Shown here: positions 1 through 64,000 of the stretch, piece by piece
Layout of the letters: the number at the start of each line of letters is the position of its first letter
Position numbering within the stretch: position 1 is the first letter of the stretch
Assembly: GCF_000143415.4 (NCBI RefSeq)
Contig: NW_003314276.1
Span: forward strand, 1,075,434-1,139,433
Length of the DNA stretch: 64,000 nt
Direction of reading: 5' to 3'
DNA from: Selaginella moellendorffii
Lineage: Eukaryota; Plantae; Lycopodiophyta
Position numbers and translations under genes: made by a program
Notes under the pieces: generated by a model
Told to the model about the DNA's origin: nothing
The model's input: the letters and a program-made list of their open reading frames with translations, nothing else
Database searches by the model: none

Positions 1-1
1 C

Positions 2-514
2 TTGCTGGGGTCCCCTATAAGCAGCAAGTGGGTTGGTGTCCATGGAGCAAGAGGTGCTGGAAAAATACTCCTGGCCAAACGAGTATGTGACAACGATCAA
101 GTCAAGGGGTGTTTCGATCCAGTTTTGTGGCTACATTCGGTCACTCGTTTCAGGTACATTCCTTATGCTTATAATGCAATATATTGAGTAGCGATGGTTG
201 TATCTCCTCAGGTGGAAGCAAAGCAACACGAACTTGCCAAAAGAATCCGACTAGAAGGAAATCAGATCAGCATTGAAACACTGAGGAGGGGGCTTGATGG
301 GAAGAGATGCTTGCTGGTGTTGGATGATGTCTGGAAATTCATCCATTTGGATTTCTTTGATGTGGTGCAAGAGAATGGAAGCAAGATCTTCATTACCACT
401 CGAAAACGTGATGTGCTTGACAGTAAAGGTGCAATCAAAACCGAAATGGCTCTTGGAAAAGGAGGAAAGCACTTACGGACATTGAGGATCACAATTATAT
501 GTCTCTACTGGTAG
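2..514 (+). pseudogene. NB-ARC (NLR-type ATPase) fragment
   Basis: P-loop-like GVHGARGAGKILLAK, kinase-2 CLLVLDDVW and RNBS-B GSKIFITTR are split over two frames. The candidate intron 154-211 does not restore the frame, and the ORF ends before GLPL/MHD. Confidence 0.7.
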
Positions 515-757
515 CTAAAAATGGGTGTTTTACATGTTGCTTCAAGTATGTGTCTTTTATATGACGCTAATAGCAACACATCCTGAGCATGGTGAAGTGC
601 TAGAAATTTAGATGCTAGATGGCGTTTTTTGAATTTTTTTCCTTATAAAACTCTTAGCCAATGTATTTGTCTTTTGGCTCAGATTTAAAGTTTTTTGAGA
701 ACTTTACCTTGCCAACCCAATTTCTAGTTCATATTATAAAAAGAAACACAATACAAG

Positions 758-1802
758 TTATGGTAATAAAAGTGAAGGTGTAAATTCTACGAAATTTGCT
801 AGATTGGAATTTTCCTGAAATGGGAAAGCAACTGCATCTGTAGTAGATAAATTCAAAATGGTTGTAGATAAAGACTTCTCCTCCACAAATAAAACAGCTC
901 CATTCAAACATATAGCATTGGATTCTTTACCAACACCTTTAGCCAGATTTTCACCTCCAACATCACCACCTGTATCTCCTTGCATATACCATAGCTGCAT
1001 GCTGTTTTTGAATTGAGTGCAGCACAACACACCTGTCCGACCATGGCAGGAAACAAATAAACCATGATTCCTGTGTAGCCGCTCATCCCATGGCCAAGTC
1101 TGCTTTAATTCAAACCTCAACCCTTCCAAATCCAAAGTGAACAGACCGACATACTCTGGATCATTCAAATTCTTGTAGTGACCACAAAGCAGATACAAAG
1201 TAGCGTTGCCCACCATTTCCCCCATATTCTCCAACTGACACCATCCCAATGGTGTGCTAGCAGCCCTCCAGCATCCCAGTCTCGAGTTGTATACATGAGC
1301 TGTTGTAAACATTGTGTAGACACTTCTCACCTTACCTCTGATCTCAACTTTTTTTTCTTCACAAGAACGACTTTTTACAAAGCAGACTGTGTATTCCTTG
1401 AAGTCTTGACTGATGCCCATGTAAGAGGATGAAATCAGCCCTTTAGCCCTGAGATCTGGCAACGCTCTAAAGCATCCAGTGACTGGATTGCCTACTATTC
1501 AAAAAGCAGAGCAATCCACCAGCACTTCCTATAAGAAACCCCCCCTGTGGGCACGCTTCCATCTCTATCCAGTTGAAGGCGTTGCTGTTGTTAAATGGGT
1601 TGCCCCTGAACATCCTTCCGCGCAACGTGCCTGCAAGAACATAAGGAACAGCTGCTGGAATGCTTGCCTGTGCGTGCCGCACGCCAAACCCTGGGGAGTC
1701 GATCAATTCCCGCCACCGTTTGCACACTGCTCTCATCCGCCAGACATCGCGCAGCGGCAGCTGCTGCAACACCTCCTCCTCAATCACTTGATTCATTTGC
1801 AA
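758..1802 (-). pseudogene. F-box protein with propeller-type C-terminus, one frameshift
   Basis: F-box motif EEEVLQQLPLRDVWRMRAVCKRWRELIDSPGF. The conserved IVGNPVTGCFRALP motif appears only after a frame change near the A6 run at 1501-1506, then continues as ORF 758-1462. Confidence 0.75.
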
Positions 1803-3072
1803 CCCCAGCGATCGTTCTACAAATTTCTAGAAATTTAATGTCTGACGTGGACTTTATGAGAAGTTTCGAGAAGCACATTTCGAGAAGTTCTTCTAGCTAT
1901 TTCCACTGGTTGAGAGTCTCCATGACAACGTCCCTTGATGTTCGGCAGTAGAGGCTAGCTGCTGTCGGGCTTCTCCAAGCGCACACCACCAAGCCTTGAG
2001 CCGGGCGAAACCATTGGTCTCAGAACTCAAGCGATCCAGGACAAGGAGGGCCACGATGATCTGGAATGCCAGCGTCACGAGAAGGCCAGGTGCAGCGATG
2101 ACGGAGAGCAAAGCCAAGTTGGGAAACTCAAACCAAGAAACACAAAATCAATAAGTGGAAGAAGGGAAGAAAAGAATTTGTATTGCTCGATCGAGCGATC
2201 TGAAGAGAGCTACGTTGACAATCTGGAGTTGGGGGATTATTTTTTGGAGTGTGTTGGAGGGAGGTTGTTCCTGGATTCGAAAGTCCGGCTCTACACGTTT
2301 CAAACCTCGCACTGCCACTCCGATTGAGCATCTGGAGTCAGAGACGTGGAACCGTGCAGAGTCCATAGTATTTTGGAGGCAAAGACCGGGAGGAGAAGGC
2401 AAAAGAATCACATCGTGTGATGCTTGAGTCAGCTGGAGAGGGCAGTGGAGGAATGCAAGGAGCAGAGCAGGGAGCTTGAGTTGACGAAAGCAACCTATAA
2501 TCGCACAAATTATTGATCTTTTCAAGGTACGCAACCTTTTCTAGTGGTGGAAGTTGTCTTTGTTTTGGCAAGAACTTATGTCCCGTTTGCTAAGAAAGGA
2601 AAATTAAAGAATGGAAAGAGCCACCAAAGACATTAAGTACTTGTAAGAACTCTTCTTGCTGGTTTTGGAGATGTTCTACTAGTGAGTAGGAATATTCTCT
2701 GGATGCTCCGGTCCTTTCTTTAAGGCATCTTGATAAGCTTGAAACCTTGCCATCCCACTCTTGAAGCCGTAAGCGTATTCTGGAGAAGTTTCGCTCGTCT
2801 TTGGAGCATACTCCTTTCTAGAATGAACAGGTGGCATGACGAAAAATGTGTCGACCATTTACAACACTGAATTTAGAGAAAACATAAACTTAAAACAGAA
2901 TGGAAGAAAAGAAAGTTGCACTCACCCCAAGTGTCAAACCACAGACCATCTTTGTCGCCAGGTAACAGCTTTAAACAGGTGGTGTGCGGTGGCTACGTCA
3001 GCAGCTCCAGGTATAGATGTTGTGATGTGAAAAGGGGTGGACACAACACTCATGAGCTCGTTCCACTCTTTT

Positions 3073-3353
3073 TACTCGAGGAACTGGGAAACCATCCCAA
3101 CAGCATAGGCGAGATCTGGCCGTGTTCCCAACATCAGATACACTAAGCTCCCAACAGCTTGATGATATGGCACCGTGGCCATGTACTCTCTGTGACAAGG
3201 GCCATGTCACGGCTGAGTCTGTGATTTACCTCAAGAGGTGTGGCCACGGGAGAGCAGTCCAGCGTTCCAAGATCTCCCTTGCATAGTGAGCTTGTGTCAA
3301 GCTCAAGGTGCATGCTCCTCGATTGCAAATAATTTTGATGCCGAGGAAATGGC
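3073..3353 (-). mobile_element. Ty1/copia RT remnant (element C, host of element A)
   Basis: Minus strand reads HFLGIKII...LTQAHYAREILER, SPVATPLE and VPYHQAVGSLVYLMLGTRPDLAYAVGMVSQFLE. Confidence 0.75.
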
Positions 3354-3486
3354 TGATAAGGATGAACAGGGTCTCGTTCATCACAAGAGGCTACAAAGGA
3401 AAACACACCCCCTTCTCTGGTATCCCCTAACTGCCCGCGCCTCTAGAGAGCTCTGGAGAATATGCTATATCAGCATATTCGTATCA
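3354..3486 (-). repeat. 3' LTR of copia element A (133 bp)
   Basis: Bounded by TGATA...TATCA inverted termini. On the minus strand it is preceded by a purine tract (GAGTGGGAG, 3487-3495) just after the RNase H stop. Confidence 0.7.
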
Positions 3487-6485
3487 CTCCCACTCGAGCA
3501 CTAAGGTGCTCGCTCAAGGAGCTCTCTCACCCCAAGTGCTTATACGTGTCGCTGGAACAAAGCTGGAGGTAACGCCTTGGTAAAAATATCTGCAACCTGC
3601 TCTGTTGTTCCACAATGGATGAGCTCCAAAACACGCTGGTTCACTTGATCTCGAATATAATGGAACTGCACCTGGATATGTTTGGTACGCCCATGGTACC
3701 TGGGATTCTTGGTGAGTGCGATAGCAGCTAAGGAATGTTGCTGGCTACGACAGCTTTTGGACGGCATCGGCTATTCTCAGCTAGCGCCAACAGTTATCTT
3801 TTGCGATAACCACATACTCTGCTTCGGTCGACGATAACGCTATAATTGACTGCCGCTTACTGCACCATGTGAGAGCGCCGCTGCCGAGACTAAAAATATA
3901 ACCTGAGGCGACTTTGGAGTACGTCAGTCGAAAGATACGTTTGACTGCTAACCAATGAGGAAATCCTGGAGTCTCGAGAAACTGGGACACTGCTCCCACT
4001 GAAAAAGCCAAATCTGGCCATGTACAGACCATTAGGTAGACTAAGCTGCTAACCATTCTCGCATTCCTCGACTGTTTGTGGGACTTGATCTTTGCTGAGA
4101 TGGAGGCCGGCTTCCATAGGAGTTGACGCTTCATTCAGCTCAGCAAGATGAAACCTCTCCAAAATATCGTCAACATACTTCTGCTGAGATAATTGTATGA
4201 TGCCAGCCTGCCTGTCGCGTATAATCTCGATCCCCAAACAATATTTCACTGGTCCAAGATCCACCATCTTAAATCGTGCCTGCAGCTCACGCTTGAGCTG
4301 CTGCAAAGCTATGCGAGATGTACCGACTGACTTGCGAAGATAAACGTTAGAATCTGCTGAAATACTCACAAAACCGATGGAGAGTAGATAGCTGTTCATC
4401 TTCGCATACCACTGCGCTTTAATCCATATAAACCTTGGCCTTTGATGACGTATCCTTCTGGCTGAGGACGTAAACCTCCTCGTCAAGATCGCCATAGAGA
4501 AACGCTGTGGTGATGTCGAGCTGCTCCACTTCTAAATTCTGCTGGGCTGCAAGATTGAGTAACAAGCGGATAGAGGCCATTTTCACGACTTGTAGTCCAC
4601 GCCCTCAACCTGTGAGTATCCCTTTGCTACAGGTCTTGCCTTGTACTTGAGAAGTTTCTTATCAGCTCCAGTCTTGATTCGAAAAAGCCACATAGTCTTG
4701 ATTGGTTTCCTTCCAGGAGGTAGATCGACCAGGTCCCATGTCTCATTCTCCATGAGAGACGAATACTCAGAATTTGCTGCTGCTTGCCACTGCTCACGCT
4801 CAGGACTGGAGAGTGCCTCATGCGAATTCTTGGGAACCAAGATATCTCAGCCTTGACAAAATAGGAAAACTGGAGAAGGTAATTCCAGAAACGCCTGTTG
4901 CACTTCTGGAGAGTAGAACGTGTTGGAACCACTTAGAGCTGTCTGGGCACGCTCCCTAGCTTGAGCTTGCTGCCGAGAAGCTCGGCGGGCAGCCTGAAAG
5001 TCAAGCCGTTCTTGAAATTCTGTGAGTGTGCGGATCCGAGTAGATCGTCTAAGCACTGGCTGTGGTGAAGGCTGAGTACTCCCACTTAAGCCGATCTCTC
5101 CGCCGACTGGAGGCGACGTCCCGTTGTGTCGCTCCCACCCGTGCCAAAAATACCGCCTGCTGGTGGGTTGAGAGAATTTACCGGAGTGCTCCCACTCGCT
5201 TCAGCATCACCTACCGCTGCGTCTATAGAGGCGAGCTGAATGGATCCTGCTGCTGGAGCTGCACTTGCGCTAGGGTCTGCTTCCTCGTCACTGTCAAGAA
5301 CCATAAACCGTTGACGGTTGACTGGAGGATCAAGAGCCAGGACAAACTGAAGAGCTTGTAGGCCTTCATATGATCACTGTAGCCGACTAGCCTTCACGCT
5401 ACAATCTTCAAGCTTGGTGCGATGCTTCCTTGGCATAAATGCATATGCTATGCATCCAAAAATTCGAAGATGACTGAGATCCGGTTTTCTGCCATACCAA
5501 CGCTCAAATGGTGTTCTTTTGGTGTGAAGCCGTTGCTGTTGCAGCTTATCTGCGAAACCGTCAGATCACATCAGCAGTGAGCGACGGGACTTGGGCAAAC
5601 CAGCACCTCGTAATAAGGAGCGAGGTGCTTCCTGGAGCGTTCGGTTGGCTCGCTCAGCTGTGCCATTTTGTTGCTGTGTATCTGGAACTGAATACTGCCT
5701 CTCAATCCCAGCTTCGTCACAATATTTGATAAAATCTTTGGAGACGTATTCTCCACCACCATCACTTCGAAATTTCCTGAGTTTCTTGCCAGTCTGCAAC
5801 TCTGCTCGAGTTCTAAAAAGCTCAGATTTGCGAGCTAGAAACTTCACTGCGATCATCCTGGAATAATCGTCTACAAAGGTCACAAAATAGATCTTCTTCT
5901 CTCGAGAAAGTACTGGCATCGTACACACGTCAGAGTGGACTAGCTCTAAAATCTCGGTAGCTCTTGTAGCAGCACCAGCCTTGAAAGGAAATCTGTGCTG
6001 CTTCGCGAGAATGCACGGCTCACAAAACGTCAGCTTCTGAGAAGTGATGTGAAGACCGTCAACCATGCCTGAACTCGCGAGTTGTTAAATATCTTGGCAT
6101 CGCCGGCTTGGTCACACGAATTACCAAACCGCATGCTGAGGACCTGCAAAAAGAAGCTGCTCGCTAGGCTTGACTGGATACTCCACCTCTGCATTCAGCC
6201 GGTTAAGGCCAGCGTAACGCCTCCCACTGGCTATAACTGACTCGCCTCACATTATAGCGCACTGTGTCTTGGAAAAGAGAAGTTCGCAATCACGATCTGT
6301 GATTTTTCCAATGGAGAAAAGTGTCTTCTTGACACCAGGAACGTAGTAGACTGCTACAACCTATCCTGTGGCAAGTCGAACCTTGATCATGCCCACTCCA
6401 CACACACTGTGTGAGTAGTCATCGCCGAGGTAAATTCGCTTCCCATCTGGAACGTCTTCTAAATGCGAGAAAAGGCTTGTGGGAG
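3354..6485 (-). mobile_element. Degenerate Ty1/copia retrotransposon A (protease-INT-RT-RNase H), 5'-truncated
   Basis: INT motifs HSDVC, FVDDYSR, RSDGGGEY and QQNGTAERANRTL. RT motifs ENETWDLVDLP and KYKAR.VAKGYSQ. RNase H motifs ALSSTEAEY, HGRTKHI and ADIFTKAL. Many frameshifts and stops. Confidence 0.92.
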
Positions 6486-6499
6486 TGACAAGACCACGT

Positions 6500-6595
6500 C
6501 AGCACACAGCCACGTGAGCGATCCAGACGCCGCCACGGATCGTCACGATAAACCCATACATTTAACCATGTATCAACCGTCATAATAACAACACA
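6500..6595 (+). repeat. 5' LTR core of element B
   Basis: Identical to 10276-10371. It runs directly into mid-gag, so the PBS and gag start are deleted. Confidence 0.85.
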
Positions 6596-9500
6596 GCCAC
6601 TTACATTGGAAAGTTTAAAGCGATGATCACCGAGCTGAAGGAGGCGGAAGCGGCAATCACCATTGATCAAGCTAAGGCATTCCTTCTGAGCTCTGTCTCC
6701 CCTGATCTCCAACCTTTCGCATCGATGCTCTCGGCTGTGCCTGGAAAGGACTTGGACTCGCTCTACTCGGACCTGATCGAGGAAGAACGCAAGCAGAACG
6801 AGGGGAGACAAAAGGCGCCCTCTCAGGCTGCTCGGGTGGAGCAGGCCTTGATCATGGGAAAGCAATCGGGTGGGAAGAAACGAGATGGCCCTGTTCGAGG
6901 CCCTTCTCCCAGCCCTGGATTTGCAACCAATAAAAAACGCAAGGGCACATGTAACTACTGCGGCAAAGCTGGCCACGTGGAGCGTGAATGCCGGATCAAG
7001 AAAGCCGCAGAGAAAGCTCGCGCTGAAAGAAGCTCTTCTTCACGCCAACCTGACACGATGTTGATGATGACGCTCGCTGCATCTTCATCCACTGTGTCCG
7101 AAGCCGAAGTGCTCTGGATGGATTCTGGAGCCTCGATGCACCTCACACCATTGAAGAGAGCTTTTCACAAGTACAGGCCACTGGAGCAGGAGAAGCAAGT
7201 CTTTGTAGGAGACAAATGCCCCTTAACAGTGGAAGGACAAGGAACGGTCATCATAAAGTTGGAGAGTGGAGCTGAGAAGCTCATGAACCATGTCTACTAC
7301 GTACCAGAAGCAGGACAGACAGTGTTCTCAGTTGGTGTAGCAGCAGATCAAGGCTTCTCAACACTCTTCAACGCAGACGGATGCACCATCTTTGACGAGA
7401 CTGGCCATCCAGTAGCTTTTGGTAGACGAGCTGAGACTCTTTACAAGCTCAATGCTCAGTTGATCCTCTCAACTCACGAGCAGGGGCATTTGCTTGTAAT
7501 TCACCTCAACTCCTAGGCTGCCAACTCTCTCCAGCTCTGGCACGTTCGGCTAGGGCATGTTAATTCTTACGACATCTAACTACTTGTTAACCACAAACTT
7601 GCTGATGATTTTACCCTCATCAGTGCCGGCCAACTGGGAGTATGTGAGACGTGCCAACTGGGTAAGCAGCCACGGCTACCCTTTCCTCGCAGAAGTCCAA
7701 AAGATGGCACCTCAGGATTTCTTCAGCTAGTACACACGGATGTGTGCCATGTGCCAGCAGCAACTCTCAGTCACAAGCGGTACTTCGTTTCGTTCATTGA
7801 CGACTACTCACGCTATGCGGTGGCTGTTCTCATGGCACACAAGGGAGAGGTCTACCATCACTTCCAGGTCTATAAAAGCTGGGCAGAAAATGCCATTGGC
7901 TGTACCATCCAGACACTACGTTCAGATGGCGGCGGTGAGTATATGAGCAATGAGTTTCTGGCATTTCTTGCTCAGGCTGGCCAAGGTGTTTTGGGGAGAG
8001 GCACTCAACACAGCAGTGTACCTCCGGAACCGGCTGCCAACGCGTTCCACAGGACAGGTGCCGTTTCAAGTATGGACTGGGAAGCGCGCGCCCCAAATTA
8101 GGGCACTTGAGGGTGTTTGGTTGCATAGCCTACGCCCACATCCCCGATGTTCAGCGGCGGAAGCTGGATCCCAAGAGCGAGAAATGCATCTTCATGGGCT
8201 ATCACACCCAGGTAAAAGCCTATCGACTCTTTAACTGCCAGCGCAGGAAACTGGTGGTGAGCCGAGATGTGGTGTTTGATGAAGCTCATCTTTATCGAGA
8301 TACCCTGAGACTCCCTCCTGTTTCTCCACAATCTCTGGTGGATCTTTCTGAGATTTTGGACGACGTTCCACATCTCCACCCAGCGCCAGACAATCCAGCC
8401 GCTGCAGAGCCAGGAGGAGTTGCTGAAGGAGCGCCCGAAGGAGGAGCTGATCACGGTACTTCTCACCTCCTCTGACGACTCCACAGGCATGAACAGCCAG
8501 ATCTTTCCACGCTTGTGGCTGACCTGTTCGTTGGCGACGAGTTATATCAAGATGCCACCACTCCTCCCAGCATTCCCAAGCTACCACCTCCTCCAGCCGG
8601 CACAGCAGTGGTGCCACGCTCGGGTCGTGTCGTGAAACCATCTCTTAAAGCCAAGGAGGCGATGCCTATAGGAAAGCGTGCCTACTTCTGGGCTCTGTCG
8701 GCTCCACCTGCCTCTCTCAGTCCCCAAGCGGCTCTACATGGACCAGAAGCTGAACACTGGCAGGCAGCTATGCAGGAGGAGTATGATTCTCTCCAGAAAA
8801 ACAACACTTGGTCGCTGGTTGAACTTCCAGCTCGCAGAAAGCTCGTCTCATCCAAGTGGTTGTTTAAGAAAAAGTACAACGCTGATGGAAGCATTGAGCG
8901 CTACAAGGCGAGATTTGTGGCACGCGGATTTTCTCAAGTTCATGGGCTGGACTACTCGGAGACTTACAGCCCGGTGGTGAAACTCACAACCATTCGTATG
9001 CTACTAATCTTAGCTGCAGAATTGGATCTCGAGCTCCATCAACTTGACGTTTGTACTGCGTTCCTTAACGGCGACATCGATGAAGAGGTGTATGTGGCTC
9101 AGCCTCCTGGTTTTATCCAGCCTGGAGAAGAACACCTCGTTTGCAAGCTTAACAAAGCTCTCTACGGACTCAAGCAGTCGCCACGCCAATGGTACACGAA
9201 AATAGATTCTTTTCTAATTTCCCTTGGTTTCGTGCGCGGTGCTGCTGATTGTAACCTCTACATATATTTTGACGCTGAGGGCTATTTGTTCCTTGCGCTA
9301 TATGTGGACGATGCTATTCTCGTGGCAAATCAGCTACGTTTGATCCACAAATTTAAAACGTACCTTGGCCATGAAAGACCTCGGTGAGTTGCATTTCTGC
9401 CTTGGTATCCAGGTGACGCGCAACAGGGAACGAGGCACTCTGGAGCTAAGCCAGGCAAAATATGTTTCCGACGTGCTCCAGAGGTATGGCCTTGCTCATG

Positions 9501-10266
9501 TTAATCCGGTTGCTACTCCCACGAAATTATCTGCTGAGAGTGGAGAGTACCTTGATCAATCTCCCGAGGAGGAGACAGCATCTAGAGCAGTCTATCGCTC
9601 TATGGTCGGCAGCCTGATCTACCTGGTAATCTCCACTCGGCCTGACCTTGCGTATGCTGTGGGAACAGTGGCGAAGTACCTGGACCGTCCCTCCACAGCA
9701 CACTGGCAGGCTTTGAAACGTATTATGAGGTACGTGGCAGGGACTAACCAGCTAACTTTAAAGTACTCCAGAGGCGAGAGCGGCAACAAGCTGGCTGGTT
9801 ACTCTGATGCTGATTGGGCCGGGGATCCAGACAACAGGAAGTCAACCACAGGCTACGTTTTCCTGCTAAATGGAAATGTCGCAAGCTGGTGCAGCAAACG
9901 ACAGGCTATTACAGCGATGTCGAGTACCGAGGCTGAGTACATAGCTGCAGCAGCTGCAACCAAGGAAGCAGCGTGGCTGAAGGGACTTCTACAGGATCTA
10001 CAAATCAACACGGGCGTGGTCAAGCTATTGTGTGACAACCAGTCTGCAATAGCTTTGACCAAGAACTCCAGGTTCCACTCTCGTACTAAACACATTGAGC
10101 TGCGCTTCCATTTTATACGAGAGCAGATCCAGAGAGGAATGATCGAGCTGGAGTTCTGCCCGACAAACTCCATGCTAGCGGACGTGCTGACAAAACCACT
10201 TCCTCGTGTTAAACATGAAGTCTTCACGAAGGCTCTTGGGCTGACTTTAGACGTTGGCCTTGAGGG

Positions 10267-10394
10267 TGAACAAGACAGCACACAGCCACGTGAGCGATCC
10301 AGACGCCGCCACGGATCGTCACGATAAACCCATACATTTAACCATGTATCAACCGTCATAATAACAACACAACACCGTTTCATAATACCACACA
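10267..10394 (+). repeat. 3' LTR of element B
   Basis: Contains the 96-bp repeat, begins TG after GAGGG and ends CA where SDR-copy sequence starts. Outer bounds are approximate. Confidence 0.75.
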
Positions 10395-10982
10395 AGTAGA
10401 TCAGATACAAAGGGACAAGAAAGAGTCTGCCAGCCAAAGCGAGATTCAGAATGGCTCCTCCAGGACTGTCTTGGGACCTCATAGCTTGGATCTGTTCAAA
10501 TGATCATCCAGATATGTTTTAAGGGTATCAGTGGAAATCTCTTCCAGAATCAAGAGTTACTGCTTGGCTTGTGACGTTTCCTTGTGCTCCTTGAACGCCT
10601 TTGCGACTTGCTCTACAGGAGGAAATTATTTAGCAAACCGGGAAAAGGAATGCTGAAATTTCTCTCTCACCTCTGGATCGCAGACATCAACACTCAACGA
10701 AGATGGCAAAGGGAGGATTACGATTCGTCAGTTAATGGTGCTCCTCTTTTACCAAGCTCAGTGTTCACAGCCCATTCTCACATGGCAATTCCACAATCGT
10801 GATGGTTCCACTGCGCATCGCAAGTGCCAGCACCCTCCCTGGAAAAGACAATTCGTTCGAGTGAAAGTGAGCCAATGATGAGAACTTATTCTCTCGGCTT
10901 TTTTTCTCTTTGCTGTGTGTGCCAAAAGAGGAGACATACCAATGCCAGTGATGAGGACGCAAGAGCCACCTCCAACCTTCAT
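10395..10982 (-). pseudogene. SDR (NQR N-terminal/HPGD-like) copy 1, deleted and truncated
   Basis: Starts MKVGGGSCVLITGIG (GAGS lost). Exon 3 is internally deleted and the 3' end is cut by copia B. Confidence 0.8.
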
Positions 10983-11610
10983 CTGCTCGTTCAAGAACGC
11001 ATTATAGACGTTTTCAAAAGAAAGGTATAAGCTACCTGGGTTTGAGGATTTCAATTTTTGCCAGCCAACTTTCTCGATAATGACATGCTCTCAGGAAAAT
11101 TGGTGTTTAAAGGGAAGGATGATGTGATGTAGAACACTAGCCCAGCCTCCACATTTTCTGGTTTCAGTTGTTTGTCGTTCCATCTCCTTTGAAATTGTGC
11201 CAAGACATCCCAATGTATCGTTGTCCAAGTTTTTATAAATGTTTTCACATAAGCAAGCCTGATGTTTGGATCGCCTCAATGATGGCAGCCCAAGGGACAC
11301 CAACAAAGGAAGGAGATTGAGGTGTTCAGGGAGACATGCACGCAAAGGGAGGCTTAGGAGGCTTGTGTTCCTTAGCTAAGATTGCTCCTTAGTGCGTGTT
11401 GCGGCTTCCATCCATTTGCAACTTCCACAGGTGAGGCATTGGGCCCTAGAGTGGACATTCCATGGCTGCTGACTTCACAAATTGAGGGAAGCGATCGTCG
11501 GTGAGGAAGGGACCATCATGTCTAAACACACCAATATCACCTTTGCTTCCATGCTGTTCACAAGGTTCCCCCTTAGTGGGAGGCAATAAGTCATCCGTCC
11601 TCGTCCTCGT

Positions 11611-11931
11611 GGACAGTCCTGGAGGAGCCATCATGAATCTTGCTTCGCGTGTGCATTCGATGGCTGCCATGATGTTCAAGCTCAAGACCTTACGCCATTT
11701 GCTCACGAAGTCCCCCTGCTCGACATGACGCACGCATCCAGTCTCAAGAATGTTTTGTGACTTGCTCTACAGGATATAAATATTTTTAAAAACAGGAAAA
11801 GGTGTCTCTTTCCAGACGAGAAATTCTTATTCTCTCTTCTTTCTCTTTTTCTGTGTGTGCCGAAAAAGAGACATACCAATGCCATATCCAGAGCCAGTGA
11901 TGAGGACGCAAGAGCCCCCTCAGACATTCAT
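11611..11931 (-). pseudogene. SDR copy 2, with deletions and an inverted exon-4 fragment
   Basis: Contains EQGDFVSKWRKVLSLNIMAAIECT. The exon-4 piece GACAGTCCTGGAGGAGCCATC lies on the opposite strand. Confidence 0.75.
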
Positions 11932-12430
11932 CTTCACCTCATCTTGTAATTCAAGAACACATTATAGACATTTTTAAAAGAAAGCTATAAGCTGCCTGGG
12001 ATCACAAGTTTTGCTAGCCACTTACTCAATATAGTAATTGGTGATTAGGCTGTGCCCTGATAATTATTTTAATAAGATAGAGCTAATTTAAATCTGTTGC
12101 GAGGTCCAAATGTACAGTTATAATTCTGTATAAATATTAGCATAGTAGAATTTTGGTAGCCGTTGGATTAGTTTCAATTGCTCCGATATATAAACTAGGG
12201 TTTTTGGGTTAATTGATATGCACATTTTTTATATTCCCTTTCCATATTCTATATACTCACACATTCTTTAATTTATAAATATTCTTTAAATTATTAATAT
12301 TTATAAATAAAATCTTGTCTAGAAGTCTTAGATTGCATGTTATTGGCTTCTCTTATGCATTATTATAGTAATTAGTGCTCAGAGAAGGATGATGATTTGG
12401 AACACTATGATCACCATGAGAGAAGTATGT

Positions 12431-13958
12431 GTAAATGATTATATTTTTCATTCTACTTTAGTCACTTAACCACACCCTTGACCATCTAAAAGAGTCTTAT
12501 ACACAACTTCCATAAGTCTTATTTTGGACTTGTAGACTTACTAGCCTTGAGAATAACATCTATACCATTTAACCTTTTCATTTGGTCTAAGTGCTTTATA
12601 TATTTGATCTTATGACTAACACCCAAAAGTACTATTGACATATTAGTTCGTTATACTAAGGCTATGCTTATTCACCTTTGTCACACTAGTGGTGACAAAC
12701 TAGTGGTGACAAACACCATTTGCATCACAGTTCCATCTCCCAAAGATTAAACCATTTGTCTATGGCCAAAGATATGGGAAACACCCTTCCCCAATGTCCT
12801 TTCTTCCGTCCCTAGCAAATCCCTTTTTATCCATAGCCATGTTCACCAATATAGCCATTAGGTAAAGGCCTAAAAGCCCGACTATTAAGTCTCACTGTCT
12901 TTTGGAACTTCCTCACCATGTGACTATATCTTTGGTCACTACATTAAAAAATTGTTCCATTTCCTTTCTATAGTCTAGGACTTTAGGACAATATTTCAAA
13001 ACACTATAGCCCTATACGAGCCTCATAGGTACTCTCCCCACCTTTAACCTTTATGTGCCTTAGCTCTGTGGCTAGAGCAAAAGTTTGATAAGCCACACTA
13101 GGTATCCAAGTAAGTAGTGCTACTCACACTTAGATTGGAAGTATTAACTATTCAATTCCTAAGGGAGTTAGAGCTAACTCTTAAACACTTCACTAAACTA
13201 CCTTGTTTATTTATTCGTATTCATTTTAGCCTTGAACTCCTCAATAATTATATCATCACTCAATACATGAGTATAATCTTCTTTGGTCACACTAACCTTT
13301 CCTAGTTAAACTAGCTCCATTGGAGTCCTCCCTTTATTATATTTTTGGAGTTCACTAAAACCCCTTAGGGTCTAGGAGATGGCTTTTACCTTAGACTTGG
13401 ATTCGGACTTAAACTTGGACTTAGACTTGAACTCGGTCTTGGACTCAGACTCGAACTCAGTCTCAGACTTAGTCTCGGTTTCAGTCTTAGTCTAAATCTC
13501 GGTCTCGATCTTGACCTCGGATTCCATCTTGGGTCCATCTCAAACTCTATCTTAGGTCCATCTCGGACTCCATCTTAGACTCCATATCAGGTCCCTTTTG
13601 AACTCTATCTCAGACTCTATCTTGGACTCCATCTTGGACTCCATCTTGACTTCATCTCGAATTTCATCTCGGGTCCATTTTGGACTTTATTTCAGATCCA
13701 TCTTAGACTCCATCTCAAGTTCATCTCAAACTCCATTTTGACACTTCCATATATAATATGTTGATCCTCTTGTGTCCCTTTTCTAGAAACTTGTTACTTG
13801 TTTCATGCTTGTTCTTCGAGCACTTCGTTAAAAATTCCACTCCCACTCTTGACTTTCCAAATCAAAGCTTTTAATCCAAACATATTACGCTTATTTAGCT
13901 TCTGCTTTGGCCACTACCATGTGGCCCCCTTTCAGCTCTACTTTGATGTCTCACAACA
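12431..13958. mobile_element. Old AT-rich insertion (degenerate TE) absent from the duplicate copy
   Basis: The duplicate near 24545 reads GAGAAGCATGCTTAG uninterrupted. Here about 1.5 kb lies between GAGAAGTATG and CATGCTTAG. Element class is unresolved. Confidence 0.55.
13391..13740. repeat. Degenerate 6/12-bp tandem repeat array
   Basis: Recurring GACTTG/GTCTCG then CTCCATCTTGGA-type units. Confidence 0.8.
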
Positions 13959-15560
13959 TGCTTAGAATGGCCCATCAAGATTAACAAGACAATTGTGTCA
14001 GATATGAGATCTGCAAAGATTTCTTGCGTGAAGATTTTTTCTAGAGAATCCCATGTAACATGGATGATCCTTGACACCCTGCTTGTTCAGACAACAAAAA
14101 ATTTCTACTTATACTGATGATTATTTTAATAAAATAAATATTAGTAGAGCTAATTTTAAATCTGTTGCCTTTCTTCTTGAAGATCCAGTTAGAGCATAAT
14201 TGAAAGTACCAAACATAAAAAAATTAATGATGGTGGGAATGAATTTAAAAAAAGGTTAAGTTTTAATCTTTATTCACTGCCATAGATCCTTTCTCCCATG
14301 CTTCAACTTGATGCGCTCAAGACGTTTGCATAATAGATACTAATACTACAATTAATACTAAAATGATATTAATACTGGTATTAACTTGGGCCACCCAAGA
14401 GGATGATAGCCAAGACTCTGGCAGTGGTGAAATGAAAGTGCCAAGCATCTCTTTCTTAGGTCTTGTATTCTCTTCTCTCTCGCACCTGGATTTGCCGGTC
14501 TTGGGAATGGTGACCAAGGCCACGGAGGTCCGCCAACATCTGCAAACCTTGTAAACAAACAAGTTCTTTCACACTCGTCCTTTCCCAAGCTTGGTCTTGT
14601 CGCCATCTCTTTTCCCACTCGCTCACGGCTAGTCTCTGTGCTCTAGCCTGATCCTTACCACCATTCTCCCTTTTACTTCAGAACCTTGATCTAAATTGGT
14701 AAAACTATCATCGGCTGCGTGGCTTGAGCGGGCTCTCTGTCCTCTTTGAGAAAATGGTACCTGGAAATGTTGTAAACTTGTGAATACATGTGGTGCCTAG
14801 AGTTGGCCTGGAAAACAAAACAGCAAACTCGTCAAACAAGAACAAGAGAAGCAGCAAACTTACATTTCTAAAGTTGGATAGAGCTCCTCAGGTGTCTGGT
14901 AGTTCTTACCATGCACCGTCCTGTCTTCGAGGACGTAGCTCAAACGTTAGCCAAAAGCAGCTGCGCCTGCCGCCGCGAGCGTCGAAAACAACAACGACAA
15001 CGGTACGTCGAGGGAGAAACACGAGCCTCTTACGTACAAGAGGCGGCACGGGCGGAAGGACAACGCAGAGTCGTCCAAGAGGCGGAGGAAAGGAGGGGAC
15101 GAGGAGGAAACAGGTGCTAGGAACAGCTCGGCGGACAAGGCACACTACTTCTACGGCAAAGGGGACTTCTCACAAGGACCATCTTGATCGAGCAGGGGAG
15201 GAGGTTTAGCTTTGGGAGATTCTTACAACGGGGCGAGCAGCACAGAGAGAAAGAAGATTGCGCGGAATAACAAAACCAGAGATGGCCACACACACACACA
15301 CAAGAAAAAGTTTTTTTTTGGGGATGCAAAAAGAGTCGCTTCGATCGAACGAGATGGTGATGACGATTTGCCGTGGTGGCCGAGAGAATTGTACAGGAGG
15401 GGGGATTGTCCATACAGGAGGAGAAAATGGAATGGAATTCCACATACGCAAAAGCTTGACAATCCTCGTCGACAAAAGTCCTATTTTTTGTTCTTGTTCT
15501 TGTCAAGCCAGCGGTTGGAGAGAGCGTCTTACGCTGAAAAAATACGAAGAACTGGAGATC
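13958..15560. repeat. Segmental duplication, copy of about 24552-26140
   Basis: Collinear similarity with indels. Includes a degenerate last exon of the PsaN-like gene at about 15480-15535. Confidence 0.85.
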
Positions 15561-15574
15561 CATTTTTTTATCTT

Positions 15575-16715
15575 CTTTTTTATCAGAGTTTTCTTTTTCT
15601 TGTGTACATCGAACTTAACTTTGTATCGGCTTGGCGGCTTAGATCGATGCTGTGACGGGAGCATTGAAGAGAGTCTCTCATCCTAGATGGCAGCTTGAGA
15701 ACTTAAACGCGACCTTCACAACAAATGAGCTATCTTTCTCAAGACCTTTTCCTCGGAAGTCTTGCTTTGCTAATCCCTCTGTCCCGATGCTTAGGGAGAA
15801 CACAAACTAATAATATCCAAGGATGTGAAGGTTTCCCTATATCGCTTCATAATCCTAACGAGAAGTATGGAACTTTTCCTTGATTTTGCAGGTGAAGTTT
15901 GTCTTGTCTACGTCTAAATTTTCTTAAGCTTCTGCCAGGCTTTGATTTTAGAGAAGTTCCCTTGCCATGAAGTGTGAGCCGCAGGTGTGTGATAAGACAC
16001 ACCAGGTTCTTTTTTCGTAAACATTCCAGCATTGTGGGTGCATACTTGCTACTTTACGGATACCAAAGGTGAGAACGTTTTCCATTTCATGCAATCGTGT
16101 TCTAAGGCTCCGAGGATAATCACGCCACTTCGACAAGTGGCTTGTTAGATTCAAGGCCGACAAGGAAGATTAAGCAGTACGACAATGTTACTCTTCCCTA
16201 TCACGCCAAGGTGGTGGTGCTGTTTACAATGGATTATTATATGCACAGCTTTGCTGAGGTATAAAGTTAAACAATTGTCATCAATCAACGATCAACATTT
16301 GTTTGCTCACGCTCTCCATTCTTAGGTCAATCTCATTGTCTACTATATGGACGCAGAGCCCCGAGAGCTACGATAAGTTCTTCCCGATTCGTCCATTCGA
16401 GAACACACTCCTCAACTTGGACGCGGATCATGCAACAACAGGCTTATGCTCTTTCCAAAAGAGTTATTCGACCATTTCGAGATGGTTGTGAGTTATCCTC
16501 ACAACCATCTTGTTGCGCGAGTGAGCAATTCTATCGAGTGTCGTGCGTCCACGGCATTGCATTGAGACCCGTCAAGGACAGCAGCGTTCTGGATGTTCTC
16601 GCGAGGTCTGGAAGGCTGGAGGACACCGAGGAGCTCATCCACACGCCATGCCATTCTTTCCATATCACATCTCCTGGGCTTTCGTTCCTCCCGGCTTGCA
16701 AAGTCCACCTAAAGC
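15575..16715. repeat. Segmental duplication, copy of about 29420-30725
   Basis: Collinear similarity (e.g. GTGAAGGTTTCCCTATA, GGATTATxATATGCAC). Confidence 0.8.
16490..16710 (+). pseudogene. PPR E-domain fragment (also at about 21615-21800 and 30470-30725)
   Basis: SSVLDVLARSGRLEDTEELIH.MPFFP.HISW resembles the PPR C-terminal/E region (compare 37760-37880). Confidence 0.7.
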
Positions 16716-16934
16716 CGCTCCCATGTCTATATAAGCAGGGGTTTGTGCTGTGATGAAGCATAGCATATTTAAATACCCGGTCACCGGGGCATGCTGCATG
16801 AGGTTTTCGTCTCTTGGGCTGATCCCCCACAGCCAAGAGCCCGAGGCCTCCATTTTCTTAAAACTAAAACTAAGAAGGAGCTTTTGGTTTTCTGTTTCTG
16901 AGGATATTTAGCACAATAGAAACATGAAAACTAG

Positions 16935-17896
16935 TTCGATCAGCGCTAGTATTGAATGACAAATGAGAAGAAATTTGTACACTGGATTTTTCATTGGTAT
17001 AGTTGCAGCAATCATCTCCTTGGCAGTCATGGGCGTTTCAACATACTGAAACATCAGCAATAGTTCGCTAATGATCCTGCAAAAGAAAGTAAAAAGGATG
17101 AACTCCAAGCCCAGGGATACAGAACGTTTGCTCATATGCCTTCGCTCTGTTGTTAAAGAAAACAAATTTAGAAGGATGTCGAGAAAAAGAAAAGAACGTA
17201 GTTACCCTTGGATGCCGAGAAAAAGAAAAGAATGTAGTTACCCTTGGATGCCGAGTAGGTCGGATACAAAGGGACAAGAAAGAGTCTGCCAGCCGAAGCG
17301 AGATTCACGATGGCTCCTCCAGGACTGTCTTGGGACCTCATAGCTTGGATCTGTTCAAATGTTTTTAAAGGTATCAGTGCAAATTACTGCTTGGCTTGTG
17401 CATTCGATGGCTGCCATGAGGTTCACCCTCAAGACCTTACACCATTTGTCATCGCTCACGAAGTCCCCCTGCTCGACGATCCCTGCACAGTTGACGCATA
17501 CATCTAGTCTCAAGAACGTTTCCTTGTGCTCCTTGAATGCCTTTGCGACTTGCTCTACAGGAGGAAAATATTTAACAAACTGGGAAAAGGAATGCTGAAG
17601 TATCTCTCTCACCTGGATCGCAGACATCACACTCAACAAAGATGGCAAAGGGAGGATTCGGATTCGTCGGCTCGCTTACCAAGCTCAGGGTTCACAGCCC
17701 ATTCTCACATGACAAATCCACAATCCACCGCGCCTCGCAAGGTCCTGGAAAAGACAGTTCGATCAAGTGAGCCGATGACGAGACGAAGAAACTTATTCTG
17801 TCCGCTGTTTCTCTCTTTGCTGTGTGTGCCAAAAGAAGAGACATACCAATGCCAGGTCCAGCACCAGTGATGAGGATGCAAACCTCCAACCTTCAT
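16935..17896 (-). pseudogene. SDR copy 3
   Basis: ITGAGPGIG, CVNCAG and YSASK motifs. Frameshift in exon 1, deletions in exons 2, 5 and 6. Confidence 0.8.
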
Positions 17897-17935
17897 CTTC
17901 TGCTCACAATTTTTGCCAACCTGCTCAAAATTTTC

Positions 17936-18146
17936 AAGTACGAAGGAGTGATGTGCTCGAATCCGTGCCCCAACATTCTTGGGAAAATAAAAGGGAGTGA
18001 TCAGTTTGTTTTATTTGAGGGTCCCTCTTCTTCGGGTGGGTTCGAACCCGGGATCGGCTCTACAAGACTATCCCTCAGGTCCCTGGGCTGGCCAGTCTTC
18101 CCAAGGTTGATCACTTACAAAATATTGCGCCCCTCCTCTACATAAC
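17936..18146 (+). repeat. About 210-bp dispersed repeat with Pol III B-box-like palindrome, copy 1
   Basis: Near-identical to 20941-21150 and to the reverse complement of 26737-26947. Contains GGGTTCGAACCC. Confidence 0.85.
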
Positions 18147-18259
18147 TCGTGAACTAAACTTAAGCCTTGGAACGAATATTCTAGCGAGAAGAAGAATATT
18201 GGGAGCGAAGAACTGGATCTTCAGAGCATGGGTATGAACAAGTCGAGTTTCTATGCTTT

Positions 18260-19590
18260 AATCTATGTCGGCTATGAAATTCGGATGCTGTCCTTGGATT
18301 GCTACTTCCCCACTCTTTCCGCAATCTCAGGATATCATCCGTGAAAGTGGAGCCCGGCGTCCCGTTTTGTGCAGCATCGCTACCAGCTACCACCTTTGCA
18401 ACCAAAGCAAAGTCGAGCGTCAGAAAGAAGAATTTTTTGCTTAGGTCGCTCACCTCGTTATCAGCTAGCAGGCCTTTTCTTTGCAGGATCGCGTCCCATT
18501 TCTCTCTCGAGTCGTGCTGTGGCCTCTGGATCATTGGAACGTCAGGGCCGAGCAATTGCTGGAGGAGAGTGATCTCGCTCTCCGCTGCGTCCGTGGAGAT
18601 GTAGATCACTCGGGGCTTGGCCTCCTGGATCTTCCTCGAGATGCAGCTGGCAGCTTGAGGAATCGGGAAGAAGCAGCTCTCATTCTTTACATTGCTGCCA
18701 AAAAAAAGAGAAAAGATCATAAGAAGAAGAGAAAAGGTGGCGAAGCTCTTCTTACCAGAAGCCATGCCGACGAAAGTGGAGCGCCATGAAGTTGGATCCC
18801 AGGAAAGTTTGCACGAACCTTTCCGCAGCCGGTTTGGACGGATGATCGTCTTGCACGAGTGCTGCAATGGATCACCAATCTGTGCTACGAGCTCCGACTC
18901 CACGTCCGAGTAGAACACGTCCCCTATGCCGAGAACCTCGACCTCGCAAGAGAACGTCGCCACGAATTCGCTCGCGCGAGGATGAGATGGATAGCCTTTG
19001 AGAGAAGCTTCTTCAGGCCAGGCATCGGTCTTGGAACTCCAGGAAAGTCCCAAAGCTTTAATCTTCTTCTCGTGATCTTCGTCCAAGTAGCAGCCACTCA
19101 TGTAGCACAGGAGCCGGATGTCCGTCTTGTTCTTGCCGAGAAATTCATGGAATGTGAGGAGAGTTTTCTCTCCTAGGCAGCTGCAAATGATGTCGAGCGT
19201 CTTCTCGTACGAGTAATCGACGCTGGAAAAACGAGCGTCCGATCGAGCAGCGCCGCGAAGAACATGTGCTTCTCGAGGCAGATGAGGTGATTGGAGATCT
19301 GGCCGGAGGTGCAAATCACGAGAAGGAAGCGATCCTCTCTCGGCCGCCATTGGACGAGCTTGCCGTGGCGTCTGAGAAATTCTGGCCCTGGCAGCCCCGC
19401 ATTCCCGGATCGTATCCATGTCTGACGCCTGATACCAGCTGCTGGATCTGGTGATTGAGCTCGATCTGCGAGCCCAAGGCATCGGCCTGAGAAAGAAGAA
19501 TCGCGTGTCGCATTCCAGATTTCGAAGAGCCCCTGCTCCTGTCCACAAGACGCCCGAAATCTTGTGCCAATGCTCGATGTCGCTCGTCAA
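18260..19590 (-). pseudogene. O-fucosyltransferase family (At5g50420-like) pseudogene, 5'-truncated
   Basis: Motifs ICTSGQISNHLICLEKHMFFAALLDR (other frame), IGDVFYSDVE, CFFPIPQAASCI, IYISTDAAESE and GSTFTDDILRLRKEWG. Frameshifts present and two introns retained. Confidence 0.82.
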
Positions 19591-19594
19591 GTAG

Positions 19595-20688
19595 ATGACT
19601 TCCACTGTTCTTGCAATCTTTGCTCTTTTCATCGTCTCGCTGTTTTCTCAGTCTGATGCGATCCGATCGCCCAAGGCGGGCTCAATCTGTCCCACTGCAG
19701 TCTTTACATTCGCAGATTCTCTCAGCGATGGTGGCAACCGCGACATCGAGGCTGGCGGGAAGACTCTCTCGGGCATGTATCCCTATGGCGTCACCTACGG
19801 AAGGCCCACCGGACGCTACAGCGATGGGCTCGTCATCCCCGACTTTCTGATCCAGAAGCTCCACCTCGAGAACTTGGGCATTTCGAGCCTCGAATTCAAT
19901 GGCACCGAGTTTGTCAGCCTCAACTTTGGATACGCCGGAGCCACCGTGATCAAGGTCGAGAACCAGCCATTCTCCAGCCCGCACATCTTCTCTGCCCAGG
20001 TTGACGATTTCGTGCATCACCGCTCCAAGGTCGTGGGTGAATACGGCCGCGAGGATAGCTCTCCATGGTGCGCTCTACATGGTCGAGATTGGAGGTGACG
20101 ATATCAACTTCGGGCTGCCGCTGGGAGGTGGCTACGTGATCAATGTCACCATTCCGGCCGTGATCCGGGGCCTGGCCGATGGAATCCACAACTTGTACGC
20201 ACACGGAGCTCGCCATGTCTTGCTCTACAACATGCCCCGCGCCGATTGCTCGCCAAACTATCGTCAGTCCTTCCAGCAGTTCCCTGAGGGGATGTACCAC
20301 TACGACAAAGATATTGTCGAGATTGCCCAGCTTATTCAACTCACAACTCCAGGCTTTGGCGGCCGAGCTCACCCAAGAGTATCCCGATCTCAATGTTTAC
20401 TACTTTGATTGGTTTGCTGCCAACACCTACATGGAGGAGTTTGGCTTCACGAACTCGCTCCAGTCGTGCTGCGGCGGCAAGTTTAACTGTGATGGAGATG
20501 GTCTTCGCGGTTGTGCGCCATTGAGCCAGACTGTCTACACGGTGTGTGAGCATCTCAGCGAATACTTCACCTTCGATGGCCTTCACTGCACAGAACACTT
20601 TTACAAGATTATGTCCGACTTTATCTTGGCTGGAAACTACATCACGCCCAGGGTGAGGTTGGACAAGGGATGCAAGGTCATTGTTTAA
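19595..20688 (+). pseudogene. GDSL esterase/lipase, intronless, two frameshifts
   Basis: Signal peptide, block I FADSLSDGGN, PTGRYSDG, block III EIGGDD, block V FDGLH. Frame changes near 20068 and 20335. Confidence 0.88.
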
Positions 20689-20940
20689 ATAGTCGTTACC
20701 ATAGTTGTTTTAAGTTGACATTGATCATACCATGAAAAAGTCTTTTGAACCAAAATTAGAGCTTCACGCTAGGAGCATTGCCTTGATTTCAGCCTTCATG
20801 ATCTTATGGTACTCGTCTTCTAGTGTGTCTCATTCATGAAACTCTAGTCATCCAGCTCAAACGAGCGTCCAAAGTAATGTTCAAAGCGCCACTGCGAGCG
20901 CGTCGTTGCAAGTTTGAGTTGAGTTGATACATTTTGGTTT

Positions 20941-21150
20941 AAGTACGAAGGAGTGCTGTGTTCGAATCCGTGCCCCAACATGCTTGGGAAAATAAAAGGA
21001 GTGATCAGTTTGTTTTATTTGAGGGTCCCTCTTCTTCGGGTGGGTTCGAACCCGGGATCGGCTCTACAAGACTATCCCTCAGGTCCCTGGGCTGGCCAGT
21101 CTTCCCAGGGTTGATCACTTGAAAAATATTGCGCCCCTCCTCTACATAAC
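20941..21150 (+). repeat. About 210-bp B-box repeat, copy 2
   Basis: Direct repeat of 17936-18146. Confidence 0.85.
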
Positions 21151-22372
21151 GAGTTAACCCCGGTTAACGATACGACCAGCTTTCTTCGCTTACGCTGCCG
21201 AGGTGGACGCCAAAAATCCATGAGTGGGGAGCGTGGTGATCGCCAGGCTTGGCAAGAGCTTTTGAGGGGATATCGCTTTTAACTCGCAGGATGAAGGTGT
21301 GGTTTTGTATCCGGATCCTCGGACTACGCCATCCTGAGATTTTGTTTCGAAGACCAGGGAATAAAAGGTTGTGCGAGTGGTACAGGAGAGAGCTCACGTA
21401 GAGATTGATCGCAATGATCGCCAAGAAGTGCCAAACATCTCTTTCTTCGGTCTTGTCCTTCAAAACCTTCTCGCACCTGGATTTGTCGAAAAGATTTAAG
21501 AGTGCACCAAGGCGGGTCTAGGTAATGGTACCAAGGGACTTGGATCATGGTGATCGCCACGGCGGTGTCAGGCTTATGCTCTTTCTGAAGAGATATTCTA
21601 TCATTTGGAGATGGTTGTGAGTTATCCTCACAACCATCTTGTTGCGCGATCATTGCATTGAAACCCGTCAAGGATCACTACAGCATGATCTGGATGCTCT
21701 TGCGAGGTCTGGAAGGCTGGAGGACCCCGAGGAGCTCATCCCCATGCCATTCTTTCCAGATCACAACCTAAAGGCTAAAGCCGCTCGACCAGCGTCTAGC
21801 TCGAGCTATAGAACTTCCACAAATCCTGGAAGTAGAGAAGCTAAGGATCTAGCAGCGAGGGTGCAAATCCTCGGGGATCTCTGGAAAACTTACGTCACAA
21901 AAGCTCACTGTCCACAACTCACATTCGCAATCGATTGTTAGTCCATCTACCTGGACAAGAATCAACGCCAGAAGATGAGAACCGCCTGGAATCCTGCTGG
22001 CTCCAAGAAAGTGGGAGCTCCGTGGGATTGTCTGCGAGTTATAACTGGCGGTTGTCTCGCGGTTCCGATCGAAGAGGACAGATCCCCGACAGATCCCGGG
22101 AATCTCCAATGAGATGCTGAGGCCTGCCACGTGGTAGGGGCGAGGTCTCTCCCAAGTCTATATAAGCAGGGGTTTGTGCTGTGATGAAGCATAGCATATT
22201 TAAATACCTGGTCACCGGGGCATGTAGTGTAGGATTCCCTCTGCTGCATGAGGCTGCGGTCTCTGGGGCTGATCCCCCGCCCGAGGCCCCCATTTTCTTA
22301 AAACTGAAAACTAAGAAGCAGCTTTTGGTTCTGTTTCTGAGGATATTAGCACAATAGAAACATGAAAACTAG

Positions 22373-23221
22373 TTCGATCAGCTCTAGTATTGAATGACAA
22401 ATGAGAAGAAATTTGTACACTGGATTTTTCATTGGTATAGTTGTAGGGATCATCTCTTGGCAGTCATGGACGTTTACTGAAACATCAGCAATAGTTCGCT
22501 TATGATCCTGCAAAAGAAAGTAAAAAGGATGAACTCCAATGGGATTTTGCTCATATGCCTTAGCTCTGTAGTTCCACAAGCACCTTTCATCATTAAAGAA
22601 GAAAACAGGAGGTCGAGAAAAAGAAAAGAATGTACTTACCCTTGGATGCCAAGTAGATCAGATACAAAGGGACAAGAAAGAGTCTGCCAGCCAAAGCGAG
22701 ATTCAAGATGGCTCCTCCAGGACTGTCTTGGGACCTCATAGCTTGGATCTGTTCAAATGATCATCCAGATATGTTTTAAGAGTATCAGTGGAAATCTCTT
22801 CCAGAATCGAGAGTTACTGCTTGGCTTGTGACGTTTCCTTGTGCTCCTTGAACGCCTTTGCGACTTGCTCTACAGGAGGAAAATATTTAACAAACCGGGA
22901 AAAGAAATGCTGAAATTTCTCTCTCACCTCTGGATCGCAGACATCACACTCAACGAAGATGGCAAAGGGAGGATTAGGATTCGTCAGCTAGCTCCTCTTT
23001 TACCAAGCTCAGTGTTCACAGCCCATTCTCACATGACAATTCCACAATCGTGATGGTTCCACTGCGCATCGCAAGTGCCAGCAGCCTCCCTGGAAAAGAC
23101 AATTCGTTCGAGTGAAAGTGAGCCTTATTCTCTCTGCTTTTTTGCTCTTTGCTGTGTGTGCCAAAAGAAGAGACATACCAATGCCAGTGATGAGGACGCA
23201 AGAGCCACCTCCAACCTTCAT
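22373..23221 (-). pseudogene. SDR copy 4
   Basis: Same lesions as copy 1 (GAGS loss, exon-3 deletion) and extends to the 3' exons. Confidence 0.8.
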
Positions 23222-23851
23222 CTTCTGCTCGTTCAAGAACGCATTATAGACGTTTTCAAAAGAAAGGTATAAGCTACCTGGGTTTGAGGATTTCAATTTT
23301 TGCCAGCCAACTTTCTCGATAATGACATGCTCTCAGGAAAATTGGTGTTTAAAGGGAAGGATGATGTGATGTAGAACACTAGCCCAGCCTCCACATTTTC
23401 TGGTTTCAGTTGTTTGTCGTTCCATCTCCTTTGAAATTGTGCCAAGACATCCCAATGTATCGTTGTCCAAGTTTTTATAAATGTTTTCACATAAGCAAGC
23501 CTGATGTTTGGATCGCCTCAATGATGGCAGCCCAAGGGACACCAACAAAGGAAGGAGATTGAGGTGTTCAGGGAGACATGCACGCAAAGGGAGGCTTAGG
23601 AGGCTTGTGTTCCTTAGCTAAGATTGCTCCTTAGTGCGTGTTGCGGCTTCCATCCATTTGCAACTTCCACAGGTGAGGCATTGGGCCCTAGAGTGGACAT
23701 TCCATGGCTGCTGACTTCACAAATTGAGGGAAGCGATCGTCGGTGAGGAAGGGACCATCATGTCTAAACACACCAATATCACCTTTGCTTCCATGCTGTT
23801 CACAAGGTTCCCCCTTAGTGGGAGGCAATAAGTCATCCGTCCTCGTCCTCG

Positions 23852-24362
23852 TGGACAGTCCTGGAGGAGCCATCATGAATCTTGCTTCGCGTGTGCATTC
23901 GATGGCTGCCGTGAGGTTCATGCTCAAGACCTTACGCCATTTGCTCACGAAGTCCCCCCGCTCGACATGACGCACGCATCCAGTCTCAAGAATGTTTTGT
24001 GACTTGCTCTACAGGATATAAATATTTTTAAAAACAGGAAAAGGAATGCTGAAAGTGTCTCTTGACCTGGATCGCGGACATCACACTCGATGAATATGGC
24101 AAAGGGAGAATTCAGATTTGTCAGCTTTTGGTGCTCCTCCTTCACCAAGCTCAGAGTTCGCATCCCATTCTCACGTGACAAATCCACAATCGTGATGTTT
24201 GCACCACCAGCGCCATCCCTGGAAAAGCCAATTAAAGTGCTTTCCAGACGAGAAATTCTTATCTCTCTTCTTTCTCTTTTTCTGAGTGTGCCAACGAAGA
24301 GACATACCAATGCCAGATCCAGAGCCAGTGATGAGGACGCAAGAGCCCCCTCAGACATTCAT
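23852..24362 (-). pseudogene. SDR copy 5
   Basis: ITGSGSGIG and ANITIVDLSRENG...IECDVRDP. Carries the same inverted exon-4 piece as copy 2. Confidence 0.8.
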
Positions 24363-26037
24363 CTTCACCTTGTCTTGTAATTCAAGAACACATTATAGAC
24401 ATTTTTAAAAGAAGGCTATAAGCTGCATGGGATTGAGGATTTCACAAGTTTTGCCAGCCACTTACTCAATAATGACATGCTCTTAGGAATATAGTAATTG
24501 GTGCTTAGGGAAGGATGATGATCTGGAACACTATGATCACCGTGAGAGAAGCATGCTTAGAATGCCCCACCAGGATCAACGAGACAATTGTGTCAGGCAC
24601 GAGACCGCAAGGATTTCTTGCGTGAAGATTTTTTCCAGAGAATCCCACGTGAGATGATGATCCTTGTTCAGACAACAACATGATTATTTTAATAAAATAA
24701 CGATTAGTAGAGCTAATTAAATTTCTTCTTGAAGATCCTAGAGCATAATTGAATTTATAACATAAAAAAATTAACGATGGCGGGAATGAATTCTAAAAAA
24801 ACGATTAAGTTTTAATCTTTATTAGAATTTGACTGATATTTACCGAGAGCATTCACCGCCACTCTGCCATGCTTCAACTTGATGCGCTCAAGACGTTCGC
24901 ATAATAGATACTAATACTACAATTAATACTAAAATGATATTAATACTGGTATTAACTTGGGCCACGCAGGAGAGAGCTCAGGTAGACATTGATCGCGATG
25001 ATAGCCAAGACTCGGCAGTGGTGAAATGAAAGTGCCAAACATCTCTTTCTTAGGTCTTGTATTCTCTTCTCTCTCGCACCTGGATTTGCCGGTCTTGGGA
25101 ATGGTTACCCGCCGACATCTGCAAACCTTGTAAACAAACAAGTTCTTCAAGCTCGGTCTTGTCGCCATCTCTTTTCCCACTCGCTCGCGGCCTGACCCTC
25201 ACCACCATTCTCCCTTTTACTTCAGAACCTTGATCTAAATTGGTAAAACTATCATCGGCTGCGTGGCTTGAGCGGGCTCTCTGTCCTCTTTGAGAAAATG
25301 GTACCTGGAAATGTTGTAAACTTGTGAATACATGTAGTGCCTAGAGTTGGCCTGGAAACCAATACAGCAAACTCGTCAAAGAAGAACAAGAGAAGCAGCA
25401 AACTTACATTTCTAAAGTTGGAGGATAGAGCTCCTCAGGTTCTTACCATGCACCGTCCTGTCTTCAAGGACGTCGCGTGGTACAAGTCGGCCCCTCCGAC
25501 TTGTACCACAAGCTCAAACGTCGGAAGCAGCCACGCCCGCCGCCGCGAGCGTCGAGAACAAAAACGACGACAACGGTACGTCGAGGGAGAAACACGAGCC
25601 TCTTACTTAAAAGAGGCGGCACGGGTGGAAGGACAACTCAGAGTCGTCCAAGAGGCGGAGGAAAGGAGGGGACGAGGAGGAAACGGGTGGAACAGCTCGG
25701 CGGACAAGGCACACTACTTCTAGGGCAAAGGGGACTTCTCGCAAGGACCATCTTGATCGAGCAGGGGAAGAGGATTAGTTTTGGGAGATTCTTACAACGG
25801 GGCGAGCAGCACAGAGAAAGCAGATCGAGCGGAATAACAAAACCAGAGATGGTCACACACACAAGAAAAAGAATTTTTTTGGGGGGAACTTGGGCTGCAA
25901 AAAGAGTTGCTTCGATCGAACGAGATGGTCTGGTGGCCGAGCGAATTGTACAGGGAGGGGGATTGTCCATACAGGAGGAATGGAATTCCACATACACGAA
26001 AGCTTGTATTTCTTGACAATCCTCGTCGACAAAAATC

Positions 26038-26511
26038 CTATTTTTTGTTCTTGTTCTTGTCAAGCCAGGCGTTGATCTTTTCTTCGGTTGGAGAGAGCGT
26101 CTTGTTCTTGGTGGTACGCTGAAAAAACACGAAGAACTTGAGTATGGAATCGAGTTTTTCATACCTTGATGTATTCGAAGTAGTCTGTGTAGTTGCGTTT
26201 GTAGTAGCTTTCCAGCCTCTAAATCACAAGAATGTGAGTGATCTTATCAAGAGAACTTACTTCTCTATCGTTCTTCTCTTTGTTGGCTTTACTTCTTTCC
26301 AGGAGCTCTGCCAGTGGCAAATAAGATTTGCTCCAACTGATAAGATGCTGTGGCACTTACTTTGGACGAATTCGTTCTTCTCCGCTGGTGGCGGGCCTTG
26401 CGGAAGAATCGCCGCGGCGGCGCAAGAAGAATTTAATGCCACTCCAAAGCCACAAATCGAAGCCACCATTTCTCTTCTAGAACACAAGCAGCCATGGCAG
26501 ATTGCCGCCAT
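26038..26511 (-). CDS. PsaN-like thylakoid lumen protein (At1g49975-like), 4 exons, 110 aa
   Basis: Exons 26511-26361, 26307-26261, 26218-26165 and 26118-26038, all GT-AG and in frame. Product MAAICHGCLCSRREMV...AAAAILPQG...FVQKLLERSKANKEKNDRERLESYYKRNYTDYFEYIKRTTKNKTLSPTEEKINAWLDKNKNKK. Confidence 0.82.
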
Positions 26512-26736
26512 GGAAGAATCCTTGGTGCTAGGGAAAGCTATCTGCAATTATATTACACTGAGAGTTATCAATTGTGTGACTTTAATCAATGGTCATAGGA
26601 AGGATCTCGCGCATACAGGCGTCCAGAGAGGTCCCTGCCAATGGACTCGGAAGTTGATGGAACGAGTGCGGCATCTGCGCGTCTTCCCATGCAAAAGCTC
26701 GATTTTTGTACCGAGGGTTAAGGCCTAACTAAACTC

Positions 26737-26947
26737 GTTATGTAGAGGAGGGGCGTAATATTTTTCAAGTGATCAACCCTGGGAAGACTGGCCAGCCCAG
26801 GGACCTGAGGGATAGTCTTGTAGAGCCGATCCCGGGTTCGAACCCACCCGAAGAAGAGGGACCCTCAAATAAAACAAACTGATCACTCCCTTTTATTTTC
26901 CCAAGAATGTTGGGGCACGGATTCGAACCCATCACTCCTTCGTACTT
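26737..26947 (-). repeat. About 210-bp B-box repeat, copy 3 (inverted)
   Basis: Reverse complement of copies 1 and 2. Confidence 0.85.
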
Positions 26948-27001
26948 GGAATTTTGAGCATGTGAAAGCAAAAGTTAACTGCATTCTTGAACGAGCAGAA
27001 G

Positions 27002-27851
27002 ATGAAGGTTGGAGGTGGCTCTTGCGTCCTCATCACTGGTGCTGGATCTGGCATTGGTATCTCTCTTCTTTTGGCACACACAGAAAAGAGAGAAACAGCG
27101 GAGAGAATAAGTTCTCGTCATCGGCTCACTTTCACTTGATCGAACTGTCTTTTTCCAGGACCTTGCGAGGCGCGGTGGAAACATCACGATTGTGGATTTG
27201 TCATGTGAGAATGGGCTGTGAACCCTGAGCTTGGTAAGAGAGCCGACGAATCCGTCCCTTTGCCATCTTTGTTGAGTGTGATGTCTGCGATCCGGGTGAG
27301 AGAGATACTTCAGCATTTCTTTTCCCGGTTTGTTAGATATTTTCCTCCTGTAGAGCAAGTCGCAAAGGCGTTCAAGGAGCACAAGGAAACGTCACAAGCC
27401 AAGCAGTAACTCTTGATTCTGGAAGAGATTTCCACTGATACCCTTAAAACATATCTGGATGATCATTTGAACAGATCCAAGCTATGAGGTCCCAAGACAG
27501 TCCTGGAGGAGCCATCCTGAATCCCGCTTTGGCTGGCAGACTCTTTCTTGTCCCTTTGTATCTGATCTACTTGGCATCCAAGCGTAAGTACATTCTTTTC
27601 TTTTCCTCGACCTCCTGTTTTCTTCTTTAATGATGAAAGATGGACTCGGTTCACAAGGTCGCTTGTGGAACTACAGAGCTAGGGCATATGAGCAAAATCC
27701 CGGGGTTTGGAGTTCATCCTTTTTACTTTCTTTTGCAGGATCATTAGCGAACTGTTGCTGATGTTTCAGTATGTTGAAACGCCCATGACTGCCAAGGAGA
27801 TGATCGCTGCAACTATACCAATGAAAAATCCAGTGTACAAATTTCTTCTCA
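27002..27851 (+). pseudogene. SDR copy 6 (inverted)
   Basis: Starts MKVGGGSCVLITGAGSGIG. Exon-2 and exon-3 deletions. Confidence 0.8.
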
Positions 27852-27854
27852 TTT

Positions 27855-28750
27855 TTCATTTAAAGAGGCTTAAGAATTTTCTGTGCTTAATGCATTTGAG
27901 CCAAGAAAATAAATATCTTTATTGGAGTAGGATCTTTTACTATTCAACTAGGAGGATTCTTCATAATATAGCTACAATGAGGGATAAAAATTATAAACAA
28001 CAACTAAAAGAGGAGAGGTGAGGTAATTTGGTTTCACAAGAGAAAAAGAGAATCATCCAAATTATGAAAGTGAGTTATATTTCTATTGCTTTAAACATAC
28101 TATTACAAAGATTTGAGTGAGAGCCATAGAAAAGTTGGTGTTTCTGATTTCCCAAATGGTGGTGAATATAATTATTGTATGAATCCAATGCCAAGGAGAG
28201 AAATAATTTTAGCAGTTGCGGATGCTATTAAAGAGGAACTCTTTTTAGAGTTATAAGGAAGTCCATTTTTTAACTTGATGTTGAACAAGAATATATATAA
28301 TCAATTTAAACCACATTTAATTCTTTATATGTGAGCTTAAAGAAAAGTGTGTTCAAACTACAAAGTTCATTTAATTGTTATCTTTTCAAGATGGTATAGC
28401 TAAATCAATCCTAATTTAAGTGGCAGAGAGCTTAAATTTAAACTTGAACAAACTTGTAACTTTTAGAACAAATATATATAACACTATATTGGATTTTATT
28501 ATAAGAGTTGTCTAATTTTAAACTTAAATATAATATCAAATATATAAGGAAGGTCGAAGGGTAGAGTTAAAAGATAGTTTTTTTATTTATAAAGTTTTTT
28601 TCCCATTAATAAGAAGGCTAAAAATTATATTAAAAGATTAATTATATGGATGTTTTTTTTTCTTTGTACCAAATTTAAAATGTTTTACACCAATCCACAT
28701 CATCCTGATTAGGAGAATTTATCGATATTATTATCAATTAGTCTGCAATA
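27855..28750 (+). mobile_element. Highly decayed AT-rich DNA transposase remnant (hAT/ZNF862-like)
   Basis: Residual ELFLEL*GSPFFNLML...PHLILY resembles the hAT 'SpfFslmlDEstD...Li.y' block. Truncates SDR copy 6. Confidence 0.4.
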
Positions 28751-31251
28751 TTTTTGTAGTCTTTAAGTGCATTTATACCTTAGACTTGTGGGTTTGTGGC
28801 TTGAACAGCCTTGCTAGTACCAATTGACAATCTGATTTGAGAAGATTTGGGCGACTGTTGTCCATATAGAAAAACAAAATAAATTGGTTTATGGTTGGAG
28901 GAAGTGTCTCGCAGACAACTTCAGCAAGACGTCACAGCACTGGCTGTTTTAGCCTCGACGAGAATGGTGTTGGGTCAATAGCACATGGAGCCAGCTTCCA
29001 TTGAGATTCTTTTTACATTCTTTTTTATGGAGAATATCAAAGAGCCCATGTAATTAGGAAAGGATGGTTCGCATATTGCAAGAGGATCATGGCGAGGAGA
29101 TTCGAGAATGCAGGAAGAAAGACATCCACAGTAGGTAGTGTGTGATTCGCATTTTTTTCTTGATCAATCGGTTTGATGAATCATTCTCTTGTTTTTCTCT
29201 TCTCGTTTTCCTTGGCAGTCTTGATTGGATGGGATAGAAACCAGTGGAGCGTTTTCGCCACCAAGCTCTCGGTGGTGATTTACTCGCTGGGACTCGTAAC
29301 AACTTGAAGCACTGGAAGGACAGTGGGAAATTTGTGACTGGAGCGCCACGCAATGGCATCTTGGCTTTTGGACACGGCCGGTCTTCGTTCCATTTTATCT
29401 TTTCGGCTTTTTCAGAGATCGAGAGGTGTTTTTTTGTTTTTTTCCTTGTGTACATATAACTTAGCATTGTATCAGCTTGTTGCAGGACCAAGCGGCCGCT
29501 TAGCTCGATGCTAGCGTCCAGGGAAATAGGCCAGCTCCATCAAGAAGGCTTTCCTACTACTTTGAGATGGCCATAATCACAGGTCAAACTTGAGTTCACA
29601 TAAAAAGAAAAAAGCCTTCTCTCATCCTGATCTTTTCTTTTGTATTTTACTGGGATACTACGGTCCAAATAGCAGGTTGAGAACTAAACGTGACCTTCAC
29701 AACGAATGATGCTGTGAGCTATCTTTCTTAATGTCCCGATGCACAAACTAATAGGGAAAATATCCGGATGTGAAGGTTTCCCTATAATAACGAGAAGTAT
29801 GGAACTTTTACTTTCAGTTAACTTGTATTTGCAGAGTCTCTATAAACTTTCTGTTTGTTTTCGATGTGGAGGTAAGGTGAAGCTTGTATTGTCTACGTCT
29901 AAATCTTCTTAAAGTTCTACTAGGCTTTGATTTTAGAGCAGTGGAAAACGTTCCCTTGCATGAGCCGCAGGTGTTTGATAAGATCTGATTCTTTGTTCAT
30001 AAACACTTGTTACTTTACGGATACCAATGGTGAGAACATTTTCCATTTCATCCAATCGTGTTCTAAGGCTGCAAGGATAATCTCACCACTTCTACAAATG
30101 GTTTGTTAGATTCAAGGACAACAATGTTACTTCCCTATCACGCCAAGATGGTGGTGCTCTTTACAATGGATTATCATATGCACGGCTTTGCTGAGGTATA
30201 AACTTAAACAATTGTCATCAATCAATCAACATTTGGCTCATACGCTCTCTCCATTCTTACTATAAATCCAGGTCAATCTCATTGTCGCCCCAAGAGTTAC
30301 GATAAATTCTTCGCGATTCGTCCATTCGAGAACACACTCCTCAACTTGGACGTGGATCACGGTGATCGCCACTGGCGGCGTCAAGCCAAACAACAGGCCT
30401 ATGCTCTTTCCGTGGCACACTAGCGACAACCAGCTGTGGAGTTCATCGACGCTTGAAAAGCAACAAAAGAGTTATCCTCACAACCATCTTGTTGCGCGAG
30501 TGAGCAATTCTGTCGAGCGTTTTGCATCCATGGAGGCGGATCATTGCATTGAGACCCGTTAAGGATCACTACAGCAGCGTTCTGGATGTTCTCGCGAGGT
30601 CTGGAAGGAGGACGCCGAGGAGCTCATCTACACGCCATGCCATTCTTTCCAGATCACATCTCCTGGGTTTTGTTCCTCGCGGCTTGCAAAGTTCACGTAA
30701 AGCCGCTCGAGCCAGTGCCTAGGTAGCTATAGAAGTTCCACAAACCTTGGAGCTCCAGATTTAATCATTTTTCCGAGGATGCGAATCCTCGAGGATCGTC
30801 TGGAAAATTTACATCACAACGATCGCAGGGTCAAATAAGGATTAGGGCTCTTGAGGACTAAAGGCTTTTTCTATCGCTCTACATTGGCAACGCTGACGAT
30901 CGGCATGGATCCTCATGGATCCATTTTGCCTGGGTGATGGCTGCGCGTCGCCCTGCAGCTCCCGGCAAGATCGTCCCGTTGGTAAGAACATAACCGCTGC
31001 GGGAGTGCCTGGGTCCATCTTTGCTCGAATTCTCGCAAGAAATCCTGCGTTGAAGCGAATCCCCTCCTTAGCGCCTCGTCCAGGCCCCTCGTCACCACCG
31101 ACGCGCTGCGAGAAACAACGCCAATGCAGGGACGAGAACAATCACCCCCTCCACCCCTCTGTTACAAGATCGTGAGCTCGAACACAAAGCTATGGAGTAT
31201 AAGCTTTGCAAGAGAGAATGTGTATGATTTGAAACTTCCAATGTCAAGGAT

Positions 31252-32616
31252 CTAGAGAAGCTCCTTTAGACGAGCGCGGGAAACCTCCATGGCCTCCATG
31301 GCCTTGGATTTGATTTCCTTTGCTCGTTTCCTCAGCGTTTCACTGCCCATCAGACTCCTGGCTGCTCGCTCGACTTCGCCCCTTCCAACAATCCTGGAGC
31401 TTCCATCGCTGCTGCTCTTGCTCTCGATCCTCACCCCGGCTCTCCACACGTCCACCATGAACTTACAGTTGATGGGCTGGTCGCCCATGATCGGCCACCC
31501 GATCATCGGGACCCCGCAGCTCAAGCTCTCGAGCGTCGAGTTCCAGCCACAGTGCGTAACAAATCCTCCCACGCTCGGGTGCCTGAGAATATCAATCTGC
31601 GAGCTCCATGACACGATCAACCCCCGGTTTCCAATCCTCGTCCGCAAGCCCTCGAGGAAATCCCCGAGCTTCCGCTGGGAGCTCTCAGGTAGGACCCAGA
31701 GAAAGCTCTGCTGGCTTGCCTCCAAGCCATAGCCGACCTCCATGACTTGTTCTTCCGGGAGCTCCAGCATTGTTCCAAAGCACACGTACAATGCGGATGA
31801 AATCTCTTGTGCGTCGAGCCATTCCTTTTGGGTGTGATCTTCCAGATTTGATCCCTGCCCGACGGGCAAAGGTCCAACGTTGACAAGCTTGCGAAATCCC
31901 TGCTCTCGCAAAGCACCCAAAGTTTGCTCCTCCACCTCGTCCAAAGTATTGACGAGCAGCCATGGAGCCTTGAGCAGCGGGTTTTTGAGCTTTCTCATCG
32001 AGCTAAAGCCCACTGGATCCAGAGGGTCCTCGGGGATGTCTGTGAAAACCGAGAGCTCGCAAGGAACGCCTGGTATCACGGACGAATCCACCACTTTCTT
32101 CTCGGGCGATCGATCATTCCTGGAGAGCGGAAGGAATCCTTTCTCCAGGAGCGTCTCGACGTTGACAGAGATGTGGAGCATGGCCGCCGACGACGTCCAA
32201 AACGCAGCAACGTTGCAATCTAAGCTCTCGAGAGGCTCGACAAGCAAGAAGTCAATGATGGCCAGGGAAACCGGCCCGAGCTCGCGAGCAGAAGCCGCGA
32301 CGAGCTTCTTAATCTCGTCCGAGTTCCTGGCCATGATCTCGATGCTCTCGGGGAACTTATAGCCTTCGCTGCGGTTTCTATCGACTTCCAGAGCCTGAAA
32401 TCTAATGGCTTGCCTCAAGTTTTGGTCGCCATCGCAGAGATGATTGAGGGCCGAGAGTGATGCTCGGAGAGTGCTGCTCGTTGTGATGAATGTGATGTCG
32501 GATCCAAGGGACGCTAGCTGCACAGAGAGCTGGAGCAACGGATTAGTGTGGCCAGAGATTGGAAGAGGAATCACCACAACGTGAGACGGATTGGTTTTCG
32601 TGCTTCCGGACGCCAT
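31252..32616 (-). CDS. Family 1 UDP-glycosyltransferase, intronless and intact
   Basis: Catalytic His in GHTNP, YVCFGT, and a full PSPG box WSSQIDILRHPSVGGFVTHCGWNSTLESLSCGVPMIGWPIMGDQ. Confidence 0.95.
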   Translation of the reverse strand: MASGSTKTNPSHVVVIPLPISGHTNPLLQLSVQLASLGSDITFITTSSTLRASLSALNHLCDGDQNLRQAIRFQALEVDRNRSEGYKFPESIEIMARNSDEIKKLVAASARELGPVSLAIIDFLLVEPLESLDCNVAAFWTSSAAMLHISVNVETLLEKGFLPLSRNDRSPEKKVVDSSVIPGVPCELSVFTDIPEDPLDPVGFSSMRKLKNPLLKAPWLLVNTLDEVEEQTLGALREQGFRKLVNVGPLPVGQGSNLEDHTQKEWLDAQEISSALYVCFGTMLELPEEQVMEVGYGLEASQQSFLWVLPESSQRKLGDFLEGLRTRIGNRGLIVSWSSQIDILRHPSVGGFVTHCGWNSTLESLSCGVPMIGWPIMGDQPINCKFMVDVWRAGVRIESKSSSDGSSRIVGRGEVERAARSLMGSETLRKRAKEIKSKAMEAMEVSRARLKELL

Positions 32617-33236
32617 AGCTGACAAGCTCTCTCGGCTTGAGAATGAGAAAATGACTTCACAACAAAAGAGTTAGGTTTGATATTACTTCTGACCATTTGC
32701 TTGTTGCTTGTTGCTTCCTTGCTCTGTGAACACTCCCGTGTTTACCGGATCTCTTCATACGTGGCTAGGCTCAAGCCGGGCATTCAACGGAAGGTGCCAA
32801 AGCGACGCCATTCCAAACGACAGAAGAAAATCTTGGCGAATCTGCTGAAGCTAATGCCTTACTCTTACATGCTTATCAGGTAAGAAAATGTTTTAAGTGA
32901 GTTGTTGAGATTATATGCATATGTTGACATTTGTGCCAAGTTGGGCCATAAACAGCATCCACGGTATGGATCACTCATTTTCTCGCAGCTCTTTGGAAAA
33001 GTTTAGTCGATGGTTCATCTACCTGGACGAGAATCGACGCCAGGCGATGAGAACCGACTGGAATCTTGGCCAGGATTTTGGCTCCAAGAAAGTGGGAGCT
33101 CTGTGGGATTGTTATAGCTGGTGTTCCGATTGAAGGGGGGGCCACAGATCCTGGTTTAGGTCTGTCACGTGGTAGGGGCTTACATTTTTCTGCTGGATGT
33201 TCTAGCAGTCTACGTAGAAGCAAACTATTTTTGTGA

Positions 33237-34419
33237 TCAAACGCTACTTTCATCTGATCTTGCTAAGATCGCAGGGCCAGTAGAGGGCACCGGTTGAATA
33301 ACCCACAGGCATGCGCCAGCTTGTTTCTCGTCCTCGATCAGCTCCAGTATCGCTGCGAACAAGGCAAAGAGAAAGAAAAACATGACAAATGAGTACATGA
33401 AAGATACTGTATGCGTTACCTTGAATGATCTTTTCCATTGGTATGAAGCCACCAGTTGCAGCGATCATCTCCTTGGGGACAATGTCAGTCATGGGCGTTT
33501 CAACGTACTGAAACATCAGCAATAGTATCAAGTTCGCTTACGATTCTGCAAAAGAAAGAAAAAAGGATGAACTCCAAACCCCGGGACACAGAACGTTTGC
33601 TCGTATGCCTTCGCTCTGTAGTTCCACAAGCGACCTTGTGAATATCACAAGTCCACCTTTTATCATTAAAGAAGAAAACAAACTAATGTACTTACCCTTG
33701 GATGCCGAGTAGATTGGATACAAAGGGACAGGAAAGAGGCCAGCAGCCGAAGCGAGATTGACAATGGCTCCTCCGGACCGTCCTGGGACATCATAGCTTG
33801 GATCTGTTCAAATGATCATCCAGATATGTTTTAAATGTATCAGTGGAAATCTCTTCCAGAATCGAGAGTTACTGCTTGGCTTGTGCATTCGATGGCTGCC
33901 ATGAGGTTCACGCTCAAGACCTTGTGCCATTTGTCATCGCTCACGAAGTCCCCCTGCTCGACGATCCCTGCACAGTTGACGCACGCATCCAGTCTCAAGA
34001 ACGTTTCCTTGTGCTCCTTGAACGCCTTTGCGACTTGCTCTACAGGAGAAAAATATTTAATCGGGAAAAGGAATGCTGAAGTGTCTCTCTCACCTGGATC
34101 GCAGACATCACACTCGACGAAGATGGCAAAGGGACGATTCGGATTCATCAGCTCTTGGTGCTCCTCTCTTACCAGGTTCAGGGTTCGCAGCCCATTCTCA
34201 CATGACAAATCCACAATCGTGATGTTTGCACCACGCCTCGCAAGGTCCAGCGCCAGCGCCCTCCCTGGAAAGCCAATTCGATCGAGTCAAAGTGAGCCGA
34301 TGACGAGAACTTCTTATTCTCTCTTCTTTCTCTTTTGCTGTGTGTGCCAAACGAAGAGACATACCAATGCCGGATCCAGCGCCAGTGATGAGGACGCAAG
34401 AGCCACCTCCAACCTTCAT
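33237..34419 (-). pseudogene. SDR copy 7, most complete (7 exons), frameshifted
   Basis: TGAGSGIG, VNCAG, YSASK, IRANVLCPG.YVETPM and ELIEDEKQAGACLW. A 1-nt loss near 33775 relative to copy 3 and a probable second shift near 33300. Confidence 0.85.
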
Positions 34420-36293
34420 CTTCAGCTCGTTCAAGAATACATTATAGACGTTTTAAAAGAAAGCTGAGGGTTTCACAAGTTTTGCGAGCCACTTTCTCGA
34501 TGATGACATGCTCTGAGGAAAGTTGGTGCTTAAAGGGAAGGATGATGTGGTCACTGTGATGACCGTAAGAGAAGGATGCTTAGAATGCCCCGTCAGGATC
34601 AACGAGACAATTGTGTCGGGCACAAGACTCGCAAGAATTTCTTGCATGAGGATTTCTTCCACAGAATCCCGTGCGAGATGATGATACTTGAGAATAGCAT
34701 TGGGCTTTATTTTTCCCTGCTCTTGGTCTGACAACAGATTTCATTGAACCAATGGTGATATATATTGTAAACTTGAATAGATTGATCTGCTTTTAATAAA
34801 ATTTAGATTAGTAGAGTTAGTCTTAGCTAAAGTGAAGCACTAGCAGCTGGCTAAGTTTGAAGTACCAGCTTATAGCATTTTTCTCTCTTTATATTTGCGC
34901 ACTTTGATTGAAATATGGTATTATTTTCAATATAAATTGAAAACTTCCTTTTAAACAAATTAATTATCCAATACGAATGAAGCTCTCTGGAAACAAAGTC
35001 CAGATACGAGTGGAATTTCTGCTACCTTTGAGCCACCCTTTGAATGCCAGTGCAATCCAAGACTTCTGGAATGGTTGTGACTGGTTGTTGTAGCGACATG
35101 TTGAGGTTTATATCGAGTTTCACTGTGCATGGCAATCATGCCACCACCCTGTATGGTGACTGTCTGTCAGTTGTTGAGAATCCTGAATAGCCGCATAGAC
35201 ACATCGCTCCATGTCATCCTTTTGGGCACTAAGGATGAATTGGAGCGTGTCTCACCAAGCCCGGGTTTCAATTGGAAGAACACCAGCTTTCATACCAATC
35301 AGCCTGTACTGAATTGGGCTGCAAAGTTTCGGTGGGTAACTTCTAGGTCTGCCCAGCCTTTCTTGTGTTGTCCCAGAAGGATTGCCAGTATCTGTGTAAG
35401 AGTTGGCGACGAGCATCCCAGTGGACGATGTTGTTTTGACGAAGGGCCCGAGCATGGGCGTTAAGGTTCTGGATCCTCCTCAACATATCGTGGGTGCTGA
35501 GTTGGATGACGCTCCACGGTGAGATGAAGTAGGATCCACGATATCAGCTTCAGTCGTGGTTGCGTGCATGTAGCTGATGGTGGAAGTTGTTTATCCTTCT
35601 CGTGGGGACTGCGGTGTAGAGAGGCATTGACAAGGGTGATCACCGTTGCTCAGTTGCTTTGCTTCTGTATCATACAGTTGGGCATGGTGTCAGTTTCCAT
35701 TTGTGTTTGAATGGCAATGTTGCAATTCAAAGAAGCTACTTGATATGCCAAGGTGAGGATGGTGTCCTGTTGGGTGTAGTCCCTGAGCTCCATCATACTC
35801 CGGCTGATGAGTGCTCGTGATGGGAGTGCCTGTGGCTATGGGCAGGAGCAAACTAGATGGCACCAATGAAGCGTGTTTTAATGGGCATGCTTGCGATTCA
35901 TTTGCGCTCTCTTTGTGACCAAGGGTGAGAGGAAGATTGGGCTCTACCCTTCAGTTTGTCTTATAAACTGGCGAGAGAAAGCGAAGCACCGAGATAGGGG
36001 TTGTTTTCTGAGATTTCGGCTTGAGCTCCCGCCTGATCTTCGCTGCCATGTCTCGTTGCCATAGCTATCTTGGTGGCTCCTCATTATAAACATTGTCACT
36101 TATACATTGTCTCATGGTTCCTGTTATTACCATCCACACTGTTAATTTAGGTCATCAATACTTATCCCGTAAATTATTGCAAATTTTTTTTATATGCCTT
36201 CTTGACCCTAAACCCGTAACACGCCCACGTGGCAGACCTAAATTCGACGTTATTTACTTTGGAATATTCCCACGACACTTTGTTTTAGGGTTT

Positions 36294-38036
36294 ATGAGGA
36301 GCAGTGACGCAATTGTACAACACATCAAAGCTTGCGCCAGGCTCCCCAATCTCGATCGAGCAGCCCAGATCCATCGCCACATTCTAGACGACCCACACCT
36401 CCAGCACGATCGCCTCCTCGCCAATCTTCTCATCAATCTCTATGCCCAATGCGGCAGCCTCAGCCACGCCAAATCCACCTTCGATTCCATCCAATCCCCA
36501 AATCCCTTCTCCTGGAATCTCCTCCTGCAAGCCTATGCCCAGAGCGATCGCCTCCAAGATGCCGCTGCTGCCTTCCGCAAGATGCCGGCCAGGGGCATTG
36601 TTTCCTGGACCTCGATCCTCGCGGCATTTTCCAGGAGTGGGCATTTGGAAGAGACCTGGAGCTTGTTCTTGGAGATGCCCTGCCGGGACGTGGTGGCCTG
36701 GACGACGATGCTCGTGGCTACGATCCAAGCCGGGCTCGTCAGCCACGCATCCCAGATCTTCCACAAGCTGCCCCAGTTCGATGTGATCTCTTCCACCGCC
36801 ATGCTCCAATCACTCGCCAAGGACCCGTCGATGCAGCGCCACGCCAAGGAGCTCTTCGATTCCATGCCCGAGCGCAACGCATTCTCCTGGAACGCGATGC
36901 TCCAAGCCTGTGTTCTTCACGGAGGCAGCGATCAAACGAGGGATTTCTTCCACCAGATGCCGCAGAGGGACGCGGTGTCGTGGAATCTGCTCGTCGCGGC
37001 CGCGGCCCAGGCAGGGATGAGCGATGAGATGACCACGACCTTCGAGAGAATGCCGCAGTATGATATTTCGACCTGGAACCAGCTGCTTGGATGCTTCTCT
37101 GATCTTGGAGAGCTGGAGCAAGCCGAGACGATCTTTTTCACCCGAGCTCCCCAGCGCAATGCGCTCTCCTGGATGTCGATGATCCACGCCTACAACCGCA
37201 AGAATCTCCCGGACAGAGCGAACTCCACCTTCCATCGCATGCCGGCATGGAACGATTTCGCCTGGGTCGCGATCATCCAAGCCAACGCTGCCAAAGGCGA
37301 TCTCCCCCAAGCGCAGACCCTGTTCCACACCATGCCGGCCAAGAATCTCTTCGCCTGGAGCGCCATGGTCCAGGCAGCGGCATCCTCGTCCTCGGATCAC
37401 TCCCAGCGCCTCGCCCGGCGATATTTCGATCGAATGCCGCAGCGGGACGTCGTGTCGTGGGTCGCCATGGCCGCATCGAGCGCACGGCTGGGAAACCTGG
37501 AATCCGCGCTCGAAATCGTCGAGCAAATACCCGACAAGAACATCATCTCCTGGACCGCGATCATCCAGGCGCTCATCCGGAGCGGCTACCATGCCCAGGC
37601 GCTCGATCTCTTCCTCGCGATGCAGCAACTAGGGATCCATCCCAACGAGGTAACCTTCCTCGCGGTTCTTACTGGCTGTAGCCACGCCGGGCTAGTGGAT
37701 CGAGCCCGCGACCTCGTGCTCTCGATGGGCCAGTCGTACGGGATGTGGCCGTCCATGGACCTCTACCTGTGCATGGTGGACGTGCTGGCACGGGCAGAGC
37801 GGCTGGAGCTGGCCGAGGAGCTCATCCGTACAATGCCGTACTTCCCCGATGACGTGGCATGGACGTCGCTACTGTCCGCGTGTAACTCCAACGGCGACCG
37901 GGCAGGCGGTGCCCGAGCTGCCCGAGAGATCGTACGGATGGTCGCGGGCGATGGCACGCCGTACGTCCTTCTCTCCAACACGCATGCTCAAAGCGATGGC
38001 AATGGAGCTTTAGATTTTTCGTCCTTCGATTTGTGA
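36294..38036 (+). CDS. PLS-class PPR protein with E domain, no DYW
   Basis: Repeated 'F..MP.R..vSWn.m' motifs, PNEVTFLAVLTGCSHAG and YVLLSNTHA. ATG at 36294. Confidence 0.92.
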   Translation: MRSSDAIVQHIKACARLPNLDRAAQIHRHILDDPHLQHDRLLANLLINLYAQCGSLSHAKSTFDSIQSPNPFSWNLLLQAYAQSDRLQDAAAAFRKMPARGIVSWTSILAAFSRSGHLEETWSLFLEMPCRDVVAWTTMLVATIQAGLVSHASQIFHKLPQFDVISSTAMLQSLAKDPSMQRHAKELFDSMPERNAFSWNAMLQACVLHGGSDQTRDFFHQMPQRDAVSWNLLVAAAAQAGMSDEMTTTFERMPQYDISTWNQLLGCFSDLGELEQAETIFFTRAPQRNALSWMSMIHAYNRKNLPDRANSTFHRMPAWNDFAWVAIIQANAAKGDLPQAQTLFHTMPAKNLFAWSAMVQAAASSSSDHSQRLARRYFDRMPQRDVVSWVAMAASSARLGNLESALEIVEQIPDKNIISWTAIIQALIRSGYHAQALDLFLAMQQLGIHPNEVTFLAVLTGCSHAGLVDRARDLVLSMGQSYGMWPSMDLYLCMVDVLARAERLELAEELIRTMPYFPDDVAWTSLLSACNSNGDRAGGARAAREIVRMVAGDGTPYVLLSNTHAQSDGNGALDFSSFDL

Positions 38037-38091
38037 CAACTATATAGTAACAAACAGTGTGAGGTTTTGTATACTGAAAGATCTTCTCCCA

Positions 38092-39283
38092 TCACTCTTC
38101 CGTGATCCTGGATCGATAGCTTCGACTTTTCTGGTTCTTGGAGCTCGGCTGTGCGTTTTCTTCCATGGCCACACCCTCGTCTTCCAATCCTCTAGCGGCG
38201 AAGCTCACAGAAGTAGCGCTGCCGCTTGGAGTAGTCGAGTCCTTGGTCGATCCACCAGGCTTGGATGATCCAGCTCTCTCTTTGTTTGCTCGAGGAACGA
38301 AGGGGACGTGCTGTGGAAGCTCAAAAGGCTGCTCTTCTTCTCCTTCATTCTTAGCAGAATTGATGGCCGCCATGGTGGATTGCCACGCCTGGACGTTGTT
38401 GCTATTGCCTTCTTCCCCCCAGTCAAGAGTGTAGTGCGTATACTTCTCTGGATGCCTTACGTGATGAGGAACGTTTCTGTAGCGATCGATCCCAGCTCTC
38501 TGGCGATGACCACCATCATCTCTCGGAGTTCTTCGCGTTTTCTGGTTCTCCTCCTCTACTGCAAACCTGACCTTCTTCTGTGGACGATCGTCACGGCTTT
38601 CGTTCTTCCTCTTGTCACTAGAGTCTGAAGTCCGAGTTCCACTACTTTTCGGCCTGGAACTCGAACTTCTCCTGTGCAAATCCTCGGTCCTATGCAAATC
38701 CGGTGTGGTGCCATTGATCTTGGCTTCTCTCGCTTCTGCGAGACGATCTGCTGCTGCTGCTTTGCGCGATGCTAGATCATCTCGAGCCATAAAGCTGGCG
38801 CCGGAAAGAACACTCAAGCTGTCAAAACTTGCCTTGACATCGCTTGTGTAGAGCCGATCACCAGCGCCCTCTCTTCCCACAGCCACCTTATCATACTCGT
38901 CCTCTTCATCCTGGGGTATATGAAAGATCAAACAAAGCAACAAAAAACTAAGAACACTGGGCATTTTTCTCCAAGATTTTCTTGCTTACCTCGTAATCCA
39001 GAGTGGTGTCCATGCCGACCATAGCTTGCACTCGAATCATCTCTTCTTCTTCGTCCACATTCTCGTCCCCATTCTCGTCCTGCCTCACCCTCTTCGTCGC
39101 CTGCTCCTCCTCAGACCTAAAACTCGACGAGCAAGTCGGCCCTTCGTCCTCGTCGTCACTGTTCGCCGCTGGCCGCCATTGCTGCCGCTCCAGCTGCGTG
39201 CCACTGACGGACCACAGCGATGGCGCGCTTCCATTCCCCAGCCCGCCAAACACCTGATCCAATCTGCTCTGGAATCCCTCCAT
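38092..39283 (-). CDS. TSSC4-like (U5 snRNP-associated) protein, 2 exons
   Basis: Intron 38911-38989 (GT-AG) joins ...VGMDTTLDYE/DEEDEYDKVA. Contains the motif VPHHVRHPEKYTHYTLDW. Confidence 0.75.
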
Positions 39284-39440
39284 TTTTCCCAAGAACCCTA
39301 ACTTTGCCGGGGACAAAACTTTAAACCCTATGTCAGATCCACGGTCACAGAGCCCGCCACGTGTCACAAATTCAAATATTTGAATTTTAGGGCGAGTAAT
39401 TTGCGAAGATGGCTAGAGATCTTTCGATCTTTGGCATTGA

Positions 39441-41654
39441 TCACCGCCTGCCGTGGATCGAATTGTATCTATTGTTGTGTTGAGCGTGATGCAATTTGCT
39501 GCTCGCGCTGGCTTTCGCGGCCTTTGGACCTCCTTTCCCTTTGGGAAGATCCGTGAGCTCCATCACTTGAACTGTTCTTTGCTTCTTGGCTACACACATC
39601 GAGTTGCAAATCTCTCAACACCTCGAGCAAAGAATCAAAAGAGATGAGAAATTTACCATGCTCTGCCTGTTTGTAGCCTTCATGTAGCTTTCTCTTAGCA
39701 GCCGCAAGCTTATCAGTCGATCCACCGGCCTGGAAAGTTTGCCAAAGTTTTTCGAGCGAAGAAAAACTCCAGGAGATGGAAGAGAAAGAATACCTTGCTT
39801 GAGCTGCTCATCTTGCAGCTCTGTATCCTCTCATCAACACTCCTCTTGCTGGCTGATGGAAGAGGCGTAGACGACGATTTTGGTTTCGAGACGGACGCTA
39901 CGCCGGGCTTCATCGAGCGAGACGTGTTGCTCGTCGCTGCCCTGTGTCTCTGATCGTCCGGCCTTTGCTGCTTCGCAGCAACACTGCCGCTACCAGAGCT
40001 GTGCTTCCCATTCGCAGCAGCAGCTACTGCTCCTCCTGCTTGGCTTCCTCTAAATCCATTTTGCTGTTGCGAAGTCGACACTTTTGCCCTGCTCGATTCC
40101 CTCTCACCGCTTCTTTTGCTGTCCGAGTTCTTCGAGCTATCCTTTCTGCTAACGCTAACCTGTTGCTTGTTTTTTCTGTCCGCCTCCGACTCGCCAGTCT
40201 TCCTGCTTACCGCCGCTGCTGGCTTTGTCTCTTCCGGCGAGTGCGCGTCCTCATAAATTCCTCTCACCCAGTCGCCAGAGCTTCCTCGTCGGGGCTTCTC
40301 GTTCATATCTCCGGAGCCAGCAGCTGTTACATTCATTAACACAACATGTGAGGAAACTCGAGCTGGAAAGGAAGAGATGACTTACACATATCATCCTCAA
40401 TAAAATCGAAGAGCTGGAGAAAACGATCACTTAGACTAAGAGGACAAAGTGCTATTAGCTAGCTCGAAAGCTTACCTTGTTGACTTCCAAAGGAGCCGTC
40501 CCGGCAGCGAGGAGCTCGCCTTCGTCAACAGGTGGAGAAGGCAATCCATAGTTATTGTCAAAATGGCCTGCGGATTAAATTGAGAAACACAAAAGAAGCG
40601 AAATTTCATTTAATCACGAACCTGTAGCATTAGTACCACCAGCAAAATGCTCTGCACTCTTGGTCCATTCTTCAGCAAGAGTCTTCCATCCACTGTTTAT
40701 AAGAAGAAAAGAATTTTTTCCAGAGTTTAGCTAGAGAGAACTAAAGAAAGAAGAAGTCGGGCAAAGAAAACCTGACGAGGCGTTTCACAATGGATCGTAC
40801 TCTCAAGGACGGATGCTTGCGCAGATTGTTCACCGGTCTTCCAATCTCAGTAGCCTGCGCGCCACCAAACAAACGTCACAAACCGAGCACGCAAAGGAGC
40901 AAAGCAATGCACATAAAAATCTCCACTCCACGCTACCTTGAGAGCCTCGAACGAGATGTGCATGCTCTCCAATCTCTCCAGCGCCTCGCAGAGATAATCC
41001 TCCTGGAAGAAGAAGAAGAGACCACAAAGTTACTTCTTCCAGTCGATCGATCACCAATAAAAACGAGTAAGAGAAACCAAGACCAACCTCGTCTGCGAAG
41101 TGGGAGATTTGGTTCTTGATCCGGTTGATCTCTTTGATCCTCCGAGACTCCTCCTCCATCTCGTCCGTGAGAGCTTCCACGTCCATGTAGCTACAATCCG
41201 CCTTGGATTTTCTCCTGTTTCTAGACTGTTCTTGGTCGGCATTATCATCCTGGTCGTCGTGTTCTTCCTCCTGGTCCTCCTCTTCGTCCACGACCTCCAC
41301 CTCCTCCTCCTCCTCCAAATCCTCCTCGTCCTCGCGAAGAGCTCCTCCTCCCGACACCACCAGCTTGTTCTCCACGACATCATCCTCCTCGTCCTCGTCC
41401 TCGTCCTCCTCGCCATCGCCACCGTCGGATCTAGACATGGCTCCTCCGCCATTCTCCTCCTCCTCCCCCTCGCCATCGTCGCACTCGCACAGCCCTGTGA
41501 GATGCGCCGTCGGGCAGAACATCTTCTCCGTGAACTTGTCCCGCCGCGCGCGCAGCTCCGCCGGCTGCTCCACGGCCGCGATGGTGATCGCGCGATCGAT
41601 CACGGTCCAGATGTCCGATCCAGAGCTCTGGAAGAAGGATTTCCACTTGTCCAT
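39441..41654 (-). CDS. MED26: Mediator subunit 26-like / TFIIS N-terminal domain protein, multi-exon
   Basis: MDKWKSFF..SGSDIWTVIDRAITIAA, acidic tract, ALK/ATEIGRPVNNLRKHPS, KLAAAKRKLHEGYKQAE and AKKQRTVQVMELTDLP. Confidence 0.85.
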
Positions 41655-41970
41655 GGGCTCTCCCGCGCGGCGGCGCCGCCGGGAATTGGATCGCCGCGCC
41701 GCCCTTTTCCTGCCCGCCCGCGCCGCAAGGGAATCACAAACCTTTTTCGCAGCTGCCGCGATCAATGCACGCCATATCCGGTCTCCTCCTCTCTAGCGTC
41801 GCGATCCAACCCTACTTACACCAAATCCAAGCCTCCATTCCCAATTCCCCCACTGCGACAAAAATCCTGGGGATTTGATTTTGGGGGTTTGGGTTTGTGG
41901 GAGTTTTTTCTTGGTTTTCCTTTTTGCCCTTTTTCTTTTTTGGGTGGTTTTCTCAGTAAAATTCTCCAAC

Positions 41971-42376
41971 GAATATTCGACCATCGTTCACGCGCATGCG
42001 TCCGTATCTACACATGTAGTATTTTGCTTGTATGTGATTTAAGAACATCTAAGTAAATACGTCTGTCAATCTTGTGGCCGGGAATATTCGACTACGGAAC
42101 CAAGTTTCACGCGCATGCGCTCTTCCGATACGTATATACACGTTTTTCACTACCTAGTACAGAAAGCTCGCAAATTAAAAAGAACTAAAACGTAGAAAAA
42201 AGCTAACCATTGTTTTACTGTCGATCCAACACCCGGACAAGCGCAACCGCACTGCCGCCTCCACAGAGCCGCGTAAAAACTCTCAGTGCTAGCTGTCATG
42301 GCCGAATCGCAGCCGCAACTTTTTTGTCCACATGGCAAAATCTCCGGGCCCCTCCGGTACGGTGCAGGGAATATAC
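41971..42376. promoter_or_regulatory. Four P1BS (GNATATNC) motifs in the MED26/GASA divergent promoter
   Basis: Exact matches at 41971, 42082, 42132 and 42369. TATAAA at about 42388. Confidence 0.6.
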
Positions 42377-42503
42377 CCAGGTTTGAATATAAATGCGCAG
42401 GGATTTACCCCGGTGTGCGTTCTACACACGGAGAGAGCGAGCGGCGAAGAAAAGGAGGAGAGAGAGGGCGGGTTTTGGAAGAACAGAGTGCTGCAGCGAA
42501 GCT

Positions 42504-43089
42504 ATGGCTTCTCGAGTGCTGGGTTTTGCGATTCTCGTCTTCCTGGTGGCAGCATTCCAGGTCTGGATGGTATTTCTTCTCCCATCTACTTTCTCATCTC
42601 TTTGCTCTTTCTTGCCTGTGACAGATCTCCGCTGTGTCCTCAATGATCCAGGTTCGAGCTTCACTCCCCAGCCTCGAGCTCAATCCATTGCCGTAGATCG
42701 AGGCAACGCCCAAGTTGTGTGTATTGACAAAGACGAGTGTGTTTTGTTGTGTGGTTTTGGCAGGGTTCTACGGGCCGGAGCCGCCAACTTCTGGCCAAGA
42801 TAGGTGAGAAGATCGATGGGGAGTGTCCCATTCTCGGGAAAACTTCGCTAAAGTTCTTGGGTTTTGTTGCTCTCCACTCGATCGTGAACTTAGAAGCTGT
42901 CTTGCAGATTGCGCGCAGGCTTGCACCTCTCGGTGCGCGGTGGCGTCGGTTCACGACCGGTGTATGAACTACTGCGGGATCTGCTGCCAGAGCTGCAACT
43001 GCGTGCCGTCGGGCCACTACGGGAACAAAGACGAGTGCAGCTGCTACCGGGACAAGAAGAACAGCAAGGGGAAAGCAAAATGCCCCTGA
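42504..43089 (+). CDS. GASA/Snakin cysteine-rich peptide, 4 exons
   Basis: Signal peptide [19 protein letters not shown] and 12-Cys domain CAQACTSRC...[14 protein letters not shown]...CSCYRD...KCP. Confidence 0.93.
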
Positions 43090-43664
43090 GCGGCATTACA
43101 ATCAAAACCAAAGTGAGGCAAACGACTTGTGACTCTACATTAACTAATACATACTAGGCTCGTTTTTTGTGCTTCTTTCCCGAGACAAAAGCTACAAAAA
43201 AGCGTTGTATCCACCTGGAACTCTCAGCTTTTTAAAAAGTAATCAAATCTGGAAGTACGGAAATGAGGAAAGAGAAAATGGCTTCCAGCCATGATGGCGG
43301 GCTTCTCTTTCAGTAGCAGAATATTCTATGGCTCTCCGATCTGTGAGCTATAAGATGTGATGTGACACTGCACAAATGTCACCAGCTGTTTTCCTTGCGA
43401 TTACATTAACTTTGGAAGGGGAGGACTGAAGTCTGGACTGGAAAGTGAGAGCATAATAATAATATCAATAATAATAATAACTATTATTATTATTACTAAT
43501 TATTATTGAAGAAGAATAGAATTTCTACATGAAACCAGCTACCGACAAACAAAAACTCTATTATACTACCCAGGTCCTCGACAAGAATTCGCTCTCGTAG
43601 CAACAACACACCGATACTAATCATACAGATCGAGAGCGATGGGAAAAGCTCTTGCAAATGCCAC

Positions 43665-44218
43665 TCACGGGCATTTGTCACCGCCTCGCGAGTTCTTCTT
43701 GTCTCGGTAGCAGGGGCACTCGTCCTCGTTTCCCGAATGCCCCGACGGCACGCAGTGGCACTCGACGCAGCAGATGTTGCAGTACTTGAGGCACCGCTTG
43801 TGGAGATTTGCGACCAGGCACCTCGTCTCGCACGCGGACGTGCAGTCTACAAATGCCACAGAGCAGATCTACATAAGCTTCGGCGCGCCAGAGAAACAGA
43901 AACAAAAAAAAGAAGAGAAACCACAGAGAACGTACTTAATGGAGCTGCTGGAGCTGGAACTGGAGAGACTGGAGACGGAACTGGAGAGACTGGAGCTGGA
44001 ACTGGCGCTGGGGATGGAACAGTAGCAGGAGCAGCGGGAGTGGTGTCTAGAACCTGCATTCACCATAAATGGGGAGATCTCGTTCATATCACCCGCTCTG
44101 GAAACTTTAAGGAGGCATAAAAATGTACCTCCCGAGATTCCTCGTTCGATCCGGTGGCCGCTGCTGCTGCGCAGAGGAGAAACAGCAGCACCATCGCGTT
44201 GACAAACGGGGAGGCCAT
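43665..44218 (-). CDS. GASA/Snakin peptide with Pro/Ala-rich linker, 3 exons
   Basis: Signal peptide [33 protein letters not shown] linker and 12-Cys domain ending KCP. Confidence 0.92.
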
Positions 44219-44404
44219 GATATCTTGTCTTGAATCGGACTTTCTCTTCACCAAAACGTTGGAATCTAGCGAGGACTAAGACTCTGTATGTGGGGTGTGT
44301 GGTCAACACACAAAACACTAGTAAGACTAGGAAGGAATATCTCCAGGCCGTCTTAAATATCCACGCCTCGCGACACAGCTGCGCCCAGCTGGAAAAGACG
44401 AACG

Positions 44405-44530
44405 GAATATGCCGCGAGCCAAAGATGCCGGAGCATATCCCGAGGTCGCGTCAGCCCTAATATGCCGGAGGCATATTCGCCCCTGCCGGCCGTTATCGTC
44501 GCGTCAGCCCTAATATGCCGGGGCATATTC
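44405..44530. promoter_or_regulatory. Four P1BS motifs in a duplicated palindromic module upstream of GASA2
   Basis: GAATATGC at 44405, GCATATCC at 44433, GCATATTC at 44471 and 44523. Confidence 0.65.
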
Positions 44531-46588
44531 GCCCATGGCCTGGAGGGCGACACATGTCAACTAAGTCAGAAGTGGAGATTTGGAATGGATCGATACATCG
44601 GTATTAGGTGTCGACTATTTATCAAGTCGTGTACGTCTGATCGAAGGTTGGCGGAGACGCCTCCTTTGGTTTTTTCGTTCCACATTGACGCCATAGTTAT
44701 TAGGGGATGAGAAAAAAAGCTGGCAAGAGATTGATCTCATCACTCGCTATCGTTCACTCTTGGCGCTCTCAGGGTAGAGCCGTGAGGAGCTATCAAACAA
44801 TTTGACAACACTCCCCAAGAGATAAAGAGGAAGAGTACACCCTCCGTACGCCCACCGTTTGGTTTTTTTTTCTCCTAGGCAGCTGCCACTGTGGCCCATT
44901 TGGAGTTAAACCCTCTCACACACAATTCATGTGTGGAGCCCCAAGCCCTAGAAGAGTCAAAACACATGGCTCCAGATAACTCCAACAAGTGACCCATGAC
45001 ACGGAACTTTCGCGGGTTCTTTCCTTGGCGGCAATAATTTCAAAAAAAATCGAAAGTTTTTCGAAAATTTGAAAACCTAAACCCTATCTGGCGCGCCATC
45101 GTTGATCCAGCGGCTCAGGTACGGGGAGTGTCGCCATTGTGGCGCGAGGGCCACCCCTCCAAAACCCCACATCCTTCTCTCTTTTTTTTTGCTCTCTCAC
45201 TCGACGCGCGTGGTGGCGGCCTTTCCTTCGTCTCTGATCTGGCCCCTTTTCTTTTGTCTCATCCTTTTTCTCGTGTCGATCAATCCCGGGCCGTGCCAAA
45301 TGTGCGGCAACGATTTCGTCCAAATGGAGCGATCGAGAGCTTGATCCTATAGGTGGCGCCCTGGAAGCCCAATGCCACGAAGAACAGAGAGCGCAAGCCC
45401 TGCCAAAATCGCGAAATCCCAAAAAGCTGGCGCAGCCACGCCAAAACCACGTAAGTTTCTGGAAAGGGCGACGGAGGAAGAAGGTCACCAGATCACAGCG
45501 CAGAGAAAATGGAATGGATTGGGATTGGACCACCCGAGTCGAGCGCAAGAAAACGAAAACATAAATATGAGCTAGAGTCGGCAACTTTGACGAGGCTCGC
45601 AACATCCTCCATCCTCGAGAATCTAGATGTTTCAAGCCAGGCTTTTGTTTGATTCGGGCAAGCATAGACGAAATCATAGCTTTTAGTGATTCGGAGAACA
45701 AAGAAGTTGGAACCACGAAAGAACAAGCCTCGCTGTGAGTGTTCCTGGCGATAGTGGACTGCCGTCGTGGCGAGGCTCGCGACGGAGATTCCCTCACACC
45801 CGGGATGGGAGATTCCTCGCAGTATAATGAAGATCCTTGCGTGCGATCCAAGCGACCCACGGAAACAACACGGACAAAAAAAACCCAAGACCCATCGAAT
45901 CGGAGGAGTTCACATTGTCCACACCACCCAAGTGTTTAGCCTCTAATCTAATCCTCTCAAAAGAAAAAAAAAAAGTGATTTTGTCCGCTTAATTCGCATC
46001 TCCTTGTCAGTGTGGTCCCTAAACAAGCCCTACAATCCGATTCCAAATCCTGCTATGACTTGTAAAGCTCCAAAACAAAGAAAGAAGAGAGTTTTGGAGT
46101 GAATTCTATGTCATCAACTTAATCGTTTCTACCTATGGATTCATCCAGAGAACGATTGCTCTGCCGGTGCATCGGGTCCAGTACGTATGGACTCCCCCGC
46201 AAACCGTGATGACTATACAATCTATGATCTCCTCTTCGATCGATGGATCCCTCCTGGGCGATCGATTGAGGAGGAGGAGGAGGAGTAGCGGCCTACGTAT
46301 GATCCAAGCCGAGAGGAGTAGAGAGAATGCACAGATATCTACAAAATGGTCGCGTGTCGATCGATCGGCCGGCTTGTAGAAAGACCCACCACCACCGTGT
46401 ACGAGACGATCCCAGCGTGACGATCGATCGGTGACGAGACGACGAAGGAGTTTGGATCGCGAGTGGAGGCGATATCCAATCCGATCTTGCGGTGTGTGTG
46501 ATGATCGTATGGTTGATCTTACGTGAGTGTGAGTGTAGACGTGAGTGTAGTGTCTAGTGTATGATCGTAGGCTTGGTGTGGAGTTCTT

Positions 46589-48049
46589 CTAGATGGCGCT
46601 CCCAAAGGGGGCTCTGTGAGGAGTCCCCTTTCGCCGCTTGGCGGTCCTGGTGGGCGGCGGTGTGGGCGGCGATAGCTCGGGCGAATTCACCGCCATGGGA
46701 CTCCCCGGAGGCTTCTTGGATTTCACCACGCGCGCCGCCGCCGCCGCCTCTTCCATGCTCACGCTCGGCGAAGGCGATGGCGATGGCCGCCCCAGCTTGA
46801 GCGTCCCCAGGCTCCTCTGGATGGAGCTCGTGTCGTGATCGATGACTGGAATTTGCGGCCGAGAGGCGCTCTTGGCGATGGTATCCGCTAGATGATCCTC
46901 GTCTTCCTCCCGCGATCGCGAGCTCTGGCTCTGCTGCTGCTGCTGCTGCTGCTGCTGGTGATGATCGATGTGGTGCTCGCCCGCGGTTGTGCCGCTCTTG
47001 CGCGACGATCGCGTCCTCTTTCCTACAATCGTGCTCCCTCCGGAGCTCGTCTCCTCGGAGACGACGCTGCTCCTCGTGGGAACCGCCGGCGCTAGAGGGC
47101 TCTCGACGTGATCCACAGCCGCCATGGCGGTCGTGACGCTTCCTTGCTCGTGAGAAACCTCTTGTTCTTGGCCGTGATGATCATCGGAGACTTGCGGATG
47201 GTGATCCTCGAGAATTTGCTGCTGCTGCTGCTGTGGCGGCTGTGAATTCTTGGGCGGCAAGTGGAAGGTCATGTCATTGTGGCGTCGGATTCCGGTCAAC
47301 TGGAAACGATCAAAGCAAAACTTTTAGTTGGAGATCGAGCAAAGCTTCTCGGTGGAATGGAAAGAAATCCGGTGTTTCTCTTACCTTGCAGCCGAGTGAG
47401 CAGTAGCGAAAGGTGTCGAGCAAGCTCCGGTCGCAAATCTCGCAAGTTTTGGTGACGCCCTTGGCGTGGCGGGGCTGCGGCCGCGCGTTTAGAAACACCA
47501 CTCTCGCGCTGTTGATGATGTATGTTTGCACTCCTCCCAAATCCAAGACCTTTTGGAGCTCCGATACGCGGACAACGTCGTGGTAGGACGACCTCCGGAT
47601 CTACACTCGCCAAATCGCACAGAAAGATTAGAACTTTAGCTCAAGAACAGTGGTTTTTTGAGTTGATCGATCGATTCTCACCTGGACAACGTGATGATCG
47701 CGGTGCTGTGGCGAGCAGCCCGAGCAAAGCGCCTCTCCTCGGCAATCCAGGCAGTAGAGATTGCACTCGTTACGGTTGCTGTCGCCATGGACCTCGCAAG
47801 TGTCGAAGAATTTGGTGGTGAGAAGAGGCCGCAGCCACAGCGGTCCAATTTGGTATCCGGGCTTCTGGGAAGAACAAAAGAGAGAAAAAAAATCGGTGAG
47901 ATTCTCGGCCAGAGTGAAAAGAATTCTCGCTTTTACCAACATTCATCTACACTAAAGAAATCTACTCGGGGGAAACTTACCAATTTCTCCAATTTCGTGG
48001 GCAGGAGGAGCTCCGCGTTGTAAGTCTGGCGGTCGAAATTCACCACCAT
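46589..48049 (-). CDS. PLATZ transcription factor, 4 exons
   Basis: WLRPLL...C..H...[55 protein letters not shown] and [11 protein letters not shown]. Confidence 0.93.
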
Positions 48050-50118
48050 CGCTCCCAAGCTCGATTCTTCCTCCCGATCGATCGATGAGGTGCTACGATC
48101 GCACGCGAGAATCGCGTGGAAATTGGGTGCTCTGTTCTTCCCCTTGTGTGGCGGCGAATTTCCGGTCCCCGCGTAATGCACGTCAATGTAGCTCTCGCTC
48201 TCACAATCGCGAGCGCTGCGATCGCTCACGCCGCCCTGGCCGCCACCACCGACACGAAATGTGAGCTAATGCAGCATCGCCGGGGCCCAAATCCGCACTT
48301 GGGCGCTGCCAATTCGCCCCGAAATCGATCGAATTCTCGCGCTTCCTGCTCGTGGGCCGTCGCGGCGCGAGCGTTTCTGCCCAGCCAAGACGAAGATTTT
48401 CCCTCGACTGGGAGCAAAGGAAAAAGCAAACGCCTCGCGGCTCGCGAGAGAGTGGAGTGAAAAAAATCGGCTAAAAACTAGGCTTTGCTTCTCTCCACAA
48501 TGAGGGAAGACCAAAGAGTAGAGGCGGCCCCCTTAGAGGCACAGCCTCTTTGGACCGCGCCAGGCGCATCCGACGGTCAAGGCGACGACACGTCGCTGGC
48601 CAAAGCAAAGGAGAAGATTCTCGCGCCTGCTGTCGTGGCGCCCGGCTATTGCGTCTCTCCCGGCTTCTCCGATGCCCGGCAACTTCGCAAGCCATAGCAT
48701 GATCGAATCGGAGGGGCACGGGATTCCCACGTGGACGAATCGCGTGCGATGATGACGTGGTGTGCTGTCATCCCCGTGGCGGCGGGGGTTTGGTGAGGCA
48801 ATGCTGCCGTGGCTTGCCACGACGGACGTTGATGTGGACGTGGCCAAGGTTATAAAGTCCAAGCTGGCGCGTGGACTGACTGGACTAGCGTTGACTCTCT
48901 ACTTTTCATGTTTACTTCGAAGCTTCATGTCATAGCTTCCTTTTGCCGACTTTGAATGGTCGTATCACTATGAAGCTGCAGTGTAGCTTCATCGTGGAAG
49001 CTTTTTTTCTTGTGGGAAAAGAAAATACATTTCCCCAATCCTTGTGTATGTGAATCTCCACAAGCCGTCGTAGAAGATCCTACTTACAAGTTACATGCTT
49101 TTCCACGTCTCTCGTGTCTCCAAACTACGACAACGCACACACACACCTTTGTAGATAGATAAATAGATAACTGTTTATGAAGGTCATGGAGATAAAAACG
49201 AAAGAAAACAAGAGTAAAACGATGGCTTTGAATTTTACCCATCGCACAAAAAAATAAAGATTTGATCACATCGACTCCTCTCTCTCTCTGTGCTTGATTG
49301 ATGTCAAGCAAGGATAGAAAGCGGCAATTTGTGCAAAGTTTAGACACGCAAGGATGATCGTTAGGTGTGTGACCACAAGGGATTCGCATTTCTTCTTTCT
49401 TTTATCTCGGCGGCCATGTCATTACGGAAATCCATGGGTGACACGGCACGACGACCACGGCAGCCAATCCCCGCCCTTGGCGCCTTTTACACGACACGTA
49501 TTCCAGAGTTGACCCGGAAGCTACGAGGTCAGCCACGGTCAACCCCGCGTTCTAAGGAGCTTTCTAGGGCTGGCTTCGCCAAACAAACTACCACAAGTGA
49601 GGATTCATCTGGGTTTGGTAACGCTCTGGTTTAACAAGAAAAAGCTTTTGCTTTGTTGGTGAACTAACGGACAGCACAGGTTTGGTCGTCTATAACACTT
49701 GGCATTTTAAAAGGTCCACGTATATAACCAAAGGTATATTCGTATACTGTAGAAAGGAAGGGAATAAATCTAAATAATAAACTAGATTGCAACCAAGGAT
49801 AAGATCAACAACGTGTTACTTATATCCTCCATGCAAAGCAAAGGAACAAAAAAAGAGACTGTGGTGGAGGAATTGGGGGTCCAGTGTGACATCACAAATC
49901 ACGCCAACAATTGGCAATTTGGCGGGCGGATTTTAAGTGGAACTCTCTTCTGTGACTATGCTCTTCTGCATCTATCTATCTTTCTTTCTTTCTTTTTCTC
50001 ACTCTCACTCATTCATGCATTTATTAGTATAATTTACAATAATAGCTGGGTAGATTGTTCCACAGGAAAATTTATTATTGATATAGAATAGTGTTTTTTG
50101 GAATTTTTTTTTGGATTT

Positions 50119-51015
50119 TTAGAGAGGTGGCGCCCTCTGAGGTAAACCTTTTCGTCGGCTGGGATTCCTTCTGTCAATGTTTGCGATAATGGGTGGAGGC
50201 GTTGGAGGCGACAAGCCGAGCAGTGTGGAGTCTGGAATTTTAGCGGCATTGATCCTGCTGCTGCTGCTGCTGCTGTCGGTGGCACTGGCACCATCAACTT
50301 TGCGATGATCCATGAAATCCTCGTATGCTTCGTGATCCAGTTGCTGTTGCTGTTGTTCTTGGTGTTGCTTTGGTTGTTGCTTGTTGCCACCATTCTTGTC
50401 TCGCTTGGGTTCCCGAGGCACGAATTTCTCGTTGAGATGGGTGATCCCCGCAAGCTAATCACAAATCCATGGCAAGCATTACGGAGAGCAAAGAAAGGAA
50501 GGCGAACCTTGCAAGCCAGGGAGCAAAAGCGGTAGCTTTGTGGCAGGCTCCGCTCGCAGATCTCGCAAGTCTTGAGCGATGGTTTCACGGGCTTGATCTG
50601 CGGCCTGTGGTGGAGAAACACGACGCGGGCGCTGTTGATCACGTAGGTTTGGACGCCGGTGATGTCCAGCACCTTGTGGATCTCCGAAACTCTAATCACA
50701 TTGTGGTAGGACGAGCGTCTGATCTGGAAACAATGATCCAAAGTTATAGCTAGAAAAATTAAAACCAATTTTCTATGATGGTGATGATTTGATCAAAACG
50801 TGATCATCACCCACCATGATATAACTTGCCTGGAGCATACGGTGATTTCGATGGTCAATCGTGCACGGGCAGCAAATTGCCTGGCCGGGGCAATCCAGGC
50901 AGTAGAGATTGCACTCGTTGCGGCTCAAATGTGGGTGCTTTTGGCACGAGTGGAAGAAATTGGTGTGGAGGAGTGGCTTGAGCCATCGCAGGGGATCATC
51001 GCAATTCCGGGACAT
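50119..51015 (-). CDS. PLATZ transcription factor (second tandem copy), 3 coding exons
   Basis: [32 protein letters not shown] and [10 protein letters not shown]. First coding intron 50724-50829 is GC-AG. Confidence 0.9.
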
Positions 51016-52491
51016 CCCAATTGTTTCTAAATCAAGCAATCGATCGATCGAATCTCCTACAATGGCCACATTGTCACCTAGATCGCAGCGAGATTGGCGC
51101 ATACCTTTCAAGTCTCTGCTCGATCAATCAATGTGGATCGGAGGATCGAAGAAAACGAAGTCGCCTGAGTGTGAGAGCGCGCTCCTCTCTGCTCGATCGT
51201 GCAATGTGGGGAGGAATTGGAGTGGCGATTTTGGGGAATTAGGTGAAGTGGGGGTGTCAAGAGTGGAGAATTAGGCGAAACCAACCATCGCCATCCCCGC
51301 GATTTACCCTTCGTGCGACTGCGGCAAAATGTAGGAAGCTACCGCACCCGAAAATTCCATACCGCGATCGATCACTCACGATTTCGCGCGCCGAGGGAGA
51401 GTTCTAGTGCGGCGATAAAACCATGACGATTCCTGGCAAATCTAGGGCGCAAAAGAAGAGAAAGCCGTGGCTGCTACCGCCTCCTCCATCATTGGTGAGG
51501 AACGAGAGCACTGAGGAAGAGGGAGACGTACGGAATGTGACCGGCTGGAGCCGGTTTGCCCGCGGGAGAGATTCTCCATTTTCATGCCACGTCATGAGCT
51601 TTATGGACGGCGGCGGACCAGGTACTCTTTTGGCCGTGGGGCTGACGTGGCAAAAGCGACCCAAATAATTGGCCAGTGGAGGACCCTTTCAAAGTTATGA
51701 ATTTGGGATTACAAGGCTTTAGAGGAAGAGAACTGGACGAGGTCTTTTCTCTTTGATTGTTTGACCCAAAGACAAATTTTTTTTAAAAAAAATTTAATTT
51801 TTTTTTTTTTTGTTTTTTGTTTTGGCGCTGAGAGATTGAGTGCTTGGTTCGTGCTGCTGGTCCCCCCGAAAGATTGGGCCTTTCCCCTTTTTTTAATTTG
51901 GCGAGAGAGCAAATGCGGTGTCGTAGCTATCAAAGCCAAAACGAACGAGAACAAAATTGGAAAAGCCGAGCGTACTACATTAGATTGCGAGCTAAACTAC
52001 ACGCAAGAACGACGAGCCATCCAATTCCAGGCTCCAAAAGTGGCAAAGGATCGCATATAGATATAATACTTTGGGGAAGTGGAAGCTCCTAGCCCCCTTG
52101 GGCTGGAAATCTGGAAAGGGAGAATCTCTAGAGAGGAGCTAAAGCTGTGAGAAGCCTTTGCACGTACGGGAAAGAAGAATTGGAGGCTGGGAGATGAGCT
52201 AGGTATCGCTATTGCAAACATGACTCACTCTGATCATGAGCAGCGATCAAGAGCCACATTGTGGAGTTCTCATTCCATCTCCAATTCGTCACAGCAAATG
52301 GTTTGGGACCAGATTACCATAAGCTTGGTCGATTCCCTGGCAATCTGCCCTTAAGCCATGGATCATCGGTGTTGGAGATGAAAGGTTTGCTCTTTGACAC
52401 GTGGCAGACACGTAAGCGCCACGTAGGCAATAAAAGTTTTTAGGGCTTTGGCCGTCATGAGCCCTAATCCAGGGAGAGGGGAGAGCGCGCG

Positions 52492-53059
52492 ATGGCGGAT
52501 CGCAACTACACTGTCCGCACGCGCAAGTTCATGACGAATCGTCTCCTCCTTCGCAGGCAATTTGTAAGTGCCGATCGTCAGTTTTTCGAGCTGATTTAAC
52601 ACGGTTGAGCAGGTCGTGGAGGTTCTTCATCCGGGGCGAGCCAATGTTTCCAAGGTGGGATGGATTTGTAGATTGTTTTCGAGCCTAGGCTAAGAGAATG
52701 TGGGTTGTGGATCGGTCGGACAGGCTGAGCTCCGGGAGAAGCTGGCCAAGGTTTACGAGGTCCGTGATCCCCAGGCGGTGTTCGTGTTTGGGATGAGAAC
52801 CAAGTTTGGCGGCGGAAAGTCGTCGGGATTCGGTCTCATCTACGACTCGGTCGAGGCTGCCAAGAAGTTCGAGCCCAAGTATCGGCTTGTCAGGGTGAGT
52901 GAAGTGAGCTCATGGTTTCTCGACTTGCGCTCTAACTCTGGAAGCTTTTCCCCTTGCATCTTTTGCAGAACGGACTTGCAACCAGGGAGCAGAAGTCGAG
53001 GAAGCAGCTCAAGGAGAGGAAGAACAGGGCCAAGAAGATCCGCGGAGTGAAGAAGGTCT

Positions 53060-53095
<36 letters not shown>

Positions 53096-53165
53096 GATGT
53101 GCTTGCTTGCTCCCATTCAGGTCAAGGCTTCTGGAGAGGCTCAAAAGGCAGGAAAGAAGAAGTGA
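52492..53165 (+). CDS. RPS24: 40S ribosomal protein S24 (eS24), 5 exons
   Basis: [45 protein letters not shown] and [18 protein letters not shown]. Confidence 0.97.
53061..53091 (+). repeat. (CT)n microsatellite in the last RPS24 intron
   Basis: Direct read. Confidence 0.95.
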
Positions 53166-53710
53166 TGTGATTTCCAGGTAGTTTTCTTGAAATTAACCGG
53201 GCTTAGCGCGAGGCTTTCTAAGTCAAAAGAAGAAGTGTCGAGATCAAATGTATTTTCTCTCTCTCGCTTTCTTTCCAAGCGTCAAGCGTCTCGTGGTGTG
53301 TATTTACTTTCCAAGCGTCAAGCGGCTCATGGTCTATGAGTTTTTCGCTGCGTCAAAGGTTATGGATACAAGAGCGGAGATAATTCGTGAAGAACTTCAA
53401 GGTTGAAAAGATTTGGATCCAAAGAAGCAAGACCACCTTTTCTTTGTGTGATCGTGTCTTTCGACTGTCGTGACAATGTATAACATGCGACAACAAAGAG
53501 GAAAGCAATTCTGACAGTGATTTCAATAGGATTTTAGAGAAACCTGCCGGGAGAATGTTCCTGAAAGTTTACATTGAAAATATCTTAATCGATTTCGGAC
53601 CATAGGTTTTTATAGAAAGGTGGGATGGATAGATTTAGCACCAAGCCTTTGTATAAATCCTGAGAAATTCTAAACGTAAAACATCTTTCATTTGATCAAT
53701 CAATTTTCTA

Positions 53711-54289
53711 ATGGCAACTTCAGTGGTGTCTTCCTTGGTATTTTTCTCCTTGTTGGCTCAAGTTTCTGTGGGTTTGCTGGTACAGTACGGTTCCACCACG
53801 GTCGGGAATGGCAATTTCATCCCCTTGAGCAGTACTGACGCGGCCCCCACTGTTGATATCCAAGGATTTGGGAAGAATGGCACTGCTCGTCTTTTCTCGG
53901 TGGTCATGGCGGATCAAAAGGCACTGGTAGCACCAAACAAAGTTTACCCCTACATCAACTTCTGGATCGCAAACATCCCAGCGGGTAGCACTGGTAAGTG
54001 TAGAACAAGACTAAGACAAATCTATTGATCATGGCTTGGCTTTGCAGGAGCTGTGAAGAGCAGCATTTTGGAGCCTTATGTTGCTCCTTCCAATACCAGC
54101 AAGAACATCCCATACCAAAATCCATTCAGTGCAAAGAACCATACTTACGATTTTGTGCTAGTCCCGCAGAGGAATCCCTTGGTGAAGCCCATGGATAGTC
54201 GAATTGTCAACTCGCTGGCGGATATAATTCAGCAGTACCATTGTGGAAGCCCTCTCCAGACTGTCTCCTTCACCACCTCGCTCGCTTGA
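53711..54289 (+). CDS. Divergent PEBP-family (FT/TFL1/MFT-fold) protein with N-terminal signal peptide, 2 exons, 174 aa
   Basis: Intron 53994-54047 (GT-AG, phase 1) joins the two ORFs. The product aligns along FT: L.V.YG...V.NG, P.V.I.G, VM.D, IPA, Y..PS, H...F.L..Q, Y..G.P. Confidence 0.75.
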
Positions 54290-54910
54290 TGTCATTCACT
54301 AAAAAGTTGATATTTATCAACTTAACTTAATGAAATATAATACTTTTCTGTTATATAGATCGATCAAAGAATTAAAACGTGTTCTTCAGTCTCCTGCGAT
54401 TATGTTGATCATGAAAGATGAATCATGAAGCAAACATCCAGCTTCAAACTTCCAAAAATGGGCGTGGTGCGATGTTCTTGTTGATCACAGCGCGCATTCC
54501 ATGAGTTGCAATCATGCACAAGGTTTCGATGCGTGTGCTCCTTGAATCAGGCATGCATGATACGACTGATCCGCCAGTAAGTGTGAAATTTGTCTCCCTC
54601 GACACTTTGTATCACTTGAAATGTCCATGGATTCCAAATTCACACCTCTTGCTGACCACCTGTTTTTTATGCTCGTACCTTCGCAAAACAACATAGCAAT
54701 AGTTCAAGAAAAACAAATGAAAGAAAAAGGACATAGACGTACCGCATACGAGAAGGGACTACGTCCATCCAATTCCAGGCTCCAAATGTTGCCATTCTTG
54801 TCGAGAATTCTATGGCCCGGCCCAGGAGAGACTCTTCCCGTTTAGCCTACAGCTCCTCGTAGTATATACACGCGTTACGTAAAAAGAGGAATGGAGCGAG
54901 AGAATGCCTA

Positions 54911-57900
54911 TTATGCAGGTGCCCTGGACCTTGCGCGATTGATAGCTTGCCTGTAAAGCTCGATGTACTGATCAGCGGAGGAGTCCCAGCTAAAGTCTAG
55001 CCGCATTGTCTTCTTCACAAGCTGTTGCCACCACCCGGGCTTTTCCAAGTAGTACTTGATTGCACGATCTAGTGCGTAGTTCAATCCCTGCGATGCAAAC
55101 AATGGTTTATGGAAAAAATATTTCAGAAAACAGCTAGTTGTACCTGAATTTCGGCCGCCGAGAAGCTAAATCCATTGCGTTTTTCTTCCGGAATCGTCGT
55201 GTCATCGACGTCAAAGACACTGCACAGCACGTAGGACAGCGTCAAGCAGCTCGTCATCATGCATTTGAAGGAGAAAAGAACAAAGAGAAAAGAAAGACCT
55301 GTCATTTAGACCGCCTGTTCTACGTACTACTGGGATGGACCCATATCTCATGGCAATCATCTGCGCGACAAGGAAAGGATCTTCTTAGTTTGACAAGTGA
55401 GAATAGCTACTTGCCTGAGTCAGTCCACATGGTTCAAACACCGATGGAATGACGAAAATGTCCGAAGCCGCGTAGATTGAATGTGCCAAAGGCTCGTCGT
55501 ACTTTAGCAACAACCGCACATCCGAATGGCCTTCAAACTTGTAAGAAAGTTCTTCAAATTCACGCTGTAGTTAAGTAAAATGTCAGGAACTGAAAAGATG
55601 AAAAGAAAGTCACTCGAACGCACCTGAATTTCAGGAACAGGACTAGACCCCAGCAGAACAAATTGTCCACCTTTTTCTGCAGTGTGATATATTGCATGTC
55701 TTATCAAATGTACGCCTTTCTGGGGTACAAGCCTAGTGATGCATCCTATCTGAAATCCTGGTCTTAAAATCTCACAAAACAAGAATAGAAAAAAACTTAC
55801 CAAGGGCCGTTTTTTGTCGACATTTAGTCTCAATTGAGATTGAAGAGAAGCCTTGTTGGCTGCTTTGCCACTCAAATCTTCTGCACTGTATTGGTGCTGC
55901 AGTATAGGATCATATGAAGGATCCCAGGCTTCAACATCAATTCCATTCAAAATTCCATAGAACTTGTTTGAATGTACAGAGAGTGCGACTTGCAGTCCTC
56001 GGCCGGCCTGCACAACAAAGTCGTCAAGTCAAGTCATACGTAGTGATTAATTCTATTCTCAGTGAGTCAGATGTGTACCTCCGGCGCTCTGACTTCTTGA
56101 GCATAAGTTGGAGAAACGGTCGTGACAATGTTTGAGAAAACGATACCTCCCTGAGAATAAAACATGAGAAAAACAGGAGGACTGTAAAAATACCACCTTC
56201 AACAGGTTCACTCTATCATGCATGAAACTGTCCTGCATTCGATCCTGTCTGAATTGCTGCTGCACGTTCAAGCCAAAGGCAGCCAAAGCTGCAGGAGATT
56301 CCGTGCCTTGATACTCAAAATTGTGGCATGTGAATGCCAACCGAGCTGAATTCAATCCTAAAGGAACATAAATGTCCCAATATAATGGTGCCTGAAATGT
56401 GAAGTTAGTCCGAAACCAAGTTACATAAGAGTAAAATACATACTACTGCTGCAGAAGTCCAGTCATGGCTGTGGATTATGTCAGGCCTTTTGTTGCTTTG
56501 CAGAAGAAACTCTAAAGCAGCACGGCAGAAATACGTAAACCTCCTAAAGTCGTCTCTTTCACCATAGACGGTGCGCCTCGTGAAGAAATTTGCCGGATGA
56601 AAGGGCTCAATAAAATAAACAGGGAGACCTGCAAGCGCAAATTGCTCAAGCGTAACAAGTATGACGAGATTCTGGTCACCTTCAACAGTGCCCAGCCAAA
56701 CTTTGTTTTTGAAAGTTTGGTTGTCGAAAAACGATAAAAGCTCCATATCTAGAACCTATCAAGTAGAGATGGCTGAGGGACCGGTAGAAAAAATCAATAC
56801 CTTCAAGTTTTTTATGCGATCGTAATCCATGCAGTCGTATTTGGGAAGGATGATCTCAACCAAGTGGTCTTTCCTTTGCAAGGATCGGCTTAAACCAGTC
56901 ACAACATCCCCCAGGCCACCAACCTGGTAATATCAAGATATCCATCAGACGCTTATACAACCACAATTTTACCTTCGCAACTGGTGCCATTTCTGCTGCG
57001 ATGTGAACAACGTACAGTCCCGGTCTGTGAGTGAAGAATGCAAGAATGAAAAGGAAGCACTCTCATTCCAGACACTAACCTCTTTCGATCGTTGACAAGC
57101 TTCAAGAGACCAGACATGATCTCCTCGTTGCTCTTTTCCTGCAGCTGGACAAATGCATCTCGAAGTCGTGCATCTCTGCGCCATGCCATTAGCCTTAGTT
57201 CCTCGCCATCCTCAACAGTGATAACTTTGTCCAGCATCCACGCATCTATACGAAGATGTATACCCGTCCAGAAATCCCATGGCATTTCTCCTGCTGGAAC
57301 CTGTAATATCCCCGACTTCTTTTCTGATTTCAGACGCTCAAGCCTGGCCTGAAAGCCTTCCACCTCCGCTTGATAAGTTTGCAGCTGTGTTCGTATTTCG
57401 GCATCCGATTCCAGTAGCCGGTGCTGTAACAGCTGAACCTGTTCCTTGAGAGCTTTCTTGTCAGCTTGAGCGTGTTCTAGAAGTATTTTCTGACTCTCGG
57501 CCTGAGCCAATTGCACTAGCAGCTTCTTGACCTGTTCTTGTAGCATGCGGTTCTCCAAAAGTAGCCTATCGTTTGTGCTTCCAACAGCTTCCGAGCCAGT
57601 CGTCGTAGGAGAAAGCTTTTGCTCGGACAGTTTGAATGCTTCTGTAGCTGATAGCTCGGCAACTTGAAGCTCCATTTGCAGCTTACGAATATTTTCCTTG
57701 AGTGTATCGTTTTCAGCCTTTGCGTTCTCGAGGTCCGTAAGGGACACCGTGTTCTCTTCCAGCCTCGACTCTAACGACTGGAGCCTGTCTTGAAGCTCTG
57801 TTTTATCAGTTCGTAGTTGTTTCAGCAGCTCATCCTTGCTTCTCAGATCGGCAAGACTTGATTTCAGTGATTCCACCTCCTCCTCAAATTTAGTACCTTT

Positions 57901-58830
57901 GATACTAGAGCTTTTGGTTGTCAGGGCCTGTTGTTGCGAGTCCTCTTTCTCCTTCAGCTTCTTTTGCAGGATTTGCACCTCGTCCTGGAGCATTTCATTC
58001 TTTAATTTCTCTTGCTCGGCCAGCTTTATCTTTGCACTTGACTCGGCCAGCCTCGTCCGCAACACCTCTACTTCTGCTCGCAAGCTATCCTTCTCCCGGC
58101 GAGATTCCTGGAGGTCTTTGAGCGCTCGAGCTCGGACCTGGTTCAAGAGTAGAATATCTTCAACCAGAACATTTCAATCAGGACGTGAACACGATCGAAA
58201 ACTCAAGGCCTGGGCTATGGTTAAGGACAGTACCCACTTTTTTCGGCTTCTCTGATCATTAGCAGCAGGTCTTCAATGCTAACACTGAAGGACCGCTTCT
58301 CTTCCACGTCCAGACTTTCCTCAGTCTATACAAAAAGAAGGAAGAAAAGAACGTATGAGAAAGTTGGTATTTCAAACTGCTGCTATGGAGAACCTTGGAG
58401 TCCTTCGATGGAAAGAATGGACCGTTTGCCAGCATTTGGACATTCTTCTCTCCCTCGGAGCCCTCATCTCTCGCCTCTTCCGATGGAAAATCCTCGGCAT
58501 CAACCGCGAGACGCTCTCGAGCGCTCTTCTCCGCTTGTAATCTTTTCCTGCGAGGTAGCGAGTCAGAGAAGAGAAAGAAGAAAAGCGAGAAAGAAGGCTC
58601 TACAAGGATTTCGATGGATAATACCTTAGATTCTTGTGGCGCAGCCGGCAGGACGTGAAAACGAGCCTCGGGCATGGATTGCAATGGCCGATCCAGGAGT
58701 CGCCGTGCAGCTTCCTCAAGCTGGCGATGGAGCTGAGCGATCGCGCCGCCGCGACGGTAATCATCCCCCCGGTGGTGAGCGCCATCTCTGTGCTCATCCA
58801 GCGAGAATTTGGGGCGGCATTGGCGATCAT
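54911..58830 (-). CDS. SS4: Starch synthase 4, chloroplastic, multi-exon
   Basis: Transit-like N-terminus, long coiled coil, [56 protein letters not shown] and DFSWDSSA. Confidence 0.93.
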
Positions 58831-59047
58831 CGCCCCGCCTCCGCCATAGCCACAGCGAGCCAACCACAGAGTCACGCTTAGGGATTTCGATAAAAAAGAA
58901 TCGCTAAACTATACCGTACTACAATAGTCACAGCATTCCGTACAATGGAAGTTTGTGAAATACTAAAACACTGTTCTTTCAGCATCATCATCATCATCAT
59001 CCTATAGACAAGGTGGTGTTTTTGTGATGGTACAAAAGCATCAATTT

Positions 59048-62017
59048 TTACATGCTCGCGGCTCTTTCGAGCTCCAATTCTTCCTCCGCCTGAGAAGAGA
59101 TTTCCAAAAGAGAATGAGGACGATCGGAAGTAGCAAACTCTAGAATGCTTTACCTGTGTCTCCAAGTATCGCACAAACGCGCCGTCTCCACGCAAGATCT
59201 TGGCACCCGAGCCGCTGTTCTCGGGAGTTCCTACTGATGCTTCGTCGATCACCACGGCGTCAATGCGCTCAATCGCGCTCTGGGACTCCGGGATCTGGAG
59301 AATAGCTAAAAAGTGAGGAGCAGAGAAAAGAGAGAACGTTAAACGCACCTCAAACATGGCATCGGTGAGGATCTGTTCCATGAGGGAACGTAGGCCACGA
59401 GCACCTGTGTTCTTGGCCATTGCTTTCTGAGCAATCTTTCGCAGTGCACCATCCGTGTAATGTAGTCGCGCCTGAAAGAAGAATCCATCACCGTGTAGAG
59501 AAGTTTTGCAAAGAAAGCACGGTGTACTTACGTTGTTCATTGCAAACATTTTCTTATACTGCTTCCCAAGAGCGTTCTTCGGCTCCACTAGAACCTGAAA
59601 AGCAAGGCCGTCCGTCAGAACTTGTTTTCTGTTGTAGAAGTCAAGTTACCTGCACAAGCTCGTCTTCTGACAACGCTGCGAGACTTACAAGAACAGGAAA
59701 CCTCCCAACGAATTCCGGAATTAATCCGTATGCTATAAGATCGCTACTCTCAACCTGTGTAGAGCACCGGTCAGATTGCGTAAGAACGTTAGTTTAGCAC
59801 CTTCTCAAGAAGTGACGATGTTACAGCCGCACTAGAAGGGCCACCAGCCCTCATATTTGCTCGGACAGGTGCTCCAAAACCTATCGACGAGTCCTGTCTC
59901 CTGAAAACAATCTCATTGTGAGCCGATGTTCAAGTTTTCGAAAGATAAACCTCTCAGAAACTGTCTTTTCCAGATCAACGAAAGCTCCTCCACATATGAA
60001 CAAAATATCTTTCGTATCCACCTAAAAACAAGACAGATTGTAACGGTTATTCACTCAAAAATAGACGACCGCACTTGCCTGGATATGATCCCCGCGAGGA
60101 TGCTTTCTAGCACCTTTCTCGGGTACATTGACAATCTGCAGGATAATCACACTAAGCTGGCAGTGGAACAGCAGAACTAACCGTTCCTTCAAGCATCTTC
60201 AACAGAGCTTGCTGAACGCCTTCGCCGGAAACGTCCCTACTTATGTTGAGACTCTCCGCCTGTGACGACAAAAGGAAAAAAATTTGTCAAAACCAAATTT
60301 GACCGGGCAGAAAAGCAGTACCTTTTTCGTTATTTTATCAACTTCATCGATATATACAATGCCCTGCTGAGCTGCTGGAACATTAAATTCCGCAGCCTGG
60401 TAGAAAAAAGAAACCAACATCTGAAGCTACAAGAAATAAAAAGTAATGTACCATCAAAAGTTTGTAGAGAATCGACTCCACATCCTCCCCGACATATCCT
60501 GCCTGCACACAGAATTATTATTTCACGAACCGGGAGAGAAAAAAAAGTCCACACCTGCGTTAGAGTGGTTGCGTCCGCAATAACAAAAGGAACATTTACA
60601 AATCGTGCAAGGGTCTTAGCCAACAGCGTTTTTCCTGATCACGACAAAGAGAGGGGTGATCAAGTTACCAAACAATTTAGCAAGAACACTCAACCTCACC
60701 TGATCCTGTAGGACCCATGAGAAGAACGTTGCTCTTCTCAAGCTCCACATCGCTGTCATCTCCTTCATCGTCGCTGCCAACAAGTTGGTCCAGTCAGTGC
60801 TCAGAGGATCACAATCATGAAAGAAAAAGCAAAAAACGGAAAAGAAAAAAGAAAGAAAAACAAAAATCAAACAAATATCTACCCTTCAGACTTGTAGTTA
60901 TTCTTCTTCGTCGTCTCGTAGTAAATCCGCTTGTAGTGATTGTATACTGCAACCGAGAGCACCTACAAATACAAAAACCAACGCAGCCATTAGCGACGTC
61001 TCGAAGCGGCCGAAACAATAAATAAGAAAGATCTCAATAGCTCACCTTCTTGGCACGTCCCTGGCCGATGACATACTTGTCAAGAGCATCACAAATCTCC
61101 TTCGGCGTGGGTAATTCCTTACCCAAGTTCGAGCCACCCCAAGTGTCCTTCACACCGTACGAACCACTCCCTCCAGATCCTCCTCCCGATCCAAGCTGCG
61201 CTCTCACCAAGTTGGTATTGGGAGGATACGGCGGGCACGGTGGCTGAGACATCGCTACCACCGGAGGCAAATTCACTCCAGCGCCCTGCTGCCAATGCTG
61301 TGGATTGTCTCCATACCTCCTCGACCCTTCACCACTTGCTCTATCAAAATCAAACGGTCCTCCTCCAGTAGCCTGGCTCTCACTTAGAACCAAAGACTTG
61401 CCCCGCCTCGGGAACTTGTTCTCCAGATCCTTGAGTACGTAGCATGGCACCGGGAGCGACCAGTATGCTCCACAGTTCGGGCAGCAGCACATAGACTCGG
61501 CCACTTTGGACGAATCCTTGCCGGTTCCTCCTCCCTGTTGCAAGCTGCCCGATATAAACACCGGCAAGCTCGACGTAAAAGTGAGCGTCAAACCGGTCAG
61601 GCAAGTCGGGCACCGAGAAGAGGCCCTGAAGCTCCAACACCGCTCGCCCTCCTGCTCGACCAGCGAATTTTGCCTCTTCTTATCCACAGCATCGCTGACA
61701 GGAGTGGAGGATGGCGGCGATGGGGGTGTCACCGTTTTCTTCCTGCCTCCTTTGGGCAATCCCATGGCGCCCCCGGGATTTAACTCGTCGCCCTTGTGCG
61801 TCGTCGATACCGCGGGAGTGGTGTGGAGCCAGGCTGAATTGGAGAGCCCGAATGGATTGCCGAAGAGCGCCGGGCTCGCGGCGGCATTGCATGATACGGA
61901 TTGATAGGCGCCCGATTCTCGAGAAATGCTGGCATCGGGTCTCGAGACGTACACCAGAGCGAACCTGGCGGCCGCAATATCGCTCAGCTTCCTCCACCGC
62001 GTCAGAGATCCCGCCAT
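59048..62017 (-). CDS. CLPX: ClpX AAA+ subunit, probably mitochondrial, multi-exon
   Basis: [67 protein letters not shown] and TGARGLR. Ends [13 protein letters not shown]. Confidence 0.95.
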
Positions 62018-63148
62018 AGCACTTCTCGAGCTGCCCGGACAAACCCTACGTGCGCATTCTCGGCTGGGAACAGAAAATCCGTGAAATTCTGGATCCCGAT
62101 GGAGCTGCCAATCGGGGAGGGAAGAATTTCGAGCGAAATGGATCTAGAGCCCCGATCTTGACGAGAAACTGGCCGAATTCCTAGATTTTCCTGGCGGCAT
62201 CGATCAAATACCCCACCTGGCCATCGCCGCGACAAGATTTGAGACGACGCGCCAACGCTCCAAGACGCCGATGGGGATCTAATAATCCAGCCCTCACAAG
62301 AAAACTCCTCTCTTTCTCCTCCTAGCCCAAGAGAGAATATTCAGTCAGTGAAAATGGGTATATTCACCGCCGTTCAGTTCATGCATGTCTTGGCCACCGG
62401 CACCAGGCAGTCATCCGGTAAATCACCTTGTCTATTCACCGTTTTACCAGCGCTCGATCTTATCCACATACCGGCTGCCGCCGGTGTTTTGCGGCCAGCT
62501 CCGAGTCTCCGCCATGTGGCTCATTGGCCACTGTACATACGATTAAAAGATAATGGCGTGGTTGGTACATGGTTTCCAAAGGATATGAATGTTCCAAATG
62601 ATTTTCTTGCGCCATACTCCATGCCCGATGGCCACATTTTCCGTGCGTACGGAGATTTGACCAGCGTTTACTTTCCATTCCAGTGGAGAAATCTCCGCCT
62701 CGAGCTGCTGGCCGTCGGATGCGCTCCTCCCATCGTGGCCGCCCACATCGTCACAATAAAATTAGTGTGGAACCAAAGAAGGGTTCCGCCATAGCCGATC
62801 GGGGAGGAGGACAAGGGCGCCGCGCCGATGCTCGTCGCCGCCACTGCCGCTGCCGCCGCGCCGATCTCGATCTCCACCGCCTCGCCGCCGCCGCTGCCGC
62901 CGCCGCTGGAGCACAGGATTTCACAGCCGGAGCAATCCCCGGATCGATCATGTTCTCCCCGGAGCGGCAGCAGCAGCGGCAGCAGTGAATCGAGGGAAAT
63001 CTCACGAGCACAGGCAAGTGTGTGGGCTTTGCGACTGCTAGATGCGTAGGCCGGTGGCGCGAGGAAGGGAAATCTCGAGCAAGAAGGGGTTTTTGGGCAG
63101 CACATCCTAAAGAAGGGTTTTTGCTTGCTACCACCAGGCAGTCCAGAC

Positions 63149-64000
63149 ATGGTCAACATAAAGCTCAAGCAATTAATTCGCAAGCCGTCGTCCAGGAATG
63201 ATAGCAGCATTGAGTCCTCGATTGGCGCTCCAGCTCCTCATCCAGGCGGCATAATGCCGGGCTCTACCAGTGTTCCTTCCAATCCTGGCTCTCGATCTTC
63301 GTCTTCCTCCTCCGGGCCGGTGAATGGGCTCCTCCCACTGACCAACTTTGAGCCGCTGCCGCTCTTCCGCGACGTTCCCAGCTCCGAGAAGCAATCGCTC
63401 TTCGTCAAGAAGCTACATTTGTGCTGCTGCGTGTTCGATTTCACTGACCCCTCCAAGCACACGCGAGAAAAGGAGATCAAGCGGCAGACACTCCTGGAGC
63501 TCGTCGACTACGTCACCTCGGGGTCGGGCAAGTTCACCGAGAACGTCCTCGAGGACATGACCAAGATGGTGTCGGCCAACTTGTTCCGGAGCCTGCCACC
63601 CTCGTCCCGCGAGAACAGTGCCGTGTCCGAGAGCTTTGACGAGGACGAGGAGCCGGTCATGGACCCGGCATGGCCGCATTTGCAGATCGTCTACGAGTTC
63701 TTACTCCGCCTGGTGGTGTCCACCGAGACCGACGCCAAGGTCGCCAAGCGCTACATCGACCACTTCTTCGTGCTGCGGCTGCTGGATCTCTTCGACTCGG
63801 AGGACCCCCGAGAGAGAGAGTACCTCAAGACCATCTTGCATCGGATCTACGGCAAGTTCATGGTCCACCGCCCCTTCATCCGCAAGGCCATCAACAACAT
63901 CTTCTACCGGTTCATCTTCGAGACGGAGAAGCACAACGGCATCGCGGAGATGCTGGAGATCCTGGGCAGCATCATCAACGGGTTCGCGCTGCCGCTCAAG
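63149..64000 (+). CDS. PP2A regulatory subunit B' (B56), runs off the window
   Basis: [62 protein letters not shown] and [17 protein letters not shown]-like end. Confidence 0.95.

What the first reader, a model, noticed from the sequence alone, without database searches (positions are those of the whole stretch)
53711..54289. Apparently secreted, glycosylated PEBP (florigen-fold) protein with a rewritten ligand pocket
Seen: two exons splice into an intact 174-aa ORF with a hydrophobic N-terminus (MATSVVSSLVFFSLLAQVSVG) and three N-X-S/T sequons (NGT, NTS, NHT). Known: plant FT/TFL1/MFT proteins lack signal peptides, have 4 exons, and conserve DPDxP, the His of xLHW and GxHR. Here DPDxP becomes DQKAL, EYLHWLVTDIP becomes PYINFWIANIP and GIHR becomes KNHT, with a short insertion before it. 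Only one phase-1 intron remains, near FT intron 3. Inference: a lineage-specific apoplastic PEBP clade with a non-flowering role such as protease inhibition, lipid binding or extracellular signalling.
Basis: partly seen in the sequence, partly recalled or inferred. Interest (0 to 1): 0.8.

Follow-up and report, generated by a model that had tools for sequence, protein, structure and literature searches.

The report
Secreted-type, pocket-altered PEBP gene in spikemoss
This is an intact two-exon gene for a very diverged relative of the flowering hormone FT that carries an export leader and has lost FT's hallmark pocket motifs; it belongs to a lycophyte-only gene family that plant surveys do not describe, but this copy is almost silent in the RNA data examined and its function is unknown.

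Summary
Window 53711-54289 (+) encodes 174 aa in two exons split by a 54-nt GT..AG phase-1 intron. It has a hydrophobic leader, three N-X-S/T sequons, and DQKAL / YINFW / KNHT in place of DPDxP / YLHW / GIHR.

Pfam PF01161 does not detect it. PEBP homology is nevertheless solid:
- The Selaginella moellendorffii homologue P0002 hits Hd3a/FT directly (E 4.5e-5).
- The family profile finds only lycophyte proteins among 1.84 billion representatives, and four of them pass PF01161.
- An AlphaFold model of a 91%-identical paralogue (pLDDT 86) matches FT (TM 0.76).
- The ESM Atlas single-sequence model of P0002 matches TFL1.

The mature protein is under purifying selection (dN/dS about 0.06), while the leader drifts freely but stays hydrophobic. 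A TATA box is invariant in all copies compared.

Caveats:
- Secretion is inferred from simple rules, not a trained predictor.
- Two RNA-seq runs give 0-2 reads of depth, and no spliced read was seen.
- One public run carries a variant with exon 1 deleted.
- This copy has no protein record.

The scan had already found this family on other pieces of the same genome. I rate it a new variant of a known kind, of moderate interest.

The parts
53652..53658 (+). TATA box (TATAAAT) 53 nt upstream of the ATG
   Evidence: TTGTATAAAT is invariant in the window and in seven S. moellendorffii copies, including the divergent P0001 and P0002 loci.
53711..53993 (+). Exon 1: codons 1-94 plus the first base of Gly95. 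Codons 1-21 (53711-53773) form the hydrophobic leader.
   Evidence: Leader: Kyte-Doolittle 9-residue maximum of 2.4, no charged residue, Ser at -3 and Gly at -1 before Leu22. Leader dN 0.22-0.28 is about equal to dS; mature part dN 0.04 against dS 0.7.
53876..53884 (+). Sequon NGT (residues 56-58) in a surface loop
   Evidence: Conserved as NGT or NGS in P0001-P0004. It lies in a lower-confidence loop of the model.
53912..53926 (+). DQKAL (residues 68-72) in place of DPDxP
   Evidence: Alignments to Hd3a/FT and to the lycophyte relatives.
53951..53965 (+). YINFW (residues 81-85) in place of YLHW; the pocket His is Asn83
53994..54047 (+). Intron, 54 nt, GT..AG, phase 1
   Evidence: A homologous 57-nt intron occurs in the paralogues, about 70% identical. 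P0014 and Diphasiastrum P0013 have a phase-1 intron at the same site. No RNA read confirms the splice.
54048..54289 (+). Exon 2: the rest of Gly95, residues 96-174, and the TGA stop
   Evidence: dN/dS 0.05-0.08 against paralogues.
54092..54121 (+). 10-residue insertion (residues 110-119) starting with sequon NTS
   Evidence: Absent from subfamilies C and D in alignment A3. Model pLDDT there is about 71.
54134..54145 (+). KNHT (residues 124-127) in place of GIHR. His126 is kept and Arg is lost. It overlaps sequon NHT.
53684..54016 (.). Segment missing in a variant seen in run X1, where 10 nt replace it. It covers the 5' UTR, all of exon 1 and 23 nt of the intron.
   Evidence: A 768-nt contig whose flanks are about 99% identical to the window (tables 5, 5c and 8).
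54440..54545 (+). Decayed remnant of the first exon of an LTP-like gene. It is the partner gene of the ancestral duplicated unit.
   Evidence: blastn hit to L002 15684-15770. The alignment shows a 10-nt gap and a stop codon. The L002 ORF is PF00234.

Best explanation
The locus is an intact, TATA-driven, two-exon gene of a lycophyte-restricted branch of the PEBP (FT/TFL1/MFT-fold) superfamily.

Shown here:
- The product has the PEBP beta-core.
- It lacks the roughly 25-residue N-terminal arm and the C-terminal tail of FT.
- A hydrophobic leader stands where that arm would be.
- DPDxP has been replaced (only the Asp is kept), the YLHW His is Asn, and the GxHR Arg is lost.
- A 10-residue sequon-bearing loop has been added at the pocket wall.

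Inferred:
- The leader is a cleavable signal peptide, cut near Gly21/Leu22.
- The protein therefore enters the ER, is N-glycosylated on the two exposed-loop sequons, and leaves the cell. It has no HDEL/KDEL, no second hydrophobic segment and no GPI-like tail.
- It cannot act as a cytosolic 14-3-3/FD co-regulator.
- It probably no longer binds phosphate-type anions.
- The most likely role is as a non-catalytic extracellular binding protein whose remodelled pocket and loops recognise a different partner: a small apolar ligand, or a secreted hydrolase.
- It may act together with the LTP-like secreted proteins whose genes alternate with it in tandem arrays.

This particular copy is a dispersed duplicate whose LTP-like partner has decayed. 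It is expressed at most at trace level in the samples examined.
For: Homology:
- P0002 against PDB: Hd3a 4.5e-5, FT 3.6e-4.
- Window exon 1 alone against Hd3a: 0.028.
- Profile A1 reaches P0007, P0010 and P0011 at 1e-13 to 1e-9 and P0013 at 6e-4 among 1.84e9 proteins. These four pass PF01161.
- Profile A2 against Hd3a: 7.7e-23 over the full length.

Fold:
- AlphaFold model with pLDDT 86 and pTM 0.85.
- Foldseek: FT at TM 0.76, E 3.8e-9.
- Atlas: FT cluster at TM 0.78.
- Independent ESM model of P0002: TM 0.71 to the TFL1 cluster. Its feature neighbours are arthropod secreted PBPs and PEBP4.

A live gene:
- dN/dS 0.10-0.12 at dS 0.53-0.62.
- The leader evolves at omega about 1 but stays hydrophobic, while the mature part is at omega about 0.06.
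- Invariant TATA box.

Secretory character:
- Leaders are present in subfamilies A, B, C and D.
- Subfamily C has a conserved Cys pair.
- The three sequons are conserved.

LTP linkage.
Against: - PF01161 gives no hit for either exon or for P0001/P0002.
- No trained signal-peptide predictor was available. The leader has no basic n-region.
- In the two raw RNA-seq runs, depth over the gene is 0-2 reads against 500-1000 for the neighbouring RPS24 gene. At least one of those reads is a paralogue cross-match.
- The only contig that crosses the intron is unspliced, at depth 5.
- A variant lacking exon 1 exists.
- The protein is absent from a 5.8-billion-protein collection.
- There is a single unpaired Cys in the mature protein.
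- No evidence bears on the ligand or partner.
- The structure model's alignment contained a near-canonical PEBP, which favours that fold. The ESM model does not have this bias.
Confidence: 0.6

Rival explanations
1. This copy is a silent, dispensable duplicate on its way to becoming a pseudogene. The family is functional, but this locus no longer contributes.
For: - Depth is 0-2 reads in two RNA-seq runs, and the only intron-crossing contig is unspliced.
- A variant with exon 1 deleted exists in a sequence about 99% identical.
- The LTP-like partner has already decayed.
- There is no annotated protein record.
- Many paralogues exist.
Against: - The ORF, splice sites and TATA box are all intact.
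- dN/dS is 0.10 over dS of about 0.55, so most of its history was under constraint.
- Only two RNA samples of unknown tissue were read, and only 12% of each.
Confidence: 0.25
2. The leader is an uncleaved signal anchor or a sorting signal. The protein would then stay in the endomembrane system, tonoplast or vacuole rather than reach the apoplast.
For: - The uncharged hydrophobic stretch runs from residue 5 to 24.
- No positive n-region sets the orientation.
- Vertebrate PEBP4, a feature neighbour, is reported from memory as membrane- or lysosome-associated.
Against: - Residues 22-27 align with the first beta-strand of FT/Hd3a and are modelled as a strand. The h-region is therefore only about 12 residues, followed by small residues at -3 and -1.
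- The leader's sequence drifts freely, as cleaved signal peptides do.
Confidence: 0.12
3. It is an intracellular MFT/FT-like regulator, and the hydrophobic N-terminus is incidental.
For: The nearest solved relatives are FT, Hd3a and TFL1.
Against: - The N-terminal arm of FT is replaced by a leader in all four lycophyte subfamilies.
- The DPDxP and GxHR motifs and the pocket His are lost.
- The sequons are conserved.
- The sister subfamily has a conserved Cys pair.
Confidence: 0.03

Closest known systems
Plant EuPEBPs (FT/Hd3a, TFL1/CEN, MFT)
   Same: - They share the fold: TM 0.75-0.78.
- They are the best sequence matches in the PDB.
- They share the core strands, the IP(G/A) turn, the Y-x-P turn, the pocket Asp, the GxHR His and the following Tyr.
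- A phase-1 intron lies close to the site of FT intron 3. The 62-bp and 41-bp exon rule is taken from PMC7151754.
   Different: - It has a hydrophobic leader instead of the N-terminal arm.
- It has no C-terminal tail.
- DPDxP reads DQKAL, the YLHW His is Asn, and the GxHR Arg is Thr.
- It carries a 10-residue insertion and three sequons.
- It has two exons, not four.
- PF01161 does not score it.
- Published surveys list only MFT-like genes in lycophytes (PMC8408984, PMC13370220).
Other lycophyte leader-bearing PEBPs: S. moellendorffii 'protein D2', '26 kDa secreted antigen-like' and 'FT-like' (P0007, P0010, P0011); P0014; Diphasiastrum complanatum P0013
   Same: - They have an N-terminal leader and the YxxYW/ANIPG core.
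- They are significant profile hits.
- P0014 and P0013 have a phase-1 intron at the same site.
- P0014 groups with the window's subfamily at 100/100 support.
   Different: - P0007, P0010 and P0011 keep the pocket His and pass PF01161. They have a Cys pair and no sequons. P0010 is intronless.
- P0013 keeps YVHW and GIHRY.
- The window's subfamily and P0014 sit on a very long branch.
Animal secreted PEBPs (vertebrate PEBP4, arthropod 'conserved secreted protein', nematode TES-26/Ov16 type)
   Same: They combine a PEBP fold with a signal peptide. They are the nearest clusters by protein-language-model features (score 0.91). RefSeq's automatic names for the sister genes borrow from TES-26.
   Different: There is no evidence of orthology, since plant PEBPs score higher than animal ones. 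From general knowledge, the animal proteins keep the canonical pocket motifs. The resemblance is probably convergent acquisition of a leader.
Yeast Tfs1p (carboxypeptidase Y inhibitor, PDB 1wpx)
   Same: It is a PEBP fold used as a stoichiometric protease inhibitor. It was hit by profile and by fold.
   Different: Tfs1p is cytosolic and, from memory of the 1wpx work, uses its N-terminal segment in inhibition. That segment is absent here. The match is far weaker than to FT.

Membership tests
PEBP domain family (Pfam PF01161 PBP) | Score above the PF01161 gathering threshold (24 bits) | tested here: not met
   No hit at E<=10 for either exon of the window gene or for the full-length homologues P0001 and P0002. 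Sister lycophyte proteins P0007, P0010, P0011 and P0013 do pass.
PEBP superfamily (fold level) | PEBP beta-sandwich fold, matched to solved PEBPs | tested here: met
   A model of P0003:103-257, which is 91% identical to the window protein, has pLDDT 86. The top 48 Foldseek hits are all PEBPs or mL38, with FT at TM 0.76. The Atlas FT cluster matches at TM 0.78. The ESM model of P0002 matches the TFL1 cluster at TM 0.71.
PEBP superfamily (sequence homology) | Statistically significant sequence similarity to bona fide PEBPs | tested here: met
   P0002 against Hd3a gives 4.5e-5. Profile A1 against Hd3a gives 7.9e-4. A1 reaches the PF01161-positive relatives at 1e-13 to 1e-9. Profile A2 against Hd3a gives 7.7e-23.
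Plant EuPEBP (FT/TFL1/MFT) | DPDxP motif | tested here: not met
   The motif reads DQKAL at residues 68-72; only the Asp is kept.
Plant EuPEBP (FT/TFL1/MFT) | GxHR motif | tested here: not met
   The motif reads KNHT at residues 124-127; only the His is kept.
Plant EuPEBP (FT/TFL1/MFT) | Pocket His of the (Y/H/W)LHW segment | tested here: not met
   The segment reads YINFW, with Asn83 at the His position.
Plant EuPEBP (FT/TFL1/MFT) | Four exons, with 62-bp and 41-bp exons 2 and 3 (PMC7151754) | tested here: not met
   The gene has two exons of 283 and 242 nt. The one intron is phase 1 and lies within a few residues of where FT intron 3 falls. That placement rests on my recollection of FT's 198-nt first coding exon.
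Plant EuPEBP (FT/TFL1/MFT) | Cytosolic protein without a signal peptide; binds 14-3-3/FD | not testable with these tools
   A hydrophobic leader is present. Localisation and binding need experiments.
Secreted (signal-peptide) proteins | Cleavable N-terminal signal peptide | tested here: inconclusive
   Only heuristics were applied: a 12-residue h-region, Ser at -3 and Gly at -1, no other hydrophobic segment, and a fast-drifting but always hydrophobic leader. No SignalP-type predictor was available.
Animal PEBP4 / TES-26-type secreted PEBPs | Orthology (shared descent of the secreted form) | not tested
Plant PEBPs outscore animal ones, which argues against orthology.

The most novel reading that the evidence does not exclude
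Lycophytes turned the florigen fold into an extracellular protein family of at least four subfamilies and dozens of copies. These genes would have been co-amplified with LTP-like genes as a two-gene secreted module. The remodelled, glycan-flanked pocket would bind a new class of ligand or partner in the cell wall or apoplast, for defence, cuticle or spore-wall lipid handling, or cell-to-cell signalling. That would be a second, non-cytosolic career of PEBPs in plants.
Probability: 0.2. Interest if true: 0.75.

Novelty: new variant of a known kind. Interest (0 to 1): 0.5.

Why it matters
Plant PEBPs are studied almost only as cytosolic, phloem-mobile regulators (FT, TFL1, MFT). Surveys state that lycophytes have MFT-like genes only. 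A leader-bearing, motif-less, purifying-selected PEBP branch in Selaginella, with a less derived relative in Diphasiastrum, shows that the fold was recruited to the secretory pathway in an early vascular-plant lineage.

It also gives a natural series from a canonical to a heavily remodelled pocket. That series could show which pocket features are needed for which PEBP activities. Finally, it warns that motif- or Pfam-based PEBP censuses miss real family members.

Tried and rejected
- **Pfam on the exons and on P0001/P0002:** no PBP hit.
- **First AlphaFold run:** with only the 7-row family alignment it failed, at pLDDT 38.6. It was replaced by an 18-row lycophyte alignment.
- **Weak tblastn hit at window 48350-48631 (E 0.72):** read and dismissed as noise. 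The window therefore holds a single copy.
- **Third word-indexed protein search with profile A2:** it returned almost only the input family and no canonical MFT/FT sequences. As a result, a joint tree with MFT/FT/TFL1, PEBP4 and YbhB could not be built from reference-able sequences.
- **Sequencing-run search:** no run on record as RNA holds the stretch.
- **Read laying:** no spliced joint was found for this gene.
- **Literature searches:** searches for secreted or signal-peptide plant PEBPs and for six SELMODRAFT locus tags found nothing relevant.
- **Tfs1-like protease inhibition as the main mechanism:** considered and not favoured, because the N-terminal arm is absent.

Full report
**1. What is in the sequence**

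Window 53711-54289 on the + strand holds a two-exon gene.
- Exon 1 runs from the ATG at 53711 to 53993.
- A 54-nt intron (53994-54047, GTAAGT...GCAG) splits a Gly codon in phase 1.
- Exon 2 runs from 54048 to the TGA at 54287-54289.
- The product is 174 aa.

tblastn finds only this one copy in the window. A marginal hit at 48350-48631 is noise.

Exons were searched apart, by reference. Natural full-length homologues served as proxies.

**2. Is it a PEBP?**

Pfam says nothing. There is no family at E<=10 for either exon, nor for the full-length S. moellendorffii homologues P0001 and P0002. Homology is nevertheless well supported by four lines of evidence.

(a) Direct sequence matches.
- phmmer of P0002 against PDB sequences gives Hd3a 4.5e-5, FT 3.6e-4 and TFL1 2.6e-3. 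The alignment starts exactly after the leader.
- Window exon 1 alone gives Hd3a 0.028.

(b) A chain of intermediate relatives.
- A profile of the close family (A1) was scored against 1.84 billion representatives and found just ten proteins, all from lycophytes.
- Among them, S. moellendorffii P0007, P0010 and P0011 scored E 1e-13 to 1e-9, and Diphasiastrum complanatum P0013 scored 6e-4.
- These four pass the PF01161 gathering threshold.

(c) The wider lycophyte profile. Profile A2 hits the following over the full domain:
- Hd3a at 7.7e-23, FT at 3e-21 and TFL1 at 7e-20;
- animal PEBP1 at about 1e-17;
- mL38 and Tfs1p more weakly.

(d) Structure.
- The first AlphaFold run used only 7 close sequences and failed, at pLDDT 38.6.
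- With the 18-row lycophyte alignment A3, the domain of P0003 gave pLDDT 86 and pTM 0.85. This domain is 91% identical to window exon 1 and 90% to exon 2.
- Foldseek's best PDB matches are FT (6igh, E 3.8e-9, TM 0.76), Hd3a, PEBP1 and TFL1.
- The nearest ESM Atlas cluster is 'Flowering locus T' at TM 0.78.
- Alignment A3 contains a near-canonical PEBP, which could bias the fold. The ESM Atlas's own single-sequence model of P0002 (pTM 0.77) is a useful independent check: it matches the 'Terminal flower 1' cluster at TM 0.71.
- Its language-model neighbours are arthropod 'conserved secreted protein' PBPs and vertebrate PEBP4.

**3. Motif states**

In A2/A3 and the PDB alignments, the following are retained: the Asp of DPDxP, the Tyr before the pocket His, the IP(A/G) turn, the YxxP turn, the His of GxHR and the following Tyr.

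The following are lost: both Pro and the second Asp of DPDxP, the pocket His of YLHW (Asn83) and the Arg of GxHR (Thr127).

A 10-residue insertion (110-119), beginning with the NTS sequon, sits just before KNHT. It is modelled as a lower-confidence loop.

The relatives form a graded series:

| Relative | DPDxP position | YLHW position | GxHR position |
|---|---|---|---|
| Diphasiastrum P0013 | DLDSS | YVHW | GIHRY |
| Selaginella subfamily C | DRRAS | YVHYW | QHKY |
| Window's subfamily A | as described above | as described above | as described above |
| Subfamily B (P0014) | Asp lost as well | not recorded | His lost as well |

A maximum-likelihood tree groups A with B at 100/100 support, on a very long branch.

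**4. Secretory character**

No trained predictor was available, so this is inference.
- The leader has no charged residue, a roughly 12-residue hydrophobic core, and Ser and Gly at -3 and -1 before Leu22.
- Residues 22-27 align with, and are modelled as, the first strand of the PEBP core. The leader therefore replaces FT's N-terminal arm rather than adding a membrane span.
- There is no other hydrophobic segment.
- Leaders are also present in P0001, P0002, P0004, P0014, P0010, P0007 and P0013.
- Against the S. moellendorffii paralogues, leader codons have dN 0.22-0.28, about equal to dS. The mature part of exon 1 has dN 0.04 at dS 0.7. This is the usual signature of a cleaved signal peptide.
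- The three sequons are conserved in P0001-P0003.
- Subfamily C has no sequons but has a conserved Cys pair: one in a strand, one as the last residue.

**5. Is the gene alive?**

Evidence for:
- dN/dS is 0.10-0.12 against six cluster copies at dS 0.53-0.62. Both exons are constrained in the predicted frames.
- The junction peptide matches the paralogues.
- The intron is more diverged than the exons (38-39 of 54 nt identical).
- A TTGTATAAAT box 53 nt upstream of the ATG is invariant in all eight loci compared. These include the P0001 and P0002 loci, whose upstream regions are otherwise unalignable.

Evidence against, or at least cautionary:
- In two stranded raw RNA-seq runs, 12% of each read, depth over the gene is 0-2. 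The RPS24 gene 700 nt upstream has 500-1000 and is cleanly spliced.
- At least one of the few reads over the gene is a paralogue cross-match.
- No spliced joint was reported for this gene.
- The only contig crossing the intron (run X2, 53975-54104, exact match, depth 5) is unspliced.
- Run X1 contains a 768-nt contig with flanks about 99% identical to the window. In it, 53684-54016 (5' UTR, exon 1 and the start of the intron) is replaced by 10 nt.
- This 174-aa protein has no record in the 5.8-billion-protein collection.

The family is clearly under selection. This particular copy may be tissue-specific, barely expressed, or on its way out.

**6. Genomic context and origin**

In S. moellendorffii scaffolds GL377586.1 and GL377596.1, three copies per scaffold alternate with LTP-like genes (PF00234/LTP_2) next to an HSP90 gene.
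- Each copy is a two-exon, 174-aa gene with its own leader.
- The 257-aa record P0003 is an LTP-PEBP fusion artefact of annotation.
- These copies differ from each other by dS 0.03-0.13, and from the window copy by about 0.55.

The window copy lies between an RPS24 gene and a convergently transcribed starch-synthase gene. The starch-synthase 3' UTR reaches to about 54316.

About 150 nt downstream of the stop, the window keeps a decayed piece of the LTP-like gene's first exon, at 54440-54545, with a 10-nt gap and a stop codon. So a [PEBP-like, LTP-like] unit was duplicated to this site, and only the PEBP-like half survived.

An LTP_2 gene also lies 2.3 kb from P0001. None lies near P0002.

**7. 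Intron evidence for descent from plant PEBPs**

- The window gene, P0014 (subfamily B) and Diphasiastrum P0013 all have a phase-1 intron a few residues after the IP(A/G) turn. P0010 is intronless.
- Plant PEBP genes have four exons, with 62-bp and 41-bp middle exons (PMC7151754).
- With FT's 198-nt first coding exon (my recollection), FT intron 3 is phase 1 in codon 101. That is within three aligned residues of the window's intron, in a loop with indels.
- This fits loss of introns 1 and 2. It is an inference, not a test.

**8. Literature**

- Bennett and Dixon 2021 (PMC8408984) found a single MFT-like clade in lycophytes. They note that more divergent EuPEBPs might have been missed.
- A 2026 orchid study repeats that S. 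moellendorffii lacks FT- and TFL1-like genes.
- Searches for signal-peptide, apoplastic or secreted PEBPs in plants, and for six locus tags of this family, found nothing.
- Only automatic names exist: UniRef 'PEBP-like protein', and RefSeq '26 kDa secreted antigen-like', 'protein D2' and 'FT-like'.
- Earlier notes of this scan had already flagged the family on other pieces of the same genome, which they identify as S. moellendorffii. My data agree: run contigs match the window exactly, and the paralogue clusters are as those notes describe.

**9. Verdict**

It is unproven on localisation and function, and weakened for this copy by near-absent expression.

The locus is best filed as a new variant of a known kind: a PEBP-superfamily homologue that fails the motif, Pfam and gene-structure definitions of FT/TFL1/MFT.

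The most likely mechanism is a secreted, N-glycosylated, non-catalytic binding protein with changed pocket specificity. Confidence by claim:
- PEBP fold: about 0.95.
- Entry into the secretory pathway: about 0.8.
- This copy is functional today: about 0.65.
- Any specific ligand or partner: at most 0.3.

Noticed in passing
window 54440-54545 (+): Decayed remnant of the first exon of an LTP-like (PF00234) gene. It aligns to the start of the LTP-like gene that follows each PEBP-like copy in the S. moellendorffii tandem array, and it carries a 10-nt gap and a stop codon.
   Followed up: partly
window 53684-54016: Run X1 (organism A) holds a 768-nt contig about 99% identical to the flanks. In it this segment, which includes all of exon 1, is replaced by AGATTAAGAT. 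This is a presence/absence variant of the gene.
   Followed up: partly
window 52489-53055 (+): Ribosomal protein S24e gene, highly expressed and spliced. About 80% of the RNA reads laid on it are only 90-95% identical. A more strongly expressed paralogue or allele therefore exists elsewhere.
   Followed up: no
window 54316-58146 (-): Starch synthase gene: a PF08323 catalytic domain at 56408-56746, preceded by a 397-aa coiled-coil-looking ORF at 56953-58146 (SS4-like by eye). Its 3' UTR runs to within about 30 nt of the PEBP-like gene's stop, so the two genes converge.
   Followed up: partly
L001 8001-9164 (GL377586.1) and L002: The database proteins P0003, P0004 and P0005 are mis-joined gene models. 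P0003 and P0005 fuse an LTP-like N-terminus to the PEBP-like gene, and P0004 and P0005 run on into unrelated sequence. The real units are 174-aa two-exon genes, each with its own leader.
   Followed up: yes
L003 6001-6877 (Diphasiastrum complanatum CM055103.1): The leader-bearing but near-canonical PEBP P0013 has three exons. It has the shared phase-1 intron in codon 109 and an extra phase-0 intron after codon 139, which to my knowledge is not a canonical plant PEBP intron.
   Followed up: no
window 53054-53100: (GA/TC)n simple repeat downstream of the RPS24 coding region. The read-laying tool skipped it as a repeat.
   Followed up: no
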